In this document: in pieces, positions 1 through 64,000 of the stretch | Position numbering within the stretch: position 1 is the first letter of the stretch | Layout: each line of letters begins with the position of its first letter | Made by a program: the position numbers and the translations under genes | Notes under the pieces: generated by a model | Database searches by the model: none | The model's input: only the letters and a program-made list of their open reading frames with translations | Told to the model about the DNA's origin: nothing | Assembly: GCA_965217895.1 (NCBI GenBank) | Contig: CBDCJV010000002.1 | Coordinates: forward strand, 3,936,001 to 4,000,000 | DNA from: Waterburya sp. | GTDB lineage: Bacteria > Cyanobacteriota > Cyanobacteriia > Cyanobacteriales > Xenococcaceae | Direction: 5' to 3' | Length of the DNA stretch: 64,000 nt

Positions 1-537
1 GCCAAGATTTTTCTGAGCCGTAAAAGTGAAGAATATGGCACTCAGCCTAAAAATGTCAAAGATAAAGGCGTTGTTTATTATTTCCCTACTGCTAGTGCTT
101 TAGGCAGTATTTTTGACGATAGCGAACCAGATCAGGCGATAAACTCTTATCAATTGGCAGCTAAAGAATCTAACAAATTATCTGTAAGAGGTATTGCTCA
201 ATTAGCAAAACAGGAGCAAAATTCAGGAACTAAAAACAGAGATGATTCTCAAGAATCATCTGCCGTTGCTCAACTGGCTGAACCAGAGACTTCAACTGCA
301 ATAGATACTGAATCTGAAGTCGAAGATTTAACAGATAATCAACTGACTTCTATTGATGCTGGACAATCATTAATTCAAGCCGAATTGGCAAAACGGCTCG
401 ATCTTAATTCCAGTACCGTTGGCAGACGAAAATCTGAGCCTGATTTTGAAGAGTGGAGTCAAAGCAAAGATCCAGAAGGAGTAGCCTGGAAATATGAACC
501 AGAAACCAAGCTCTATGTAGCAGTCGTTTCAAACTAA
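1..537 (+). CDS. Hypothetical protein, 5'-truncated by window edge; possible C-terminal HTH-like segment
   Basis: Frame of ORF 154..537 is open back to base 1 (AKIFLSRKSEEYG...VVYYFPTASALGSIFDDSE). C-terminal LIQAELAKRLDLNSSTVGRRK...SKDPEGVAWKY resembles a conserved cyanobacterial motif. Confidence 0.7.
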   Translation, partial: AKIFLSRKSEEYGTQPKNVKDKGVVYYFPTASALGSIFDDSEPDQAINSYQLAAKESNKLSVRGIAQLAKQEQNSGTKNRDDSQESSAVAQLAEPETSTAIDTESEVEDLTDNQLTSIDAGQSLIQAELAKRLDLNSSTVGRRKSEPDFEEWSQSKDPEGVAWKYEPETKLYVAVVSN

Positions 538-664
538 CTGCTATTGTTTGGGCGTTGGATTATTCTAAGTTTTATTTCGTTCAGATATTGCTGAATTGAT
601 TTGAACAAAAATATCAAGCAATAGGCTTCGGCAGAAATTAAAACTTTAAACTCTTGAATAGTTA

Positions 665-825
665 GAGATTATCTCGATTGGCGAAACTCCGTTGTTCTAG
701 GGTGGAGTCTGCTTGATCAACGGTTAAAGCAAACTCGCCCTCAAGGGAGAGATGCTTGAGGAACAAGGATTAGTTTGACCTTGTTTTCAACCAGGAGACT
801 TTCCACGAATTTTGGACGCATTATC
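665..825 (+). ncRNA. ssrS: Probable 6S RNA (cyanobacterial 6Sa/ssaA type); ends approximate
   Basis: Non-coding rod. tggcgaaactccgttg (679) pairs with caaccaggagactttcca (~788-805) and agggt pairs with acctt. There is an A-rich central bubble and a terminal cctcaag/cttgagg hairpin, which is 6S architecture. Confidence 0.7.
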
Positions 826-848
826 AGGTTTGATTAAAAGAATAATTT

Positions 849-2489
849 TTACTTCTTACTAATTGACTCTGGAGACTCATCCCGCCAGAAAACGATGGTG
901 TCATCTAGTGGCTTAATTTCAGTCTGGGGATAATAGAAAGCCAAAATCCGCTCTGCTGACCAACCCAGATTTGCTAAGTTATAGGAACCATATTGACTCA
1001 TGCCGACACCGTGACCAAAGCCACCACCAATAAAGTCATAAGCCTGTAGCTGCTTCTGTTTATTATAAATTGGCTGAAGATAGAAGAAAGTACTGCGGGG
1101 GGGTTCTAAGGCACTGCGAATTTCGTTTTTGTGTAGCTGTAGTTTTCCCTTGTCGGTTTCGATAGCCAAAGTTAACATTCTGCCAGAGCGCGATCGCTCT
1201 TGAACCTCCATTGACTTAATCGTCTTAAAATTAGCTAAGAGATGGTGAGTTTTTTTTAAGTATTCACGCAGATCTTGATTTAAGTCGGCAATGCTTCTGG
1301 TTTTATGCCAGCGGAATACGCCTTTTCTGCCTGTTTCATTAAATCCCTCAGTCATTTTAAGAAAATGCTGAAAGGTTCTTTCATCATTCAAAGGATACTT
1401 TACTAGATCCCAAAGGGGACGAGGGGAATCAATTACAGGCTGAAGATAGGGACGCTCTGCACCATTCCAGGTGTCTGCAAAACTAGCTGTCACCCCGCCA
1501 GTGGTGGAAGAATAAAGAGCATCAATTAATTCATTGTTATAGGTAAGAACTAAGCCTGCGGTTTGAGCGATCGCTTTGTCACTAATAGGATTAGTATCAT
1601 TCAAGCCTTTATATACCTGACAGTGGACGGTGGCGCAAAGTTGGTAATTATCTACCTTAAAACGTCGTAAATTACGTAAGGCATAGGTGCGGGCAATAAT
1701 TGTTTGAGCCGCAACCGCCTGAGCAGGGGCATTTGCGCCAATTTCATAGGGGACAACTCCCCGCAGATAAGTTTCTAGGGGAACACGATTAACTAAGCTA
1801 AACTCACCATAAGCATTAGGTTGCAGCTTGAGACTGCCTCCATAGGTACGAACAGCACTAGAACTATCGGTAGTGTTAACCTCAACTAAATTTTTGGTGC
1901 TGGTAATTTCTACTTCATCTTGGTTGTATTCTTTTTCACCAATTTTTAAGATAATATCGGGCTTTTTATCTAAGACTTCCGTATCAAGATAGGGACTGTC
2001 GTAACCATTGGCTTCTAGACTATGAAGCAGCCAGCGACGAACCAAAGGAGTACTGTAAACATCTCGTTTTGCCCAGACTTGCCAGCGTCCAGGTTGAGCC
2101 ACCTCTACCTCAATACCTAGCTTTTTCCAAGATTTGGCACTATCTTCGGCAGTTTCAAAGGTTGAGCGATCGCTCAAGATCAGCTTTTCTTCGAGTTTAG
2201 GTTTAGTCAGAGGAGTATAATCTACCTTTAAGACAACTTCTTTCGTTTCAATCGGCGAAGTAGATGCTTGACCAGGAAAACTAACTTTTAATAAATCGCC
2301 AGGAGTACTATCGATCTTAACTTGCTTGATCGACGGATCTCCATCAATCATCGGTTTGGCACCCAGACGCTGAATAATTCCAATTTCGAGATCGATCTTT
2401 TGAGCCTTAGCTTCAGCAGCAATTGTAGACTTTATTCCCCATAGGCTTGATATCCAAAAAACGCTTAAAAATACTGTAGCTTTGATCAT
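849..2489 (-). CDS. SpoIID/LytB domain protein (lytic transglycosylase/amidase enhancer)
   Basis: VNRVPLETYLRGVVPYE, AQTIIARTYA, CATVHCQVY and GFGHGVGMSQYG motifs. Signal peptide from M21 (MIKATVFL), taken as the start. Confidence 0.9.
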   Translation of the reverse strand: MIKATVFLSVFWISSLWGIKSTIAAEAKAQKIDLEIGIIQRLGAKPMIDGDPSIKQVKIDSTPGDLLKVSFPGQASTSPIETKEVVLKVDYTPLTKPKLEEKLILSDRSTFETAEDSAKSWKKLGIEVEVAQPGRWQVWAKRDVYSTPLVRRWLLHSLEANGYDSPYLDTEVLDKKPDIILKIGEKEYNQDEVEITSTKNLVEVNTTDSSSAVRTYGGSLKLQPNAYGEFSLVNRVPLETYLRGVVPYEIGANAPAQAVAAQTIIARTYALRNLRRFKVDNYQLCATVHCQVYKGLNDTNPISDKAIAQTAGLVLTYNNELIDALYSSTTGGVTASFADTWNGAERPYLQPVIDSPRPLWDLVKYPLNDERTFQHFLKMTEGFNETGRKGVFRWHKTRSIADLNQDLREYLKKTHHLLANFKTIKSMEVQERSRSGRMLTLAIETDKGKLQLHKNEIRSALEPPRSTFFYLQPIYNKQKQLQAYDFIGGGFGHGVGMSQYGSYNLANLGWSAERILAFYYPQTEIKPLDDTIVFWRDESPESISKK

Positions 2490-2571
2490 TTCCAACCCTG
2501 CTTGTTTTCTATAGATACAGCAAAAAAATCTTGTAAGCAAGGCGGGCAAACTAGAAACTAAATTTCACAAT

Positions 2572-2828
2572 TAGGACTTACGCAGTTTAACGAGTTTTGC
2601 CCCCCTAGCCCCCCAAATCTGGGGGAACAAGAATTAAAAGTCCCCCTCTCGCGCATTCCCTTGCTAGGTCAGCATTCCCTTGCGCCTTCGGACGACGCGG
2701 GGTCTGACCTCTGACGGCGACGCGGTGAGACAGTTGCGTTGCGGGGGTTTCCCCCGTTGAGCAAACTGTTGAACCCTTTAGGGGGTCGCTCGCCTTGGGG
2801 GATTTAGGGGGCAAGTGCGTAAGTCCTA
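2572..2828. mobile_element. MITE-like element with 13-bp TIRs carrying nested short repeats
   Basis: taggacttacgca (2572-2584) and tgcgtaagtccta (2816-2828) are perfect inverted repeats around a GC-rich palindromic interior. Confidence 0.8.
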
Positions 2829-2899
2829 ACAATATTTTAGAAGTCTAAATTTGCCCACCCTACATTTTCTTGCTTGCTCCTCATCCCTTATCCCTTTAC

Positions 2900-5800
2900 T
2901 TAGTCTTCGTCCTCACTTTCGATTAACATTTCCCCATCCATCATTCTTTTAGCTGCTTTTAATAGATCATCTTCTACGTAAGGTTTGACAAAGTAGCCAT
3001 TTGCCCCGCGAGACGCGGCTATGTTACGCATTTTTTTCGCACCACGAGAAGTTAACATAGCGATCGGTAGAGAGGCTAGTTTTTCGTCTTGTTGCAGTTG
3101 AGATAGCAGTTCTAAACCATTCATGCGAGGCATTTCAATATCACAAAAAGCAATGTCACACTCTAAACCATCACTTAGTTTTTCCCAAGCTTCTTGGCCA
3201 TCTCGTGCTTGTTCGACACGATAACCAGCTTTTTTAAAAGTCATGGATAATAGCTCTCGTACCGTTACCGAGTCATCAATAATTAAAACTAAAGGTGCGT
3301 TCTCAAATTCTGCTTCTGACTGATTCTTTTTAACTCGATTAAAGTTAACCGTAACGGATTCAGCTTCTTTATTTGCCCGATTGATGTCAATCAAATGTTG
3401 CGCCACATCCATCAGATCTTTTTCGGTGTAGGGCTTAGTTAAATAAGCTTTTGCACCCAAATCATTAGCTATTTGTCGATGTTTGTCAGCACCACGAGAA
3501 GTTAGCATAGCAACGGGAATAGATCTCAGGGATTCATCCTTATGAAGATTAGACAGCAGTTCTAAACCATTCATGCGAGGCATTTCAATATCGCTAAAGA
3601 TCATGTCGCAAACTAAACCACCCCGCAGCTTATCCCAAGCTTCTTGACCGTCTCTAGCTTGCTCAACCCGATAGCCCAGCTTATTAAAACTCATGGATAA
3701 TAGCTCTCGAACTGTAATCGAGTCATCTACTACTAAGACCATTGGCTCTTGCTGTATAATTTCAGCCTGAGACTGCTTTCTGGCAGCTTCACTAGCTAGA
3801 ACATCAAAGCCAATTTCAATAGTTCTTTTACCTTGAGCAATTTCAATTAGCTCTAGTACGTCCCCAATCGGCATGATTGTACCATCACCCAAAACTGTAG
3901 CTCCTGCTATACCTGGTGGTTTGGGAATTGCGCCATCAATTTGTTTAATTACGATTTCTTGTTCAGCTTTAACTTCATCTACTTCTACCGCTAATAGGTT
4001 ATCTATACTGCGCAGAATGATTACAGAAATAGTATCATCGTTGTTTTGATTTGCATTATATATTCCAGCCCGACGAATTTTGCGATTGTAATTAAGTAGA
4101 GTCTTAAGCGGTCTTAGCGGTAATAAAGTGTTTTTCCAGGTAATACAGCGCACGCCGTTAGCATTGGTTTGAATATCGCTGGGCAAATATTCTTTAGTGT
4201 CTTCTACTCCGTCAATGGGAAAAGCAATTTTTGTACTATCGTCTACACAGGTCAGGGCTTTGCAGATACTTAAAACAAGGGGTAAGCGAATTGTAAAAGT
4301 TGTACCTTTGCCAACTTCTGATTCAGTGCTTACTGAGCCACGAATTTTTTTGAGGTCGGTATTAACTACATCCATGCCTACGCCACGACCAGCAAAGTCA
4401 TCAGCCCGATCTTTAGTACTAAAGCCTGGATGGAATAGCAGTTCATAAACCTGTTGTTCTGTTAAATTTTGTGCTGTCGCCCAGGTAATTAAATTTTTTT
4501 CAACCGCTTTTTGCTTGACAATTCCAGGGTCAATTCCCGCCCCATCATCGCGAACGCTAATTACTGTCTGATTACCTTGAATAAAGGCACGAATATTAAT
4601 ATTTCCTACTTCTGGTTTACCTTTTTTCAGTCTTTCTTCTGGCTTTTCAATTCCATGAGAAATAGCATTATTTACCAAGTGAGTCATTGGATTGTAAAGA
4701 TGCTCGACGATCATTTTATCAATCAGTACATCTTTGCCTTCTACATGAAGTTGGGTTTGTTTTTTTTGCTTACGGGAAATATCTCTGATTGCTCTAGGTA
4801 GTCGATCGGCCGTTTGCCCAAAAGCAACCATGCGCGAGGAGTTCATGCCGTCTTGCAACTGGCTGGTTACCTGACGGAAAGTTTGAGCAACCTTGTCCGT
4901 TTCGTCTACCACAAACTGAATATCTGATGCGGCTTCTCTAACTCGGACAATTAGTTCAATAATGTCTTGGGAAACTAAATGGAAGCCGTTAAAGCGATCC
5001 ATCTCTAGCGCGTCTAAACCTTCTGCTTGAGCTTCTCTGGTACTACCAAAACTAGAGCCACCAGCAGCCACCGCTGAGTTGGCACGGGATTGACGACTAG
5101 CGATTAATGCTCCTTCTAAAAGCGATCGCTCGTACATATCGTGCATTTTGGCTCCAGCTTCCCCTAGAGACTGTACATGACCTAGTAGGTTATCTAAAAA
5201 ACGACGTAATCTTTCTTGATCATCCTCCAAACGATTACGTTTAACTACTAGTTCTCCAATTAAGTTATTGAGGTCATCGAGTTTCTTTACCGAAACCCTC
5301 ATTGTTTGGTCAAAACTTTGGGATTTATTGACTGGAGAAAGATCGGCTGTTCTGTTACTTGCTTTAACAGTTGCTGGTGCAGGACTAACCTTTGGTTGTT
5401 CAAAAGCGACAGGCATAATCTCTGGTAAAGCATCTTCATCGCCAAGCAAAGAGTCTAAGGATGATAATTCTAAATCAGAATCCAAGGAATTTTCTATGGC
5501 TTCTAAATCAGATGTGGATTCTAGCACCAAAGAATCTAAAGACTCTATTTCTGTATCCAAGTCTAATATGCCGTCAAGATCGCTATCTAGATTATTTAAT
5601 CCTTCTGCCGTCAGCGAATCAAGCTCACCTAAACCTTCAAAACCATCAAGCTGAAGACCATCAAGCTGTAAATCTTCAGCATTATCTAAGTCTAAAGCTG
5701 AGTCATCTAAATTATCTAGATCGATCTCTTCTAAATTATTTTCCTGAGCATATTTGGCCGTCAATGATTCAAACTCGCCCAAATCATCAAGCTGAATGTC

Positions 5801-6292
5801 TTCAGAATTTTCTAAATTTAATGGTGCTTCTGTCAAAGACTCTAAGTCATCAAGTTCTAAATCTGCCGAACTATCTATATCAGTTTCTTCAACAATATTT
5901 TCTTGAAGGTCTGCTTTAACTAGGTCTATTTGTTCAGATTGTTCAGAATCACTTATAAATTCATCTACTTCTGGAGTTAGTTTTTGCTCAAGGGAATCAT
6001 CTAAAATCAAATTCGGCTCTGATATATTGTCATCCTGAGCCAATAGTGGATCGCGAAAATCCCAATTGTCAAAATCAGCATCTGACAAAACTTTCTTTTT
6101 GGTTTGACCAGAATGTTCTAGAGCGTTCTCTACTATTGAAGATTCTTCAGAATCTAAAGTTTCGGCAGATATAAATTCTGTTACTATCTCAGAATCCCCG
6201 TCCTCTGTCCATAAATCTGCTGAACTCTCAGAAGCTTTTGAAGGTTCATTTAGATTGTCATTTGCTTCTAAAGGCTTGTCTTGACTGCTCAT
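2900..6292 (-). CDS. CheA-like hybrid kinase lacking Hpt (PilL-C type): acidic linker, dimerisation, HATPase, CheW, two receiver domains
   Basis: MRVSVKKLDDLNNLIGELVV, HLVNNAISHG, DDGAGID, GRGVGMDVV and GKGTTFTIRLP motifs. Two REC domains (VVDDS...DIEMP; IIDDS...DIEMP). Confidence 0.9.
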   Translation of the reverse strand: MSSQDKPLEANDNLNEPSKASESSADLWTEDGDSEIVTEFISAETLDSEESSIVENALEHSGQTKKKVLSDADFDNWDFRDPLLAQDDNISEPNLILDDSLEQKLTPEVDEFISDSEQSEQIDLVKADLQENIVEETDIDSSADLELDDLESLTEAPLNLENSEDIQLDDLGEFESLTAKYAQENNLEEIDLDNLDDSALDLDNAEDLQLDGLQLDGFEGLGELDSLTAEGLNNLDSDLDGILDLDTEIESLDSLVLESTSDLEAIENSLDSDLELSSLDSLLGDEDALPEIMPVAFEQPKVSPAPATVKASNRTADLSPVNKSQSFDQTMRVSVKKLDDLNNLIGELVVKRNRLEDDQERLRRFLDNLLGHVQSLGEAGAKMHDMYERSLLEGALIASRQSRANSAVAAGGSSFGSTREAQAEGLDALEMDRFNGFHLVSQDIIELIVRVREAASDIQFVVDETDKVAQTFRQVTSQLQDGMNSSRMVAFGQTADRLPRAIRDISRKQKKQTQLHVEGKDVLIDKMIVEHLYNPMTHLVNNAISHGIEKPEERLKKGKPEVGNINIRAFIQGNQTVISVRDDGAGIDPGIVKQKAVEKNLITWATAQNLTEQQVYELLFHPGFSTKDRADDFAGRGVGMDVVNTDLKKIRGSVSTESEVGKGTTFTIRLPLVLSICKALTCVDDSTKIAFPIDGVEDTKEYLPSDIQTNANGVRCITWKNTLLPLRPLKTLLNYNRKIRRAGIYNANQNNDDTISVIILRSIDNLLAVEVDEVKAEQEIVIKQIDGAIPKPPGIAGATVLGDGTIMPIGDVLELIEIAQGKRTIEIGFDVLASEAARKQSQAEIIQQEPMVLVVDDSITVRELLSMSFNKLGYRVEQARDGQEAWDKLRGGLVCDMIFSDIEMPRMNGLELLSNLHKDESLRSIPVAMLTSRGADKHRQIANDLGAKAYLTKPYTEKDLMDVAQHLIDINRANKEAESVTVNFNRVKKNQSEAEFENAPLVLIIDDSVTVRELLSMTFKKAGYRVEQARDGQEAWEKLSDGLECDIAFCDIEMPRMNGLELLSQLQQDEKLASLPIAMLTSRGAKKMRNIAASRGANGYFVKPYVEDDLLKAAKRMMDGEMLIESEDED

Positions 6293-6716
6293 AATAGTTA
6301 TTTTTGACTGAATATTGCTTTACTGCTGAACTTGGAAAAAAGAAAGGTAAATTTTAGATTGCCTTTGGGAGATTTTTCGAGATAATTCGCCTAAAGTCTG
6401 GGATTTTGAGAAGATGAATTATATGTAAAATGTGTAATAGCATTGTGTACTGTATTAAAAAACATCTTGAGATATTGAGTCAAAATTTGTTTTAATTTCA
6501 ATCTAAAAGCTGTGTAAAAAATAAATATACTTACTTGAATTATAAGGTTGGCTGCATAATTTTAGTTTGCCCAAAAATAGAGTATCAAATTAAGTTTGAC
6601 TAAAAAAAATACTGAGGTCTTTAATAATAAGAGTATATTGTAATTTTTTACTTTAGGCACTCATCATTTTTAGTCATTGTAAAAAAACATTTAACTATCC
6701 AACTTAGCCTTGTACA

Positions 6717-7571
6717 ATGACTGAGCCTACTGCAACTCTACTAATATCTTGTCCTGATAGCCCTGGATTGGTTGCCAAGATTGCCAGCTTTATTTATGCT
6801 AACGGGGGTAATATAATTCATGCCGATCAGCATACAGATTTCGCTACAAGTTTATTCCTGATTCGTCTAGAATGGCAACTTGAGGGCTTTAATTTGTCCC
6901 GTGAAGCAATAGCTACAGCTTTTGAGACGATCGCCAAACCTTTGAATGCCACCTGGCAACTACATTTTTCTGACACTTTACCCAAGATTGCGCTGTGGGT
7001 AAGCAAACAAGATCATTGTCTTCTAGATCTGCTTTGGCGTAATCAACCCAAAGAATTACCAGGAACTGTTGCTTTAATTATTAGTAATCATCCTAATTTA
7101 AAAGCGATCGCCCAGCAGTTTGGCATCGATTTTCATTATTTACCGATTACCAAAGAAAATAAAGCCGAGCAAGAAGAAAAACAGCTAGAGCTTTTACACC
7201 AACACGAGATAGACTTAGTAGTCTTGGCTAAATATATGCAGATTGTTAGCCCTAATTTAATCACTCAATTTCCGAATATTATTAATATTCATCATTCCTT
7301 TTTACCAGCTTTTCCTGGAGCAAAACCCTATCATCGCGCCCATGCTAGGGGAGTTAAAATTATTGGTGCTACGGCTCATTACGTAACCAAAGATTTGGAT
7401 GAAGGACCAATTATTGAGCAAGAGGTTGCCAGAGTAAATCATCAAGACAATATTGCCGAGTTAATTCGCAAAGGGAAAGATTTGGAACGGTTAGTATTGT
7501 CTCGTGCTGTCAGATTACATCTGCAAAATAGAGTTTTAGTCTACGATAACAAAACCGTAGTGTTTAGCTAA
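6717..7571 (+). CDS. purU: Formyltetrahydrofolate deformylase
   Basis: N-terminal ACT domain (CPDSPGLVA); INIHHSFLPAF, GVKIIGATAHYV and LDEGPIIEQ motifs. Confidence 0.97.
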   Translation: MTEPTATLLISCPDSPGLVAKIASFIYANGGNIIHADQHTDFATSLFLIRLEWQLEGFNLSREAIATAFETIAKPLNATWQLHFSDTLPKIALWVSKQDHCLLDLLWRNQPKELPGTVALIISNHPNLKAIAQQFGIDFHYLPITKENKAEQEEKQLELLHQHEIDLVVLAKYMQIVSPNLITQFPNIINIHHSFLPAFPGAKPYHRAHARGVKIIGATAHYVTKDLDEGPIIEQEVARVNHQDNIAELIRKGKDLERLVLSRAVRLHLQNRVLVYDNKTVVFS

Positions 7572-7619
7572 AATTCAATCAGGTGCAGCGTTTTTAAGCT
7601 AGCAATTTTAGTATTTAAA

Positions 7620-8048
7620 ATGGAAGAATTAATTGAGTTAAGGAAAAGTATTACATCAGGAGATTACAGTAAAGCTTTAGAAATCGTTGATGAATTAGAA
7701 GAGATGTCCATAGAAGACAAGCTCAATAAAATATATAGCTATACGGTTATCTTATTGCTGCATTTAATTAAACAAGAAGCTGAAGGAAAGACTACTAGGT
7801 CATGGGACAATTCTATCCTCAACTCAGTAGAGCAGATTAACAGGGTCAATAAAAGGCGCAAATCAGGAGGCTACTATGCCCAAGCTGATGTTTTACAAGA
7901 AATTATTGATGAGGCTTTAACTCGTGCTTTAAGAGATGCTGCTTTAGAATCCTTTGGTGGTGCTTACCAAGAAGAAGAACTATTAAAAATGATTAGTCTA
8001 TCTGACATTAAACAAAAGGCATTAAATTTATTAGAATCCGAAACTTAA
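7620..8048 (+). CDS. DUF29-family protein
   Basis: ILLLHLIKQ...TRSWDNSI pattern typical of cyanobacterial DUF29. Confidence 0.8.
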   Translation: MEELIELRKSITSGDYSKALEIVDELEEMSIEDKLNKIYSYTVILLLHLIKQEAEGKTTRSWDNSILNSVEQINRVNKRRKSGGYYAQADVLQEIIDEALTRALRDAALESFGGAYQEEELLKMISLSDIKQKALNLLESET

Positions 8049-8054
8049 AATTAT

Positions 8055-8993
8055 TTATTCTTTAACTAAACGAAAACCAAACAAAATATGGCGAGAGTTA
8101 ATTGGGCGAGTGTGTTCGTAGGCAGCGCGACAAAAACCAGGTAAATCGTCCCAACCGCAACCTTTCATAACAATGCGAGTACCATCATATTTTAACGAAC
8201 TGGTATATTCAAAGACATTTCCCGCCATATCCTCTACGCCATAAACGCTTTTACTTAGAGGAAACTTACCGATTTTACTAGTATAATTCAATCCGCTAGC
8301 TGCTGAATTAGTTGCATTATCTCGCCAATCATTACCCCAGGGAAAATATTGTCCCCCTTCTCCTCTAGCTGCTTTTTCCCATTCTTCATCCGTGGGTAAG
8401 CGGTAAGCTGCATCTGTTGTTTTTCCTTTCCAGTCGGCATAAGCTAGGGCATCTTTAGAGGAAATTAATACTACCGGATGTTGAGCAGTATTTTTGGGAT
8501 ATGTATTATTAGTCCAGAGAAATTCTTTTACTTTGGAGTAAGGGTGAACTAAAAACCCTTGTTTTTGATAATCAGCTTTGCTAATTCCAGGGACTCGATA
8601 ATTGGTAGCTTGAATAAATTCTTGGTATTCTTGGTTAGTAACTAAATTGCGACTAATACAAAAATCTGGAAGTGATGAGATTTGGCGATCGCTTTCACCA
8701 TCAAACCAACCTGTTTTACGTAGTTTCTGTTCTGCTTGCCTAATTTCTGCCTCTGTATCAGCAATTGACTCAGCCGAAATACGATAGGCATAATCTCGTT
8801 CTTGGCGATCGCTACCTAAAACAAAGTCTTCAGCAGCCACAAAAGCAAAAGATTTATCTGATGTGCATTCTTCAGGGGTTATAGCTGCTAACGATCTGGC
8901 TGATTGAAAAACGTTACAGCCGATAATTGCGATCGCTATTATGAATAAAAATATTATTTGTATGGACAACTTATTAAAATTTTTTGTAGGCAT
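8055..8993 (-). CDS. Exported formylglycine-generating enzyme (SUMF1/FGE-sulfatase) fold protein, possible lipoprotein
   Basis: VTNQEYQEF, HPVVLIS, YRLPTDEEWEKAARG, FPWGN, DMAGNVFEY and GFRL motifs. N-terminal hydrophobic stretch ends in IIGC. Start taken at M11 because the longer start overlaps a terminator-like hairpin. Confidence 0.88.
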   Translation of the reverse strand: MPTKNFNKLSIQIIFLFIIAIAIIGCNVFQSARSLAAITPEECTSDKSFAFVAAEDFVLGSDRQERDYAYRISAESIADTEAEIRQAEQKLRKTGWFDGESDRQISSLPDFCISRNLVTNQEYQEFIQATNYRVPGISKADYQKQGFLVHPYSKVKEFLWTNNTYPKNTAQHPVVLISSKDALAYADWKGKTTDAAYRLPTDEEWEKAARGEGGQYFPWGNDWRDNATNSAASGLNYTSKIGKFPLSKSVYGVEDMAGNVFEYTSSLKYDGTRIVMKGCGWDDLPGFCRAAYEHTRPINSRHILFGFRLVKE

Positions 8994-9003
8994 TATATTT
9001 TGT

Positions 9004-9040
9004 AAAAAAAATAAGGCAGCCATAAATAATTATGATTGCC
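9004..9040 (-). terminator. Probable intrinsic terminator/attenuator between NPC peptide gene and FGE-fold gene
   Basis: On the minus strand GGCAATCATA...TATGGCTGCC forms a stem (one mismatch, one G-U) followed by TTATTTTTTTT. Confidence 0.6.
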
Positions 9041-9105
9041 CAGTAACTGTGGGAGAAATCGAGATTCTATGTCATGAAGACAACTATAAATAATGTTATA
9101 TATAC

Positions 9106-9405
9106 TTATTTGCCAGCACAAGGGTTAGCTGAGGCACAGGGATTTTTCTTCCCAGCACAGGGGTTAGCCGAAGCACATGGATTAGCTGCTGCACAAGGGT
9201 TTTTCTCTCCCGCACAAGGATTAGCTGCTGCACAGGGGTTTTTCTCTCCCGCACAAGGATTAGCTGCTGCACAGGGATTACCAGCAACAACACTAAATGA
9301 ATTACTATTATCTGAAGCAGCAATAGCACTATTAGAGAAAAAAGCCGTTCCACCGATAGTTAAAATGGAAGCGGTAGCAATGGTGGCAATATACTTAAGT
9401 TTCAT
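9106..9405 (-). CDS. Secreted low-complexity Cys-rich peptide with nine NPC repeats (99 aa)
   Basis: Sec-type signal MKLKYIATIATASILTIGG...SAIA, then NPCAAA/NPCAGEK/NPCASA/NPCAGKK units. Synonymous third-position variation between repeats supports this frame. Confidence 0.85.
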   Translation of the reverse strand: MKLKYIATIATASILTIGGTAFFSNSAIAASDNSNSFSVVAGNPCAAANPCAGEKNPCAAANPCAGEKNPCAAANPCASANPCAGKKNPCASANPCAGK

Positions 9406-9630
9406 AATTTTGATTGAATTGAAAGAGTGGTTTTGATGGACACCAAATATCAAACTCAACAAAACTGAAATTTGCCTGAGATATTCATTTGTATTAACTA
9501 AGAATTGTCGAATACCCTCTCAGAAAAAAATAATTTGAATTATAGTAATTTCAGTTTTAATAAAGTGAAAGTGAAATACCTTAGCAATCTGTAATTTATT
9601 TACTACTAAGCATTTATCCTTTAAAAAATT

Positions 9631-10290
9631 ATGCCTCAGAACCTTTCAGTCAATACTAGCGATCGCCTATTTGAAGTCAACCCAGACTGCGAAAACTGGA
9701 TTGTTGACGATGATAGTTCCACCGAAGCTTATTATCCTCAAGAAAAAGAGTTGGCCGTAGATCCCTATCGCCTTTTTCGTTTTCTAACCGATTTAGAAGA
9801 TATTTTGCTGGATATACCTAATGATCGCGATCGCCTCAAAGCCATTATGCCTTTGGTGCGACATTTGTTAACCAGTTCTTATTGGTTACAGATGGAATAC
9901 GATCAACCTTCGCCTAAAACTGGCTGGTCTGTCAAAATGCTGTATCGTGAACCAGAATATCCTCTGACAGTACAGATGGTAGCTTGGCAACCAGGAAGCG
10001 TATCTCCAATTCATAATCATGGTGCGTGGGGAATCGTGGCTTTAATAAGTGGCGAAGAAAAAAATCGTTTTTGGAAGCGATCGCCAACTGCTGAACATCC
10101 CGATCGCTTAGAGTTGGTTGGAGAACAAATTTTGCAACCAGGAGAAATTATTAGCTTTATGCCTGATGCTATTCACAGCGTCGAATCCATTGGCAATGAA
10201 CCAACGATCTCATTTAATCTTTACGGTGAGACTAACTACAAACAGCGTTATGAATTTGAGGTCACAAATCATACTGCAACTAACTTTTAA
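9631..10290 (+). CDS. Cupin, cysteine-dioxygenase-like
   Basis: WQPGSVSPIHNHGAWG and IHSVE cupin His motifs; ISFNLYG. Confidence 0.8.
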   Translation: MPQNLSVNTSDRLFEVNPDCENWIVDDDSSTEAYYPQEKELAVDPYRLFRFLTDLEDILLDIPNDRDRLKAIMPLVRHLLTSSYWLQMEYDQPSPKTGWSVKMLYREPEYPLTVQMVAWQPGSVSPIHNHGAWGIVALISGEEKNRFWKRSPTAEHPDRLELVGEQILQPGEIISFMPDAIHSVESIGNEPTISFNLYGETNYKQRYEFEVTNHTATNF

Positions 10291-10317
10291 TAACATTGTT
10301 AATTCTTAAAGCCTTTG

Positions 10318-10345
10318 TGACCTCTGACCTCTGACCCCTGACCTC
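10318..10345. repeat. Heptamer tandem repeat (STRR-type, TGACCTC)
   Basis: tgacctc tgacctc tgacccc tgacctc between convergent genes. Confidence 0.8.
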
Positions 10346-10347
10346 GT

Positions 10348-11148
10348 TCACTTTCCCACAATTCCTGACCACTGAACTTGTTTTTCCCCCGTGCGTCGGT
10401 AAGAGAAAAAGCGATCGCTTTGTTGATAAGTACAGTATGGTGCGATCGCTATATGTTCAGGATTAATATCTAATTGTTCCAACTGAATTTGATTAACCCT
10501 TGGCACGTCTATACGTACCTTTCCTGGTAATTCATCAGAGGAAATCGGAGAATTAGGTAATTGCCTTAATGCTGCTAATATTTCAGCCTCAGTTTTGCTC
10601 TGGGCATTAGTAATAATAGTTTTACCCACTTCTACGGCAACACCTTCGTCTACCTGATAAACTTTACCAGCGATTGCAGGACCAATGGCAATTCGCAGAT
10701 TTTCTTTTTTGCTATCTGATTCTAGAAATCGAGCGATCGCACCCGAAACTATTTTTTTTGCTGTACCTCGCCATCCTGCATGAATAGCACAGACTTTACC
10801 TGTAACTATATCTCCCATCAAGACAGGAGTACAGTCGGCACTAGCTGCCCAAACAGATTGCTGTGGGTGTTCGCTCATAACTCCATCGGCATCAGTCAAA
10901 GAGTTAGCTAAATAATTTTTTTCTTCAATTTCTTGGGAGGTCAATATTACATTGCCATGTACCTGCTTAACTCTATAAGCAGTTGTATTGGGTTGCAAAA
11001 ATAGAGTTAAATCTTCTGGAGTACGGGGATAAAACTGCTTAGTAAAAAAGCCATGTTGCCAATTGGATAATACATTACAGGTTAGGTAAGAATAATCCTG
11101 CCAAGTTTGCCATTGCCAAATGCGATCGATATTTCCTGAGTCAGTCAC
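10348..11148 (-). CDS. pgeF: Peptidoglycan editing factor PgeF (YfiH family)
   Basis: QVHG, ADCTPVL, HAGWRG, IGPAI and FFSYRR motifs. Confidence 0.93.
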   Translation of the reverse strand: MTDSGNIDRIWQWQTWQDYSYLTCNVLSNWQHGFFTKQFYPRTPEDLTLFLQPNTTAYRVKQVHGNVILTSQEIEEKNYLANSLTDADGVMSEHPQQSVWAASADCTPVLMGDIVTGKVCAIHAGWRGTAKKIVSGAIARFLESDSKKENLRIAIGPAIAGKVYQVDEGVAVEVGKTIITNAQSKTEAEILAALRQLPNSPISSDELPGKVRIDVPRVNQIQLEQLDINPEHIAIAPYCTYQQSDRFFSYRRTGEKQVQWSGIVGK

Positions 11149-11391
11149 AGAATTAGAATTTGAAAAGGACTAGCAATTATTGTATGTCGATTAACCTTGA
11201 ATTATGGAAAGATGACGTTAATAGAAATCTTGCACGAATCAAAAATATCGGTTGAGAATGGGGTCAGAAGTCAGGAATCTAAGACTAGTATTGAAAGCAA
11301 AAGATCTAGTGAACTACGACTATTTCTAGACAGTCTAAATGTTAAGTTCGCGACTCAATATCAGTCTTCGTTTAGATGTGAATACTTATCA

Positions 11392-11630
11392 AAAAGCTCT
11401 TAGCTCTTAGCTAAAAGCTAAGAGCTTCAGAAGATTACTTAAGTAAAAGGCTAACAGCTACACGGCTTCGCCGAAGCGCGCAAAGTGCGCTTGTTACGCT
11501 TTGCGTAACGTGCTATTGGGTTTAAGACCCCCAAACTTATTTGGTGGTCTGTAATTGGGAGAGGTCTAAAACCTCTTCTAATTAAGCTAATAGCTAATAG
11601 CTAACGGCTAATAGCTAGGGCGAAGCCCTT
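11392..11630. repeat. Composite of STRR heptamers (GCTAATA) and short palindromic repeats
   Basis: agctcttagct/agctaagagct inverted repeat, (gctaata)n run, and hairpins cggcttcgccg, aagcgcgcaaagtgcgctt, gttacgctttgcgtaac and gggcgaagccc. Confidence 0.75.
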
Positions 11631-11772
11631 TATTTGTATTTAAGATTACACATAACTACAAGTAGATTTAATTTTCTATAGTTACAGAGTATTAAGTTCA
11701 TTCCAGGCACTAAGATGTTCTAATTGTGGAAGAGACTTATAGCAAAGGTTGTTCATCAAGGCTGGGGAGGAT

Positions 11773-12870
11773 ATGACAGATAATCTGATTACGATTGCCG
11801 CCAATCAATTTAAGCCCAAAGATACGATTAAAGATATTCAGCAATATGGTAGCGGTAACATCAACAGCACTTTTTTAGTTACCTTAGATGACCAAAAACC
11901 ATTTATTCTTCAAAGATTGAACACTACGGTATTCACTCAGCCAAAATTAGTCATGGACAATATTTGTATTTTGTCTGACTATGTTCGTCAAAGATTAAAG
12001 TCTGATCGTATTCCCCAAAATCGCCGTTGGCTATTTCCTCAAGTCTTGTTAACTTCAGAGCAAAAAAATCATTGGAAAGCAGCAGATGGTTCTTTCTGGC
12101 GCGCCATAAGCTTTATTGATAATTCCCAGTCTTTTGACACCATTCAAGATTTTCAACACGGACAAGAAATTGGTTATGGGTTGGGTATGTTTCACCGCAT
12201 GGTTAGTAAATTGTCAGTTGAACAATTAGCCGATACCTTAGCAGGATTTCACATTACCCCTGAATATCTCCAGCATTACAATTCTGTGCTGGCTAAGGCT
12301 AAAGTCAAACAGTCCCCTGAGATTAATTATTGCTTAAAATTCATTCGCGATCGCCCTACTTTGCCTTATATTCTCGAACAAGCTAAAGCAACAGCCAAAC
12401 TCAAGCTGAGAATAATTCATGGCGATCCTAAAATTAATAATATTATGATCGATTGTTCTACCAAACAGGCAGTAGCCATGATTGATTTAGATACGGTAAA
12501 ACCTGGTTTAATTCATTATGATATTGGGGATTGTTTGCGCTCAGGCTGCAATCGATTAGGAGAAGAAACCAGTAGCTGGGAAAAGGTATCATTTGAACCA
12601 GATTTGGCAGAGGCTATTTTAAGAGGTTATCTAAAGGTGGCACAGAATTTTCTCACCGCCCATGATTATGAATATATTTACGATTCAATCCGTTTACTGG
12701 CTTTTGAATTAGGATTACGATTTTTTACAGACTACTTAGAAGACAATGTTTATTTTAATGTTAAACGCGCAGAACACAATTTAGCTAGAGCTTTGGTTCA
12801 GTTCAAGCTTACTGAGAGTATAGAAGCACAAGCAACAGCAATACAGCAGATAGTTGACTATTTGCGATGA
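11773..12870 (+). CDS. APH/choline-kinase-fold phosphotransferase (N-acetylhexosamine-kinase-like)
   Basis: GNINSTF, LQRLN, HGDPKINN and IDLDTV motifs. ATG at 11773 is preceded by GGGGAGG. Confidence 0.85.
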   Translation: MTDNLITIAANQFKPKDTIKDIQQYGSGNINSTFLVTLDDQKPFILQRLNTTVFTQPKLVMDNICILSDYVRQRLKSDRIPQNRRWLFPQVLLTSEQKNHWKAADGSFWRAISFIDNSQSFDTIQDFQHGQEIGYGLGMFHRMVSKLSVEQLADTLAGFHITPEYLQHYNSVLAKAKVKQSPEINYCLKFIRDRPTLPYILEQAKATAKLKLRIIHGDPKINNIMIDCSTKQAVAMIDLDTVKPGLIHYDIGDCLRSGCNRLGEETSSWEKVSFEPDLAEAILRGYLKVAQNFLTAHDYEYIYDSIRLLAFELGLRFFTDYLEDNVYFNVKRAEHNLARALVQFKLTESIEAQATAIQQIVDYLR

Positions 12871-13397
12871 AAAAGTCTAATTTTTCTTTAATCCCATTTT
12901 CGGCAAATACTGCACCCAATATTGAGATTACTGGTAATATCTCACGGCAGCGTAATCAATTAAATATTCAATATCTTGTAAGCAATTTAGCAGCAATTGT
13001 AATGCCGATATCCAAAGCGAATCCTACTCGGCAAAACAATCTTTGGGAACATACTTGTTTTGAGTTTTTTTTGGGACTAAAAGACACGGACAAATACTGG
13101 GAATTTAATCTCTCGCCTTCGGGAGATTGGAATGTTTTTCGCTTTTTAAAGTATCGCCACAATATAGCTGAGGAAACAATTTTCAATTCATTACTCTTTA
13201 ACTTACAACAGGTAAATATACTAGAGCTAGCTCTGGAAATTGACCTTGATAAAATCATTGACCCCAAACAAGATTTAGAGGTTGGTATTACTGCCGTAAT
13301 TAAAAATCAGGACGCTCAACTTAGTTATTGGGCATTAAATCATCCAGCCTCTAAAGCAGATTTTCATAATCGAGCTAGTTTTGCTATTGATTTGTAA
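12867..13397 (+). CDS. DOMON-like domain protein
   Basis: LWEHTCFEFF, YWEFNLSPSGDW and SYWALNHP...DFH motifs. ATGA overlap with the upstream kinase. Confidence 0.8.
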   Translation: MKKSNFSLIPFSANTAPNIEITGNISRQRNQLNIQYLVSNLAAIVMPISKANPTRQNNLWEHTCFEFFLGLKDTDKYWEFNLSPSGDWNVFRFLKYRHNIAEETIFNSLLFNLQQVNILELALEIDLDKIIDPKQDLEVGITAVIKNQDAQLSYWALNHPASKADFHNRASFAIDL

Positions 13398-13639
13398 CTT
13401 AATGTTTAGTGAAAATGAGAAAAATATATGAAGATAAAATATTTTTTTGCGTAAAAAAATTAAATACACTAATTTTATTTAAAGTTTTGGGCAGAATAAG
13501 ATTGCCATCAATTTTCAAGACTGCATGATAGTTTTACCGTCATGATAAAAAAGTAGATTCATCTAAATTTAGCCGTTAGAATATAGCAGCAGCTATTTTG
13601 ACAAAAAAGCAATATATAATTACAAACAATTTGAGGTCG

Positions 13640-14344
13640 ATGACTGAACTAACTCAAGACTTATCTTTAGCCCAAGCACACTCTTTGATCGATAGCTATG
13701 CTTTTGACTTGGGAGGTGATGATGCTGAGCAACTGCTACGGTATTGGTTAAACATATATCATGCAAGCTGGATCAGATTAGCAACCATTGAAGCTTTATA
13801 TCTGGGACGCTATAAAGCAATTTCTATCCAACATATCTTAAACGTTTGGCTGCGTATTGGTAATCCCAATACTCATTTCACCTTTGAATTTGAAAGGCTA
13901 ATTTGCCGTAAGCTACCAAAACATTTAACTAATTTTTCAGATCTAAGCGATGATGAAACTCAAACGGCTACCGATCCTCAGACAGAAATTACTTTTTCTG
14001 CTAACGACGAGCTTGTCTGTGATGCTAAAGAATTAGATCACCAACAAATTACAACATCTTTGACTGAGGTTAAGCCGACTCAAGCAGAAATTAGCCAACC
14101 AGAAAACGCTACTTCGGCTAATGATAGTTTAAATCTAGCCAAAGCTTTGGGAAATTTAAATAGCTCAGATACTCCGTCTAGCAATATTCCTCTGATTTCA
14201 GCTTTGGGACTTCCTAGCAAATCTGATTGGTCTGAATTTACTATCGGTAATAAAATAATTCATCAGTTTATTCCTTTGCCAGATGTATCTTCCTTTTTTA
14301 ATAAGCTCAAAACATTTGGCGAAGAAAAGTTAGAAGGGCAGTGA
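13640..14344 (+). CDS. Conserved cyanobacterial hypothetical protein
   Basis: WIRLATIEALYLGRYKAISI N-terminal block, low-complexity middle, and IHQFIP...FFNKLK tail. ATG follows GAGG. Confidence 0.7.
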   Translation: MTELTQDLSLAQAHSLIDSYAFDLGGDDAEQLLRYWLNIYHASWIRLATIEALYLGRYKAISIQHILNVWLRIGNPNTHFTFEFERLICRKLPKHLTNFSDLSDDETQTATDPQTEITFSANDELVCDAKELDHQQITTSLTEVKPTQAEISQPENATSANDSLNLAKALGNLNSSDTPSSNIPLISALGLPSKSDWSEFTIGNKIIHQFIPLPDVSSFFNKLKTFGEEKLEGQ

Positions 14345-14395
14345 TTCATATTACAATATGTAAAGGTAAATCTGCTTTTCGGGAATATAAATTTA

Positions 14396-15850
14396 ATGCG
14401 AGTAGCAATCGTTGGTGCAGGGTTAGCAGGCATGGCAACAGCTATAGATTTAGTTGATGCGGGTGCTGAGGTAGAAATCTTTGAATCTCGCCCTTTTGTC
14501 GGTGGAAAAGTTGGCAGTTGGCTAGACAAAGATGGAAATCATCTAGAAATGGGTTTGCACGTTTTCTTTGGCTGCTACTATAACCTGTTTGGCTTAATGG
14601 AAAAAGTAGGTGCGATCAATAATCTTCGGCTTAAACAACATACTCATACGTTTATTAACAAAGGTGGTAGAGTAGGCGAGCTAGATTTTCGTTTCCTTAC
14701 GGGCGCACCTTTTAATGGTCTTAAAGCTTTTTTTACTACTTCTCAGTTGACCGCAGCAGACAAGATAGCAAACTCTCTGGCTTTGGGTACAAGTCCAATT
14801 GTCAGAGCATTAATTGACTCGGAAGGCGCAATGAATACTATTCGCGGTTTGGACTCAATTAGCTTTGCTGATTGGTTTCGTAGCCATGGGGGAAACAACG
14901 GCAGCTTAAGAAAGATGTGGGATCCTATTGCCTATGCTTTAGGTTTTATTGATACAGAAAACATTTCTGCGCGCTGTATGTTAACTATTTTTCAGTTTTT
15001 CGCTACAAAAACTGAAGCCTCTATTTTACGAATGTTAGAAGGCTCTCCTAGTGAATATTTACACAAGCCTATTGTTGATTATTTAGAAGCAAAAGGTGCG
15101 AAGATTCATACTCGTCGTCGGGTGAGAGAAATTTTATTTGCAGATTCCCAAGACACCACGCAAGTTACAGGAATCGTGGTAGCTAATGGAGAAACAGAAG
15201 AAACAATTCGTGCCGATGCTTATGTTTGCGCTTGTGATGTTCCAGGAATTAAAAAAGTAATTCCCCCGCAGTGGCGTAAATGGTCTGAGTTTGACAATAT
15301 TTACAAACTTGATGCCGTTCCTGTAGCGACAGTACAGCTACGTTTTGATGGCTGGGTTACAGAGCTTAACGATGCAGCTAATCGCCAGCAGCTACAAGCT
15401 GTGGGCATTGATAATTTGCTCTATACTCCTGATGCTGACTTTTCTTGTTTTGCAGATCTGGCTTTAACAAGTCCAGGAGATTACTATAAACCAGGAGAAG
15501 GTTCTTTACTGCAGTTAGTTTTAACTCCAGGGGATCCTTTTATCAAAGAAAAAAATGAAGACATTGCCCAGCATATTTTAGAACAGGTACATCAGCTTTT
15601 TCCTTCTTCTAGGAAGCTAAATATGACCTGGTATAGCGTGGTCAAGCTAGCTGAATCCCTTTATCGTGAAGCACCAGGAATGGATCTTTATCGTCCGCCT
15701 CAGCAAACTCCTGTAGCTAATTTCTTTCTTGCTGGTAGCTATACCCAACAGGATTATATTGATAGCATGGAAGGAGCGACTTTATCAGGGAAGCAAGCAG
15801 CTAAGGTGATTTTAGCAAACGCAGAACAGCTAAAAGCAGTAATGGTATAG
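14396..15850 (+). CDS. zds: Zeta-carotene desaturase (CrtQ)
   Basis: GAGLAG FAD motif, [21 protein letters not shown] and YIDSMEGAT. Confidence 0.95.
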
Positions 15851-15890
15851 TTTTAGTTTAATCTGTTAAAAACACTCAACTCTCAAAACA

Positions 15891-16343
15891 ATGGCAGACT
15901 GGCTAGAACATACTGTACAAATAGAAGTTCCCGTACCCATAGAACTTGTATGGAGTCTCTGGTCAGATCTCGAACAGATGACTATTTGGATGAAGTGGAT
16001 TGAGTCAGTCAAAATTTTAGAAGATAATCCTGAGCTATCTCGTTGGAAATTAGCCAGTGGGAACTTCAATTTTACTTGGCTGTCTCGTATTGTTCAGGTT
16101 GTACCACAGCAGATTATTGAATGGCAATCTGTTGATGGTTTACCAAATAAAGGAGCTATTCGTTTTTATGCTCGCAAAAATAATAGTAGCGTTGTTAAAA
16201 TGACTTTTGCCTATGCTATACCTGGAATTATTGGCAAACTAATGGATAGCTTAATCGGTAACATTGTTGAATCTACCGTTATGGCGGATTTAGAGCGTTT
16301 TAAGGAATATGCTATTAAAGCTCAGGCAGAATCTGAGCAGTAG
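15891..16343 (+). CDS. SRPBCC/START-fold lipid-binding protein
   Basis: WLEHTVQIEV...WMKWI...GLPNKGAIRF; usual neighbour of zds in cyanobacteria. Confidence 0.85.
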   Translation: MADWLEHTVQIEVPVPIELVWSLWSDLEQMTIWMKWIESVKILEDNPELSRWKLASGNFNFTWLSRIVQVVPQQIIEWQSVDGLPNKGAIRFYARKNNSSVVKMTFAYAIPGIIGKLMDSLIGNIVESTVMADLERFKEYAIKAQAESEQ

Positions 16344-16937
16344 GATTCCATAAGGCGATCTGCATATTTTTGATTTCTCGAATATTTGACCGACTTACCT
16401 TTTGCATAGAAAGTTCAATCTCTCAAGCATGAGCCTTCACGGCGATTTGTTCTTCTTTTTTATTTTTACATAAGACTACCAAGATTTAATGTCAAGCATC
16501 TATTAAATCGCATTTAGTTTGAGCGTTTTTAAAGATACCGCTTCGCATATAGCAAGTTTTAATTTAACACTATTTTGTATTCATTAAAACTCTTTTCAAT
16601 GTGGAAGGAGTTGAATTTTGCATAGACTTATATTGAAGACGCAAAAACAGCAGATTCTCAACCCTATGCTGAATTGTTGGAAATATTAGGAACTGTCGAA
16701 ATCTTTAGGGGGGTCGCACCGCAATCCTCAGTCCCTAATCGCAATTTGAACCATCTTATATTTAATTACAACCACCTACTTATTTAGATCTAAATCACAG
16801 CTTTTTTATTAATTTGCCTTTAATTTATAAATACCATATTAATTATTCGAGCAGTTGGATAAATTTAATTATCTGAAATTTATCCAGCTTAATAAAATCG
16901 CCCTATTTAATAAATTGTCAAACCAACTGCATATTGA

Positions 16938-19463
16938 TTGGTAATTAATAAAATGTTCTATGAAATGCAATTTAAGCCAGGGAAAATAGTTCAGCTAACT
17001 GAAAATATTTGTGACTCTAGCTCTATACTCTTATTAGAAAAAATATATGATGTAGCTATTATTTTTGATGATAGTCGAAATTGTATCTTCTTAAATTCTG
17101 CTGCTGAACAAGTGTTAGGCGATCGCGCCGATATTTCTCTCATAGGCGACTGGATTCGCTCTAAAACTCAAGATATCGTACAACAAGCTATGAGTTTTAA
17201 GGTAGAAGAATTGCCCTTAAGAATTAATGCCCTTGAAGATAATCAGTTTGATGAATTGGAAGTAAGCCTAAGTAAGCTAGAGATGTCAGAGGAATTTTTG
17301 CAAGAGTTAAACCAGCAAAAATCATTAGCTATTCGAGAACCAAAAGTCAAGCCTGAATATGCACCCGTAGAAGAGATCATCGATTTTCCAGATGCAAAGG
17401 GTGTCATTTGCGATCGCCTGACGGGCTTGCCTAACTATAATTTGTTGTTAGAAAATATTGAACAAGAAATATGTTTTGCTCAAGAAAAGTTGGGGTACGA
17501 ATTTGTAATTTTATTTGTCGATATTAATCGTTTCAAAGTAATTAATAGTAGCTTGGGGAGAATTTTAGGCGATCGCCTGTTAATAGCCATTTCTGAAAGG
17601 TTACAGACTTGTTTGCGCTCTCACGATTTTATTGCCCGCATGGGGAATGACGAATTTGCTATTCTACTAAGTAATGTTGAACATTTAAACTATGCAACTA
17701 ATGTTGCCGAAAGAATCCAGCGAGAGCTAAGTATACCTTTTAATCTCGGTGGTTATGAGGTTTTTATTGAAGCTAGTATTGGTATTGCTCCAGGAAATAA
17801 AGATTATACTAAACCCGAATATTTATTAAGAGATGCTGAACTAGCGGTATCTGATGCCAAAAGGCATAGTAAATCTCGTTATCAAATATTTAATCAGTCA
17901 ATGCGTGGTAAAGCATTGACTCTGCTACAGCTTGAACACGATTTAAGAAGAGCGATTAAGCGTCAAGAATTTATTCTGCACTATCAGCCCATAATATCTT
18001 TGGGAAGTAATCAAATAAAAGGTTTTGAAGTATTGGTACGTTGGCGACATCCAGAAAAGGGATTGATTTCCCCTGGCAAGTTTATTCCTCTAGCAGAAGA
18101 CACGGGATTAATTATTCCTCTTGGTTTTTGGGTACTAGAAGAAGCTTGCAGACAGATGTATGACTGGCAAGTCAAGTTTGGTGCTTTAGCTGATTGGAAA
18201 GTTAGCGTCAACATCTCAAGTAAACAGCTAGCTTTACCTAATTTTGTTGCCCAGGTTAAGCAGGTTTTACAAGAAACTAAGTTAAATCCCTATAACCTCA
18301 AGCTAGAAATTACCGAAAGCTCTTTGGTAGAAGACACCCAGCATACAATTGCCATTCTTAAAGAGTTAAAAGCTATTGGCATTGAATTTTCTCTAGATGA
18401 TTTTGGCACTGGTTATTCTTCTTTGAGTTATCTGCACCAATTTCCCTTTGATACTATAAAAATTGACCGTTCTTTTGTAAATACTATCGGTGACAACGTT
18501 GAAAAATCAGGCATTGTGCGCGCAATTGTCACTCTCGCTCGTAATTTAGGCATGGATACCATAGCTGAAGGTATTGAAACAGTTAATCAATTAGCACAAT
18601 TAAAAGCTTTAAAATGCGAGTATGGTCAAGGATTTTATTTATCCAAACCCTTAGATAAAGATATTTTTGAGAGTATTATTGCTGCTGAAATTACTAGTCC
18701 AAGCCTAACAGAGATAGAAGATTATAATTCCCTTTTAGATGAACAGATTGCTAGAGAGCAATTATTATTTCAAATCGAACATTTACGTCAAGAGTTGGCG
18801 GAAGTTAAGTTAGAAAAGGCAGATCTAGAAATCATGCTAGAAACTACTACCGAACACGCAGACTTGGTAGAGGCACAGCTACACAGTGAAATTTGCGATC
18901 GCCAGAAAGCACAGGCTGCTCTAAGTCTGGCAAATAGAGAATTAGAGAAACTAAGCGTTCTCGATAGCTTAACCCAGGTGGCAAATCGTCGTCGATTTGA
19001 TGATTATCTAATTACCGAATGGCAGAAGCTCAAACAAGAACAAGCTCCTTTAGCACTGATTTTATGTGATATAGACTATTTCAAATTCTACAATGATACT
19101 TATGGTCATCCCATTGGGGATTATTGTTTACAACAGGTAGCATTAGCGATTGAATGTGTAATTGAATCTACTCCTGGTTTGGTAGCTCGTTATGGTGGGG
19201 AAGAGTTTGGAATTATTTTGCCTAATGCTAATAAACAACAAGCCCTGAGAGTAGCTCAAAAGATTGCCGTTAGCGTCAACCAACTGCATATTACTCATCA
19301 AAATTCTTTGGTTAGTGAATATGTGACTATTAGTCTAGGTGTACATAGCTTAATACCTGACTCTGACACTGCACCCGACCTTCTGGTTGCTCTAGCAGAT
19401 AAAGCACTTTATGAAGCAAAAGAGCAAGGAAGAAATCAAGCTTGTTTATATACCGCCGAATGA
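16938..19463 (+). CDS. c-di-GMP enzyme: degenerate GGDEF, EAL, coiled coil, GGDEF
   Basis: DRLTGLPN...ARMGNDEF; EVLVRW...DDFGTGYSSL; DSLTQVANRR...ARYGGEEF. Start codon uncertain. Confidence 0.92.
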   Translation: MVINKMFYEMQFKPGKIVQLTENICDSSSILLLEKIYDVAIIFDDSRNCIFLNSAAEQVLGDRADISLIGDWIRSKTQDIVQQAMSFKVEELPLRINALEDNQFDELEVSLSKLEMSEEFLQELNQQKSLAIREPKVKPEYAPVEEIIDFPDAKGVICDRLTGLPNYNLLLENIEQEICFAQEKLGYEFVILFVDINRFKVINSSLGRILGDRLLIAISERLQTCLRSHDFIARMGNDEFAILLSNVEHLNYATNVAERIQRELSIPFNLGGYEVFIEASIGIAPGNKDYTKPEYLLRDAELAVSDAKRHSKSRYQIFNQSMRGKALTLLQLEHDLRRAIKRQEFILHYQPIISLGSNQIKGFEVLVRWRHPEKGLISPGKFIPLAEDTGLIIPLGFWVLEEACRQMYDWQVKFGALADWKVSVNISSKQLALPNFVAQVKQVLQETKLNPYNLKLEITESSLVEDTQHTIAILKELKAIGIEFSLDDFGTGYSSLSYLHQFPFDTIKIDRSFVNTIGDNVEKSGIVRAIVTLARNLGMDTIAEGIETVNQLAQLKALKCEYGQGFYLSKPLDKDIFESIIAAEITSPSLTEIEDYNSLLDEQIAREQLLFQIEHLRQELAEVKLEKADLEIMLETTTEHADLVEAQLHSEICDRQKAQAALSLANRELEKLSVLDSLTQVANRRRFDDYLITEWQKLKQEQAPLALILCDIDYFKFYNDTYGHPIGDYCLQQVALAIECVIESTPGLVARYGGEEFGIILPNANKQQALRVAQKIAVSVNQLHITHQNSLVSEYVTISLGVHSLIPDSDTAPDLLVALADKALYEAKEQGRNQACLYTAE

Positions 19464-19748
19464 TTAGTAATTACTAATTACTTAATAAAGTAGGCATAAT
19501 TATTTTTAATCTAAACTACAGTTATGGAAATTGCTTTCCTTCAAGTCCAACGGAGTCTTTAAAGCCGTCCGCAATGCAGTTGCGCTTTTTCCTTTTTCTT
19601 TTACTCCTGCCCAGAACTTGATTTTTTGTTTCACTGCGTCAGTCCTAATATACTTTGCTCAGTTTCGACCGATTAAGTCATCTCTGCAATAATAATGTGG
19701 TGTTGAATATTTAAAGCGTTTAAAAACTAAAATTTAGGGGAGAAAACA

Positions 19749-20132
19749 GTGGAGTGGAAAGTAAGAGGCATTCGGGGGGCAACGACTGTAGCTGAAAATA
19801 CGCCCAAGGCGATCGCTGAGGCAGTCAATGAACTATTAGATGAAATTGAGGCACACAATCAGTTTCAGGCAGAAGATATAGTTTGCGTCTTTTTTACTAC
19901 CACTGCCGATCTGGACACTCTGTTTCCTGCTGCTGCTGCCAGGAAACGTCCTGGTTGGAATCATGTCCCTCTAATAGATCTACATCAAATGAAAGTAAAA
20001 GGCAGCTTAGAATATTGCATTAGGATTTTGATTCAAGTCAATACTCTTTATGCTCAATCGGCAATGGTTCATCGTTATTTGCGACAGGCACAGAGTTTAC
20101 GTCCAGACTTAGATATTCAAATGTATAGCTGA
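19749..20132 (+). CDS. aroH: Chorismate mutase, AroH class
   Basis: VRGIRGATT, FPAAAAR, CIRILI and YLRQAQSLRPD motifs. Confidence 0.93.
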   Translation: MEWKVRGIRGATTVAENTPKAIAEAVNELLDEIEAHNQFQAEDIVCVFFTTTADLDTLFPAAAARKRPGWNHVPLIDLHQMKVKGSLEYCIRILIQVNTLYAQSAMVHRYLRQAQSLRPDLDIQMYS

Positions 20133-20154
20133 TAATTAATTTATCTAAAGTAAA

Positions 20155-21084
20155 TTAGATTAGTCTCATTCCCATATTAGAAGGTTCAAATTCAGGATCG
20201 AAAAAAGTTTCGCAATTGTAGGATGCACCTTTAAAATTAGCACCTTGAACTTTGGCATTACGTAGATCCGCCCCTTCAAAGCAGACATTAACAAAATAAC
20301 CGTGTCTTAGATCGGCTTCTCTGAGGTTTGCTTGCTGAAAATTAGACCCTTCTAAATGAGCATCGGTCAAATTAACGTGATTCAAATAAGCCCCTTCAAA
20401 ATCCACTTCTTTGAGAATTGCTTTTTCTAAATTAGCGTTGGTTAAATTAACCAGTTTTAAAGACGAATTACTTAAATTAGCCTGCTTTAATTCTGCACCT
20501 GTCAAATTAGAATGATTAAGATTGACTCCTTTAAGAGTTACATTATTTAGCTTTATTTTTTTTAATTGCGATCTTTGAAAATTAGTTTCTCCTCTAATAT
20601 AATTTTTTAGTAGCTCGTAAGGAGTAGCAAAAGAAGATTTACGGGGCGACCTGTTGTTTCGACCAGGAATCAGCAGATTTTTAACCAAGAAATCGACTGT
20701 TTGTTGCTTAAGAAAACCCATTTCAACTGCTAAGTGATGAAAACGAACTTTTTCTTCTTTATTAGTTTGTTCTTCTAAAATGTAGTTAATTTGTTCTTCG
20801 CTTAAGAGCGCAGCTTGTCTAAAATAGTAAACGAGAGGATATTTTTGTTCTTGAACTATTAGTTCATACCATTTTTCTACAAAAAAGTTAGCAGTTTCTT
20901 GTTTAATCCAACCTCTTAAAGCCATAATTTCGCCAATTTTAAGATTAGGACTTTTAAATTGATCCTGTAAAGCAATTTCAATTTGTTGAGCTGAAATTAA
21001 ACCAGCTTCATTTAAAAGCTGACCTAGAGGTTGCTTATGATGATGATTTAAAACTGAAGAATCAGAGGCTAAAGGTTGATTCAT
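20155..21084 (-). CDS. Pentapeptide-repeat protein with N-terminal MshEN-like helical repeats
   Basis: C-terminal A(N/D)Lxx repeats; N-terminal PLGQLLNEAGLISAQQIEIALQDQ. Confidence 0.85.
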   Translation of the reverse strand: MNQPLASDSSVLNHHHKQPLGQLLNEAGLISAQQIEIALQDQFKSPNLKIGEIMALRGWIKQETANFFVEKWYELIVQEQKYPLVYYFRQAALLSEEQINYILEEQTNKEEKVRFHHLAVEMGFLKQQTVDFLVKNLLIPGRNNRSPRKSSFATPYELLKNYIRGETNFQRSQLKKIKLNNVTLKGVNLNHSNLTGAELKQANLSNSSLKLVNLTNANLEKAILKEVDFEGAYLNHVNLTDAHLEGSNFQQANLREADLRHGYFVNVCFEGADLRNAKVQGANFKGASYNCETFFDPEFEPSNMGMRLI

Positions 21085-21360
21085 AATTGTCTAAAAACAT
21101 AGTCCAATTATTAAATATTTTTTTAAATGCACAATCATAATTGTGTTTTTTATATTGTTAATTTTAGTCTTCTAAAAAAAGAATCGGCAACAGTAAAAAC
21201 ACTCTTGTTAATCTGTTTTTCTCTATATGGTCAATAACCTTAGCGATCGCAAAGTTGCTTGAATTGGGTTTAATTGTCATAGCTTACACTAGCAAAGCTA
21301 ATCGCAATATAGATAAACTGAAATATAGTTTAGTTTAGATAAAGGATTGATTTAAACAGG

Positions 21361-22833
21361 ATGCAGATCAAAGCAACCAATACAGCATTATTAGACTGGA
21401 CTGGCGACTTGCTAGCAGTTGGTATTTTAGAAGGTGAAACGGAGCTTCTAGGAGACTTAGCTAAATTAAATGAGAAATTAGCAGGGACAATTTCTGAATT
21501 AATTGCTGATGAAGAATTTGAGGGAAAAGCGGCTACTACTGCCATAAGCCGTGTTGGGGGCAAAAACCCCGTGCGTAAAATTGCCTTAGTTGGCTTGGGT
21601 AAAGCCGAGGATTTAAAATTAGATAGCTGGCGTGGCGCAGCAGCAGCGATCGCCCGTCTGGCGACCAAAGAAAAGACTTTAGGAATCAGTTTACCTAACG
21701 GCTCAGAATCAGCAGAAGATATCGCTCAGAGTATTACTGAAGCAATTATTCTTGCTCTTCATCAAGATAATCGCTTTAAATCTGAACCTGAAGATAAAAA
21801 ACCTAAATTAGAAACGGTCGATCTAATTGGCTTGGCAGGACAAGAACAAGCAATCTCCAACGCTCAAATCGTCGCTGATGGTGTAATCTTCGCTAGAGAA
21901 TTAGTTAATGCCCCCGCCAATGAGGTTACTCCAGTAACTATGGCTCAAAAGGCACAACAGCTAGCAAAAGAGTATGGCTTGGAAATAAAAATCTTAGAAC
22001 AAGCAGACTGTGAAAAATTTGAGCAGGGTATGGGTGCATATTTAGGAGTTGGACAAGCATCAGATATACCCCCCAAGTTTATTCATCTGACTTACAAGCC
22101 CCAAGGTACAGCTAAACGTAAAGTAGCCATTGTTGGCAAAAGCGTCACCTTTGATTCTGGCGGACTAAACCTTAAGCCTAGCGGTGGCGGCATTGAAACC
22201 ATGAAAATGGATATGGGCGGTGGTGCAGCTACTCTTGGTGCAGCAAAAGCGATCGCTAGACTTAAGCCTGATGTGGAAGTTCACTTTATCTGTGCTGCTA
22301 CAGAAAACATGATTAGCGGTAAGGCAATGCACCCAGGAGACATTCTTAAAGCCTCAAATGGTAAAACTATTGAGGTTAATAATACCGACGCAGAGGGTAG
22401 ACTTACTTTGGCAGATGCTCTAGTCTATGCAGAAAAATTAGAGGTAGATGCGATCGTCGATCTGGCAACCCTGACTGGGGCTTGTATTGTAGCTTTGGGC
22501 AACAATATTGCTGGACTGTGGAGTACGGACGATACTTTGGCTACAGAAATGAAGCAGGCTGCGGAGTTAGCAGGGGAAAAGTTTTGGCAGCTACCAATGG
22601 AAGAAAAATATTTTGAGGGCTTGAAGTCAGAGATTGCTGACATGAAAAATACTGGGCCCCGTCCTGGTGGTTCAATTACTGCTGCTTTGTTCCTCAAACA
22701 ATTTATCAAAGATACGCCTTGGATGCACTTAGATGTAGCAGGACCAGTTTGGGCAGATTCTCCTAATGGTGTTAACAATAAAGGGGCAACAGGTTTTCCT
22801 GTAAGGACTTTGGTTAACTGGGTAAATGGTTAG
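21361..22833 (+). CDS. pepA: Leucyl aminopeptidase (M17)
   Basis: [25 protein letters not shown] and ATLTGA motifs. Confidence 0.96.
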
Positions 22834-23046
22834 ATTTGTTTGGTCGATCTTCGATCTGCTTAAGTCATAGCTGGAAACTGTTTCTTGAAAATTACAAATA
22901 TTGATAAAAATTTAACAAAAGCGTATCCCAGGATACACAATGACTAAAATATAGTTGTTAATTTTGTTAATGAATTTCAATACCAAAACTGAAAATATTG
23001 GTTTAGGATTGAGGCGATCGCCAAAAAGCGATTATTTTTTTAAGGT

Positions 23047-24660
23047 GTGAGGAAAATGTTGAAAATATTACGTAATTTGTTGTTGGCATCTCCAGCAATA
23101 GTAGCTTTGGTATTAGGCTGTGAATTATCAGCCTCTGCTCAGTCAGTCTCAGAAATAGAAGACAATACCCAACTGCTAGATCAAATCAATAACTATAGTC
23201 AAGAAGGGAAGACCAATCCTCGTAATCAGGTAACTAACGTCAATCAGTTAAGAGATGTTTCTCCTACAGATTGGGCTTATGAAGCTTTACGTAGTTTAGT
23301 CGATCGCTATGGCTGTATTGCTGGTTATCCAAACCAAACCTATCGTGGCGGTCAACCCCTAACTCGTTATGAGTTTGCTGCTGGTTTGAACTCTTGCTTA
23401 AACCAAATTGAACGCTTGATTGCTTCTCAAGGATCGGTTAGTCAAGAAGACCTTGATACTATCAATCGTCTTCAACAAGAGTTTGAAGCAGAATTGGCTA
23501 CCTTGGGTGGTCGGGTTGACGAACTTGAAAGTCGCACTGCTACTTTAGAAGATAATCAGTTTTCTACTACTACCAAATTAGAAGGAGAAGCCGTTTTTGG
23601 GATCAGCAATGATTTTAATAACACCGATCTGAACAAGACAGTATTTCAAGATAGGATACGTTTAGCTTTTGTATCTAGTTTCTTTGGAAAAGATTCTCTA
23701 TACACTCGTATTGATGCTTCAAACGCTGGATTTGGTTTTCAAACCAAAGACGGAAATGGAGATCCTGTCGATCTTCAAACTGGTGCTTTAACCTATCAGA
23801 CTGCTGACAGCGGTAACGATATTGCTATCGGCTGGTTGGCTTATTATTTTCCCGTCGGTGAAAAAATCGATGTCTACCTACCTGCTGCTTTCCCTCTATG
23901 GGTTGACTTTGTTCCTTCTTTAAGTCCCTATTTAGACTCTTTTACTGGTGCAACTGGTTCTCTTTCTAGTTTTGCTGAGTCTAGCCCTATCTATAAGATT
24001 GGTCTGCCTTCGGGTGGTGGTATTGGTTTTAACTTCAAACCTCTAGATTTTGTAACCATTAGTGCTGGTTACTTTGGTGGAGATACTGCTAACCCAATTG
24101 GGGCTCAAGATGGTGGCTTATTCAACGAAGAATATTCTGCTTTGGGTCAGGTTACTCTTAGCCTCTTAGATGAAAAGCTACAGATAGCTGGAACTTATGT
24201 CTTAGGTCAGTTTGCTGCGACTGATAATACTATTTATGACTTAGGGGTGGGTACTGCTTTGGCAAGACAGCCTTTTGGCGATGGTGTTAGAGTTGCTTCT
24301 AACTCCTATGGTGTAGAAGCTGCATATCAACTGGGAGACAAGCTTGCCCTAAATGCTTTTGGTATGTATAGTAATACTAAAGAAGCTGCTGGCAACGGTA
24401 ATGCAGATATATGGTCTTACGGTGCTGGGCTTTCATTCCCTGATTTTGGCAAAGAAGGTAATCTCGCTGCTATATTTGCTGGTGTAGAACCTTATGCAGG
24501 AGATGAAAGCAACCCTATTCACCTTGAAGGCTTGTATAAATATCAGTTCAGTGACAACATCTCTGTTACTCCAGGTGTGGTTTATATAATCAATCCTAAC
24601 GGTAATAGTACGGACGATGATGGCATAATCGGTGTGCTTAGAACAACCTTTACTTTCTAG
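23047..24660 (+). CDS. Cyanobacterial outer-membrane porin (SLH + OprB-like)
   Basis: DVSPTDWAYEAL SLH domain, TRYEFAAGL, QFSTTTKL and C-terminal LRTTFTF. Confidence 0.95.
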   Translation: MRKMLKILRNLLLASPAIVALVLGCELSASAQSVSEIEDNTQLLDQINNYSQEGKTNPRNQVTNVNQLRDVSPTDWAYEALRSLVDRYGCIAGYPNQTYRGGQPLTRYEFAAGLNSCLNQIERLIASQGSVSQEDLDTINRLQQEFEAELATLGGRVDELESRTATLEDNQFSTTTKLEGEAVFGISNDFNNTDLNKTVFQDRIRLAFVSSFFGKDSLYTRIDASNAGFGFQTKDGNGDPVDLQTGALTYQTADSGNDIAIGWLAYYFPVGEKIDVYLPAAFPLWVDFVPSLSPYLDSFTGATGSLSSFAESSPIYKIGLPSGGGIGFNFKPLDFVTISAGYFGGDTANPIGAQDGGLFNEEYSALGQVTLSLLDEKLQIAGTYVLGQFAATDNTIYDLGVGTALARQPFGDGVRVASNSYGVEAAYQLGDKLALNAFGMYSNTKEAAGNGNADIWSYGAGLSFPDFGKEGNLAAIFAGVEPYAGDESNPIHLEGLYKYQFSDNISVTPGVVYIINPNGNSTDDDGIIGVLRTTFTF

Positions 24661-24704
24661 AAAAGTAGCTTTTGAGTATTTTATTATTTATCAATAATTT
24701 TGTT

Positions 24705-24737
24705 AACCACAGTTAAATAACTAACTGTGGTTTTTTT
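24705..24737 (+). terminator. Intrinsic terminator of porin gene
   Basis: aaccacagtta/taactgtggtt stem followed by a T-run. Confidence 0.8.
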
Positions 24738-24761
24738 AATTAATGAACCTAAGTTCGAGAT

Positions 24762-24904
24762 ATAGCAATCGAATCCTAGATCGGGACATCTTTTAATTTC
24801 TTTGCGTCTTTTTCAAGACTCCGCGTCGGCGACGCGGGTAGATGCGGGAGAATTCCTTTCTCGAATCTACTTGTTACTTTTTCCCAAAACCAACTGGTTG
24901 CTAT
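24762..24904. repeat. MITE-like element (atagcaa...ttgctat ends)
   Basis: Short terminal inverted repeats and internal palindrome ccgcgtcggcgacgcgg; related ends at 30657 and 48254. Confidence 0.55.
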
Positions 24905-24962
24905 CTAAAATGACTATATATTCTTTGAACGCTCTCATTGAGATAATTTAGATTGGCTTAAA

Positions 24963-25847
24963 ATGAACAAAAAACCAGAAATACCTTTGGCAAACTTTAA
25001 TGAAGCTGAATATATTCGATTGAATCGAGATATATCAGATGCAGTGCAGCGAGGCGATTTTGCATCTGGCTGGGAACACTATTTGAGGTTTGGAATCAAT
25101 GAAGAAAGACCTGGATTAAGCCAGACAAGCGCAATTGTCGAGCAGCTAACAAAAAGTGTTGTTTCTATACCCGTTCCACCTCCTGTCTTAAGGACTAGAG
25201 TACATGGTGCAGAAGCAATGTCGGAGTTTCATAAAATAGGTAAGGTAGTTGCCCTAGATCTTGAATCTACTATTTATTCTAATCGTATTCAGCTTGGCGA
25301 TCGCAGTAAGATCCTCGACTTTGGCTGTGGTTGTGGTCGAATTATTACCTGGTTTCAAAATCTCTATCCCCAGAGCAAGTTTTACGGGACTGATATAGAT
25401 GGTGAAGCCATAGCTTGGTGTCAGTCAAATCTGGCAGATCGAGGGGAATTTTTAGTAAATGAAAACCTACCGCCATTACCCTTTGCCGATGATTTTTTCG
25501 ATCTGGTATACTCTATTTCTATATTTACTCATCTACCCGAAGAGATGCAGTTGGTCTGGCTCAAAGAACTAAATAGAGTTTGCAGAAAAGGGGCGTATTT
25601 ACTATTGACTGTTCATGGAGCGCATTGTTTTCCTGTGAAGACAGAAGAAGCAAAAGCTAAATTCGCTCATAACGGCTTTTATTACTTGGTAGGTGATGGC
25701 ACCAGCGGACTACCAGAATTTTATCAAAACTGTTATCACACTGAAGCCTATATTCGCGATCGCTGGAGTGATTTTTTTGAAATTAGGCAAATTGTTACTA
25801 AAAAAGTTGCTAACTTTCAAGATTTAGTTATCTGTTCTAATAAGTAA
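24963..25847 (+). CDS. Class I SAM-dependent methyltransferase with N-terminal FNEAEY...HYLRFG module
   Basis: ILDFGCGCG, GTDID and FDLVYSISIFTHL motifs. Confidence 0.9.
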   Translation: MNKKPEIPLANFNEAEYIRLNRDISDAVQRGDFASGWEHYLRFGINEERPGLSQTSAIVEQLTKSVVSIPVPPPVLRTRVHGAEAMSEFHKIGKVVALDLESTIYSNRIQLGDRSKILDFGCGCGRIITWFQNLYPQSKFYGTDIDGEAIAWCQSNLADRGEFLVNENLPPLPFADDFFDLVYSISIFTHLPEEMQLVWLKELNRVCRKGAYLLLTVHGAHCFPVKTEEAKAKFAHNGFYYLVGDGTSGLPEFYQNCYHTEAYIRDRWSDFFEIRQIVTKKVANFQDLVICSNK

Positions 25848-25864
25848 ACAGTACCCCTCTGAAC

Positions 25865-25920
25865 GCCAATATAAAACCAGAGCAGGAGAAGTTCTTATCT
25901 TGCTCTGGTTTTATATTGGC
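25865..25920. terminator. 20-bp perfect hairpin between convergent genes
   Basis: gccaatataaaaccagagca / tgctctggttttatattggc. Confidence 0.7.
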
Positions 25921-26051
25921 AATGCTTTAAATTTTAGTTTTTCAACGCTTTACTATTACTAACGTAGAAACGGATCATCTCTAAAAAAAGTAAAGTAAAA
26001 TTAATTTACTTTTTTTCTCAAAGCGTTGGCTTCTTAATTTAGCGAATGCGC

Positions 26052-26336
26052 TTAGAAACGGTTGTTACGACGACCACCGCTATTTCTATTATCTTCACGG
26101 GGTCTAGCTTTATTGACTTTAAGCTGACGATCCATCCATTCTGCTCCATCTAAAGCTTCAATAGCTTTATCTTCATTAGCTTCTGACTCCATTTCTACAA
26201 AAGCAAATCCTCTAGGACGATCTGTTTCGCGATCTGTAGGAATATGAACCCGTTTAACAGTTCCATATTCTGTAAAGACTTCGCTTAAATCTTCTTGATT
26301 TACTTCGTAAGATAGGTTGCCTACGTAAATTGACAT
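26052..26336 (-). CDS. RRM RNA-binding protein (Rbp, class I)
   Basis: SIYVGNL (RNP2), RGFAFVEM (RNP1) and a short R/G tail. Confidence 0.95.
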   Translation of the reverse strand: MSIYVGNLSYEVNQEDLSEVFTEYGTVKRVHIPTDRETDRPRGFAFVEMESEANEDKAIEALDGAEWMDRQLKVNKARPREDNRNSGGRRNNRF

Positions 26337-26895
26337 ACTTTTAATTGTCTACTCAATGAGTGTTGTGTGTTAGAGAGACAAGATTATAGGAAAAGAAATA
26401 GCGCAATACTCTACGGAAAAGACCTTTAGATACTGGATACAAACTTAATCGTTAATCTCTTGATTCTCAGTCTAAATATTAACACTAATATTTAAATAAG
26501 AGCAAAATTGCACTATTTCTTTTTTTACGGGCGATCGCATTTTTAGATAGTTCTAGCTTCCAAACCTAGTCTCTCAGTAATTTCCATCCATTTTTGTCCT
26601 ATGCGTCCAACTGATTAATTATTTTTAAGACTGCGATAAAATCATAAAATTTATAACGATTTATAACGCAATAGTTCGGACAGTTTTTGACAAAAGCTCA
26701 CAAAGCCTAATTGATAGTTGATTATTTTGGTCTAGAGTAAGGCTAAAGTACCTATTTTTCCTTTTAAATTTTGTCCGAACCATTAATGGCGATGCTCAAA
26801 CAGATTTGTTGATCGTGTTTGCTACTAACCACATTAAACTAGTAGACGTGGACGTAATGTGGAGTAACCATTTATTTACGTTCAAGTCTACTAGT

Positions 26896-27945
26896 TTATT
26901 TGAGCATCTTGTTAATAGAAGAAACTCCTGAGTTATTAGATTTAAATGTAGTTTGAGAGAATAAAAGATAGCCAGAAAGACCTAAAGCAACAACCGCAGC
27001 TAATCCGCTGATAATTGCCCAACGTCTAGCGGTTGTTATCTGTTTCTCTACATCCCTAAAAGAAGATTTTAAAGGATTAACAACAGACATTAGCTCATGG
27101 CGATATTTGGCTTCATTTTCTTCCATTGAAGGGCGCATTTCATCTCTTTGTACTGCCCATTCTTGTAGTGCCGCTCTTTGGCGAGACCAATCATCTAGTG
27201 CGCTAGACAACTTATTATCTAAATCTTGTTTGAGGTTATTAATTTGTTGATTAAACTGCGCGCTCAAATTACGATTTGCTTGATTGAATTGACCATTAAC
27301 ATTAATAAGCTCTTTGCGTACCGATTCCCAGCTTGATTGATTTTTATGTTCTAGCTCACCAATTTTATTAGTTTGGTTAGTATTAAACTTGTCTTCAAGT
27401 TCAGTAATACGCTGTTCAAACTTTTGTTCTAACTGTTGTAAAAAATCAGTATTAGACAAAGACTTTTCATGTTCTCGAATTTGATTTTGAAGTTTATGAC
27501 GATAAGTTTCTAACAATTCATCTAGCTGAGCTTGTAAAGAATCTAAATCAACATTTTTAGTAGCAGGTTCAAGTAAATTAATATTATCGTAAACTGAACG
27601 AATCTTAAGAACTAGCTCTTCGGCTGTGGTGTTTTTTAGTAAGTAACCCTTTGCTCCTGCTCGCAGAGATTTCCCTAAATAAGCATCATCATCATGACCG
27701 CTTAAAACAATTATTTTGGTATCAGGGAAACGCTGGCAAATAATGCTAGTTGCGTTCAGACCGTCCATTTTAGGCATATCAATATCCATCAAGACGATAT
27801 TAGGCTGCAATTCCTCTACTTGGGCGATCGCTTCATGACCATTATGAGCAACTCCTATTACCTGGAGATCTTTTTCAACGTCAAGCCAAGTTTTTAAAAC
27901 CTCACATAAAAGAGCCTGATCGTCTACTAATAAAATATTAATCAT
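26896..27945 (-). CDS. Response regulator: NarL-type receiver, coiled coil, C-terminal transmembrane helix
   Basis: LLVDD, MDIDMP and GAKGYLLK motifs; Q/E/L-rich heptads; WAIISGLAAVVALGLSGYLLF. Confidence 0.85.
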   Translation of the reverse strand: MINILLVDDQALLCEVLKTWLDVEKDLQVIGVAHNGHEAIAQVEELQPNIVLMDIDMPKMDGLNATSIICQRFPDTKIIVLSGHDDDAYLGKSLRAGAKGYLLKNTTAEELVLKIRSVYDNINLLEPATKNVDLDSLQAQLDELLETYRHKLQNQIREHEKSLSNTDFLQQLEQKFEQRITELEDKFNTNQTNKIGELEHKNQSSWESVRKELINVNGQFNQANRNLSAQFNQQINNLKQDLDNKLSSALDDWSRQRAALQEWAVQRDEMRPSMEENEAKYRHELMSVVNPLKSSFRDVEKQITTARRWAIISGLAAVVALGLSGYLLFSQTTFKSNNSGVSSINKMLK

Positions 27946-28428
27946 TAAATATACCTGTGTAACTTAAATTACTGCGAAAACACAATTTAAATTTATATTT
28001 CAAATTATATTAATTGATAACTTGGTCAAAAAATCAATGCACACGCACTCTTTAATCGATTGTAAAGATTAGTTTATCAAAATGTAATTAAGCTATTTTA
28101 TCTGGCTAATGTAGGCAAATTAAATTTTAGTATTGATTGCTAAAGTTACTAATTTATAATGTTTTTAAACGATGAACAAATATTTAGTTATCCGATTGCT
28201 TAAAAGATAGTCTACATTACGTTGCTAATTGAATCAATTAAAACTCAACTTATAAGTATGTAATTCAAGACATAATTAAAGACATAATTCGCAAACGTGC
28301 AAGAAGATAGGGAAGGTACAATCCAAAATATAAACCGAGCTAGTTTAGGTATTCCATCTTTGCTATAAGATTACATAAATCTATGACAATGATGTAGAAC
28401 ATATTTAGAACCGTATTTTGCTGACTTT

Positions 28429-30012
28429 ATGGAAACAATTTTTTTATCTGTAGAACCGAGTGTAGCCGAAGTTTCCATCAAAGGAAATTTAGAGCAATTT
28501 TTAATAGTTTTGTCTGTATCCTTAAGCGTAGCAACGATTTCCAGGATTTTTAGCTGGTTTCGACAAATACCCTATACGCTGCTTCTAGTAATTGTCGGAC
28601 TAGGTTTAGCTTTTGTGGATATTCGCTTGGTAACTCTCTCTCCAGAGCTGATTCTAGAGATTTTCTTACCCCCTTTGCTATTTGAAGCAGCTTGGAATAT
28701 CCGCTGGCGAAGTTTAAAAGATAGTTTATTTCCAGTTAGTTTGTTTGCCATTGTGGGAGTAGTTATCTCTGTGGTTGGGGTAGCCTTCTCTTTGAGCTAT
28801 TTTACAGATATGTCTTTGGCTACAGCACTTTTAGTTGGTGCAAGCTTGTCTGCTACCGATCCTGTCTCGGTGGTGGCATTGTTTAGAGAATTGGGAGCAA
28901 GTAAACGCCTAACTATTCTTATGGAAGGAGAAAGCCTTTTTAATGATGGTGTGGCGGTAGTTGCCTTTTTGCTCTTGGTTAATATTCCCTTGGGCAATGG
29001 CGAGTTTGGTATCTCGACTATTATGATTCGCTTTTTGACCTTCGTGGGTATTGGCTTAGGTATCGGCAGCCTAGTTGGTTTTGGGATCTCTTATCTGACT
29101 CAAAGATTTGATTTGCCTTTGGTAGAGCAGTCTTTAACCTTAGTTTCGGCTTATGGTACATATTTAATTACCGAAGAATTAGGTGGTTCTGGAGTAATTG
29201 GGGTTGTTACAGTGGGGATTATCCTGGGTAATTTTGGCTCGCGAATTGGCATGAATCCTCGTACCAGGCTTTTGGTTTCCGAGTTCTGGGATTTTCTGGC
29301 ATTTTTTGTTAATTCTATTGTTTTCTTACTAATTGGCGATCAAATAAACTTTTCCAGCCTGCGTAATAACTTTGATTTAATTATAGTAGCGATCGCATCA
29401 GTATTAGTTACTAGAGCGATCGTTATTTTTGGCTTGGGCAATCTTAGTAATTTAGTCAGCAAAACTAAAACCAATCTGCGAGAACAAACTGTTCTTTGGT
29501 GGGGTGGCTTAAGGGGTTCGGTTTCTATTGCCGTAGCTTTAAGTGTCCCTGTAGTTCTTACGGGAAGACAAGAAATTATTACTACAGTTTTTGGAGTGGT
29601 TTTATTTACGCTGTTGGTACAAGGGTTGAGTACTAAGTGGTTATTAAGCACCCTAAGTCTAATTGGCGATCAGCCTTTGCGTCAGGAATACTCGGAATTA
29701 CTGGCAAGAAAAGTAGCTATGAATCGCGTTCTTGACTATTTAAACAATAATGAATTAGCTTCAGAAATTGATCCTGAATACTATCGTTATCAACAGGGAC
29801 TAGTAAAAGGGCAACTGCAAAATATTGAAGACAAAATTGATAAGATACAGCGAGAAAATGACAATCTCCGCGCTTTAACTATGGAACAGCTAAACGAACA
29901 GCTTTTAGACATTGAAGCTGATACCTACGCTGAGTTTATTCGAGCAGGAAAATTAAACGAAAATCTCTCTCCTGTTTTACAAGAAATTATTGCTAAAGCT
30001 GGAGATACTTAA
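28429..30012 (+). CDS. CPA1 Na+/H+ antiporter (NhaP/NhaS1-like)
   Basis: FLPPLLFEAA, SATDPVSV, EGESLFNDG and GGLRG motifs. Confidence 0.95.
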   Translation: METIFLSVEPSVAEVSIKGNLEQFLIVLSVSLSVATISRIFSWFRQIPYTLLLVIVGLGLAFVDIRLVTLSPELILEIFLPPLLFEAAWNIRWRSLKDSLFPVSLFAIVGVVISVVGVAFSLSYFTDMSLATALLVGASLSATDPVSVVALFRELGASKRLTILMEGESLFNDGVAVVAFLLLVNIPLGNGEFGISTIMIRFLTFVGIGLGIGSLVGFGISYLTQRFDLPLVEQSLTLVSAYGTYLITEELGGSGVIGVVTVGIILGNFGSRIGMNPRTRLLVSEFWDFLAFFVNSIVFLLIGDQINFSSLRNNFDLIIVAIASVLVTRAIVIFGLGNLSNLVSKTKTNLREQTVLWWGGLRGSVSIAVALSVPVVLTGRQEIITTVFGVVLFTLLVQGLSTKWLLSTLSLIGDQPLRQEYSELLARKVAMNRVLDYLNNNELASEIDPEYYRYQQGLVKGQLQNIEDKIDKIQRENDNLRALTMEQLNEQLLDIEADTYAEFIRAGKLNENLSPVLQEIIAKAGDT

Positions 30013-30144
30013 TTTCGGTTGCTTATTGATAATTAATTATTTTCAGGCGTTTTTAGTCGAGCATCTTCTTTGCACAATCGCTATTTTTTTCTCACTTTAG
30101 CTAGAATTTAATTACTGTCTCAAAATTTCTCCGAAAAATAAGAT

Positions 30145-30519
30145 ATGACATCAGCTAAGAATGTTTTGGGTGGAGAACTTAAAGTTTGTTGCACATCGCC
30201 CATGACAGGATTTTATCGCACAGGAAAATGTGAAACAGGTCCTCAAGACCAAGGCGTTCACGTAATTTGCACCGAAGTTACTGCTAAGTTTTTGGCTTTC
30301 AGCAAAGAAAGGGGCAACGATCTCACTACTCCTATGCCAATGTATAATTTTCCTGGGTTAAAACCAGGGGATTGCTGGTGTTTATGTGCATTGCGCTGGA
30401 AAGAAGCTTTAGATGCGGGTTTTGCTCCACCAATCAACTTAGAAGCCACCCATGAATCGATGCTAAATTACGTTCCTTTGGAAGTTCTCAAAGAACATTC
30501 TATGAACTTGGCAAAATAA
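30145..30519 (+). CDS. DUF2237 family protein
   Basis: NVLGGEL, PMTGFYRTG, GNDLTTP and WCLCALRW motifs. Confidence 0.9.
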   Translation: MTSAKNVLGGELKVCCTSPMTGFYRTGKCETGPQDQGVHVICTEVTAKFLAFSKERGNDLTTPMPMYNFPGLKPGDCWCLCALRWKEALDAGFAPPINLEATHESMLNYVPLEVLKEHSMNLAK

Positions 30520-30656
30520 TCAAAAAAAGGCATTGCCAAATCCATGAGGTGATCCCACTTTCCATCAAGTAGGATAATGTCTGAAAGTGAAAACACCGTT
30601 GTTTCAACGGTAAAACCATTAAAACAACGAGCCTGGAAATACGCTTCGTAATGACG

Positions 30657-30764
30657 TATAGCAATAGGTGCTTGTATTAGGACATTTGTTACTTGTTGCT
30701 TACGAGCAGTTCATTTTTTCTTAACCAGTCTTAAAGATGCTACGTCTTGACACTTCGGGCTATA
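30657..30764. repeat. MITE-like element (tatagc...gctata)
   Basis: Left end tatagcaatag...ttaggaca resembles the left end at 48254. Confidence 0.5.
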
Positions 30765-30936
30765 ATTATATCTACAGAAACCTTGCCAATAGGTGCTTTG
30801 AATTGATTTTCTAAAAACATGAATAATGCCCAAGTTCTACCCAAAAAAACCAATCGATTGATGTGGAAGTATGTTAGGCTAATTAAACCGATAAGAAATA
30901 AAAACGTATTTAGATAGTTGTAACTCTTGTTTATCA

Positions 30937-31010
30937 CGGGATGTAGCGCAGCTTGGTAGCGCGCCTGCTTTGGGAGCAGGATGTCGCAGGTTCAAATCCT
31001 GTCATCCCGA
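30937..31010 (+). tRNA. trnP: tRNA-Pro(UGG)
   Basis: Acceptor stem cgggatg/catcccg, anticodon arm cctgc-tttggga-gcagg, T-loop ttcaaat. CCA not encoded. Confidence 0.97.
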
Positions 31011-31454
31011 TTCATACAGAATAAAGTTTAGGTGAATTTGGTTTTATTGGGATATTAAGTACAGGTCACATTATGACCCAATTTATAATAGGTTCACCTA
31101 ATCTTCATTCCAATATTTACCCTTGATAAATCTAACTGCATACCACAAAAAATAGAGCTAATAGCGATCGCTTCAGAGAGAATAGGGTATAAAGAGGATA
31201 GTTTAAAAGCCAATATGTAGGCGCAAAATATTGTTTTTGTCGAACTTTTACAGAACCAAGCCACAACCGCCAAAAGCTATGTGGAGTCAATGCTTATTAG
31301 TCAACTAATTTAAAATGAGGGTTTGAATCGCCCCTTTCCATACAAACAATACTTCTGGCTTTATTCTGGGAATTAAATAATTCACGAACAATTTTAGGAT
31401 CAGAAAAATCCTATACTATTTATTTAACTGGAAATATCAACGATATCTAACTTA

Positions 31455-32459
31455 CTATTCCCTATTTAAACGAAGCGATACTAGCTGCTTAATTTTTTTC
31501 TTTTCCCACTCTAAAGCCGAACCAACAATTTTATCTAAAGAATTGTGTTGTGGTTGCCAGCCAATAACTTTGCGAATTTTGTCTCCTGATGCTACTACAC
31601 AAGCGGGATCTCCTTGTCTACGGGGAGTCTCCTCAATCGGAAAATCTACTCCCGAAATCTCTTGGATTTTGGATAATACTTCTCTGACGCTATAGCCAGT
31701 ACCATAGCCACAGTTTAAAACTTGACTGGTTGATTCTGTTTCTAAATAAGCTAAAGCATCTACATGAGCAGCAGCTAAGTCTTCGACATGAATATAGTCG
31801 CGGATGCCTGTGCCGTCTGGAGTTAAATAATCTGTACCAAAAATCCTAGCAGATGGACGAATACTCAAAGCTGCATCACAACCTACTCTTATTAAGTGAG
31901 CAGCTTTACCCATTTGACCAATTTTACCTGAACTATCTGCTCCTGCAACGTTAAAATAACGCAGAATTACATACTTAAGCTCTGAACTTTGAGCATAGTC
32001 ACAAATAATTCTCTCACTCATCAATTTAGATTTGCCATAAGGATTGATCGGCAAAGTTGAAGCTGTTTCTTGAACAGGGTAATCTTTAATTTCTCCATAT
32101 ACGGCTGCGGTACTCGAAAAAACAAACTGATTAACACCAAACTCTTCACAACACTGCAATACATTAATTACGTTGCAGGTATTGTTATGATAGTATGCTA
32201 AAGGTTTTTCTAATGATTCGGGAACAGAAATACTAGCTGCAAAGTGTAGCACCGCATCGAATTTGTGTTGAGCAAAAACTTGTGCTAACTGTTCGCTATT
32301 GCTAAGTTCACCTTGAATTAATTCTCCATATAATACAGCATCTACTGAACCTGTAGATAGGTTGTCGTAAATCACAATTTCGTAACCTGATTCTCCTAGC
32401 TTTTTTACAGTATGAGAACCAATGTAACCCGCACCGCCAGTAATTAAAACCTTTGACAT
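31455..32459 (-). CDS. galE: UDP-glucose 4-epimerase
   Basis: GGAGYIGSH, FSSTAAVYG, YGKSK, LRYFNVAGA and RDYIHV motifs. Confidence 0.95.
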   Translation of the reverse strand: MSKVLITGGAGYIGSHTVKKLGESGYEIVIYDNLSTGSVDAVLYGELIQGELSNSEQLAQVFAQHKFDAVLHFAASISVPESLEKPLAYYHNNTCNVINVLQCCEEFGVNQFVFSSTAAVYGEIKDYPVQETASTLPINPYGKSKLMSERIICDYAQSSELKYVILRYFNVAGADSSGKIGQMGKAAHLIRVGCDAALSIRPSARIFGTDYLTPDGTGIRDYIHVEDLAAAHVDALAYLETESTSQVLNCGYGTGYSVREVLSKIQEISGVDFPIEETPRRQGDPACVVASGDKIRKVIGWQPQHNSLDKIVGSALEWEKKKIKQLVSLRLNRE

Positions 32460-32805
32460 AGTGATTTATACCTAAAAGACTTTTAACCTACAATTTATTA
32501 TAGAGAAAGAAAAATTAATTGCTTCAAATTTTAGGGAGTATCATACTTATACTTTAGGTTTTTTAGGTTTTATTGGAAATACTGTTCAGTGAGCTTGATC
32601 GGTGTTTTGTGTTTGTTTTTAGCTTGTATTACCTAATTTATCCCCTTGTTATACAGTATCAATATTTGAAATATTGATTTAATAATTGCTATATTTAATA
32701 GCAGATTAATATTTCATATAAGTGCTAGAAAACTAGCTTTAATAATATTAATTGGCAATTTGATAGTTAACAAATAGGTTTGCTTGCTCTTTATTTTATC
32801 TGTAT

Positions 32806-34287
32806 ATGCCTCGATCGCCTAAATTAAAATTTGATCGTGGAACCTTAATCCTCCATCCTCCACCCAAGGGAAAAGCTTGGTTAGACTATGCAACCTGGGA
32901 CGATCGCGTCGAAAAGTTTCGCATACCTGCAATCTATTATCGTCCTCTGGTTGAAGCACTTAAAGCAGACGATAAAAATATTATCGACGATGCTAAAGAA
33001 TTTTATAATTTAGAGTTAAAAGCTGTATCGCAGTTTGAACCCTATCCCCATCAAGCAGAAGCACTACAGGCTTGGAAGCAAGCCAAAAGGCAAGGAGTAG
33101 TAGTTTTACCCACCGCAGCGGGAAAGACTTATCTAGCACAGCTAGCCATGGAATCTACCCCCCGCACAACCCTAATTGTGGTACCAACTTTGGATTTGAT
33201 GCACCAGTGGTATGCTCAAATTGAAGCCGCTTTTCCCAAGGCAGAAATAGGCTTATTGGGTGGTGGTTCGCGCGATCGCACTCCTATTCTGATTGCTACC
33301 TACCACAGCGCAGCCATCCATGCCGAAACCCTGGGAAATCGCTATGCGCTTCAGATCTTCGATGAATGCCACCATCTACCTACGGACTTTTTTAAAGTAA
33401 TTGCCGAATATGCGATCGCACCCTACCGTTTGGGCTTAACCGCAACTCCTGAACGTAGCGACGGTACACACCGTCATTTAGATACCTTAATTGGCAAAAT
33501 AGTCTATCGCAAAACTCCTGAAGAACTATCTGGCGGTGCTTTAGCCGAACATAAAGTAGTGCAGATGAGAGTCAAGCTGTCTGAGGTAGAACAGGAGAAA
33601 TACGAAAAAGCGATCGCCACTCGAACCAAATTCCTGCGACAGTCTAATATATCTCTCGGTAGCCTTGAGGGATGGCAGCTATTCGTTCAAGCCAGTGCGC
33701 GATCGCCCCAGGGTAGAAAAGCCATGTTAGCACACCGTGAAGCAAAAGCGATCGCCTTGGGTACAGATGCCAAACTTCGTATCTTAATTGACCTGATCGA
33801 AAAACATCATGCCGAACGCATTTTAATCTTTACCAACGACAACGCTACGGTTTATCGTATCTCCCAACAGTTTCTGATCCCTGCTATCACCTATCAAACC
33901 GCAGTCAAAGAACGTCACGAGATCTTAACCAGATTTAAAGCAGGTGAATATAAAACCTTAGTCGCTTCCCATGTACTCAACGAAGGTGTAGATGTTCCCG
34001 ATGCTAAAATAGCCATTATCCTTTCTGGTACAGGCTCAACCAGAGAATACGTCCAGAGATTAGGCAGAGTACTGAGAAAAGGCAACACCAGCAACAAACA
34101 GGCAATTCTCTACGAAGTTGTTACCGAAAACACCAGCGAAGAAAGAACCTCCCAACGTCGTCGGGGTGAACAAGACGACGATCGACCCAGACAGCTAAAA
34201 CTAATTACAACTCCCAAACCTAAAATCAAAAAACATCAGCTTAAAGCAGCCGAAGAATCTAAGCAATGGAATACTGAAGAAGAATAA
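32806..34287 (+). CDS. SF2 helicase (XPB/Rad25-like)
   Basis: PTAAGKT, DECH, LTAT, LNEGVDVP and QRLGRVLR motifs. Confidence 0.92.
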   Translation: MPRSPKLKFDRGTLILHPPPKGKAWLDYATWDDRVEKFRIPAIYYRPLVEALKADDKNIIDDAKEFYNLELKAVSQFEPYPHQAEALQAWKQAKRQGVVVLPTAAGKTYLAQLAMESTPRTTLIVVPTLDLMHQWYAQIEAAFPKAEIGLLGGGSRDRTPILIATYHSAAIHAETLGNRYALQIFDECHHLPTDFFKVIAEYAIAPYRLGLTATPERSDGTHRHLDTLIGKIVYRKTPEELSGGALAEHKVVQMRVKLSEVEQEKYEKAIATRTKFLRQSNISLGSLEGWQLFVQASARSPQGRKAMLAHREAKAIALGTDAKLRILIDLIEKHHAERILIFTNDNATVYRISQQFLIPAITYQTAVKERHEILTRFKAGEYKTLVASHVLNEGVDVPDAKIAIILSGTGSTREYVQRLGRVLRKGNTSNKQAILYEVVTENTSEERTSQRRRGEQDDDRPRQLKLITTPKPKIKKHQLKAAEESKQWNTEEE

Positions 34288-34314
34288 AGGTTGCTGTCAA
34301 TTGTCCATAGCTAA

Positions 34315-35193
34315 TTATTTCTTAGGAGAAAACAGCAACACTGGAAACCAGCTACTGCGCATCAAGTCATTAGCAAAACTACGAACTGTCCACTGCAAAA
34401 GGCTGTTACGATAATCAGTAGCAATGGCGATCGCACTAATATCAAAGTCTAAGGCAGCCATAGTAATCTCTTGTAAAGGATTGCCTTGCTTGACTAGAGT
34501 ATTAACTTCAATATTTAAAGCCTCTAATTCTTGCTTAACTGAATCTAGCTTGCTTTGGGCATCTTGTACCCGCTGTTCAACCATCATGGACTTTCTACCA
34601 CTATCGTCAACCACACTCATCAACATACACTGCTTGAGAGAATTTTCTGGGCGATCCTGGGCATATTTCTTGATCTCTTCTATTAAGTAGTGGGCGGTTT
34701 CACTATCGTTATAAGGAATGAGTAAATACCGCCAAAGGTGCTGACAGCGTAAATTTAACTCTTCGCGAGTATAAGTAGTAATTAGTTCTGGGCGGATAAT
34801 ATTGAGAGGCTGATCCGTAAGTTTTGCCAAGCCTGTACTAGTACTACCAAAAAAGCTTTCTTGCAGTGAACTTCTGATCGGAGTTCCTGTCATGATCACA
34901 TCTATTTGATGTTTCTTCAATACTCTAGGAATTGTGTCGAGGGGTTTGCCTGAAAGAACCTCGATTTGAACATCTATTGATTCAGGAGCATTTTTTAAAG
35001 CTATCTGAAAACGTTGCTTGGCTTTTTCTACTTTTTCTTCATCTATTCTGGGAACTTCTCCTTCTTGCCAAAAAGGAACACTATGGAAAAAGACAATTTT
35101 TTTTAAACCGCACTGAGACAGACTGGGTACACAGTCAACAAAGCGATACAAACCATCGGTAAAGTCAGTGCAAATCAAGCAGCTTTGAAACAT
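34315..35193 (-). CDS. Tandem universal stress protein
   Basis: MFQSCLICTDF start (M52 of the ORF), FGSTS, and a second USP-like domain LLIPYNDS. Confidence 0.85.
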   Translation of the reverse strand: MFQSCLICTDFTDGLYRFVDCVPSLSQCGLKKIVFFHSVPFWQEGEVPRIDEEKVEKAKQRFQIALKNAPESIDVQIEVLSGKPLDTIPRVLKKHQIDVIMTGTPIRSSLQESFFGSTSTGLAKLTDQPLNIIRPELITTYTREELNLRCQHLWRYLLIPYNDSETAHYLIEEIKKYAQDRPENSLKQCMLMSVVDDSGRKSMMVEQRVQDAQSKLDSVKQELEALNIEVNTLVKQGNPLQEITMAALDFDISAIAIATDYRNSLLQWTVRSFANDLMRSSWFPVLLFSPKK

Positions 35194-35361
35194 AGAAGCT
35201 AAATAGCGAATATCTTTACTTCTTACACTAGCAAAAAAAGTATAATTAGTTTCTATAATCTTAATTTTCTTAGTCTTTTGCCTGAGTCTAAACCCCAACA
35301 ACCCCAGCTTTTTTCGATGGAAACTAGCAAGAGAAGGAGGCAGCATGATTCAAGCTTATCT

Positions 35362-35556
35362 TTATGCCCTAGGTGGAGAATCTATACCCCACTGATGGCG
35401 GATAAAGTTTTGATACATATTATCTTTGATTAACATTTGCTCATATAGTTTTATTAAGAAATCTTGAGCCTGTTCGTGGCTCATACCTTTTACCTGAGTC
35501 TCAAAAGAGCGAATATTAAACTTTTGCTCCAAAGATAATTCCATTGAATTTGACAT
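35362..35556 (-). CDS. nblA: Phycobilisome degradation protein NblA
   Basis: LSLEQKFNIRSFETQVKGMSHEQAQDFLIKLYEQM matches NblA/Ycf18. Confidence 0.95.
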   Translation of the reverse strand: MSNSMELSLEQKFNIRSFETQVKGMSHEQAQDFLIKLYEQMLIKDNMYQNFIRHQWGIDSPPRA

Positions 35557-35601
35557 TCTATGTGTACCCCTACGTATGACTTAACAACAACATTTTAACT
35601 T

Positions 35602-35645
35602 TAATATTATCTAATGTAACAATTAATTGACATTAGATAATATTA
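35602..35645. promoter_or_regulatory. 44-bp near-perfect palindrome upstream of nblA
   Basis: taatattatctaatgt(aa)caatt|aattgacattagataatatta. Confidence 0.55.
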
Positions 35646-36211
35646 GTTATAAAGCTGGCAATAGTTAATTGTCAATTGTTGGCTAGATTTTTCCTCTTTA
35701 AAAAGGATTGTCAAGAAAAAAAAAGCAAATTTAAGAGAATATATTGGTTAATGGTCTAAACATTCTGTAATAATTAAAGATAGTGCAGAATTTAAAATAG
35801 AATTCAATTTTTTAAATTGAGTGGGCGTAGTTTTGAGGTTTCCTCAAAACGTTGATCGCTTAGTGTTTTCACTGTGAACTGCTTTGGGTTTTCTAAAGCA
35901 CAACATCGGACTCAAATCGATGGGCATTTTGCGTTATACAGGTGTTTTGATACTGTGGCAGTAATTAAAGATAGCGTCATATTAAATAGCTGGTACATTT
36001 TTGGGGTGCAACCTTAGTATTTCTTTTCTAGATAGCTTTAGAAAGGGTAAATGTTTGAGTGCGTATTTGTGTACAGTTGAAATAGTTACTTAAAAAGATC
36101 CATCTATAAATAAAGCTTTTGGACAATTTAGTACATTTTGGCGTAGCTGCCATCAGAAAAGCGTTCGCTCTGCACACTATTTTAAAATTAAACTAGCTTG
36201 GGAGATACAGT

Positions 36212-36673
36212 ATGTCTATCCGTTTGTATGTAGGTAATTTACCTAAAGAAGAAATTGATCGCGAAGCCTTATCAACTATGTTTGCTGAGTCAGAACAGGT
36301 GACAACCAAAATAATTAAAGACCGAAAAACAGGAAAATGTCGCGGTTTCGCTTTTGTGACAGTCGAAACTGATGAAGCAGCCGACCAATTTATTGAAAAA
36401 TATAATGGTCAATCCTTTATGGATAATCCTTTGAAAATTGAAAAGGCTTTACCACGCTCTAAAGCAGATGAAGAAGGCGCATCGGCAGAAGGTAACGCTA
36501 ATAACGCTCCTAAACGCAAAGCTAACAATGTTAGTAACAATACTAAGCGTAGTGGTAAAAAGCCTGGTAGTAGCAGTAGTCAAAAACAGCAAGGTAGTAG
36601 TATTCAACCCGATCCTCGCTGGGCAGATGAATTAGCTAAACTCAAAGAAATGTTGGCTTCTGCTAATAACTAG
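36212..36673 (+). CDS. RRM RNA-binding protein, Rbp3 type
   Basis: RLYVGNL, RGFAFV and the C-terminal PDPRWA motif. Confidence 0.9.
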   Translation: MSIRLYVGNLPKEEIDREALSTMFAESEQVTTKIIKDRKTGKCRGFAFVTVETDEAADQFIEKYNGQSFMDNPLKIEKALPRSKADEEGASAEGNANNAPKRKANNVSNNTKRSGKKPGSSSSQKQQGSSIQPDPRWADELAKLKEMLASANN

Positions 36674-36946
36674 ACTGATTTATCGTGAGTCGGTAGCAAA
36701 ATTGTTTGTGGCTATAGACTTTAAGTTTTGATCGCTCATTGAACATTAGACATTTTATGGTTTTAAGCCTACTTCCAAACCAATCTTAAATGCTCAATGC
36801 TTAATGAAATGAGGCGGTGACAATAACTCTCTAGGTGACTAGGAGGAATTGGACACCGTAATTTTTTTAGGGTTTTGGGAAAATATCTGCGAAAATAAGT
36901 CCCAGATTAAATAAATCTAACAAGATAATATACGGAGATAAAATCA

Positions 36947-37648
36947 ATGAGCGATCCTGTCAAAACTATGAAGCAAGAAGTAGGTAAAGCTGCTGCCGAT
37001 CGCGTAAAATCAGACTCTATCGTTGGACTAGGATCGGGTTCTACTGCTGCCTATGCTATTGAGTATATAGGCGATCGCTTGGCAAAGGGAGAAATTAAAA
37101 ATATTCTGGGTGTACCTACTTCCTTTCAGGCAGAAGTTCTAGCAAAAAAATTTAACATCCCCTTAGTTACTCTAGATGCGATCGAGCATATTGATATTGC
37201 GATCGATGGTGCGGATGAAGTCGATCCCCAAAAAAACTTAATTAAAGGTGGTGGCGCAGCACACACTCGCGAAAAAGTTGTCGATTCTCTAGCTACAGAA
37301 TTCATTGTCGTAGTAGATGAAGGTAAGCTAGTTGATAAACTCGGTTCAACTTTCTTGCTACCTGTAGAAGTAATTCCCATGGCGGTTGCTCCTGTGATGC
37401 GAAGCTTGGAAAAGCTAGGGGGAAAACCAGAATTGCGGATGGGTGTAAAAAAAGCTGGACCAGTGGTTACGGATCAGGGCAATTTAGTTATTGATGTGAA
37501 ATTCGACCATATTACCAACCCTGGGGAAATGGAAAAAACAATCAATAATTTTCCAGGAGTATTAGAAAATGGCTTGTTCGTAGGCGTGGCAGATATTATT
37601 TTAGTCGGCAAGATTGTAAACGGTAAATCTGAAATTAGTCAGTTTTAG
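36947..37648 (+). CDS. rpiA: Ribose-5-phosphate isomerase A
   Basis: GLGSGST, DGADEVD and IKGGG motifs. Confidence 0.97.
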
Positions 37649-37760
37649 TAACAGTCGCGCCTGTCCCCCAAAGTTGACGAGCGACCCTGCCTCGCCGACA
37701 GGCGCATAAGATTACGTTATGGTAAAAACTGGCTCAAACATCATGAATCGAAACTAAAGC

Positions 37761-38468
37761 GTGAAACCAGCTATTTTATACGGCGTTAGTGTCGGCACAG
37801 GAGATCCTGAATTAATTACTGTCAAAGGATTACGGATCTTACAAACCAGCGATATTATTGCCTTCCCTGCTGGTATTAATAATCGTCCAGGAATAGCTCA
37901 AAATATTATTGAGCGTTGGTTACAGCCACAACAGCAAATTTTGCCCTTAAAATTTCCTTACACTCAAGATGCGGAAATTTTACAAGCAGCTTGGTCAGAA
38001 GCAGCAGATCGAGTTTGGCACTATCTTGACCAAGGAATAAACATTGCTTTTGCCTGTTTAGGAGACGTTAGTTTCTATAGCACCTTTACTTATTTAGCTC
38101 AGGCTTTAGAGCGATCGCATCCCGAAGCAAAGATCGAAACTGTGCCTGGAGTTTGTTCGCCTATGGCGATCGCTTCTGTCTTAAAAATACCTCTCACCGT
38201 CAACCATCAGCATTTGGCGGTATTACCTGCTCTACATACAGTTAAAGAATTAGAAATAGCTTTAGACTGGGCGGAGATAGTTGTGTTACTCAAAGTAAGT
38301 TCTGTTTACCAGCAGGTTTGGCAAATTTTAGAGCAACGAAATCTATTAAATTCTAGCTATATTGTCGAAAAAGCAACTTTTCCCGAACAAAAAATATATG
38401 ATGACCTTGCCAACTATCCTCAGCTTAAGCTGTCTTACTTTTCAATCATGATCATTCGCAACGGCTAA
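37761..38468 (+). CDS. cobI: Precorrin-2 C20-methyltransferase
   Basis: GVSVGTGDPELIT, LGDVSFYSTF, VPGV and SYFS motifs. Confidence 0.9.
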   Translation: MKPAILYGVSVGTGDPELITVKGLRILQTSDIIAFPAGINNRPGIAQNIIERWLQPQQQILPLKFPYTQDAEILQAAWSEAADRVWHYLDQGINIAFACLGDVSFYSTFTYLAQALERSHPEAKIETVPGVCSPMAIASVLKIPLTVNHQHLAVLPALHTVKELEIALDWAEIVVLLKVSSVYQQVWQILEQRNLLNSSYIVEKATFPEQKIYDDLANYPQLKLSYFSIMIIRNG

Positions 38469-38530
38469 ACTTTTAGGCTTGAGAAATTAATAAATCTTTC
38501 AAAGAGCTATAGGTTATAGGTTATATGCGA

Positions 38531-38884
38531 TTACGAACCCAGTTTAAAGGCTTCTAAAAATAAACTAAAGGTTAAACCAATTTTAAATAAATTAAAAACG
38601 TCCACGTAAAGCGATCGCCTGATGGGGAAAGAAGCTGCTTGTTGACGGTTGCGACGACTATAAGTAAACTTACTGGTTAATTCAGTAAAGACAAGTAAAA
38701 CCGCTGCTGCGGGAACATCCCAGACCGCATCCTGTCCTGCGGTAGTTGCAATTGCCGAACCCATAAAAAATCCAAAAAGGAAACTAATCGAACTCAAGGC
38801 AATACGTCGCCAAGGGTTACTAAACATCAATTCTAAGCGTGAGCCTGTAATCTCTACCAGACTGTTAAGACGAGTACGTTGCAT
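38531..38884 (-). CDS. ycf20: Ycf20/DUF565 membrane protein
   Basis: MQRTRL start, NPWRR and EAFKLGS terminus. Confidence 0.88.
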   Translation of the reverse strand: MQRTRLNSLVEITGSRLELMFSNPWRRIALSSISFLFGFFMGSAIATTAGQDAVWDVPAAAVLLVFTELTSKFTYSRRNRQQAASFPIRRSLYVDVFNLFKIGLTFSLFLEAFKLGS

Positions 38885-39138
38885 TTCAATTATCAATTAC
38901 TATTTGGTGGGCAACAAAAACTGATTGGTAGCAACAGTTAGGACAGTTATGACAGTTAGAGCAGTTGAAAAGCCTAATTTACCGTTAATTATCTTTAACT
39001 CAAGCAAGAAAGGCTTTAGCCGCATCTGTTGCTCTTGCGCCTGACGGCGATGCGGCTTCCTTACTCAAAAAGGGCTTCGATAGCTGTTGTTTTGTTCATG
39101 ATAAAATTTTGTCCGAATTATTATGGTAGGTTAAATGC

Positions 39139-39744
39139 TTAATGCTTATCTATACGGCTAAAAATCCAAAAAGAACTTACCAAACCAACAAAATGACCAG
39201 CAATAATATTGATACAGGCTTGGATAATAAATACATCTAAAGAATTAACAAATTCTGTATTGCTTTGATTATTAAAAACTTTTGCAGGATCGAAAGACAA
39301 AGTTTTCGAGAGGACCAGACCCGCGATGGTTTCCGCACCCAAGATAGTGATTAATGTACCCACTAGACTAGTAATAATCCCAATTTGGATTATTTTGATC
39401 GTAGTAGATTTCTTGGGCGGAGCAGTGTTTGGTTGAGCAAATTTAGCTGCCATCTTGCCATATCTAAAGGCAATACAAATACCGACGATTAGGCAGATCA
39501 ATCCACATACACCGCAAAATATGCTAAACCCAACTCCTGGAGTATTTCTTTGCGCTCGATTGGTGATGGCTAAAGCTAAGGTAACAGAAGAGACGACTCC
39601 TAAAAATACCTGAATCCAGAATCCAGCTAACCCGCCCCACTTAAGGGCATTAGCTGCTTGAAGCATTCGGGCAGATTTTGTAGCTGGGGCATTGCGAGAA
39701 CTAGGATCTTTAGAAAATGGGGTAATTTCTGATTCTTTTGCCAT
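39139..39744 (-). CDS. DUF3611 membrane protein
   Basis: GFWIQVFLGVVS and LDVFIIQACINII...HF motifs; four hydrophobic segments. Confidence 0.8.
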   Translation of the reverse strand: MAKESEITPFSKDPSSRNAPATKSARMLQAANALKWGGLAGFWIQVFLGVVSSVTLALAITNRAQRNTPGVGFSIFCGVCGLICLIVGICIAFRYGKMAAKFAQPNTAPPKKSTTIKIIQIGIITSLVGTLITILGAETIAGLVLSKTLSFDPAKVFNNQSNTEFVNSLDVFIIQACINIIAGHFVGLVSSFWIFSRIDKH

Positions 39745-39899
39745 GGTTGAGTTTTCCTTGGTAGTTGATGATTAATAAAAGTACACTTAATATCTAGTAA
39801 ATTTTTTGAGGACAGTTTTCTGAGCAAGAATGGCTATTTTAACTATAGTTATTGAATTAATTATTTGAGATATATCAATCAATAATAAACTAGATAGAT

Positions 39900-40364
39900 G
39901 AGAGAGTTAGCGAGGTGGTTGCAAATTTGTCCTTGGAGGCAGATTTGAGGAAAGTCCGGACTCCCGAAAGACCATACTTGCTGGATAATTCCCAGTGCGA
40001 GCGATCGCGAGGAAAGTGCCACAGAAAAATACCGCCTTTTCATTGAGCATTAAGCATTGAACATTGAACAGAAATAACTGGTAAATGGTAAATGACAAAT
40101 GGTAAATGATGATTGGTAAGGGTGCAAAGGTGCGGTAAGAGCGCACCAGCAGTATCGAGAGGTACTGGCTCGGTAAACCCCGGTAGGGAGCAAGGACGGA
40201 GGGATTATGGTTGGTCTTTTTCCAGTCCCGTTTGTAGAGAGCCGCAAGAGGTGTTTGGTAACAAACATCCCAGATAGATAACTACCCTTGGCTAAAGTTG
40301 ATGTAGCACTTTGTTACATTGCCCAAGTTTGAGAACAGAATCCGGCTTATGTTCTAACTCTCTC
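39900..40364 (+). ncRNA. rnpB: RNase P RNA (class A)
   Basis: P1 gagagagttag/ctaactctctc, GAGGAAAGTCC, GAAAGTGCCACAG, GGTAAACCCC and ACAGAATCCGGCTTA. Confidence 0.98.
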
Positions 40365-40387
40365 TATTCTATTTCGTCTCTAGCTAA

Positions 40388-41131
40388 ATGTTTGCAGATC
40401 CCAGACGACAAAAACAATTAGAAAAATTTCTAGGCAAGCTAGGTTTACCTGCTAATGTAAACGTTGATTTGTCTTTGCTTGATTTGGCTTTGACTCATCC
40501 TAGTATTTCTCGCACTCGTAACTATGAGCAGCTAGAGTTTGTTGGCGATTCTGTGGTCAGGTTAATTGCAGCAGAACTATTATTAGAAACCTATCCCCAA
40601 GAGCCGGTAGGGGAATTTGCTGCTATTCGTTCTATTTTAGTGAGCGATCGCCTTTTGGCAGAGTTGGCTGAAAGTTACGGAGTTGAACCATATTTATTAA
40701 TCGGCACAAATGCCACAGGCAACCCTATTGGCAGACAGTCTTGGTTAGCAGACGCTTTTGAGGCAGTATTAGGAGCTTTGTACCTTAGCACTCACAATAT
40801 GGACTTGATTCGTCCATGGCTAGATAGGGCATTAAAAACTAGAGCAGCAGAGGTTTTAAACGATCCTGCTCGCTTTAACTATAAAGATGCTTTACAGGAA
40901 TGGACTCAGAGAAAACACAAAATTTTGCCTGAATACCGAGTCCAAGAAAACAAAGATTTCAAACCATCCAAAACGGAAGCAACACCAGATCCCTCTTCAT
41001 ATCAAGCTCATCGCTTCATAGCTGAAGTCTGGTTAGAAAATCGTTGTTTAGCTACAGGTATAGGACGTTCTAAAAAAGCTGCCGAACAAGCAGCAGCAAA
41101 AGAAGCTCTTTTAGCTATACCAAATGAATGA
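40388..41131 (+). CDS. rnc: Ribonuclease III
   Basis: EQLEFVGD, ADAFEAVLGA and dsRBD YKDALQE...SKKAAEQAAA. Confidence 0.95.
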   Translation: MFADPRRQKQLEKFLGKLGLPANVNVDLSLLDLALTHPSISRTRNYEQLEFVGDSVVRLIAAELLLETYPQEPVGEFAAIRSILVSDRLLAELAESYGVEPYLLIGTNATGNPIGRQSWLADAFEAVLGALYLSTHNMDLIRPWLDRALKTRAAEVLNDPARFNYKDALQEWTQRKHKILPEYRVQENKDFKPSKTEATPDPSSYQAHRFIAEVWLENRCLATGIGRSKKAAEQAAAKEALLAIPNE

Positions 41132-41292
41132 TTCTCAATTAATAGTTTTGCGCCAATACAATCAAATAGTAGTATGGGAAAATATAACATTTTAGCTAGT
41201 CTGGTGATAAATCACTGAGCGGGGAAGATGCTGCTTTGTAAGCAGCATTTCCGCCCACTAGGAATTAGATAATAAAAGAGCCTTTAGAAGCG

Positions 41293-42045
41293 ATGATGAA
41301 AAATGATGATCTAAATTTAATTGAAAACGAATCCAGCAATCCTTTAGGTCAAATAAGTTCTACAGACTTATCATCAGAAATACCCCCTCCAGATCCAGAG
41401 CGAATGTTGGAGTTGTTAGAATCAACTACTGCTGCCGATAGAATGTTAGCAGCAAGGGCTTTTTGTGAACTAAAAGATCCTCGCTCCATTCCCTTATTGA
41501 TCGAACTTTTAGATGATACTTGTCCTTTAGTTAGAGTTAGTACCACCTATGCTTTAGGTCGCAATACTGATGCCAGTATTGTCGAACCGCTAATTGAATT
41601 ATTAGCCAGAGATTTCAATGGTTATGTGCGTAAGGGAATTGTTTGGGCTTTGGGCAACAGCAAAGATCGTCGCGCCCTCAAACCTCTAATTCACGCCTTG
41701 AAAACTGATATCTCGGCGGTTAGACTTTGGGCAGCTAGTGGTTTAGCCCAGATAGCTCCTTTAGAATATGAAGATATCATTGCTGCTATTCCGCCTTTGA
41801 TTCAAAGTTTAAGACGAGACAGCACCGCAGCAGTACGCAGTAACTGTGCTTGGGCAATTGGGCAACTATGTCGCGAACTACCTTCTAACGTTGTTTATGC
41901 TACGGCGATCGATGCTTTAATTGAGTCTTTGGTTGAAGATGATGATCTTAGCGTCAAAGATGATGCCAGAAGTGCTATTCTCAAAGTCGGCGATCCTGGC
42001 GGTCTACAAATGATCGAAGAATTGGAATTTGAAGGCTTAATTTAA
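41293..42045 (+). CDS. HEAT-repeat phycobilin-lyase-like protein (NblB-like)
   Basis: Multiple E-Z type HEAT repeats (VR..YALG, VR..WALG, VR..AWAIG). Confidence 0.8.
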   Translation: MMKNDDLNLIENESSNPLGQISSTDLSSEIPPPDPERMLELLESTTAADRMLAARAFCELKDPRSIPLLIELLDDTCPLVRVSTTYALGRNTDASIVEPLIELLARDFNGYVRKGIVWALGNSKDRRALKPLIHALKTDISAVRLWAASGLAQIAPLEYEDIIAAIPPLIQSLRRDSTAAVRSNCAWAIGQLCRELPSNVVYATAIDALIESLVEDDDLSVKDDARSAILKVGDPGGLQMIEELEFEGLI

Positions 42046-42060
42046 TCGATAAAATATTAC

Positions 42061-42669
42061 ATGACAAAACCCCTGATTGTAGGCGTAAGCGGTGCTTCGG
42101 GACTAATTTATGCTGTACGCGCTTTGAAGTATTTACTGGCTGCTGACTATTCAATTGAGCTAGTTGCTTCTCGTGCCACTTATATGGTTTGGCAAGCAGA
42201 AGAAAACATTCGGATGCCGGCAGAGCCAGAAAAACAAGAATTATTTTGGCGAGAAAAAGCTGGAGTTATGAAAGGAGGAACTCTTAACTGCCATCGCTGG
42301 GGTGATGTGGGAGATAATATCGCTAGTGGTTCTTTTCGGACTTTAGGTATGATTATTATTCCCTGTAGCATGAGTACCGTAGCTAAAATTGCCGCTGGTT
42401 TAAGCTCCGATTTATTAGAGAGAGCCTCAGATGTACAGATTAAAGAGAGCAAACCTTTGGTAGTTGTTCCCAGAGAAACCCCATTTAGTCTCATTCACCT
42501 GCGTAATCTAACTACTTTAGCTGAGGCTGGGGTTAAAATTGTTCCTGCTATTCCTGCCTGGTATCATCATCCTCAAACTATTGAAGATTTAGTTGATTTT
42601 GTAGTAGCTCGTGCTTTAGATACTCTCGATATTGATTGTATTCCGATTAAGCGTTGGAAAAGCAGTTAG
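42061..42669 (+). CDS. ubiX: Flavin prenyltransferase UbiX
   Basis: GVSGASG, IASGSF, PCSMST and PRETP motifs. Confidence 0.95.
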   Translation: MTKPLIVGVSGASGLIYAVRALKYLLAADYSIELVASRATYMVWQAEENIRMPAEPEKQELFWREKAGVMKGGTLNCHRWGDVGDNIASGSFRTLGMIIIPCSMSTVAKIAAGLSSDLLERASDVQIKESKPLVVVPRETPFSLIHLRNLTTLAEAGVKIVPAIPAWYHHPQTIEDLVDFVVARALDTLDIDCIPIKRWKSS

Positions 42670-42679
42670 CAATTACTGA

Positions 42680-44803
42680 TTATCTTGATGCTGTTTGAGA
42701 TAATGGAAAAACATATTGTCTGGCTGCATGAACTAAAGGCAATAAAGCCCCAGCTTGTTCTGTACCGTTAACTCCCAAGTCACTGTGACAAAGAAATATC
42801 TTTTCTGCTCTTGCCATAACATCTCGTAGGATACGCTCCAAACGCGCCTTATCCATTTCATATTCATCTTCAGGCATCCAGACTTTTCCTGACCACTGTT
42901 TGAGAAATAAAGGAGCAGCAAATAGAGTGGCAGCACCGCCCTGTGACCATAATGGCGAACTAGCATCCAGCCAAAACTGCCAGGGATGATGCGATCGCAT
43001 TGAACGATACTGGAATATAGTAGCCAGGGTAACTGCCTCTGCTTGAGGAGAAAATTGACTCACTGGGCGAGCATTAGCAGTAATTGTGCCACGGCGTAAC
43101 AGGTTGATAAATTGGGCTATGGTAGCAGCCTGGGTTTGAAAACTAGGTTCATTTTGTCGCAGGCGACGATCTACTTCCCAAAAGTGTTGGGCGGTTTCCA
43201 TTAATTCTCGCAGTATTGCCAGCCTGTCACTAGTTAAATGTGCGCCATTGTTTAAAAAGTGCTTAATAGCCTCAGACAACAAAATAGTCGGCGTAAAAAA
43301 ACTTTGCTGCTGCTGTCGAACTTTGGTGCTTTCAATCCAGCTAACAATTTCTTGATAGGCTGTGGTGGCTTGATGTCCCAAGCGATCCCAACGAGGAAAA
43401 GTTTCTACAGCAGACAAATAAGGATGTTCTGGATCGACATGATAACAGTAGTCGGCGATTAAGCCCGCCCGCACTGGATCGATGTGAGAAGTTAACTGAC
43501 CATTTTGAAATTTTTGACTAAATACCGTTAACATTTCGGCAATGGAGTCACGGTCAACCAAGCGACCTAGATCGGCGTAAATTAAACCTAATAAGGTAAG
43601 CAAACTTCTGACTAAAGGTGAGCTAATGATAGGGCGTTGTTCATTGAGAGGTATTACAGGAATACCTTTAGCAGCCAGAATTTCGATTAGAGTATAGCGG
43701 GCAATTTCATCTAAACCAGGGGCAATAATGGCAATATCTGAAGGTTTAAGCCCCTGCTGTTGAACAGCTTGAATTATCATCTCGGCGGTTTGACGCAATA
43801 ATTCCGCACGGGAAATGGTTTGTATAGACTGTATCGCTTCAGGGGCATCAACGAGATAAGCTGCTTCTGTTACCAAATTTACTGCGGTATCGGTAAATTC
43901 TAGGGCTAGATTACTAGCAGAAGGAGATAATTTTTCCTGCTGACAGCGAGCAGCTAAACCTGCTAGGTAATCTGGATCGGCGTTTAAGCCCAAGCGAATT
44001 TTACCATCGGGATTATAGGTAAAAACGGAATATGCACCTTGATCGAGCATAAACTCAAATAGATCGCGAGCGATCGCGGGATAATCATCTAGATCATCGG
44101 CAAAAACTGCCTGATAACGGTTTGTCAGATGTTGCTGATATTGAGGATTGGGTAACAAGTAACGCCAGTAAAGCTCGTAAATCAAACCATAGGTCAACAA
44201 GCCGCGTTCCAAGCACCAATTTCGCCAGAGTAACAGTAATTCTCCCATTCTTTGCCAGAGATGGCTTTGATCTTGCTCAACTAAATCCAATCCTGCTAGA
44301 CCTTGAGATAACATGGTGGAGATATCTTCGGTTGGCACACCGCTAGTCCCTGCTAGCTGCATTAGATCTAAAGTTTGTCTTACCAGACGGTATTCGTTGT
44401 CAAATTTACACAGAGCCTCCCAATCTGGTTGCGATCGCCATAGCTGAGTTGCTAACTCTTGTTCGGTTTCAGGGCGCAGTCGCAACGGAAATTGTGCCTT
44501 AAGGTGCAACTCTTCAAAAATTAAGGGAAAGAATAACATCACCTCATCGGTAATGAAGCCGACAGAAGTTTTACAAACTACGGGATAAGTTCCATCTACA
44601 GCGAGGACAAGGCGATCGCTTAATTGGCGACGGCTTTGATTATTGGCAGTAAAGACTAAAATAGCAGAAGCTAAATTTTGAGGCAGAGCCTTAATTTTAG
44701 GTTTTAGTAACTGTTTTCTTACCCAGCCCGAAAATTCCGTTACCAAACGAGAGGTTTTGCCCGTACGAGTTGTTCCTGTAATCCAAAGAGATGAAGTTAG
44801 CAC
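42680..44803 (-). CDS. Conserved cyanobacterial degenerate SF1-helicase-like P-loop protein
   Basis: GTTRTGKT, VFADDLDDY and DIAIIAPG motifs. Confidence 0.7.
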   Translation of the reverse strand: MLTSSLWITGTTRTGKTSRLVTEFSGWVRKQLLKPKIKALPQNLASAILVFTANNQSRRQLSDRLVLAVDGTYPVVCKTSVGFITDEVMLFFPLIFEELHLKAQFPLRLRPETEQELATQLWRSQPDWEALCKFDNEYRLVRQTLDLMQLAGTSGVPTEDISTMLSQGLAGLDLVEQDQSHLWQRMGELLLLWRNWCLERGLLTYGLIYELYWRYLLPNPQYQQHLTNRYQAVFADDLDDYPAIARDLFEFMLDQGAYSVFTYNPDGKIRLGLNADPDYLAGLAARCQQEKLSPSASNLALEFTDTAVNLVTEAAYLVDAPEAIQSIQTISRAELLRQTAEMIIQAVQQQGLKPSDIAIIAPGLDEIARYTLIEILAAKGIPVIPLNEQRPIISSPLVRSLLTLLGLIYADLGRLVDRDSIAEMLTVFSQKFQNGQLTSHIDPVRAGLIADYCYHVDPEHPYLSAVETFPRWDRLGHQATTAYQEIVSWIESTKVRQQQQSFFTPTILLSEAIKHFLNNGAHLTSDRLAILRELMETAQHFWEVDRRLRQNEPSFQTQAATIAQFINLLRRGTITANARPVSQFSPQAEAVTLATIFQYRSMRSHHPWQFWLDASSPLWSQGGAATLFAAPLFLKQWSGKVWMPEDEYEMDKARLERILRDVMARAEKIFLCHSDLGVNGTEQAGALLPLVHAARQYVFPLSQTASR

Positions 44804-44930
44804 AATCTGTTATTTTCTCAATCTATTAGTATATATACGCCCAATACTTGAGTATCATAGAGGTTATAATTCTGCTCTCTATAATCAAGCAAAAAGTTAA
44901 CCTGATTACTGATGGTGTTGTTTTAAATTA

Positions 44931-46286
44931 ATGAAACTTCAAGATATTTTTAATGCCAGTAGACGTTGGTTATCTAGCACTCCTGAAAGAGCTTTAGATG
45001 CAGCTTATCGAGCAGCAATTAAAATTAAGGCGATCGAAGATGATCATTTCGATGGGCAAATGGTATCTGCTAGCTCAGTAGAATACTCAGACAGCGTAAT
45101 CAAAGTATTTCGCAGTGACGTTAATAATTATCTCAGCACTATTAAAGCCAGGCTAGCGGAATTTAGGATCAGCAGAGGTCTACTGATTTTTTCTGATACC
45201 CAGCCTAATAATTCTAGTCAAAGTATCGTTCGCTATACTAACGGTTTTAATGATGCCCGTGGCGAACTTACAGTAGTAGAAAAGTTGGCATATATTGACG
45301 CTATTACCTACAAATATAAGAATCCTACGGTTGAAGATATTGAAGTTATCCCTACCCGTCGTTTAGAGAAAAATCAAAAGAATAACCGATTAATTATTAA
45401 CAATAATAAGCGATCGCTAACTTTAAATCAATCTGTTTCCGAGAAAAACGGCAAAGATCCTAATACTGAAACTATTACTGATAAAACCAGTGTGCTACCT
45501 CGTTCTTTTATGCGGACTCTTGGTCGCATCAGGCAGGAAATCGATCCGCAAGCAGAAAATACCGAAGAAGAAGTAGTTAAAAGATTTCGTAAAAGCCGTA
45601 ACAAAACTGCAATTTCAATTCGTTTTTTATTAATTCTAATTATCATTCCTTTATTAACCCATCAAGTATCAAAAAGCCTGATTATTACTCCTTTGGTTCG
45701 GCAATATTTTGTCGATCATCAACAACAAGTTTTATTTATCAATCAAGATCTTGAAGAAGAAGCTTTTTTGGAGCTACATAATTACGAAGAAGAGCTTCAT
45801 TTCAAAAGCATGATTGGTTTGATACCTGCTCTTTCTTTAGAAGAACAAGAAAAGAAAATCATCGAAAAAGCTGAAGAATTATCATTAGCATTTAAAGGTC
45901 GAGGAATTAATGCGATCGGTAATGTTTTTGCTGATTTATTTTCTTTAATAGCTTTTGCAGCAATTATTTATTTCTGTAAACGAGAAATTCAAATTATCAA
46001 ATCTTTTCTTGATGAAATAGCCTACGGTTTGAGCGATAGTGCCAAAGCTTTTCTAATTATTTTATTAACTGATATGTTTGTAGGTTATCATTCTCCTCAC
46101 GGTTGGGAGATCATTTTAGAAGGCATTGCTCGTCATTTGGGACTACCAGAAAATAGAGAGTTTAACTTCCTGTTTATTGCTACTTTTCCTGTAATTTTAG
46201 ACACGGTTTTAAAATACTGGATTTTCCGCTATCTTAATCGAATTTCTCCTTCTTCCGTGGCAACTTATAAAAATATGAATGAATAA
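44931..46286 (+). CDS. pxcA: Proton extrusion protein PxcA (CemA family)
   Basis: TPERAL, DMFVGYHSPHGWE, IATFPVILDT and LNRISPS motifs. Confidence 0.95.
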   Translation: MKLQDIFNASRRWLSSTPERALDAAYRAAIKIKAIEDDHFDGQMVSASSVEYSDSVIKVFRSDVNNYLSTIKARLAEFRISRGLLIFSDTQPNNSSQSIVRYTNGFNDARGELTVVEKLAYIDAITYKYKNPTVEDIEVIPTRRLEKNQKNNRLIINNNKRSLTLNQSVSEKNGKDPNTETITDKTSVLPRSFMRTLGRIRQEIDPQAENTEEEVVKRFRKSRNKTAISIRFLLILIIIPLLTHQVSKSLIITPLVRQYFVDHQQQVLFINQDLEEEAFLELHNYEEELHFKSMIGLIPALSLEEQEKKIIEKAEELSLAFKGRGINAIGNVFADLFSLIAFAAIIYFCKREIQIIKSFLDEIAYGLSDSAKAFLIILLTDMFVGYHSPHGWEIILEGIARHLGLPENREFNFLFIATFPVILDTVLKYWIFRYLNRISPSSVATYKNMNE

Positions 46287-46672
46287 ATATAGTACTCCTA
46301 AAAATTCATATCCAAAACGTACTAATTTTTGTGGTAATTTTGTGTAGAGCATTATTTGTTTTTAGAATGGAGACTAGCAAGATAATTACCATAGAATTTA
46401 CTAAATTGCCAAAAACTTTGCAAAAAAACAATTATTTTGTTCTCCTTAATTTCTATTCTTTTGTCAGCTAAATCTGGGTTTTCTTTAGATAATTTCATTG
46501 TTTATTCCTGCTGAATGTAAATTTAATTTATCTATTTTGGGTAATGATAGTAATGCTCCTCAATCCAGATTGTTATCTCTTGTTTGGAACTAAAAAAACT
46601 AATAGTTTTAAACCTACTGTTACTATCGCCAATTAAATTAAAAATAAGAAGGTACAAAAAACAAAAATATTG

Positions 46673-46707
46673 CTAGTACAGTTACTTTTTGTTAAAAACT
46701 GTTCTAG
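46673..46707. promoter_or_regulatory. Candidate operator of MocR-type regulator
   Basis: ctagtacagtt-N13-aactgttctag inverted repeat (1 mismatch) about 80 bp upstream of the start. Confidence 0.5.
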
Positions 46708-46787
46708 TAAAAATTAATCAAAAGCGTACCAGCAAAACTAGCAAGAGATCGCGTAAGATAACGAAAGGCGAATAGAGTAACTCGAAA

Positions 46788-48230
46788 GTGAAAATTCCTA
46801 TCGACCGTCAAGCAGTAAAGCCAGTCTACTTACAAATTCGCGATCGCCTTAGTCGTTTAATTAGATCGGGAACTTTTAAAACAGGCGATCGCTTGCCATC
46901 AATTCGCTCTTTGGCTAAAAATGCTCAGGTTAATAAATTAACTGTAATTGAGGCTTATAGTGTTTTAGAAGCAGACGGATTGATTCATGCTCGTCCAGGT
47001 TCAGGTTACTTTGTAAACTCAGAATCTCTAATTTCTGTTCAACCAAAATCTAATTTTGCCCCAGTTCAAGAAGTAATTATTCCGCAACAAAAAAGCATTT
47101 CTTTCTTTGATATTTATCAACTTTCCGTACAGGCAAATAATAAACCTGGAGTAATCGATTTTAGTAGTGGGTTTCCTATTTCTTCTGGTTTAAAAGATTT
47201 ACAGCGTCATGCTAGACGAGCCATGAAACAGGTAACAGAAACTTTATATAATTATGACTTTCCCCAAGGACAGCTTATTTTAAGACAGCAAATTGCCAAA
47301 ATGCTGATTCAATTGGGCTTAGAAGTTTCTGCCGATGATTTAATTATTACCAATGGCTCAAAACAAGGATTATCTTTAGTGATGAATCATTATCTTCAGG
47401 CTGGAGATTGGATAGTAACTGAAAGTCCTACTTATTACGGCACTTTGGATATTATTGAAAATATTGGCGCGAGGACTATTGGTATTCCTATGCAGGGTTC
47501 GGGAATGAACTTAGAGCTTTTAGAACAATATTTGCAGAGTCATCGCCCTAAACTAATTTACACTGTCTCGACTTTTCAAAATCCTACGGGTATTACAACT
47601 ACTCTCCAGCATCGCCAGCAATTATTGACTTTAGCCGAAAAATATGAGTGTTTGATTTTAGAAGATAATTCTTACGAAGGTTTAAACTTTGAGCCTGTAC
47701 CTCCACCAATCAAAGCTATAGATAACAGTGATTCGGTTATTTATACTGGCACGTTTTCTAAAACTTTGATGCCAGGTTTAAGAGTTGGCTATCTCTTAGC
47801 TACTGGAAAACATTATCGTCCCTTGTTAGAACAAAAGCTGTTTCACGATCTTCACGTTTCTACAGTTTCTCAGGCAATTGTCAGCGAGTATCTTGCTTCT
47901 GGGCATTATCGCCGTCATCTCAACCATCTCCAAGCTAGCAACTTGTGTAGTCGCAATGCCATGCTACAGGCGTTAGAACGTTATTTTCCTCAAGAAGCCA
48001 CCTGGACTATACCCAATGGCGGCTTATTTCTTTGGGTGCAGTTACCAGATGAAGTTTCACTAGTGACAATTGCTCGTCAAGCTTGGCAAGAAAATGTGTT
48101 TGTATGTCCTGGTATGCCGTTTTTTCCAGGACAAAAAGGTTATAACGCTCTGCGCCTCAACTTTTCCCATACCCCAGAAACAATTGAGCGGGGTATTGCG
48201 ATTTTAGGCAAGGTGCTAAAAAAATATTGA
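46788..48230 (+). CDS. GntR/MocR-family regulator (HTH + PLP aminotransferase-like domain)
   Basis: RLPSIRSLA...GSGYFV, FQNPTG and TFSKTLMPGLRVG motifs. Confidence 0.93.
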   Translation: MKIPIDRQAVKPVYLQIRDRLSRLIRSGTFKTGDRLPSIRSLAKNAQVNKLTVIEAYSVLEADGLIHARPGSGYFVNSESLISVQPKSNFAPVQEVIIPQQKSISFFDIYQLSVQANNKPGVIDFSSGFPISSGLKDLQRHARRAMKQVTETLYNYDFPQGQLILRQQIAKMLIQLGLEVSADDLIITNGSKQGLSLVMNHYLQAGDWIVTESPTYYGTLDIIENIGARTIGIPMQGSGMNLELLEQYLQSHRPKLIYTVSTFQNPTGITTTLQHRQQLLTLAEKYECLILEDNSYEGLNFEPVPPPIKAIDNSDSVIYTGTFSKTLMPGLRVGYLLATGKHYRPLLEQKLFHDLHVSTVSQAIVSEYLASGHYRRHLNHLQASNLCSRNAMLQALERYFPQEATWTIPNGGLFLWVQLPDEVSLVTIARQAWQENVFVCPGMPFFPGQKGYNALRLNFSHTPETIERGIAILGKVLKKY

Positions 48231-48253
48231 GCGCAATTTTTAAGAGATTTATA

Positions 48254-48357
48254 TATAGCAATACGAGGCTGTGTTAGGACACTCCCTGTGGAAAGTACTT
48301 CTTAGCTACCTACGAGCAATTAAATTTTCTGTCCTAACCGATTAACGTACTGCAATA
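48254..48357. repeat. MITE-like element
   Basis: Imperfect inverted ends tatagcaatacg / cgtactgcaata with inner gttaggaca / tgtcctaac. Confidence 0.6.
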
Positions 48358-48658
48358 TATCTATATGTCACTATTGTCATAAGATTGTCACACATATGAA
48401 AAAAGTATTTGATAATAGTATAAAAATAGAAGAAATACCGATGCTAATTTAGCGGACGAGCAACTCGTTCAAAAAAAGCATGAAACCTTGAATGCTAATG
48501 TTTTTAAAGGCTTATTCTGAACCAATAAAAAGATTATCAAGCTAACCAATAAATATGCTTTTTCATGGTAGATTTCACGTAGTTGTTGTGATAAATAATA
48601 ACTGTTAACACTAGTGAAAACACTGCATAGTCTTAAACATAAATTAAGGAGATAGAAA

Positions 48659-49753
48659 ATGCGAATAGTAATGCTAGGTTGTGGTGGCTTTATTGGTAGT
48701 CATCTTTTAGACAGATTGCTTGATGAAGGTGGTTTTGAAATTCATGGCTGGGATCCTAGCGATCGCAAAATTGCCAGACATTTGACAAATCCTAACTTTC
48801 ATCTACATTGCAACACAACTCATTCCCCAGGAGAGTTAGCAGAAATTGAGAGTGAAATTTCCCAAGCAGATGTTGTCTTTAACTTAGCGGCTATCTGCAA
48901 CCCAGCCGAGTATAATACTCGCCCATTAGACACAATTTATGCCAATTTATTTGATATCTATCCGATTGTAGAATTGTGCGCCAAGTACAAGAAATGGTTG
49001 ATTAGCTTTTCTACTAGTGAAGTCTACGGACGCACTTTATCTAGCTACTTACCTGGAGATAATTACAGCAACCCCGATTTTTACGAACTCCGTGAAGACG
49101 AAACACCATTGATCATGGGGCCAATTTCCAATCAGCGTTGGACTTATGCCTGTGCCAAACAAATGACCGAGCGTTTGATCTACGCCCATAATCAAGAAAG
49201 CGGTATGCCTTTTACCATCATCAGACCGCTTAACTTCTTTGGACCCAAGATGGATTACATTCCTGGTCGAGATGGTAGTGCCGATGGTGTACCTAGAGTT
49301 TTGGCTTGCTTTATGACTGCCTTGCTAGACAACAAACCAATGCAACTGGTAGATGGTGGAATCGCACAGCGGACAATCGTATCTATTCATGATGCCGTCA
49401 ATGCTATGCGCCTAATGCTTAAATTTCCAGACAAAGCTCAAAATCAAATCTTTAATATTGGCAACCGCGATAATGAAGTAAATATTGCCGAACTTGCCGA
49501 GTTGATGCGTCTTACCTACGCAAAGATTACGGGTGATTCAAGTTATAAAAATCATCCTATTGTTAATATTACCGCGAAGAAATTTTACGGTGAAGGCTAT
49601 GAAGATTGCGATCGCCGTATGCCCGATTTAAGTAAAGCACAAACATTACTGGGTTGGACTCCAAAAAGACCTCTAGAAGAAGTTTTGCTCGAAACAATGA
49701 GCTATTATCACCAAGAATACGCATCTCCAGCACTAACTTCTGTTAGTGCTTAA
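48659..49753 (+). CDS. UDP-apiose/UDP-xylose synthase-like SDR (UDP-GlcA decarboxylase family)
   Basis: GCGGFIGSH, NLAAICNPAEYNTRPLDTIY, QRWTYACAKQ, GVPRVLACF, LVDGG, NEV and FYGEGYED blocks recalled from plant AXS/UAS. RBS aggag. Confidence 0.85.
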   Translation: MRIVMLGCGGFIGSHLLDRLLDEGGFEIHGWDPSDRKIARHLTNPNFHLHCNTTHSPGELAEIESEISQADVVFNLAAICNPAEYNTRPLDTIYANLFDIYPIVELCAKYKKWLISFSTSEVYGRTLSSYLPGDNYSNPDFYELREDETPLIMGPISNQRWTYACAKQMTERLIYAHNQESGMPFTIIRPLNFFGPKMDYIPGRDGSADGVPRVLACFMTALLDNKPMQLVDGGIAQRTIVSIHDAVNAMRLMLKFPDKAQNQIFNIGNRDNEVNIAELAELMRLTYAKITGDSSYKNHPIVNITAKKFYGEGYEDCDRRMPDLSKAQTLLGWTPKRPLEEVLLETMSYYHQEYASPALTSVSA

Positions 49754-49993
49754 AAAATTAGACTTATGCATGAATAAGAAATTTTAAAATTATAGAGATT
49801 ATTATTAACAACAGTTAGGATAGCTAGAAAGTGTAATAGCAGTAAGTTTGTAGGTCAGTTATTAGCATCTGAAAACAAGTGTGCATAACGTCCGCTAGAA
49901 ACTCTATTTCTACAGTCCTAATTGTCTTAACTGTCTTAACTCTAGATATAAACTACAGATGTAATTATTCATCCTTTCAGTAATACTTGGAAA

Positions 49994-51079
49994 TTGCTAA
50001 ATGAGAGCAAAGTAAAATTGAAATATCACGTCCCACTGAGAAAATTCGATGATTTGGAACGGCAAAAGACCCAAAGCTTAGAAGCGCGATCGCAAAAATG
50101 CTCTCGTAACGATATCTGGATGCTTGGTGAAAGATTAAATGCCACTTTTTATGAACCAAAATTAGGTTCAGTTTCGTTTGGGGATCAGCTTCGAGGCAAA
50201 ATTACGGGCATACCACATTATTGGGAATATGCCCGCAAAGTAACTTCTGGACTCGGAGAAGATGATTTTATTTTTTGTGAAGGAGAAGGATTAGGAATTC
50301 CATTCGCTGCTATTGCTGCCAGTAAGAAAAATCGACCCAAAATCGCAGTCCGCTTTCACAATATTAATCGACCTCGCGGGAAATTATCCTTAAGTTTATA
50401 TCGCCTCGGCGACAAAATCGATTTATATATTGCTCATTCCCGCGCTCAACTCGATTTTTTGCGCGATTATTTACATTTACCCGAATCTAAAATTGGTTAT
50501 TTTTGGTATACAACCGATTGCCAGTTTTTTAAGCCAGGACAGCCATCTGCCAACAAAACCCGCCCCCTTATTGTCAGCGTTGGTTTAGAAAGACGAGATT
50601 ACCATCTACTAGCTGCGGCGACTGAAGATTTAGATGCTGATGTTAAGATTGCGGGTTTTTCACAATTTGCATCGGGACTGGCACGGAATTTTCCCAAAAC
50701 TATTCCTGCTAATATGTCTAATAGCTTTTATGCACTACCTGAATTGCTTCAACTTTATCACGATGCGGATCTAATCGTTGTCTGTGTCAAGCCTAGCAAT
50801 TGGTCTGCTGGCGCGACCAGCTTAGTCGAAGCAATGGCTTGTCGTAAACCAGTTGTCGTTACACGAACTGAAGGATTGAAAGAGTATTTAATGGATGCAG
50901 AGGCGATGCTCACGGTCGAACCAGGAGATGCTAAAGGTTTGCAGCAGGCGATCGTTCATTTGTTAAATAATCCCCAAGAAGCAGAGGCAAGGGCAGAAAA
51001 AGCTTACCAGCTTGCAATCAAGCGTCATCAAGTAGAACAGCAAATCGAAACTATCGCTACATTGATGGAGAACAATTGA
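49994..51079 (+). CDS. GT-B glycosyltransferase (GT4-like)
   Basis: VSVGLERRDY and GATSLVEAMACRKPVV...VEPGD motifs. TTG start uncertain. Confidence 0.88.
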   Translation: MLNESKVKLKYHVPLRKFDDLERQKTQSLEARSQKCSRNDIWMLGERLNATFYEPKLGSVSFGDQLRGKITGIPHYWEYARKVTSGLGEDDFIFCEGEGLGIPFAAIAASKKNRPKIAVRFHNINRPRGKLSLSLYRLGDKIDLYIAHSRAQLDFLRDYLHLPESKIGYFWYTTDCQFFKPGQPSANKTRPLIVSVGLERRDYHLLAAATEDLDADVKIAGFSQFASGLARNFPKTIPANMSNSFYALPELLQLYHDADLIVVCVKPSNWSAGATSLVEAMACRKPVVVTRTEGLKEYLMDAEAMLTVEPGDAKGLQQAIVHLLNNPQEAEARAEKAYQLAIKRHQVEQQIETIATLMENN

Positions 51080-51260
51080 GTAGTCATGGGACAATCACCC
51101 AATACCGATTGTTAGCTGCATTTCCTTTAACTCAATGACGATAAGCAGCATTCAGATTAAATCAAATCGAAGATTATCGAGCTTGCCAAAAAGATCGTGT
51201 TATTGATGCCAAGCAGTTGTATTTTCAGTAACTACTTTCTTATAGTAGCTAAAAGCTCTA

Positions 51261-52295
51261 TTAAAATAATTCTTCTAGAAACAATTCTATTAATTCTTGA
51301 GTAGTAACAAGAGTTTCAGTGTCCTGTGAATACAAGTCTTGAGTGCGATAACCCTGGCAGAGAATTTTATCCCTAGCCTGTTGTAAACTTTTTACCGCAG
51401 CTACTTCCTCCCATTGTTCTAACATCATCATTGCACTAGCTAAAGTACCTAAAGGATTAGCCAAATTTTTTCCTGCTATATTAGGTGCAGTGCCATGAAT
51501 CGCTTCGTACATACCAAAGCCTGACTCGTTAAGACTAGCAGAACCTAATAAACCTATTGAGCCAACTAAAGCACCACCAAGATCGCTTAAGATATCTCCA
51601 AATAAGTTACCTGCCAAAATAACATCAAAATGCTGCGGATTGACGATCAACTGCATAGCTAAGTTATCTACTAGCATTGGCTCAACAACAACATTAGGAT
51701 ATTCTTGAGCAACTTCTCCTACCAATTTTGTCCAAGGTAAATGGGGTAAGGCGTTTTCTTTATGCGCCACCGTAAGCAAGCCTCGTCTTGCTTTGGCTTT
51801 GGCTAGAGCAAGTTTAGCAATACGTTTAATCTGCCAGTCATAATACTGCATAGTGTGATAACCATAGCTACCCTGTTCATTTTTTCCTCTCCCTGATGCG
51901 CCAAAGTAAATCCCGCTAACTAACTCCCGAACAAATAAAATGTCTACTCCTGCAAGGCAATCGCTTTTTATACTAGATTTATCTAACAGACTAGGAATTA
52001 CTTTAACTGGACGCAGATTGACAAAGAAATCAAACTTCTTTCTTAGTTCTAATAATCCGCCTTTACTGACTGCACCAAAGAGAATGCCATCGGCTTGACT
52101 ACATAGCTGAGATGTTGATTCAGGGAAATACGAGCCATACCGTTGAAATGCCGATTCTCCAATTACGCCATAGTCTACTTGCAGTTTAAAATCGTGCTTT
52201 TTAGCTACCTGTTGCAAAATAGTCAGCGTGGCATCTACTACTTCTAAACCGATTCCCTCTCCTGGCAAAGCTGCAATACGATATTCTTTGGTCAT
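51261..52295 (-). CDS. Divergent beta-decarboxylating dehydrogenase (LeuB-like; possibly HphB type)
   Basis: LPGEGIG, LRKKFDFFVNLRP, RELVSGIYFG, NLFGDILSD and EAIHGTAP motifs. Confidence 0.85.
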   Translation of the reverse strand: MTKEYRIAALPGEGIGLEVVDATLTILQQVAKKHDFKLQVDYGVIGESAFQRYGSYFPESTSQLCSQADGILFGAVSKGGLLELRKKFDFFVNLRPVKVIPSLLDKSSIKSDCLAGVDILFVRELVSGIYFGASGRGKNEQGSYGYHTMQYYDWQIKRIAKLALAKAKARRGLLTVAHKENALPHLPWTKLVGEVAQEYPNVVVEPMLVDNLAMQLIVNPQHFDVILAGNLFGDILSDLGGALVGSIGLLGSASLNESGFGMYEAIHGTAPNIAGKNLANPLGTLASAMMMLEQWEEVAAVKSLQQARDKILCQGYRTQDLYSQDTETLVTTQELIELFLEELF

Positions 52296-52415
52296 TATTC
52301 ATTGTTAAATTAGAGTCAATCCAGCAGATTTGCTTCAATAACAGTCTGGAAATCTTACTGATACAGTTATTTGGCTGTTCTCTAAGTAAAATAACTATAC
52401 ATTTTCTGCTTTAAT

Positions 52416-52700
52416 CTATAAAATCCGTATCGGATCTGTTGCGAAGTCATCATCTTCGTAATTTTCATATTGCAGTCTAACTTCACGCTTTAATTCATAT
52501 AAAGTATCACTTAAGTCAGCCTCTGCCCGATCTAAAGTTCTTTTATTATCTTGTTCGAGGCTTTTGAGAATATCTTCACACAGATCATTAATGCGACGAT
52601 GGTAATAACTAGCGAATTGACTACCAAAATCAAGTGTAATTTCTGCAAGTATACGTTGCGCCTGTTGGGTTAAAGCTATAGCACGGTTACGTTTTTCCAC
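52416..52700 (-). pseudogene. Stand-alone fragment resembling the C-terminal lid of a cyanobacterial DnaK paralogue
   Basis: EKRNRA...LDFGSQFA...RRI...ADLSDTLYELKREVRLQY. An in-frame stop lies two codons upstream of the GTG. Confidence 0.55.
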
Positions 52701-52809
52701 ACCCTATTATTCCTTATTTTGTTTTTATTACTGTTTTTCTCCTCCATTATAAAAAACCTAAAATTTAATAACGATGTTACTAACAAACTTATAACCTGAA
52801 AACTATTCT

Positions 52810-52854
52810 AGGTCGCTTCACAAATAGGAATAATTTTCATTTGTGAAGCGACCT
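52810..52854. terminator. 16-bp perfect hairpin
   Basis: aggtcgcttcacaaat / atttgtgaagcgacct, downstream of the aldo/keto reductase gene. Confidence 0.6.
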
Positions 52855-53039
52855 GTTGTTACTTTAAAAGGTTGTGGAGAATTTATCTAATCAAATAGTA
52901 AAGTACAAGCGATCGCGTATTTTAAACGCTTCACCTGTAGATACGAAACATGACGCTCAAAAATTGTTTAATACAAAATCTGATTCTAATTATGCGATCG
53001 CTTTTATGGTTTTATATTGATCTTCTGAGCTAAAGACTA

Positions 53040-53999
53040 TTACCAATCCCACATTACGGGATTGTCATCAAGATGATCGGTTACTTGTCTACCAATTTGG
53101 TCGATTTCCTGCAATTCATCGGCAGACAGATTGACTGAAGCTGCTTTGGCATTATCTTCTGCTTGCTCTGCATTGCGTGCGCCGGCGATCGCATTTGTTT
53201 GAGGTTGAGCGATTAACCAAGCCAAGGAAAGTTGAGCCAAAGTACAATTGTGGCTTTTAGCAATGGGACGAAGCTGTTCTAGAGCTTTCTGAGCGCGTTG
53301 ATAGTTTTCTCCTTGGAAAAGCGTATTGTCAACTCGATGATCTCCTTCGGCAAACTGATGATCTAAGCCAAATTTACCTGTAAGTAATCCTTGCGCCAGG
53401 GAGGAATAAGCCAAAATCGAGATATTATTGGCTTCACAATAAGGCACGGCATCATTTTCTATTTTGCGCCAGAAAAGGGAATAAGGAGGCTGTAAACTAT
53501 CAACTCGTCCATACTGGCTTGCTTCTTCTAATTGAGTACCAGAGAAATTAGAAACCCCAATTGCGCGAATTTTGCCTTGTTCTTTGAGTTTATTTAAAGC
53601 ACTCATGGTTTCTTCTATAGGCACAACCTTGTTATTAAAAGCACCAGAAGGCCAATGAACTTGATACAGATCGATATAGTCGGTATTGAGATTTTTTAAA
53701 GAGCGATCGCAAGCTTCGATTACCTGGTCATATTGAAGGTGATTGGCAAATACTTTAGAAGCATAAACGACATTATCCCGTTCGTCACTCAAAGCTTTAG
53801 CGACAATTTGTTCTGAATGACCTGCGCCATAAACTTCGGCTGTATCTATAGTGGTTATCCCAGCTTCATAAGCTTGGCGAATAGCTTTGATAGTTTCTGT
53901 GTCTTCAATGCCTACCCACATCTTTTTACCTGCTTGCCAAGTTCCCATCAGGATAGGAGTAATTTGAATCTCTGATTTTCCTAGCGATCGCGTTTCCAT
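53040..53999 (-). CDS. Aldo/keto reductase
   Basis: IDTAEVYG, DYIDLYQVHWP, IGVSNF and QPPYSL motifs. Confidence 0.95.
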   Translation of the reverse strand: METRSLGKSEIQITPILMGTWQAGKKMWVGIEDTETIKAIRQAYEAGITTIDTAEVYGAGHSEQIVAKALSDERDNVVYASKVFANHLQYDQVIEACDRSLKNLNTDYIDLYQVHWPSGAFNNKVVPIEETMSALNKLKEQGKIRAIGVSNFSGTQLEEASQYGRVDSLQPPYSLFWRKIENDAVPYCEANNISILAYSSLAQGLLTGKFGLDHQFAEGDHRVDNTLFQGENYQRAQKALEQLRPIAKSHNCTLAQLSLAWLIAQPQTNAIAGARNAEQAEDNAKAASVNLSADELQEIDQIGRQVTDHLDDNPVMWDW

Positions 54000-54141
54000 A
54001 ATCTATAATTTTGTGGTGTATCGATTCTTATAGATATTATGATCGATTTTAAGCGTCGTTTTTTGTGCATAATTTATCCTGCCAATTTAAGTTTATTTTG
54101 TTTCTAGCCGAAATTTGTCTGTAAAAACCAGAATATAATAC

Positions 54142-54246
54142 TGGGGGAACTTTCCCCCAGACCCCACTCTCGCGCATTCCCTTGCGCCTGAAGGCGACGC
54201 GGGGTCGCTCGCCTGTTGGGGACGTGACGACCCTCCCCAAACCCCT
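54142..54246. repeat. Composite short dispersed repeat
   Basis: tgggggaactttcccccag plus ctcgcgcattcccttgcgcctgaaggcgacgcggggtcgctcgcct, shared with 2647-2795. Confidence 0.75.
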
Positions 54247-54447
54247 TCCGTAAAAATTAACCATGATTTTTACTCATCAGCTAATTTCTAATTATCTAGA
54301 TGAAGAATTAAGTCTACTTGAGTTAGGTTCTTAAAAGAATCTTTGTTTATCTTGAAGTATTAGACTTTTTATAAGTTGATAGTTAAAAAATTAATTCGCA
54401 TCAAACATTCTTTGCCAGGACTTACTATTATTTGCTCGGCATCTATT

Positions 54448-55413
54448 AGACCTCTTGCATGAATCAGGCGATCGCTAAATCCAATCCACAATTATATAAA
54501 CCAGCAATAAGATTAAAGCGCAATCCAAATCGACGACAGTGATTACGATATGGCTGTGACAGAATCCGAAAAATCTTGATTGCACGAATAACGTGTTCTA
54601 CATAGATTCTCTGCCGTGCTAATTCGCGATTGTATTGCTTTTCCATTGAAGTTAACGGCTTTTTTTTTGATTTTTTAAAGGGAGTGTAACTAAGATTATG
54701 AATTTTCTTAATCCCTTGATATCCTTTATCTGCTAGGAGTTCAATTGGACTTAACAGTTTGACTCGACTTCTTTTAAATAATTGAAAGTCATGTTCTTTT
54801 CCTGTCCCATGTGCGGTACAAATGACTTGAAGACTTTGAGTATCAACTATTACCTGAGACTTGAGAGTATGTCTTTTCTTTCTTGATGCAGTCGCTCATG
54901 GGGGAAACCCCCAAGACCGCGCTGCATCGCTTTTTCCACTGTAATAACTTCTTTGTTTTTTTTAGGACGTTCAATCGGACTTTCTCCTACATCTACAATT
55001 ATCACTGACCATTCTCTTTCGGTAGATGAAAGTGCTTTTTTGCCTGGTAAACTAAATTTTCTTGATTTAATCAACTGATCTTCTACTCGATGAACTATTC
55101 TGCATACTGTTGATTCATGAACTCCCCATGACTGTCCTATGTGAAAATAAGTTCGATACTCGCGCCAGTATTGCAGGGCGATGAGCAACTGGTCTTCAGT
55201 ACTTATTTTTGGTTGACCGCCTCGTTGTTTTGACTGGGGTAACTCTTGCTTCAATACTTCCACCATCTGTTCAAACAGCTGTGGTTTAACCCCACACAAA
55301 CGTTTGAACTCTTTTGCTCTCAAATCTTTGATTTGTTCGTAGGTCATGTTTTTATTCGCGATCGCTTATATTACCTACTTTTCTCATTTTCTGAGTATTC
55401 ATGCAAGAGGTCT
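54448..55413 (-). mobile_element. IS5-family (ISL2/IS702-like) insertion sequence, transposase disrupted
   Basis: 17-bp perfect TIRs agacctcttgcatgaat/attcatgcaagaggtct with ATT on both flanks. OrfA (YWREYRTYFHI), A8 frameshift run, OrfB (HDFQLF, ADKGYQG, RIYVEH). Confidence 0.92.
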
Positions 55414-55627
55414 ATTATGTGCCGTCTTCCATAAACGATGTTAATCGGCAGAAAAGTAGTGTTTTTGTTTTGTTAATCTAGCCATAAAAAATAATTAGCA
55501 ATCATAAATCTGGATCTAGAACCGCGAAGCGGTTAGCTGTAAGCGACATAGCGATGGGTTCAACTCTCTCACTATGCTAAAGGAGTGGAGTAATTAAACC
55601 TCTAGCTTGAAGCTCTAAGCCTAGGGT

Positions 55628-56533
55628 TTAGAGCTTTTTTGTTAAATTGTTTTGTTGTTTTTGATATTCTCTATTTTGACGACGATTTTCTTGGCGTGCT
55701 TTTTTGTCTGGGGTTAGGCGATCGTAACAGTAGGGACAAGAGATATGAGATTCATATTGGGGAGAGTTTTTATCCGCTTCTGATATAGGATGCCCACAGG
55801 CATAGCACAGTTCATAATTACCAGGCTCTAATCCTTCTTTAACTGCAACTCGCTCATCAAAGACAAAGCATTCTCCTGACCACATACTTTCCTCAGAAGA
55901 CACGTTTTCTAGATATTTCAAAATTCCTCCTTGGAGATGATACACCTCTTTGAATCCCTGAGAAAGCATATAGGATGAGGCTTTTTCGCAGCGTATTCCT
56001 CCTGTGCAGAACATTGCTACTTTTGAATGCTGTTTTGGGTCGAGATTTTTGGCTACGTATTCAGGAAATTCACGAAAAGATTGGGTATTGGGTTTTTTTG
56101 CTCGTTGGAAGCTGCCAATTTCTACTTCATAGTCATTTCTGGTGTCAATTACTACTACTTCTGGATCGCTGATTATTTGATTCCAGTCCTGGGGTGCAAC
56201 ATAAGTACCCACTTGCTGAGTCGGATTTACTTCGCTTATGCCTAGGGTAACTATTTCTGATTTGATTTTTACCTTTAGTCGGACAAAAGGTAGCTTTTGG
56301 GATGTTGATTCTTTGAATTCCAAATCTACTAAACCAGGAATAGTACGTAAATAAGATAATACACTTGCGATCGCCTTACCACTGCCTGCGATCGTGCCGT
56401 TAATTCCTTCTTCTGCCAGAATAATTGTACCTTTAACTTGATTTTCTCGACAAAATGCCAATATTTGCCCTTTTTTTGCTTCAATATCCGAGATAGTCAC
56501 AAATTTGTAAAAAGTAGCAATGATATAAGACAT
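55628..56533 (-). CDS. trhO: tRNA U34 hydroxylase TrhO (rhodanese, YceA)
   Basis: EGINGT, DTRNDYE, FCTGGIRCEK and CFVFDERV motifs. Confidence 0.92.
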   Translation of the reverse strand: MSYIIATFYKFVTISDIEAKKGQILAFCRENQVKGTIILAEEGINGTIAGSGKAIASVLSYLRTIPGLVDLEFKESTSQKLPFVRLKVKIKSEIVTLGISEVNPTQQVGTYVAPQDWNQIISDPEVVVIDTRNDYEVEIGSFQRAKKPNTQSFREFPEYVAKNLDPKQHSKVAMFCTGGIRCEKASSYMLSQGFKEVYHLQGGILKYLENVSSEESMWSGECFVFDERVAVKEGLEPGNYELCYACGHPISEADKNSPQYESHISCPYCYDRLTPDKKARQENRRQNREYQKQQNNLTKKL

Positions 56534-56544
56534 GAGAAAAACAA

Positions 56545-57324
56545 CTATGACTGAGGAAATTCTTTATTTTGTACTTCTTGACTAAATTCTTGAACAGCAT
56601 CGCTAATAATCTGCCGTAAATTGACATAAGATTTAGCAAACGGTGGTTGCCTGGTTGACAAGCCTAATAAGTCGGCGGTAACTAAAACCTGACCATCGCA
56701 CTGATTGCCTGCACCAATACCAATGGTAGGAATAGTTAGCTTAGAAGTAATAGTGGCAGCTAAATCTCTGGGGATATGTTCGAGGACAATCGCAAATGCT
56801 CCCGCTTGCTGTAGAGCGATCGCCCGATCGATAATTAAATTTGCGTCTTCAATCGTTTTTCCCTGTTGCTTGTAGCCTAAAATCCGAAATGACTGAGGAG
56901 TTAAGCCAACATGGCCCATGACGGGAATACCTACAGCAGTTAATTCAGCTACAGTTTCAACGATGCGCGGATTTCCTCCTTCCAACTTTATAGCTGCTGC
57001 ACCCGTTTCTTTTAGTATTCTTCCTGCTGTCTCCATTGCCTGAGTCACGCTGGCTTGATAGCTCATAAAAGGCAAATCACAGACAACCAAGGCTTTTTTA
57101 ACCCCACGACATACGGCTTTAGCGTGATGAATCATTTCATCTAGAGTTACAGGCAGAGTACTAGTATGCCCCAAGCCCACCATCGCCAAAGAATCTCCTA
57201 CCAGAATTATGTCTACTCCTGCTAAATCTAATGCCTGTGCCAGACTATATTCCCAGGCTGTGAGAGAAATAATTGACCGTCCTGCCTCTTTCCATTGAAT
57301 TAATTGCTGTATAGTTACTGCCAT
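56545..57324 (-). CDS. panB: Ketopantoate hydroxymethyltransferase
   Basis: [26 protein letters not shown] and IGIGAG motifs. Confidence 0.96.
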
Positions 57325-57405
57325 TGCCCCTTAAGCTGGTTGTACAATCTTATCGGCTGTCTTCCTATTATAAAAGCTGAAATACAAAAACCTATTTATT
57401 AGAAT

Positions 57406-58467
57406 ATGGCAAAACTAAAATTACAAAATTTACAAAAAAAATATCGTCCTGATGTAATTCCAGTTAAAGATATTTCCTTGGAGGTTGATGATGGTGAATT
57501 TTTGACTTTATTAGGACCTTCAGGCTGTGGTAAATCGACTTTGTTACGGCTGATTGCGGGTTTAGAGCCACCTACCAAAGGTCAGGTGATGATTGGGCAA
57601 AAAAACCTTAATCAAGCTGCTCCAGGCGATCGCAATATGGCAATGGTCTTCCAAAGCTATGCCCTTTATCCCCACATGACCGCAGCCGAAAATATTGCCA
57701 CTGCTTTAAAGTTGCGTAAAATGCCCCAGGAGCAAATTAATCTTAAGGTGAATGATGCAGCACACAAATTAGAGTTAACTAATTTACTTAATCGTAAACC
57801 TGGTCAGATGTCTGGTGGACAAAGACAAAGGGTAGCACTAGCCAGGGCTTTAGTGCGCGATCCTGAAGTATTTTTACTCGATGAACCTCTTAGTAATTTA
57901 GACGCTTTACTGCGAGAGCAAGTTAGGGCGCAGATGAAACAGTTGTTTAAAGACCAAAATAAGCCTGTGGTGTATGTTACCCACGATCAAACTGAGGCGA
58001 TGTCTCTTTCTACCAAGGTAGCAGTCCTAAAAGATGGGTTGATTCAGCAACTAGATCCTCCCAGTCGCATTTATTCCCATCCAGCTAATGAATTTGTTGC
58101 CAGCTTTGTGGGTAGTCCGCAAATGAATCTTTTAACCCTCAGATGTGAGGGCAATAAGGCACTTCTAGGCAGATATAAGTTCGAGCTACCTGGAAGTGCG
58201 AATAAGCTATCTGAAATCATCTTTGGTATTCGTCCTGAAGATGTATCCCTAGCATCTTCAGATTTAGAGTCTACTATTATGGGTCAGGCCTATTTGGTTG
58301 AACAATTAGGCAAAGATAATCTAGTCAGCCTCAAGATTGCTGATTCTGAAAAAACTATTCGGGCATTATTGCCCAGTGATGGTAATTGGCAAGATAAAAC
58401 TATTCCCCTAGCGATTAAACCAGGGAGAATTCATTGGTTTAATGCCGAAAATGGCGATGCCTTCTAA
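57406..58467 (+). CDS. Carbohydrate ABC transporter ATPase (MalK-like)
   Basis: GPSGCGKS, FQSYALYPHM, MSGGQRQR, DEPLSNLD and YVTHDQ motifs. Confidence 0.93.
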   Translation: MAKLKLQNLQKKYRPDVIPVKDISLEVDDGEFLTLLGPSGCGKSTLLRLIAGLEPPTKGQVMIGQKNLNQAAPGDRNMAMVFQSYALYPHMTAAENIATALKLRKMPQEQINLKVNDAAHKLELTNLLNRKPGQMSGGQRQRVALARALVRDPEVFLLDEPLSNLDALLREQVRAQMKQLFKDQNKPVVYVTHDQTEAMSLSTKVAVLKDGLIQQLDPPSRIYSHPANEFVASFVGSPQMNLLTLRCEGNKALLGRYKFELPGSANKLSEIIFGIRPEDVSLASSDLESTIMGQAYLVEQLGKDNLVSLKIADSEKTIRALLPSDGNWQDKTIPLAIKPGRIHWFNAENGDAF

Positions 58468-58600
58468 CGGGCGTGGAACATGGCGAAAAAGTTCGCCGTT
58501 TCCGGCCGCTCTAGCTTCGCAATCGCCTCGATCGCCAATAAAGATAGTGGGTAGAGGGTTTGCTTCGGACTTGGCGTAAATCTTAATATGACTAAAATTT

Positions 58601-58654
58601 ACTACTAACTACCCACTACCCACTACTAACTACTAACTACTAACTACTAACTAC
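58601..58654. repeat. STRR heptamer array (ACTACTA/ACTACCC)
   Basis: About 7 tandem units between convergent genes. Confidence 0.85.
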
Positions 58655-60210
58655 TTACTAGCCTTTTCCATAACCACTTCAGCCTTCGGTTTAGAAGCCA
58701 TATAGTTAGCTAACTGAGTGTTAATCTGTTCTCTAACAATAAAGCGATACTCGGTAAAGTGTTCTAAATAGGCACAAAGAGTTAAGTATATTTCTAGCTG
58801 ACGAGGTTTTTTAATTAATACTTGTATCAAGTTGGTCCAAAATTTTACGCGAGTTTGAGCCACAATTCCCTGCTTCCATAAGATCAAAAGAAGAGCGCGA
58901 ATTGTTTTAAGGCTAGGTCTTTTAGACACAACGTTTTTGGCATCACCTAGTTTCATATAGTAGCGGAATATGCGATCTAAATAAGCTGAAGGATCGTAAA
59001 GCTGCCAAAACGCATTAACGTATTCCGTGGCGATGTCTTCAATGTTTCTAGTAGGCACAAAATTCATTAAGGTGGTTTGATTAATATTTGCTGCTGAATT
59101 GAGCAATCTACCCTCTTTTTCTAACCTATCCCACAGAGCAGTACTGGGTAAAGCCTGAAGCATACTAAACATTGCCAAAGGAATCTCGGTTTGTTCTACA
59201 AACTGAACAATGCGATCGCCTGCATAAGGTTTTTCGCCATCAAAACCGATGATAAACCCTGCCATTACCTGCATCCCTGCTCTAGTGATTTTATCGATGG
59301 ATTCGGTTAGGGGATCGCGAGTGTTTTGAAATTTACTGGTAAGAGCTAGACTATCTTGATCTGGTGTTTCAATGCCTAAGAAAACTTTTTTAAAGTTGCA
59401 TTCCACCATCAGCTTGAGTAGCTCTTCATCCTGTGCTAAATCTACCGAAGCCTCAGTAGTCAAGCCAAAAGGATAACCTTTGTCTGCCATCCAAACCTTT
59501 AATTCTTTGAGCAATAATTTAACGTTGCGTTTATTGCCGATAAAATTATCATCTACCATAAACACTGCGCCACGCCAACCTAAATCATAGATACGCTCTA
59601 ATTCAGCTAATAGCTGTTGAGGAGTTTTGGTGCGAGGTTTACGTCCATAAAGGACAATGATGTCGCAAAATTCACACTGAAAAGGACAGCCACGAGAAAA
59701 CTGCACCGACATATTGTCATAGGCGTTAAGATCTAATAAGTCATAACGAGGAATTGGAGTTTCCGTTACCGCAGGCTTTTCTGTGGAGCGAAAAACGCCA
59801 CTGCGATCGCCACGCTCAACAGCAGCAATAAACATGGGTAAAGTAATTTCTCCCTCATCCAAGACTAAAAAGTCCGCAGCCTCTACTTCTTGGGGAGATG
59901 TAGTAGCATAAGGACCACCTACGGCTACCAGCTTGTTTCTTTTTTTAGCTTCATGTATCTGTGTGAGCATATCTTTTTTCTGCACAATCATGCCCGATAC
60001 AATGACTAACTCTGCCCACTCCCAGTCCGACTCAGCGATCTCCTGGACATTGTGGTCTACTAGTTTAAATTCCCACTGTTGAGGCAGAATAGCAGCTACT
60101 GTAATTAAACCTAAAGGTGGCATAAGAGCTTTACAATCTACCAAAGCCAAAGTCTTTTCAAATGACCAGAAACTTTTAGGAAATAGGGGGTATAACAATA
60201 AAACCCGCAT
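58651..60210 (-). CDS. B12-binding radical SAM protein (DUF4070 type; HpnP-related class B methylase family)
   Basis: PPLGL, GGPY and SRGCPFQCEFC (CxxxCxxC) motifs; VDDNF, GIET and FIIGFD. Confidence 0.9.
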   Translation of the reverse strand: MRVLLLYPLFPKSFWSFEKTLALVDCKALMPPLGLITVAAILPQQWEFKLVDHNVQEIAESDWEWAELVIVSGMIVQKKDMLTQIHEAKKRNKLVAVGGPYATTSPQEVEAADFLVLDEGEITLPMFIAAVERGDRSGVFRSTEKPAVTETPIPRYDLLDLNAYDNMSVQFSRGCPFQCEFCDIIVLYGRKPRTKTPQQLLAELERIYDLGWRGAVFMVDDNFIGNKRNVKLLLKELKVWMADKGYPFGLTTEASVDLAQDEELLKLMVECNFKKVFLGIETPDQDSLALTSKFQNTRDPLTESIDKITRAGMQVMAGFIIGFDGEKPYAGDRIVQFVEQTEIPLAMFSMLQALPSTALWDRLEKEGRLLNSAANINQTTLMNFVPTRNIEDIATEYVNAFWQLYDPSAYLDRIFRYYMKLGDAKNVVSKRPSLKTIRALLLILWKQGIVAQTRVKFWTNLIQVLIKKPRQLEIYLTLCAYLEHFTEYRFIVREQINTQLANYMASKPKAEVVMEKASK

Positions 60211-60886
60211 GATGTGATGCCTCAGATTAACAATTTAAAGTTATATAAGCTTACCTGCCTATTAGGTTAAAAGTCGTTAAAGATTTATGTAATTTTTACT
60301 ACTAAATCTTTATACTATCTAACTGTCAAATGTGGCAATCTGCTCCAACAACTAGAGAGCGAATTGTAAAACCGTAAAAAATGCTTGGTAATATGCAGTT
60401 TTTTTGAATTTTTTGTTAAATTAGAAAGCAGCAAAAACATTAGTCGCAAATTAATTAAGGTGGTATAAAAAACTATTTATATGTATTTTTACGTAGATAA
60501 GTTAGATTGAACAATAATCAGTAGATGTTCAAAAAATTGCTGATTACTCAGTGTAAATACATAGTTTTTTTTGAGACTAATTTTTCTGTAAATCTCTATG
60601 ACAATAGCTTTTTTAGGCTAAAGTTTTATTTATTAAACTTTAGCAATTGACTATTTTAAATTTATAAGAAAAATTAAACCAATTTAATATTTAATGAAAT
60701 TGATATAATATACGTTAGGGATCGAGTCTGGAGTTTTTATTAAATCAAGCGAAAACTAACTATTTTCCGCTTTCATTTAATTGCTATAATATATTTCTTA
60801 AAGTGAAAGATTTAATAAATATTCAAATACTACAGATTCCTAAGCATGAAGCATACCAACCACAGACCTATAGCTAGATTGAAATA

Positions 60887-61165
60887 ATGTTATCTTCCAC
60901 CGCACACCCTCCTTCTGAAGCCGCACTTTGCTGTTATGTAAATGCTACTGCTCATACCGAGATTGTACGCATTACCAATATTCCCCACTGGTATTTCGAG
61001 CGAGTTGTTTTTCCTGGGCAACGTCTGATTTTTGAAGCTCCAGCCATAGCTAAACTGGAAATTCATACAGGTACGGCTATTAGCTCTATTTTGTCTGAAA
61101 CAATTGATTGTCAAGAATTGCAGCTAACTTCTTCTTTTTCTGCTACTTCAGATTCGCTAGCCTAA
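60887..61165 (+). CDS. DUF1830 family protein
   Basis: CCYVNAT...RITNIPHWYFERVVFPGQRLIFEA motif. Confidence 0.88.
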   Translation: MLSSTAHPPSEAALCCYVNATAHTEIVRITNIPHWYFERVVFPGQRLIFEAPAIAKLEIHTGTAISSILSETIDCQELQLTSSFSATSDSLA

Positions 61166-61188
61166 TATAATTTATCAAATCCGCAGAT

Positions 61189-61222
61189 AGCGATCGCCGT
61201 AAATTCAGGCGATCGCTTTTTT
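61189..61222 (+). terminator. Intrinsic terminator whose stem is two HIP1 sites
   Basis: agcgatcgcc-N9-ggcgatcgct followed by T-run. Confidence 0.7.
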
Positions 61223-61439
61223 CTTTAGCTAAATAAACCCCGTCTGTCAAACGAAAACCGTAGTTTTTGAATCGGAGATTGAGCTAGTCACAGATTACTC
61301 CGCCCTAAACGGACGAAGCCTGCTGTGACCGTTGGTCAAACAGCAGGATATAATTTCTACTTGCTACTTGCTACTTGCTACTTACGAACAGTCAACTTAA
61401 AAACTCCTGGTTTCAAACTGAATGTGGTTTATATCCAAT

Positions 61440-61997
61440 TTATTCAAATACTTTAGCTCCCTCAAGCACATTCGGCCACTTTTCATTTGCCGAGGAAATA
61501 TGTCCTGGAACGTCTTGCAGCCATTGCTTTTGTACGTCTTTACTGTAATTTAAATAAAGTTTATTATCAACAATTTTCCAAGCTTGGGGATCGATGGAGA
61601 CAACGTTACCTTCCGCTAAACCTTGGGCGCAATAGCCACCATATTGAGGAGCATAAGCTTCAGGATTTTTTTCAAACAATTCTTTGTTTTTCGCACTAGA
61701 AAATCTCCAGACTGCTCCTTGCCATTTGGATTCATATTGACTATCTCCTTGAACAGCTTTTCCCTCTGTGAAATAAGCGACAGGATCGGCACCTCTAATA
61801 GCTAAACCACTAGAAGATTCTGTATAAATTTTAGGTGCAGAATCCGCAGCAGCAGCGCAAGGATTGGCAGCACCAGAGCAGGGATTAACACTAGAACAGG
61901 GATTTGCACTTACTGAATTGAAACTTTGAGGAGTTCCCGCCAATCCCAAGGTAATAATTGATAGAGCAGCAATAGTGGCTAAATATTTAAATTTCAT
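61440..61997 (-). CDS. Secreted YHS-domain protein with three N-terminal NPC repeats
   Basis: AIRGADPVAYF, WRFSS, PEAYAPQYGGYCA and IVDNKLYLNY motifs. N-terminus MKFKYLATIA...NPCSSVNPCSGAANPC. Confidence 0.9.
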   Translation of the reverse strand: MKFKYLATIAALSIITLGLAGTPQSFNSVSANPCSSVNPCSGAANPCAAAADSAPKIYTESSSGLAIRGADPVAYFTEGKAVQGDSQYESKWQGAVWRFSSAKNKELFEKNPEAYAPQYGGYCAQGLAEGNVVSIDPQAWKIVDNKLYLNYSKDVQKQWLQDVPGHISSANEKWPNVLEGAKVFE

Positions 61998-62126
61998 AGG
62001 TACTAATTTTGACTAAAATATTGTTTGTTTGATGATTTAGACATTTACAATATTTTGAATATTTCGTAATTGTCTACTTGATATAGAAGTCTAAAAAAAT
62101 AAGCTTAAAACTACCTTAGAAAAACA

Positions 62127-63674
62127 TTAGGGTTTGCCGTAGCCTCCGCCACCTGGAGTTTCAATCACAAAAATGTCACCAGGCTGCATTTCTACCGTAG
62201 CTTTACTATCTAGTCTTTCCGTAGTTTTATTTTGTTGTATATAATTCTTACCAGCTTTTCCCGCTTCTCCCCCTGCCAAACCAAAGGGTAAAATACGACG
62301 GCGATTGGATAAAATTCCCGCTGTCATATTTTTGAGGAAACGTATTTTTCTGACAACACCGTTTCCACCACATTTAAAGCCTTGACCGCCACTATTTTGG
62401 CGAATGCTAAACTCTTCTAGCAATACAGGAAAACGTAATTCTAATACTTCAGGATCGGTCAGTCGAGAATTAGTCATCTGAGTTTGTACTGCATCAGTGC
62501 CATCAAAGTCTTGCCCCGCACCAGATCCACCACAGATAGTTTCATAGTACTGATACTGCTCATTGCCAAAGGTAAAGTTATTCATTGTGCCTTGAGAGGC
62601 TGCCATAATTCCCAACGCACCGTATAAACAGTCGGTAATGTTTTGAGAAGTCTCTACGTTTCCTGCTACTACTGCTGCGGGATATTGGGGGTTGAGCATA
62701 CAGCCTTCGGGAATGATAATTTTTAGTGGTTTAAGACAGCCAGCATTAAGAGGAATATTGTCTTTAACTAAAGTCCGAAAAACATAAAGAATAGCTGCCT
62801 GACATACAGCAGCAGGAGCATTAAAGTTGTTTTTTAGCTGACTAGAAGTACCTGTAAAGTCAATAGTTGCTGTTAAATTTTGATGATCTATAGTTATTTT
62901 GACTTGAATTTTGGCATCATTGTCCATTTCGCAGCTAAACTCGCCATTTTGAAGAAGAGCGATCGCTTTTTTAACCGCTGCTTCAGCATTGTTTTGTACA
63001 AACTGCATATATGCCTGTACGGTTTCTAGTCCGTATTGCTCAACCATCTTTAATAATTCTGTCTGACCGCGATTATTAGCTGCAATCTGCGCCTGGAAAT
63101 CAGCTATATTTTGGTCAGGGTTACGGGCAGGGTATTTATGATGCGCTAATTTTTGCCTGATAGTATTTTCTTTAAAGCTTCCAGCCTCAACCAGCAAAAA
63201 GTTATTAAGCAGTATTCCTTCTTCTTCAATATGTTGGCTTTGGGGGGGCATTGAACCTGGAGTTATGCCGCCAATGTCTGCCTGATGTCCACGAGAGGCT
63301 ACATAAAATATTGGTTTTACTCGATCTTGGTTGCCAAAAACAGGCGTAATTATAGTTACGTCGGGCAAATGTGTCCCACCGTTATAAGGATTGTTTGATA
63401 AATAAACATTGCCTGGTTTTATTTCAGCTTCTAATTCGTTAATCAAGCTGCTCACGCTAGCACTCATTGAGCCAAGATGTACGGGAATGTGGGGCGCATT
63501 AGCCACTAATAAGCCATAGCTATCAAAAATTGCACAAGAAAAGTCTAATCGCTCTTTTATGTTTACTGAAGCTGCGGTATTTTGCAGCACGATACCCATT
63601 TGTTCGGCAATAAACTGATAGAGATTTTTAAAGATTTCTAAACGAACAGGATCTGGTCGATCGATGGTACTCAT
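62127..63674 (-). CDS. Hydantoinase B/oxoprolinase subunit
   Basis: NIKERLDFSCA, HIPVHLGSM, GGTHLPD, GTMNN and TPGGGGYG motifs. Confidence 0.93.
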   Translation of the reverse strand: MSTIDRPDPVRLEIFKNLYQFIAEQMGIVLQNTAASVNIKERLDFSCAIFDSYGLLVANAPHIPVHLGSMSASVSSLINELEAEIKPGNVYLSNNPYNGGTHLPDVTIITPVFGNQDRVKPIFYVASRGHQADIGGITPGSMPPQSQHIEEEGILLNNFLLVEAGSFKENTIRQKLAHHKYPARNPDQNIADFQAQIAANNRGQTELLKMVEQYGLETVQAYMQFVQNNAEAAVKKAIALLQNGEFSCEMDNDAKIQVKITIDHQNLTATIDFTGTSSQLKNNFNAPAAVCQAAILYVFRTLVKDNIPLNAGCLKPLKIIIPEGCMLNPQYPAAVVAGNVETSQNITDCLYGALGIMAASQGTMNNFTFGNEQYQYYETICGGSGAGQDFDGTDAVQTQMTNSRLTDPEVLELRFPVLLEEFSIRQNSGGQGFKCGGNGVVRKIRFLKNMTAGILSNRRRILPFGLAGGEAGKAGKNYIQQNKTTERLDSKATVEMQPGDIFVIETPGGGGYGKP

Positions 63675-63882
63675 AAATTATTTAGCAATTAGCTTGCAGC
63701 ATTTTTATTCTAATTTCATTTAAGCTGGCTAATTTCAAATAAAATTACACATTCATCAAGGCCTACTTTTTCTCTATCCCGTTTAGAGCCGATTCGATAA
63801 TTCTTCAGCATATTGAAAACCAATTAAAAAAGCGCAAGGGACGCTGTGCAGAAAGCTTTTCCAATCGCCTTCTATGTCTTTT

Positions 63883-64000
63883 TTAGACTACATCAGGCAA
63901 TTGAGACACAATGTGTTTGCCAATTTCAATAGAAGCAGTAGCAGCAGGTGAGGGCGCATTACAGACGTGCATGGCTTTGTTACGATTGAGAATTAAAAAA
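63883..64000 (-). CDS. lhgO: L-2-hydroxyglutarate oxidase, C-terminal end (runs off window)
   Basis: Manual translation FLILNRNKAMHVCNAPSPAATASIEIGKHIVSQLPDVV*; the HVCNAPSPAAT motif is typical of LhgO. Confidence 0.8.
   Translation of the reverse strand, partial: FLILNRNKAMHVCNAPSPAATASIEIGKHIVSQLPDVV

Follow-up and report, generated by a model that had tools for sequence, protein, structure and literature searches.

An NPC-repeat peptide, an FGE-fold predicted lipoprotein and a divergent cupin form a conserved module that may buffer thiols in the cell envelope

A gene for a short NPC-repeat peptide, the gene of an FGE-fold predicted lipoprotein (P0002), a divergently transcribed cupin gene and an operator-like box upstream of the peptide gene co-occur far above background. 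The xPC module to which they belong is conserved and apparently undescribed. The best explanation, to which we assign a probability of roughly one half, is that the locus is an inducible cell-envelope module against thiol-reactive stress, in which the NPC peptide acts as a recyclable thiol/metal buffer; the stress agents would likely be oxidants or soft metals such as copper. The functional steps of this model are all ones that we infer. The features of the window, i.e. the whole stretch of 64,000 nucleotides of Waterburya sp. that was analysed (contig CBDCJV010000002.1, positions 3,936,001 to 4,000,000), are the following:

8055..9023, minus strand: FGE-fold predicted lipoprotein P0002, likely start 8993 (PF03781, E 1.5e-34)
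9106..9405, minus strand: xPC-repeat peptide gene P0001, 99 aa, Sec-like signal and nine NPC units
9109..9279, minus strand: repeat core of P0001, residues 43-99, nine single-Cys units of 6-7 aa
9319..9405, minus strand: predicted signal peptide of P0001, residues 1-29, MKLKYIATIA...AIA, cleavage site placed by inspection
9465..9503, minus strand: operator-like box TCTTAG-N16-TCTCAG-N5-TTTCAG, an 11-bp direct repeat that ends 59 nt before the peptide ATG
9631..10290, plus strand: cytoplasmic cupin P0003 of the thiol-dioxygenase family, with invariant H128, H130, H182, Y198 and R206
61440..61997, minus strand: second xPC gene P0004, a signal, three NPC units and a YHS (seleno)protein domain, with a weak box (13.6) upstream

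The first-pass annotation had described P0001 as a 99-residue reading frame with a Sec-type signal and nine NPC units, and both its translation and an inspection of the signal confirm this. The N-terminus is Sec-like by inspection, with two lysines, an apolar stretch (Kyte-Doolittle 11-mer maximum 1.8) and A27-x-A29. The NPC units start at residues 43, 49, 56, 62, 69, 75, 81, 88 and 94 and are of the types NPCAAA (three), NPCAGEK (two), NPCASA (two), NPCAGKK and NPCAGK, which places 9 Cys in the 57 residues of the core; the core contains no CxPxR. Only two reading frames of the 5.29-Mb genome hold at least two NPC, both of them within the window, therefore the array is not a product of chance. 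The HIP1 count of this genome puts it among the cyanobacteria. Family searches with Pfam and NCBIfam left the peptide unnamed, its score against the BufA2 model was 19.3 bits (cut-off 60), and a search of the ESM Atlas returned unnamed clusters only, with low recognition. A tblastn search of plasmids gave no match, with the low-complexity filter that applies to such a query. The 120-aa antisense reading frame at 9074-9436 on the plus strand is a shadow of the repeats.

The repeats of P0001 belong to a larger family. Its proteins carry from 1 to 19 xPC repeats whose spacing is free while the N/D-P-C-A unit is nearly fixed, as expected of independent sites. The start of the signal, M-[KR]-x-K-Y-[LI]-A, is common to free peptides, lipopeptides and fusions with YHS, DM13 and thioredoxin domains. 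The combination of signal and repeats is portable: YHS, DM13, thioredoxin (before ccdA) and COP23 domains all occur joined to it, and it also stands alone as a free or lipid-anchored peptide. No xPC-thioredoxin fusion was found in the genome of origin. Proteobacteria, Planctomycetes and others also have free NPC peptides, which are called "hypothetical" if named at all. A search of viral contigs with an NPC pattern gave 0 matches, and no RNA run was among the holders returned by a sequencing-run search. A 60-aa lipopeptide with the family signal start and a single NPC is encoded elsewhere in the genome of origin (G000:C2:4602958-4603137), and its orthologues persist in genomes that lost their multi-repeat genes. 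In a locus from another phylum (L322 7143-7934), 13 NPC units lie between the predicted membrane segments of a small membrane protein.

The partners of xPC genes are envelope thiol-redox and soft-metal proteins. Cyanobacterial neighbors include thioredoxin reductase, DoxX and DedA-type genes. Distant loci encode cupredoxin, c-type cytochromes, cytochrome P460 and peroxiredoxin-like genes with an in-frame TGA, and further MerR with a heavy-metal P-type ATPase and an ECF sigma/anti-sigma pair. Within four loci (L265, L273, L280 and L287) an exported c-type cytochrome (CxxCH) runs through a conserved TGA (NDL*N) into an NPC tail; these tails are C-terminal and lie near the FGE gene, and the TGA is likely a selenocysteine codon. 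In the peroxiredoxin-like genes of L273 and L283 a CxxC-like motif has TGA as its first codon. On plasmid NZ_CP046156.1 the order is box-peptide-DoxX-cupin, and plasmid pAQ7 of Picosynechococcus sp. PCC 7002, a laboratory strain, carries a peptide-cupin-kinase-regulator version. On NC_010474.1 (183289-183585; L308 2875-3171) RefSeq annotates an antisense shadow ORF with AQG repeats, WP_156785491.1, and the NPC lipopeptide is encoded on the opposite strand.

We examined how closely the peptide is tied to the KGCxW clade of FGE-fold proteins that contains P0002. The FGE-clade set comprised 47 genome loci (L018-L064), with a second partial locus (L065) and six weak matches left out; the background was an even sample of 301 genomes of the cyanobacterial phylum. 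The peptide profile matches 44 of the 47 FGE-clade genomes, 43 with at least two PC units and one with a single unit, and one of the three profile-negative genomes has repeats at a contig edge, so that 44 of the 47 carry xPC repeats. The phylum sample gave 32 profile-positive genomes (27 with at least two units, three without any, two not fetched). The comparison is therefore between 44 of 47 genomes and 27 verified genomes in 301, kin not being independent. Repeats lie within 2.5 kb of the FGE gene in 12 of the 47 loci, in 7 of the 33 with adequate flanks, and near 22 of 80 metagenome FGE loci. The distant metagenome loci (41-48% identity, 0-2 HIP1 sites), whose NPC-FGE contigs are probably non-cyanobacterial, show repeats in 9 of 24 cases, in 5 of 9 when well flanked, and in two lineages, against an NPC pattern background of 1/251 genomes in each of two other phyla. 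The two genomes behind that background (G490 and G849) contain no FGE-clade member, with weak generic matches in one of them. The peptide gene is upstream of, downstream of or convergent to the FGE gene in different branches of the clade (at least three gene orders on a FastTree phylogeny that carries long-branch warnings). The proposed co-occurrence of NPC peptides with KGCxW FGE proteins is thereby borne out, and we regard the genomic link as supported.

This FGE clade is present in 3 of the 301 phylum-sample genomes; therefore 24 of the 27 verified xPC genomes are without it, as judged by the query used. In three close, near-complete genomes (G019, G020 and G023; FGE proteins 85% identical), some 550 bp have been cleanly deleted; the peptide gene and the box are gone, and cupin and FGE genes stand head to head. 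No multi-repeat xPC gene was found in these three genomes, each of which keeps one lipopeptide with a single NPC. Among them the FGE gene has a dN/dS of 0.17-0.22, with 0.12-0.18 elsewhere in the genus, and it is thus under purifying selection in genomes without the peptide.

The FGE/SUMF1 fold that had been assigned to the protein downstream of the peptide is upheld by the PF03781 match and by a structural model that matches FGE-fold structures, namely ToxD, CalU17, FGE and PvdO (Foldseek E 4e-10 to T. curvata FGE); the identity to the best of these, ToxD and CalU17, is only 23-26%. A search of the ESM Atlas with P0002 likewise led to FGE-sulfatase clusters, and tblastn against plasmids gave 4 distant partial matches only. 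The gap of about 110 bp that had been given between the two genes is correct for the second ATG, at 8993 (112 bp), a start common to relatives, and not for the first (82 bp). The export signal is present and can be specified as a lipobox (IIGC, C36; Cys in 60 of the 72 near homologues that cover the site), which makes P0002 a predicted lipoprotein. No terminator-like site was found between the peptide gene and the P0002 gene, and this fits read-through from one into the other without proving it. We also considered a box proper to the FGE genes and rejected it: 9 of 104 FGE upstream regions score at least 12, and 8 of these 9 sites are the peptide's.

For site numbering, KGC[SG]W of the P0002 clade was anchored on RGASW of the human paralogue, and we take FGE S266 to be the serine of RGGS. 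With this alignment the S+3 position is D293 and the S+8 position is C298. The S+3 position, C269 in FGE, is Asp in 117 of 117 clade sequences. The S+8 position, C274 in FGE, retains Cys, as it also does in an ordinary FGE-domain paralogue of the same genome. One of the two copper-ligand positions is therefore kept, and P0002 does not have the CxxxxC pair of FGE. Cu(I) of FGE is bound by two Cys (S266, C269, C274 numbering; PMC5324649), and a true FGE requires a [C/S]xPxR client (10.1101/2021.05.21.445229). P0002 lacks such a two-Cys site, and CxPxR is found in 0 of 123 distinct xPC cores. By these two features, as read from sequence, P0002 is not a catalytic FGE. The clade has instead conserved H160, C289, D292, D293, C298, H304 and H312; compared with FGE it possesses a new Cys one residue ahead of the active-site Ser position (residue 290, Gly in P0002 and Ser in 94 of 117 clade sequences), three extra invariant His and a QGFLVH insert. 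No selenocysteine was seen at C289 or C298 in any P0002 homologue. Because of this residue set of its own, a metal or redox site of a kind other than that of FGE is plausible for the clade. P0002 thus resembles FGE/SUMF1, PvdO, ToxD, CalU17 and Tsi3 in its PF03781 fold, PvdO in its predicted export and FGE in one Cys at the C274 position, and it differs from FGE in the Asp at the C269 position and in having no CxPxR client nearby.

The first-pass annotation made no mention of the cupin P0003 or of the operator box, and these two elements tie the peptide to a wider module. Residues H128, H130 and H182 of the cupin are invariant in 25 of 25 homologues, as a three-His iron site demands. S194 is mostly kept and Y198 is invariant, and the His of the Ser-His-Tyr triad is replaced by an invariant N196. 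The structural model of P0003 (pLDDT 89) best matches the 3-mercaptopropionate dioxygenase 3MDO, and the nearest structures are 3-mercaptopropionate and mercaptosuccinate dioxygenases (TM 0.66-0.68 over the query to 3MDO; identity to thiol dioxygenases 23-24%). Arg168 of 3MDO binds the substrate carboxylate (PMC8050391), and the invariant R206 of P0003 appears to sit near that position, an equivalence by spacing only. P0003 accordingly shares with 3-mercaptopropionate, mercaptosuccinate and cysteine dioxygenases the cupin fold, the three-His site and the Tyr of SHY; unlike them it has Asn196 in place of the His and is associated with a kinase/regulator pair and with exported Cys repeats.

The cupin gene adjoins the FGE gene in 19 of the 47 FGE-clade loci, more often than the peptide does, and 24 of 24 FGE-adjacent cupins fall into one clade (support 96 in a quick tree). 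Within the phylum sample, 28 of the 32 profile-positive genomes have the cupin, and in 22 of the 27 verified ones no more than 5 kb separate it from xPC genes. The wider cupin family is found in 83 of the 301 sampled genomes, including some without xPC genes; the cupin was missing from all 9 distant NPC-FGE loci, with flanks as fetched; and it is under purifying selection where the peptide was lost. A separate cupin clade (L207-L210) has a nitrogenase-associated gene (TIGR01616) on one side and a small conserved gene on the other, and a cupin match occurs in all 37 sampled genomes of one family. Ahead of the cupin gene, at 9564-9578 of the window, there is a tandem AAGTGAAAGTGAAA repeat that G019, G020 and G023 retain where the deletion was joined and that could serve the cupin or the FGE gene as a promoter element.

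The box has the consensus TCTTAG-N16-TCTCAG-N5-CTCAG with an 11-bp period. It was found upstream of 69 of 91 xPC genes and of 0 of 91 shuffled controls, with a PWM trained on the same xPC upstream regions, many of which come from related genomes. The box of the window is the best-scoring site in the genome and the sole one above background; at a score of at least 17 a genome-wide scan returned 6 real sites vs 8 shuffled ones. An 11-bp repeat spacing is typical of OmpR/PhoB-type sites, and the box may be bound by an OmpR-family regulator. In many relatives, genes of a HAMP kinase and an OmpR-family regulator follow directly behind the cupin, and these cupin-kinase-regulator runs are divergent from xPC genes. 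The genome of origin encodes a 44% identical kinase that is unlinked and has no regulator beside it. In relatives the box is also found before xPC-thioredoxin/ccdA genes. An operon in the genome of origin that encodes a Tat-signal thioredoxin-like protein, CcdA, cytochrome b and an MsrP-like protein (L305, G000:C2:1393434-1396254) has a background-level box on each strand upstream; the site before the operon, with a score of 17.8, is kept in only 4 of 5 genus relatives and lacking in a distant one. Another background-level box (19.4) precedes a gene for a 113-aa predicted exported protein with no family match (L306, G000:C2:4460753-4461091), and an L306-like ORF adjoins the cupin in L089 and L142.

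Two kinds of known systems bear comparison with the module. Bufferins and captophorins/oxazolins are MNIO-modified, Sec-exported Cys RiPPs (PMC12452194 and PMC13097082). They share with the xPC family a signal-peptide precursor with repeated single Cys, free as well as lipoprotein forms, versions joined to other domains, neighboring DoxX and regulator genes and a proposed role in metal stress. Unlike in bufferin loci, MNIO (PF05114) has 0 matches in the genome of origin and is absent from 38 of the 47 FGE-clade genomes. Of the nine that do carry it, one has it on the contig of the peptide, about 8 kb off among unrelated genes. The repeat unit, too, is N/D-P-C-A and not EGKCG or that of Buf1/Buf2, and Pro within the repeat is not accepted by FonBC, an MNIO that has been characterised (PMC13097082). 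Because the enzyme is absent, the unit differs and FonBC rejects Pro, the xPC module does not appear to be an MNIO RiPP. "NPC" is absent from the main text and two text-form supplements of the MNIO landscape paper, whose picture tables could hide an instance, and the literature searched (subscription journals and bioRxiv supplements aside) yielded no description of NPC repeats or of this module.

The second comparison is with MrpX-YedY(MsrP), a hypochlorite scavenging system of Azospira suillum in which the Met-rich peptide MrpX serves as a sacrificial target in the periplasm and is recycled by a reductase (PMC4436054). The likeness consists in a small peptide rich in one sulfur amino acid (predicted to be periplasmic here), a dedicated stress regulator (putative here) and envelope reductases that are adjacent or co-regulated (the latter putatively so here). 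The xPC module differs in having Cys for Met, a two-component box for SigF/NrsF, and thioredoxin/CcdA, YHS, DM13, cupin and FGE-fold partners. MrpX may by analogy be considered a precedent for the buffer reading.

The closeness of the cupin to xPC genes counts against the buffer model in that a relation of substrate and enzyme would explain the 22 of 27 genomes equally well. Also against it count the kinase of the genome of origin, unlinked and with no regulator beside it, the missing xPC-thioredoxin fusion there, the background level of all its box sites but the peptide's, and the training of the PWM on the very regions that it was used to score. As the main rival to the buffer model, P0003 could be a cytoplasmic mononuclear-iron maturase that modifies each precursor Cys before Sec export, fills the place of MNIO in bufferin clusters and recognises the conserved signal peptide. 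It is the most constant cyanobacterial partner, the plasmids NZ_CP046156.1 and NC_010474.1 resemble the bufferin layout, its three His and Tyr are invariant, and the signal start is conserved across unrelated fusions; bufferin signal peptides are reportedly part of the recognition sequence (PMC12452194). We nevertheless consider a cupin maturase unlikely: its closest structures are enzymes of small thiols, its R206 is placed, by spacing, like a carboxylate-binding Arg, its family extends to genomes without xPC genes and to the nitrogenase-associated clade, selection on it persists after loss of the peptide, and the nine distant NPC-FGE loci, as fetched, do not contain it. Modification in the periplasm, by oxidation or otherwise, through the own metal site of the FGE-fold lipoprotein is close to the MNIO-like role first proposed for P0002. 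The presence of repeats in nearly all FGE-clade genomes, their adjacency in several gene orders, a link that 9 of 24 distant loci show with no cupin nearby, the predicted sharing of a compartment and the conservation of C289, C298 and three His all speak for it. We find it quite improbable, and the FGE is probably not the maturase of the peptide, as 24 of 27 xPC genomes manage without it, no more than 7 of 33 well-flanked genome loci have the peptide next to the FGE gene, selection outlasts the peptide in three near-complete genomes, no core offers CxPxR, Asp293 occupies the first copper-ligand position and an ordinary paralogue shares the Cys of the second. P0002 and the peptide may still handle metal together in the periplasm. 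A broader proposal admits either enzyme: exported metal-binding RiPPs of a new class, made without MNIO, would bear N/D-P-C-A as their substrate tag; the class would comprise free peptides and redox-protein tails under a dedicated two-component operator, with every Cys modified by the cupin before export or by the FGE clade after it. This is possible, if rather doubtful.

Two further explanations dispense with both buffering and modification. The repeats could be flexible tethers that form disulfides, or the linked kinase could read them as a signal; they are often found at a C-terminus or placed so as to separate the signal peptide from a folded domain, their copy number is free and a kinase/regulator pair is linked to them. 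However, repeat-only free peptides are common and widespread, linkers have no need of a near-invariant Cys, and the box points at the peptide gene as it would for the output of a circuit, which makes this account distinctly improbable. P0002 might also be a non-canonical activator of exported Cys-type sulfatases that adjoins the peptide by chance. It had been stated that the window contains no sulfatase, and indeed the only sulfatase match of the genome falls outside it (G000:C2:4566987-4567991, L291); this protein is of the Cys type (CCPSR) and has an N-terminal hydrophobic stretch. No canonical FGE was found in the genome despite this sulfatase, and the two other FGE-domain proteins encoded there are both without the CxxxxC pair. 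Against such a role, 21 of the 47 FGE-clade genomes, many of them incomplete assemblies, give no sulfatase match, no sulfatase was recognised among the recurring neighbors, and the link to xPC repeats holds across phyla; it is very improbable indeed.

No candidate modifying enzyme is constant, neither the FGE, absent from 24 of 27 xPC genomes, nor MNIO, missing in the genome of origin and in 38 of the 47 FGE-clade genomes, nor the cupin, lacking in all 9 distant NPC-FGE loci as fetched, and therefore an inducible, recyclable Cys buffer is favored. In the buffer model the sensor kinase and OmpR-type regulator would bind the TCTCAG direct repeat and induce xPC genes. The peptide would be exported with each N/D-P-C-A unit as one independent thiol, and these thiols would bind metal or undergo sacrificial oxidation. 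Periplasmic thioredoxin/CcdA-type proteins, often bearing the same repeats, could then re-reduce it. P0002, which would be co-transcribed by read-through from the peptide promoter, might be an accessory periplasmic metal/redox protein using C289/C298 and the three His. P0003 might act in the cytoplasm as an iron enzyme on a small thiol, whose oxidation would remove surplus thiol or tune the signal.

What emerges is a family of exported cysteine-repeat peptides and tails that is widespread and has so far escaped annotation. In addition there are two new clades, one of the FGE fold and one resembling thiol dioxygenases, and a sequence that is a candidate operator. Since pAQ7 of PCC 7002 carries the peptide, cupin, kinase and regulator together, the question of their function is directly testable. 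Should either enzyme modify the repeats, the chemistry of the peptide would be new. If the buffer reading is true, the module would be to Cys what MrpX is to Met, would parallel the bufferins without needing an enzyme, and would show how cyanobacteria protect their periplasm.

Follow-up and report, generated by a model that had tools for sequence, protein, structure and literature searches.

A UDP-apiose/xylose synthase and its GT4 neighbour as a candidate apiose module in a small cyanobacterial clade

Could two neighbouring genes of Waterburya sp. enable a cyanobacterium to make apiose and place it on a glycan? Both genes lie in the window, the whole 64,000-nucleotide stretch of DNA that we analyzed; it is covered by two DNA-type runs from a single sample. 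The first (48659..49753, + strand) encodes a 364-aa protein of the extended SDR type from an ATG that stands 7 nt behind a Shine-Dalgarno-like AAGGAG (48646..48651, +), as read from the sequence. The second (49994..51079, +) encodes a glycosyltransferase of 361 aa from a TTG, and an alternative TTG lies eight codons later at 50018, where most homologues begin. The sequence-only reading described the first product as a stand-alone SDR with four blocks typical of plant AXS/UAS rather than of ArnA or UXS, and all four are present in the translation: NLAAICNPAEYNTRPLDTIY at residues 75-94, QRWTYACAKQ at 159-168, MDYIPGRDGSADGVPRVLACF at 198-218 and FYGEGY at 309-314. We give roughly even odds to a two-gene module in which this synthase (UAS) makes UDP-apiose together with UDP-xylose, and the adjacent GT4 moves apiose onto a glycan.

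Judged from its sequence, the SDR belongs with the UDP-apiose/xylose synthases of bacteria, and the earlier assignment to UAS rather than to ArnA or UXS holds. Among solved structures, Arabidopsis AXS1 (6h0n, E 1.2e-113) ranks first, by a wide margin over ArnA (2e-60) and human UXS (5e-22); the genome's own UXS, a different gene, matches human UXS1 at 1e-136, and UAS thus falls outside that family. The ArnA C-terminal domain, U4kpxs (NF005998, NF008872) and UXS belong with UAS to one family of UDP-GlcA decarboxylase SDRs. However, UAS fails to reach the equivalog cut-offs of NCBIfam, with 232 bits vs 777 for ArnA and 258 vs 294 for U4kpxs; the UAS of G. roseus also falls short of them. It differs from ArnA in standing alone without a formyltransferase domain and in having Cys where ArnA has Ala at position 393, the diagnostic site at which U4kpxs and UXS differ from it too. 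The phylogeny with plant AXS, bacterial UAS, UXS and ArnA that the earlier reading had called for was built; it places the protein in one clade with the enzymes of G. roseus and X. pisi (support 100/99), outside ArnA, U4kpxs and UXS, and a further analysis gave the same grouping. Two enzymes assayed in PMC5607165, the UAS of G. roseus (ATE86748.1) and that of X. pisi, show 69.5% (over 357 aa) and 62% identity to it. JGI already labels cluster mates 'UDP-apiose/xylose synthase'.

The active site points in the same direction. UAS has the GxxGxxG motif (as GCGGFIG), the catalytic triad T119, Y163 and K167, with Tyr163-Lys167 forming the conserved YxxxK (49145..49159, +), and conserved Thr119, Glu121, Arg160, Asn192 and Arg320. 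Equivalents of the Thr/Tyr/Lys triad, Cys100, Tyr105, Glu141, Arg182, Asn214 and Arg341 of Arabidopsis AXS1/UAXS (6H0N, 6H0P) are all present, although UAS sits in a separate clade (100/99) at an identity level of ~50%. By alignment to 6h0n, Cys80 (48896..48898, +) corresponds to Cys100 of Arabidopsis UAXS, and 119 out of 120 bacterial homologues have Cys there. Table 3 and the accompanying text of PMC12820599 describe Cys100 as the ring-opening proton-transfer residue and give Ala at this position in ArnA and UXS; the residue roles used here are those of one table and of passages in two papers. Ser120 (49016..49018, +) occupies the position of plant Cys140, so that UAS reads FSTSE where plants have FSTCE. 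Ser is found there in 111 out of 120 homologues, and in both characterized proteobacterial enzymes, those of G. roseus and X. pisi. GrUAS (Smith and Bar-Peled 2017, PMC5607165; ATE86748.1), from the same clade, has the same active-site set, including the Cys100 equivalent and the Ser at the Cys140 position, and its genome likewise encodes a UXS. It differs from the enzyme studied here in that the latter has a cyanobacterial host and two plant-like local features.

Because UAS is 69% identical to an assayed enzyme whose active-site residues are fully conserved in it, its chemistry can be predicted. It would oxidize C4 with bound NAD+, open the ring by a retro-aldol step with Cys80, decarboxylate, reclose the chain to a branched furanose and reduce it. 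We consider it very probable from these comparisons that UAS makes UDP-apiose, but its apiose:xylose ratio is not guaranteed, since plant Cys140 is missing.

The earlier reading called the enzyme plant-type. The two local features just mentioned give UAS this plant look: the LDTIY motif and a loop that is two residues longer, with Ser207-Ala208 as the insertion (49277..49282, +). LDTIY and the longer, seven-residue loop, which land plants also have, occur in only 5 out of 120 bacterial homologues, all within the clade of UAS itself; most plant enzymes contain the insertion. It would be tempting to read this as a plant origin of the gene, or as a trace of a cyanobacterial (plastid) ancestor of plant AXS, yet we regard either as extremely improbable. 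The protein nests among bacterial UAS at 69% identity to that of G. roseus, with Ser where plants have Cys140; a single clade of cyanobacteria and plants was rejected (p-AU 0.0018); each 30-residue window is nearer to bacterial than to plant enzymes; the diagnostic sites divide into 64 bacterial-like and 6 plant-like; and the loop letters differ. Moreover, UAS occurs in 9 out of 61 genomes of the family and in none of 400 further genomes drawn from the cyanobacterial phylum. By the tree and by the comparisons of 30-residue segments and diagnostic sites, plant origin or plastid ancestry is largely refuted, 'plant-type' has to be dropped, and convergence is the most likely source of the shared motif and loop. 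The same counts bear out the earlier expectation that cyanobacterial UAS is rare, and we found no description of one in the literature searched.

A recent horizontal arrival of the gene could not be shown. GC and GC3 of the two genes (0.41/0.37 and 0.42/0.33) are near those of six other genes in the window, and the 2.4 kb of the pair contain 3 HIP1 sites, compared with 1.1 per kb genome-wide. In two carriers of another genus the comparison gave 86-87% for UAS, 61-62% for a marker and 82-84% for UXS. The higher value of UAS than of the marker is only suggestive of horizontal arrival, and repeated loss would fit equally well.

The sequence-only reading described the second gene as a co-oriented GT-B gene downstream of UAS, and this is what we find. 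Its product is of GT4 type by Pfam (PF00534 above the cut-off, and PF13692), by its structural model (pLDDT 92.9) and by Foldseek, whose top hits, GlgM, BshA, PglA, MshA and HepE, are all GT4-type. It shares the GT-B fold with such retaining enzymes (BshA, MshA, PglA, GlgM and Anabaena HepE/Alr3699; TM-score 0.65-0.71) and keeps the second Glu of the GT4 E-x7-E motif, the nucleotide-binding Glu279, which is invariant in 116 out of 116 sequences. It differs from them in that the first Glu is absent, the loop before Glu279, which aligns with the donor-sugar loop PSxxE[PS]FG of GT4 enzymes, reads PSNWSAG (residues 267-273; 50792..50812, +), and identity is 14-18%. Profile and fold searches brought up no close relative among assayed enzymes, solved structures or named families; by sequence, the best match in the PDB reaches 1e-5, and the folds compared are 14-18% identical. 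The protein belongs to a cyanobacterial subfamily for which our searches gave no assayed member, and they likewise gave no GT4 apiosyltransferase.

Is this glycosyltransferase tied to UAS? It is present in all nine carriers of UAS among the 61 family genomes, and we agree with the earlier reading that it is the best candidate recipient for the UAS product. In eight of them the two genes lie within ~2 kb on the same contig, five times in tandem and three times head to head; in the ninth (G448), each starts beside a contig end, and the two contigs show no sequence overlap. The nine glycosyltransferases form one clade (100/99) free of non-carriers and branch in the same pattern as UAS does. The genes flanking the pair differ among carriers, and only these two stay together; the upstream MocR-like regulator and the downstream LeuB-like gene were rejected as module members, as relatives have other neighbours. 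Purifying selection acts on both, with dN/dS of 0.05-0.07 in four of four comparisons for UAS and of 0.12-0.15 in two of two for the glycosyltransferase. However, all nine carriers are related to one another and their glycosyltransferases come from a single clade; the linkage, the agreement of the trees and the motif therefore amount effectively to one evolutionary event. The spacer (49754..49993, +) is 240 bp long and poorly conserved except close to the glycosyltransferase start, it holds no terminator-like site, and promoter and terminator scans remained at chance level. With such a gap, the genes are probably not coupled.

These points could be taken to mean that the genes are passengers held together by descent, without a common pathway, or that the product of the SDR has shifted by drift to mostly UDP-xylose or a 4-keto-pentose. 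The restriction to one clade, the 240-bp gap without a shared operon layout, and the Ser at the Cys140 position would all agree with this. Nevertheless, we think it improbable: the pair stayed adjacent through one inversion and through repeated relocation, with dS reaching ~1.5, in genomes where the other neighbours are shuffled, and Cys80 and all catalytic residues are as in assayed enzymes that have the same Ser.

The pairing differs from the known one. The apiose operon of X. pisi (Smith and Bar-Peled 2018, PMC6193724) consists of XpUAS, XpApiT (GT90) and XpXylT (GT2). As in X. pisi, UAS has an adjacent glycosyltransferase and a patchy spread in its lineage; unlike there, the only partner is a GT4, which is related to neither GT90 nor GT2, and the genes do not overlap and are head to head in three of nine carriers. 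A GT90 partner was rejected, with no match to PF05686 or XpApiT in the genome itself; GT90 was likewise not found in any of five other carriers tested. XpApiT-like proteins occur in 5 out of 61 family genomes, none of them UAS carriers, and the Pleurocapsa GT90, the closest homologue of XpApiT according to PMC6193724, belongs to a group restricted to UAS-free genomes. Conversely, the GT4 partner had no match in the Geminicoccus genome searched, a metagenome scan gave no locus with it next to UAS, and other cyanobacterial UAS loci (L006, L008, L156, L157 and L166) have no such gene alongside, a GT2 adjoining UAS at L157; two of the genomes behind these loci gave no match to it.

As for the donor sugar, the GT4 subfamily occurs without UAS in 8 of the 17 family genomes that have it and in 21 of 400 phylum genomes; as it mostly lives without UAS, its ancestral donor was not apiose. 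In carriers the loop has changed: PS[ND]WSAG is found in nine out of nine. Of 30 homologues examined from non-carriers, the pattern could read 28, and none of these has it. Four homologues at 55-56% also have the motif. We would put transfer of UDP-apiose by the GT4, a proposal drawn indirectly from linkage, matching trees and this motif, at about one chance in two. It may instead add a different sugar to the apiose-bearing glycan, for instance ahead of apiose or onto it, while an unlinked glycosyltransferase transfers apiose. This is possible but rather unlikely. The subfamily operates without UAS in most genomes, bacterial UAS is frequently without an adjacent glycosyltransferase (discussion of PMC5607165), in one carrier (L002) an additional GT4 lies between UAS and this gene, and the N-terminal acceptor-side motif has also changed (C[E]GE vs C[TP]GE); yet it is the donor-sugar loop that shows the most distinct change specific to the clade, the genome has neither a GT90 nor a second copy of this subfamily, and only UAS and this gene stay paired through rearranged neighbourhoods.

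Precursor supply bears on a further reading, in which the GT4 acts as an alpha-xylosyltransferase on UDP-xylose, formed either by UAS as a side product or by UXS, with apiose minor or directed elsewhere. UAS enzymes yield both sugars (~1.7:1 for G. roseus; PMC5607165), the UAS operon of X. pisi retains a xylosyltransferase, so that a glycosyltransferase beside UAS can use UDP-xylose (PMC6193724), and UXS is present in the genome, in a separate uxs-ugd pair, and in five of five other carriers tested, hence in all six checked, so that a xylose-using ancestor is plausible. The same UXS leaves little reason to hold UAS together with a xylosyltransferase, however, and the donor loop is unlike that of UAS-free homologues in nine of nine carriers; we consider this reading unlikely.

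Returning to the apiose module, its steps can be sketched. Ugd, whose gene is present (C2:848315-849661), would provide UDP-GlcA, which UAS would convert as described; UAS is probably kept for apiose, since the separate UXS already gives UDP-xylose. The GT4 may have been recruited from its cyanobacterial subfamily, which elsewhere is often in polysaccharide clusters, and after the change in its donor-sugar loop might accept UDP-apiose. The acceptor is probably a repeat unit of an exopolysaccharide or of the sheath, made by genes in another part of the genome. Among 15 UAS-free loci, a Wzx flippase adjoins the glycosyltransferase gene in 3 and other glycosyltransferases or sugar-nucleotide enzymes do so in 4 more, while 8 are without polysaccharide context; the genome itself has 8 Wzx-family matches. 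GT4 enzymes transfer from an NDP-sugar with retention. Because this chemistry is retaining, the anomeric configuration would be kept and the product would be an alpha-linked apiofuranoside. We tentatively suggest, with less confidence than the module itself, that a small baeocyte-forming clade may carry an alpha-D-apiofuranoside on its sheath or exopolysaccharide, made by a re-purposed GT4 whose donor switch lies in one loop (EN..AAG to PSNWSAG).

Bacterial UAS and one bacterial apiosyltransferase are already published, and novelty is lower than the earlier reading had it. However, no bacterial apioside was ever identified behind the reports of 2017-2018, and the single bacterial apiosyltransferase lacks a known acceptor; the pair described here offers a second candidate transferase, unrelated to the first. 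Both proteins are on record for a cultured relative, Chondrocystis sp. NIES-4102, and UAS for Pleurocapsa sp. FMAR1. The UAS tree removes the idea that plant AXS descends from these cyanobacterial genes. In plants, apiose enters RG-II, apiogalacturonan and flavonoid apiosides through other glycosyltransferase families, and plant apiosides are beta-linked.

If the glycosyltransferase uses another sugar, the finding is one more member of a known and already annotated enzyme family. If it does use UDP-apiose, the anomer would be opposite to that of plant apiosides, and the subfamily would provide a natural before-and-after pair for a donor change in a glycosyltransferase. In the literature searched we found no report of apiose in Cyanobacteriota; the module would then be the first to yield an apiose glycan in this phylum, and its GT4 would be the first apiosyltransferase of the retaining kind.

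Two co-oriented open reading frames lie where the sequence-only reading had placed them: a UAS (UDP-apiose/UDP-xylose synthase) of the SDR type at window 48659-49753 (+; 364 aa, ATG start, AAGGAG 7 nt upstream) and, after a 240-bp spacer on the same strand, a partner glycosyltransferase (GT) at 49994-51079 (+; 361 aa, TTG start). The host genome (5.29 Mb on 2 contigs, with 99.9% completeness) is that of a cyanobacterium, judging from a HIP1 density of 1.1 per kb, a PcxA above its NCBIfam cut-off and the names Pleurocapsa and Waterburya borne by the SDR's 90%-cluster mates. Both proteins are conserved, with dN/dS values of 0.049-0.069 for UAS in comparisons with four loci and of 0.12-0.15 for the GT in two. 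Their flanks are not conserved: the window pair sits between a MocR-like and a LeuB-like gene; in four close relatives fmt lies upstream and the downstream set differs each time; and fmt in the Waterburya genome is 690 kb from the pair. The MocR-like GntR-aminotransferase regulator (46788-48230, +) scores slightly below the PdxR cut-off and showed no link to the pair in relatives. Between it and UAS, positions 48246-48365 hold a short dispersed repeat (20 blastn matches in the genome, eight of at least 80 bp) with a tenfold depth spike and many loose ends in two runs, presumably a cyanobacterial MITE/REP-type element. The LeuB-like dehydrogenase (51261-52295, -), at 323.6 bits against a leuB cut-off of 353.2, may be a second paralogue with a different substrate, and a short ORF at 54850-55347 (-) resembles the N-terminal portion of an IS5-type transposase.

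Every motif previously quoted for the SDR is present in its sequence. Among PDB entries Arabidopsis AXS1 ranks first (1.2e-113), ahead of ArnA (2e-60) and human UXS (5e-22). The protein is 69.5% identical over 357 residues to the UAS of G. roseus (ATE86748.1) and 62.1% identical to that of X. pisi, so that by sequence identity its nearest assayed relative is bacterial. Excerpts of PMC5607165 report that both enzymes turn UDP-GlcA into UDP-apiose as well as UDP-xylose, at about 1.7:1 for G. roseus. When set against the UAS signature residues tabulated in PMC12820599 (Table 3 and one passage), C80 corresponds to Cys100, a position occupied by Ala in ArnA and UXS, and equivalents of Tyr105, Thr139, Glu141, Arg182, Tyr185, Lys189, Asn214 and Arg341 are also present. 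Cys140 is replaced by Ser120, a Ser shared with both assayed proteobacterial enzymes and with 111 of the top 120 homologues, of which 119 retain Cys80. Like G. roseus UAS, the SDR scores under the cut-offs for ArnA and U4kpxs. A 25-row maximum-likelihood tree, with which a quick 58-row tree agrees, places it in one clade with both assayed bacterial UAS (100/99), which upholds the proposal of a UAS rather than ArnA or UXS. It very probably makes UDP-apiose.

The label "plant-type", by contrast, was wrong. Green plants and algae form a distinct clade (100/99) in the same tree, and a constraint uniting four cyanobacterial with six plant rows was rejected (p-AU 0.0018); hence a plastid ancestry of plant AXS is likewise unsupported. 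In every 30-residue stretch the SDR is nearer to the five bacterial enzymes compared than to the five from plants, and its diagnostic sites are bacterial-like at 64 positions versus plant-like at six. Two plant-like features, LDTIY (101/120 plant or algal sequences) and a loop before GVPRV longer by two residues (102/120), occur in only five of 120 bacterial homologues, all from the SDR's own clade. Since the loop letters are unlike those of plants, the simplest reading would be convergence.

UAS was matched in nine of 61 genomes of the family Xenococcaceae, Waterburya's own included (7/39 in its genus, 2/2 in one other). No match came from 24 genomes of the order's other families, nor from 400 sampled phylum-wide, where five candidates were scored in each genome. 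A few further cyanobacterial records carry it (loci L006 and L008, the P0019 protein cluster), and beyond cyanobacteria it is scattered across many phyla. The distribution of UAS may reflect transfer or repeated loss. Because bacterial UAS are published and JGI names for these proteins are already correct, the SDR extends an established family by one new member. The view that cyanobacterial UAS are rare and unreported holds given the count of 0/400 and the open-access matches listed, none of which reports apiose or UAS from a cyanobacterium or describes a GT4 apiosyltransferase; the supplementary alignments or trees of PMC5607165, PMC6193724 and PMC3220709 might list cyanobacterial rows. Excerpts of PMC5607165 contain no "cyanobacteri-". 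Among the matches listed, the X. pisi paper (PMC6193724) is the sole link of apiose to Pleurocapsa, Chondrocystis, Waterburya or Xenococcaceae, and open-access searches yielded no report of apiose in cyanobacterial exopolysaccharide or of apiofuranose in bacterial polysaccharide.

Pfam, a structure model (pLDDT 92.9, pTM 0.90) and Foldseek alike identify the partner as a GT4-type enzyme, confirming the GT-B assignment, at 14-18% identity to solved GT4 members. Its subfamily is cyanobacterial, with 192 matches at E 1e-20 out of 8000 scored candidates; no named NCBIfam model was found for it. It thus differs from the X. pisi apiosyltransferase XpApiT, a GT90 encoded beside the GT2 XpXylT (PMC6193724, excerpt). 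The same excerpt places the closest XpApiT homologue then known in a Pleurocapsa, but this lead fails, because none of the five family genomes (of 61) with XpApiT-like proteins carries UAS, and PF05686 was not found in Waterburya's genome or in 5/5 other carriers tested. The excerpted statement that the apiose operon is exclusive to X. pisi is contradicted by L022, L024 and L025, loci of Lysobacterales-type genomes in which XpApiT homologues (65-73% identity) adjoin UAS. Elsewhere in bacteria, among the 55 scanned of 135 listed neighbours, UAS is paired with GT90, GT2 or GT87, or with no GT. A short GT2 follows UAS in L023, L026, L027 and L039, with GT87 in two of them, which is a lipid-carrier glycosylation layout, and in two sphingomonad loci (L019:4334-8216, L020:4281-8895) UAS is flanked by a DIT1/PvcA-family gene and an asparagine-synthase-like one, which may point to a small molecule bearing apiose. 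In one protein, P0289 (746 aa), a WlaL/PglF-like dehydratase domain is naturally fused to a UAS domain with YGAAK in place of YACAK.

All nine UAS carriers of the family have the partner GT, following UAS in tandem in five and head to head in three, once with another GT4 between; in the ninth the two are on separate contigs, their starts 74 and 604 bp from a contig end, and no joining overlap was found. The intervening GT4, at L002:4185-5219, is only distantly related to the window GT (28%). In a 30-row tree the nine carrier GTs form one clade (100/99) with no non-carrier inside, whose branching matches the UAS tree (support mostly 91-97). All nine carry PS[ND]WSAG before Glu279, versus none of 28 readable non-carrier homologues (30 examined); in an alignment to a solved GT4 the segment falls on PSYYEPFG, the donor-sugar loop of such enzymes. 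Four homologues at 55-56% identity have the motif and others at 56-57% lack it, so judging by these sequences it is not merely overall similarity; the contig of one of the four has the same length as that of a UAS record. As the nine carriers are relatives, however, their linkage amounts to about one evolutionary event. Strong matches to the subfamily profile came from only four of the 151 loci with UAS or a UAS-like gene, each from this family, and the partner had no match in five other genomes that carry UAS, of which two are cyanobacterial. Moreover, the subfamily occurs without detected UAS in eight of the 17 family genomes having it (four of the eight are <92% complete or exceed 5% contamination), as well as in 21 of the 400 phylum genomes, so its original donor, judging from this distribution, is some other sugar. 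That the GT adds a different sugar to the same glycan is therefore conceivable, if rather unlikely given the carrier-specific motif.

A uxs-ugd pair lies elsewhere in the genome (contig C2, 847253-849661; UXS against human UXS1, 1e-136), and UXS was found in 5/5 other carriers tested. UDP-xylose therefore has its own source, which excerpts of PMC5607165 treat as an argument for apiose as the purpose of UAS; X. pisi shows that a UAS neighbour can use UDP-xylose, and such use here appears slightly less probable than the addition of a different sugar. The remaining explanations together carry little weight, and we put the chance that the partner transfers apiose at about even. Ugd would supply UDP-GlcA, which UAS would oxidize at C4, ring-open, decarboxylate and reclose to UDP-apiose, from which the GT4 would transfer apiose. 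Plant apiosides are beta-linked, whereas an alpha linkage is predicted for the window GT; GT4 enzymes retain anomeric configuration. Because of this retention, and because the donor is UDP-alpha-D-apiose (PMC5324594, excerpt), the product would be an alpha-linked apioside. The order of UAS steps follows excerpts of PMC7984243 and PMC12820599, and plant apiosyltransferases include UGT94AX1 and GuApiGT.

At 15 UAS-free loci of the GT subfamily (48 of 86 neighbouring ORFs scanned), the GT in three adjoins a Wzx flippase together with Wzc, Wzy or WecG/priming GT, and it has other GTs or sugar-nucleotide enzymes nearby in four; in eight no polysaccharide-type context was found among the neighbours scanned. 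In two genomes a GH9 glycoside hydrolase carrying a CelD_N domain (L095:2818-4800 and L137:4194-6593) adjoins a UAS-free member, once within a Wzx cluster. Waterburya's genome has eight Wzx-family matches, none near the pair. A small molecule is a possible acceptor, and the apiose of G. roseus is methanol-soluble (PMC5607165, excerpt). Given the Wzx contexts of the subfamily and the Wzx-family matches in the genome, the likeliest acceptor would be an exopolysaccharide or sheath repeat unit.

Follow-up and report, generated by a model that had tools for sequence, protein, structure and literature searches.

A predicted exported YHS-family protein of Waterburya with a portable Asn-Pro-Cys arm, probably co-regulated with a free repeat peptide

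YHS (seleno)proteins are collected in the family NF041384, whose motif list includes a GxU selenocysteine motif (PMC13188914, PMC1976440), and the canonical ligand set of copper-binding YHS/TRASH domains is described as one Asp and three Cys (PMC4626032). Bufferins (BufA1/BufA2) are Sec-exported, Cys-rich precursors encoded next to a cytoplasmic non-haem metal protein, the MNIO BufB, and the DUF2063 protein BufC, with possible recognition through the signal peptide (bioRxiv 10.1101/2024.03.18.585515; PMC12452194). In Azospira suillum, MrpX, YedY (MsrP) and SigF-NrsF are described as a hypochlorite scavenging system, in which a periplasmic peptide of low complexity, rich in one oxidisable sulfur-containing residue, forms a small stress regulon together with a reductase and an ECF sigma factor (PMC4436054). 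A 6-fold Asn-Pro-Cys repeat is reported for CdeC of the Clostridioides difficile exosporium, the only other such repeat in the literature searched; CdeC differs in being presented as a self-assembling structural protein of the spore coat (PMC7677010).

Here, we analysed a gene at 61440..61997 (-) of the window, by which we mean the whole stretch of 64,000 nucleotides (G000:C2:3936001-4000000) taken from a genome of 5.29 Mb that is 99.9% complete. The ORF translates into 185 amino acids that begin MKFKYLATIAALSIITLG...SFNSVSANPCSSVNPCSGAANPCAAA, and the named homologues of the protein are cyanobacterial (Waterburya, Hyella). A conserved leader, MKxKY[LI]AxxAxxS[IL]xxLG (residues 1-18, 61944..61997 (-); leader HMM and codon comparison), forms part of a Sec signal peptide of about 31 residues, predicted by eye to end in ...SVSA. 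It is followed by a tag of three Asn-Pro-Cys (NPC) units (residues 32-48, 61854..61904 (-); ORF scan) that is predicted to be disordered; indeed, the AlphaFold model gives pLDDT <50 to both leader and tag, compared with 97-99 for the domain, which is predicted to adopt a YHS/TRASH-like fold. This domain is YHS_seleno_dom NF041384 (residues 65-175, 61473..61805 (-)), and its score of 168.1 bits against a curated cut-off of 70 in an HMM search places the protein in the family. Like the family, it carries a GGYC motif that fits GxU (PMC1976440, PMC13188914); it differs by being a Cys form and by an N-terminal leader and NPC arm that lie outside the model.

Cys123 of GGYC (61629..61631 (-)) is invariant in 75 of 75 aligned rows, which confirms the conserved cysteine that the first-pass annotation had ascribed to this subfamily. 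The same annotation regarded YHS domains as proposed metal-binding modules. Here the family assignment stands and the classical site does not: D71 and C123 are both invariant, C123 is the only cysteine of the domain, and the Asp plus three Cys of the copper site are absent from the 75-row alignment. Given the lack of this ligand set and the fit of C123 to the GxU motif, we consider a redox thiol more likely than a classical metal site. The structural comparison added little, as the best fold match (9d2f_A, Z 7.6, rmsd 2.8, 66 aligned residues) is uninformative about function, a structure-sequence search found no solved sequence relative, and the protein atlas returned YHS clusters and unnamed clusters only. 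As to the surroundings, a convergent DUF1830 gene (60887-61165 (+)) also adjoins YHS in two further genomes (G001, G005), a short run of TTGCTAC heptamers and a repeat-like element occupy 61280-61400 between the two genes, and split transposase-like ORFs lie at 54464-55347 (-).

The window holds a second gene of this kind, a free peptide of 99 amino acids (9106..9405 (-), ATG at 9405) that consists of the leader and nine NPC units. Both N-termini show by eye a basic start, a hydrophobic stretch and a cleavage-like site. It had been proposed that the YHS protein reuses the leader and NPC module of this peptide, and the alignment suggested there bears this out, with 46% identity over 61 columns (BLASTP, E 3e-14). 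Among 39,369 six-frame ORFs of the genome, at least two NPC units occur in these two genes only. The leader alone is far above chance. A 22-residue leader HMM, trained on 115 leaders of YHS homologues with no repeats included, picks exactly three of 15,473 N-termini (E 3e-12, 1e-8 and 1.4e-7; next 0.042), namely YHS, the peptide and a 60-residue lipoprotein outside the window that has the same leader and one NPC (G000:C2:4602955-4603137 (-)); in ungapped BLOSUM comparison with the YHS leader, the other two reach 63 and 55, and the next N-terminus 36. Because a repeat-free model singles out these three N-termini, the match is no low-complexity artefact. Over the first 18 codons, YHS and peptide agree in 11 of 17 residues, and 5 of these 11 are encoded by synonymously different codons, which points to an old copy conserved at the protein level.

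Is the NPC repeat a portable module beyond this genome? The repeat profile picks up 352 representatives at 50% clustering, and the unit is strict, in that PC is preceded by N (2,488) or D (393) and followed by A (2,627), at a spacing of mostly 5-7. In cyanobacteria, leader and repeat are fused to YHS, thioredoxin, DM13 and a COP23-like domain, and they also occur as free peptide and as lipoprotein; the proteins flanked by the repeat in Proteobacteria and further lineages are SoxA/TsdA-like and P460 cytochromes (Pfam fusions). The portability proposed in the first-pass annotation is thereby substantiated, and redox domains of the thiol or haem type prevail among the partners. In scans of YHS, the peptide and 12 other NPC proteins, the repeat was covered by neither Pfam nor NCBIfam models, and the 12 gave no NCBIfam match at all. 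Scored with the HMM, as a strict regular expression undercounted thioredoxins, the leader scored 15 bits or more in 24 of 25 held-out YHS, 11 of 14 thioredoxin and 3 of 4 DM13 proteins and in none of 66 cytochrome fusions, so that the leader is, on these scores, a cyanobacterial feature. The present genome gave no DM13 match (the control had no match anywhere), and a tagged thioredoxin/CcdA pair is absent from it by ORF scan and family searches; in other cyanobacteria the tagged thioredoxin adjoins CcdA, ECF sigma and RskA genes.

On YHS orthologues the tag is conserved yet not universal. It was found in 110 of the best 120 whole-protein homologues, a set biased towards tagged proteins, in 14 of the 17 YHS-bearing genomes among 39 of the genus, and on 6 of 13 YHS genes in a draw of 161 cyanobacterial genomes; the absence from orthologues that would have counted against the tag thus applies to part of the family. 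With the other 7 of these 13 genes untagged, repeat numbers between 0 and 16 in YHS homologues, and DM13 fusions that bring along the upstream DNA of the peptide gene, one could picture a promoter and signal-peptide cassette reused by duplication, with the repeat as a near-neutral linker on YHS and no shared system behind it. We regard this as quite unlikely, as the unit is strictly conserved, a candidate regulatory site is shared, adjacency to the same cupin and two-component system recurs across 10 families, and loss of the cysteines tracks loss of the cupin (see below). The number of cysteines shows no bias towards even counts (53 even and 41 odd in free peptides, 69 and 64 in YHS tags). 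Obligatory disulfide pairing of the tag is therefore not supported, and the counts fit independent thiols.

A degenerate pattern scan returned at least 125 NPC stretches, at least 79 of them with full flanks, which reduced to at least 71 non-redundant loci. Among the 71 loci listed, the neighbours were DUF6969 (29), DUF302 (16), YeeE/YedE (13), ECF sigma (12), DUF3179 (10), CcdA (6), thioredoxin (6), rhodanese (3) and MsrP (3). Besides DUF6969, other neighbours in these loci are sulfur and thiol genes (YeeE/YedE, DUF302, DUF3179, CcdA, thioredoxin, rhodanese, MsrP). An unannotated secreted protein with an ELTQVPCQFLE...CPLN motif also adjoins NPC genes (L077:4640-5227; L020, L028, L031); it occurs in Proteobacteria (8 of 71 loci, among the matches listed) and cyanobacteria and has no Pfam or NCBIfam match.

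Upstream of YHS, a motif search located a candidate regulator site, CTAAG-N6-TTAAG with an 11-bp period (62104..62121 (-)), and a similar direct repeat, CTCAG-N6-TTCAG, precedes the peptide gene (9465..9482 (-)). De novo searches run separately on YHS promoters and on non-YHS NPC promoters returned the direct repeat YT(C/A)A(G/T) with an 11-bp period, and the information content is 3.87 at period 11 as compared with 2.62-2.75 at periods 8-10 and 12-14. A matrix trained on YHS promoters placed the peptide promoter of this genome in the top 0.04% of 2,648, compared with never better than 4.5% for 20 random training sets. A symmetric model was also built on 17 YHS promoters, none of them syntenic and none from this genome. 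It ranked the genome's own VTT, YHS, kinase and peptide genes 1, 2, 3 and 6 of 4,989; kinase and VTT had already been picked out by gene neighbourhood before the promoter scan. The reverse test was weaker. Without same-genus YHS promoters in the training set, the own YHS site ranked 166-307 of 4,989, and it fell at the 29th percentile with the first matrix; a model built from tagged YHS alone ranked the peptide 332, and a search of all YHS promoters failed to recover the motif from one of three seeds. The lipoprotein (599) and the FGE-like gene (3,525) are unremarkable. Taken together, the promoter sequences suggest that the YHS and peptide genes are probably co-regulated; of the co-regulation that the first-pass annotation named as a check, the common repeat speaks in favour, the reverse search less so. 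The likely regulators are single best orthologues in this genome, a histidine kinase (C2:2361542-2362960) and an OmpR-type regulator (C2:3086775-3087446); in G084, an untagged YHS gene lies directly ahead of the same kinase and regulator as the apparent head of an operon.

The direct repeat resembles the CopR box, given as TTCAT-N4-5-TTCAT (PMC4182526), and this likeness brings in a metallothionein-like reading, in which the unmodified tag would act as a periplasmic sponge for Cu(I), Ag(I), Hg(II) or As(III), controlled by a two-component system that responds to metals. High cysteine density, a rank of 16-24 for the CopR-like gene in the direct-repeat models, mercuric-reductase-like/VTT and cupredoxin-like neighbours among the loci listed, and a weak, sub-threshold BufA2 match would all be in line with it. 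However, the linked OmpR-type regulator is not the CopR-like protein (C2:1851085), P-type ATPase-like and MerR-like genes were each seen by eye in about 4 loci among the matches listed, and the YHS domain lacks canonical metal ligands; we thus hold such a sponge to be improbable. The CopR-like gene itself (G000:C2:1851085-1852349) has a TTCAT-N6-TTCAT box, is divergent from a cysteine-rich four-helix-bundle-like gene and probably represents a separate copper system. Other observations from the promoter scans concern the strongest direct repeat outside NPC genes, which precedes a VTT/DedA-type membrane gene (G000:C2:964908-965654 (-)) adjacent to a secreted superoxide dismutase look-alike (by eye; 963868-964662 (-)), and a DUF1830-like paralogue (C2:261590-261835) that ranks 9. 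An ECF-type promoter, TAAATCC-N16-TCGT, was not found upstream of the three leader genes of this genome; it stands out clearly before the thioredoxin and sigma genes of other cyanobacteria (L172-L174, L188, L189).

The cupin is encoded near the peptide gene (9631..10290 (+)). It is a divergent thiol-dioxygenase-like protein with invariant His128, His130, His182 and Asn196-x-Tyr198, and the three histidines, invariant in 39 rows, would form a three-His facial triad. Its matches are mercaptosuccinate dioxygenase (8vni) and 3-mercaptopropionate dioxygenases (3uss, 4wvz, 6xb9), with E values of 1e-13 to 1e-10; it shares their three-His triad and differs by an Asn in place of the His of the Ser-His-Tyr motif. 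In the draw of 161 cyanobacteria, the repeat profile matched 22 genomes, of which 18 were confirmed as carrying NPC genes, 17 via translation and one (G193) via coordinates that mirror those of G175; the four dropped were G115, with a leader but without Cys, G136, which lacks a repeat ORF, G128 and G043. The cupin family occurs in 43 of the 161 genomes and in 17 of the 18 confirmed ones. In 12 of these 18, spread over 10 families, no more than about 1 kb separates it from the NPC gene, which makes it the tightest partner of NPC genes in cyanobacteria. These gene-order counts are descriptive, as related genomes are not independent. The slot beside the cupin is taken by a free peptide or lipoprotein, a thioredoxin or a tagged YHS, the latter in four of the six genomes of the draw that have one (G133, G090, G044, G131). 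Hence the proposal that YHS belongs to the same system as the peptide, encoded in trans, is retained through cupin adjacency and the shared upstream repeat, and its link to the FGE gene is not. A histidine kinase and OmpR-type regulator follow the cupin in six genomes, and ECF sigma, RskA, CcdA, DUF4079 and VTT genes recur around the cupin and NPC loci. The four closest relatives of the present genome, one clade on the tree, lack both peptide and YHS. Elsewhere, a second cupin subfamily (L236-L241) lies directly upstream of a gene that by eye looks like SelO/YdiU, and in L184 and L185 a cupin paralogue adjoins a nitrogenase-associated ArsC-family gene (TIGR01616) and NMT1-type ABC transporter genes.

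Does the cupin act on the tag? An MNIO-independent, RiPP-like reading would have the cytoplasmic Fe-3His cupin, or the unrelated His-rich DUF6969 in Proteobacteria, oxidatively modify the NPC cysteines before export and so produce a polyvalent metal-binding or redox arm like that of the MNIO bufferins. The [N/D]-P-C-A repeat would then be a widespread portable substrate tag on peptides, lipoproteins, thioredoxins, YHS homologues and cytochromes. One argument for it comes from the leader lipoprotein, which was detected in 34 of the 39 genomes that represent the genus. Among the 25 that are at least 95% complete, all seven without an NPC-linked cupin have no cysteine in the lipoprotein repeat (units DPA, DPG, EPD), and one or more cysteines remain in 17 of the 18 that have the cupin. 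The exception, G007, has a cupin from another lineage, closer to those of other families (74%) than to that of the present genome (58%), and G197 retains a cupin remnant of 34 residues. Untagged or truncated YHS in G084, G055 and G086 likewise coincides with the absence of a cupin, and the specific conservation of the leader across YHS, thioredoxin and DM13 fusions also speaks for this reading. Yet an rpoB tree reduces the association to three concordant independent pairs, none opposite and one uninformative (sign test p=0.25; left out were G203, whose frame was not recovered, and G003 and G200 as short matches), and the same contrast for the FGE-like gene gives three concordant and three uninformative pairs. 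Cysteines without a detected cupin were seen in five genomes below 90% completeness and in G203 (91%), outside this count, and a DPC repeat without a cupin at a contig edge in G191 is a possible counter-example. Moreover, leader and repeat rhythm are intact in the Cys-less lipoproteins of cupin-less relatives, which weakens the idea of the leader as a dock for the cupin, and the leader is missing in all 66 cytochrome fusions. Cupin paralogues with the same invariant residues lie away from NPC genes, near sulfonate-type ABC transporters or a SelO-like gene, and the nearest solved relatives of the cupin use small thiols.

In the pattern scan, the cupin was found in one cyanobacterial locus only, among the 71 loci listed, and the place of the tightest neighbour is taken by DUF6969, usually just downstream and often at 6-113 bp. 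Both lineages thus have a predicted cytoplasmic His-rich protein as closest partner, a further point for modification, set against the 42 of 71 loci among the matches listed, many of them short contigs, where DUF6969 is missing. DUF6969 has invariant H74, H76, H85, H87 and H113 and no profile similarity to the cupin; its model (L061:5120-5851) reaches pLDDT 92, with a best fold match of Z 3.4, which does not by itself imply a new fold, and Foldseek gave no match at E 0.001. Overall, we rate modification of the tag by cupin or DUF6969, and with it the substrate-tag role, as possible and less probable than the free-thiol reading given below. With the bufferins, the locus has in common a Cys-rich precursor, here predicted by eye to be Sec-exported, an adjoining gene for a predicted cytoplasmic non-haem metal protein and possible signal-peptide recognition. 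It differs in that MNIO (PF05114) gave no match in the 99.9% complete genome (the Caulobacter control was positive), BufA2 reaches 19.3 bits against a cut-off of 60, and the [N/D]PCA repeat is predicted to be disordered and is fused to enzymes; the main text of PMC12452194 does not contain the terms 'PCA', 'YHS', 'P460' or 'cyanobacteri'.

Formylglycine-generating enzyme (FGE) systems use a CxPxR motif in the substrate and a catalytic CxxxxC in the enzyme. An FGE-sulfatase-fold gene follows the peptide gene in the genus (8055..9023 (-); Cys298, H-x-R-P, HILxGFR); it encodes a predicted lipoprotein of a distinct subfamily and would be accessory rather than universal. Conversion of tag cysteines by this protein, for example to formylglycine, had been implied by the first-pass annotation, and close homologues in 5 of 71 loci of other lineages, among the matches listed, would agree with it. 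The orthologue is nevertheless present in only 2 of 161 cyanobacteria, as against 18 with an NPC gene, and in 22 of 39 genomes of the genus. G019, G020 and G023 have lost peptide and YHS and still carry it next to the cupin, and G204, G016 and G017 keep their cysteines without it; sequence comparison shows no canonical CxxxxC, and PC-x-P-x-R occurs in just 8 of 341 repeat proteins. We therefore dropped the FGE gene as tag modifier and consider it very unlikely in this role. Members of the FGE-fold subfamily were also seen fused to or adjoining a multihaem c554-like cytochrome in NPC loci (L101:1274-4147, L037:6101-8301).

Based on the mostly thiol and haem redox partners, the lack of a pairing bias and the occurrence of the cupin family also away from NPC genes, we favour, at somewhat under an even chance, NPC arms that are unmodified thiols and capture oxidants or reactive sulfur. 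The YHS gene would accordingly encode a likely exported redox protein of its family with a portable, predicted-disordered arm, and this arm would likely capture oxidants or reactive sulfur in the periplasm for a stress regulon that appears to be common with the repeat peptide. We speculate that an OmpR-type two-component system switches on peptide, YHS and kinase genes through the 11-bp direct repeat, a predicted operator, and we infer their co-induction from it. After Sec export, each NPC cysteine could serve independently as a sacrificial or carrier thiol, and the attached centre, be it the single Cys/Sec of YHS, a thioredoxin CxxC fed by CcdA or a Cys-ligated haem, could reduce or process the load. 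The cytoplasmic cupin may handle the thiol side inside the cell or assist the sensor. Two observations speak against free thiols: the [N/D]-P-C-A unit is strict, and cysteines are lost in the absence of the cupin. Enzymatic modification explains both at least equally well.

This scheme would be like the MrpX/MsrP pair with cysteine replacing methionine. The low-complexity peptide rich in an oxidisable sulfur residue, its periplasmic localisation and the small stress regulon (the latter two as we infer them here), and the reductase and ECF sigma factor are shared with that system (PMC4436054); in contrast, the arm is often fused to a redox domain, and the cyanobacterial loci contain a cupin and an OmpR-type system. 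Nor is the peptide a Met-rich substrate recycled by MsrP, as the mature form contains no Met and an MsrP-like gene occurs in 3 of 71 loci among the matches listed.

The YHS domain is a member of a known family, and the tagged system is best filed with the cysteine- and methionine-rich stress systems of the envelope. A stress system with an NPC arm is apparently undescribed so far: the literature searched on the repeat, DUF6969, cyanobacterial YHS and cupin-modified peptides, in main texts largely outside subscription journals, gave no description of the module, and the text of PMC10989515 that was searched names no thiol dioxygenase that acts on a RiPP precursor. The repeat marks hundreds of redox proteins predicted to be exported in Cyanobacteria, Proteobacteria and other lineages, and it joins four orphan families, the YHS selenoprotein family, the cyanobacterial cupin, DUF6969 and the FGE-fold lipoprotein, in one module with a predicted operator. 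Free-thiol arms would make it the cysteine equivalent of MrpX; modification by cupin or DUF6969 would open a new way of making modified exported proteins and could provide a tag for engineering.
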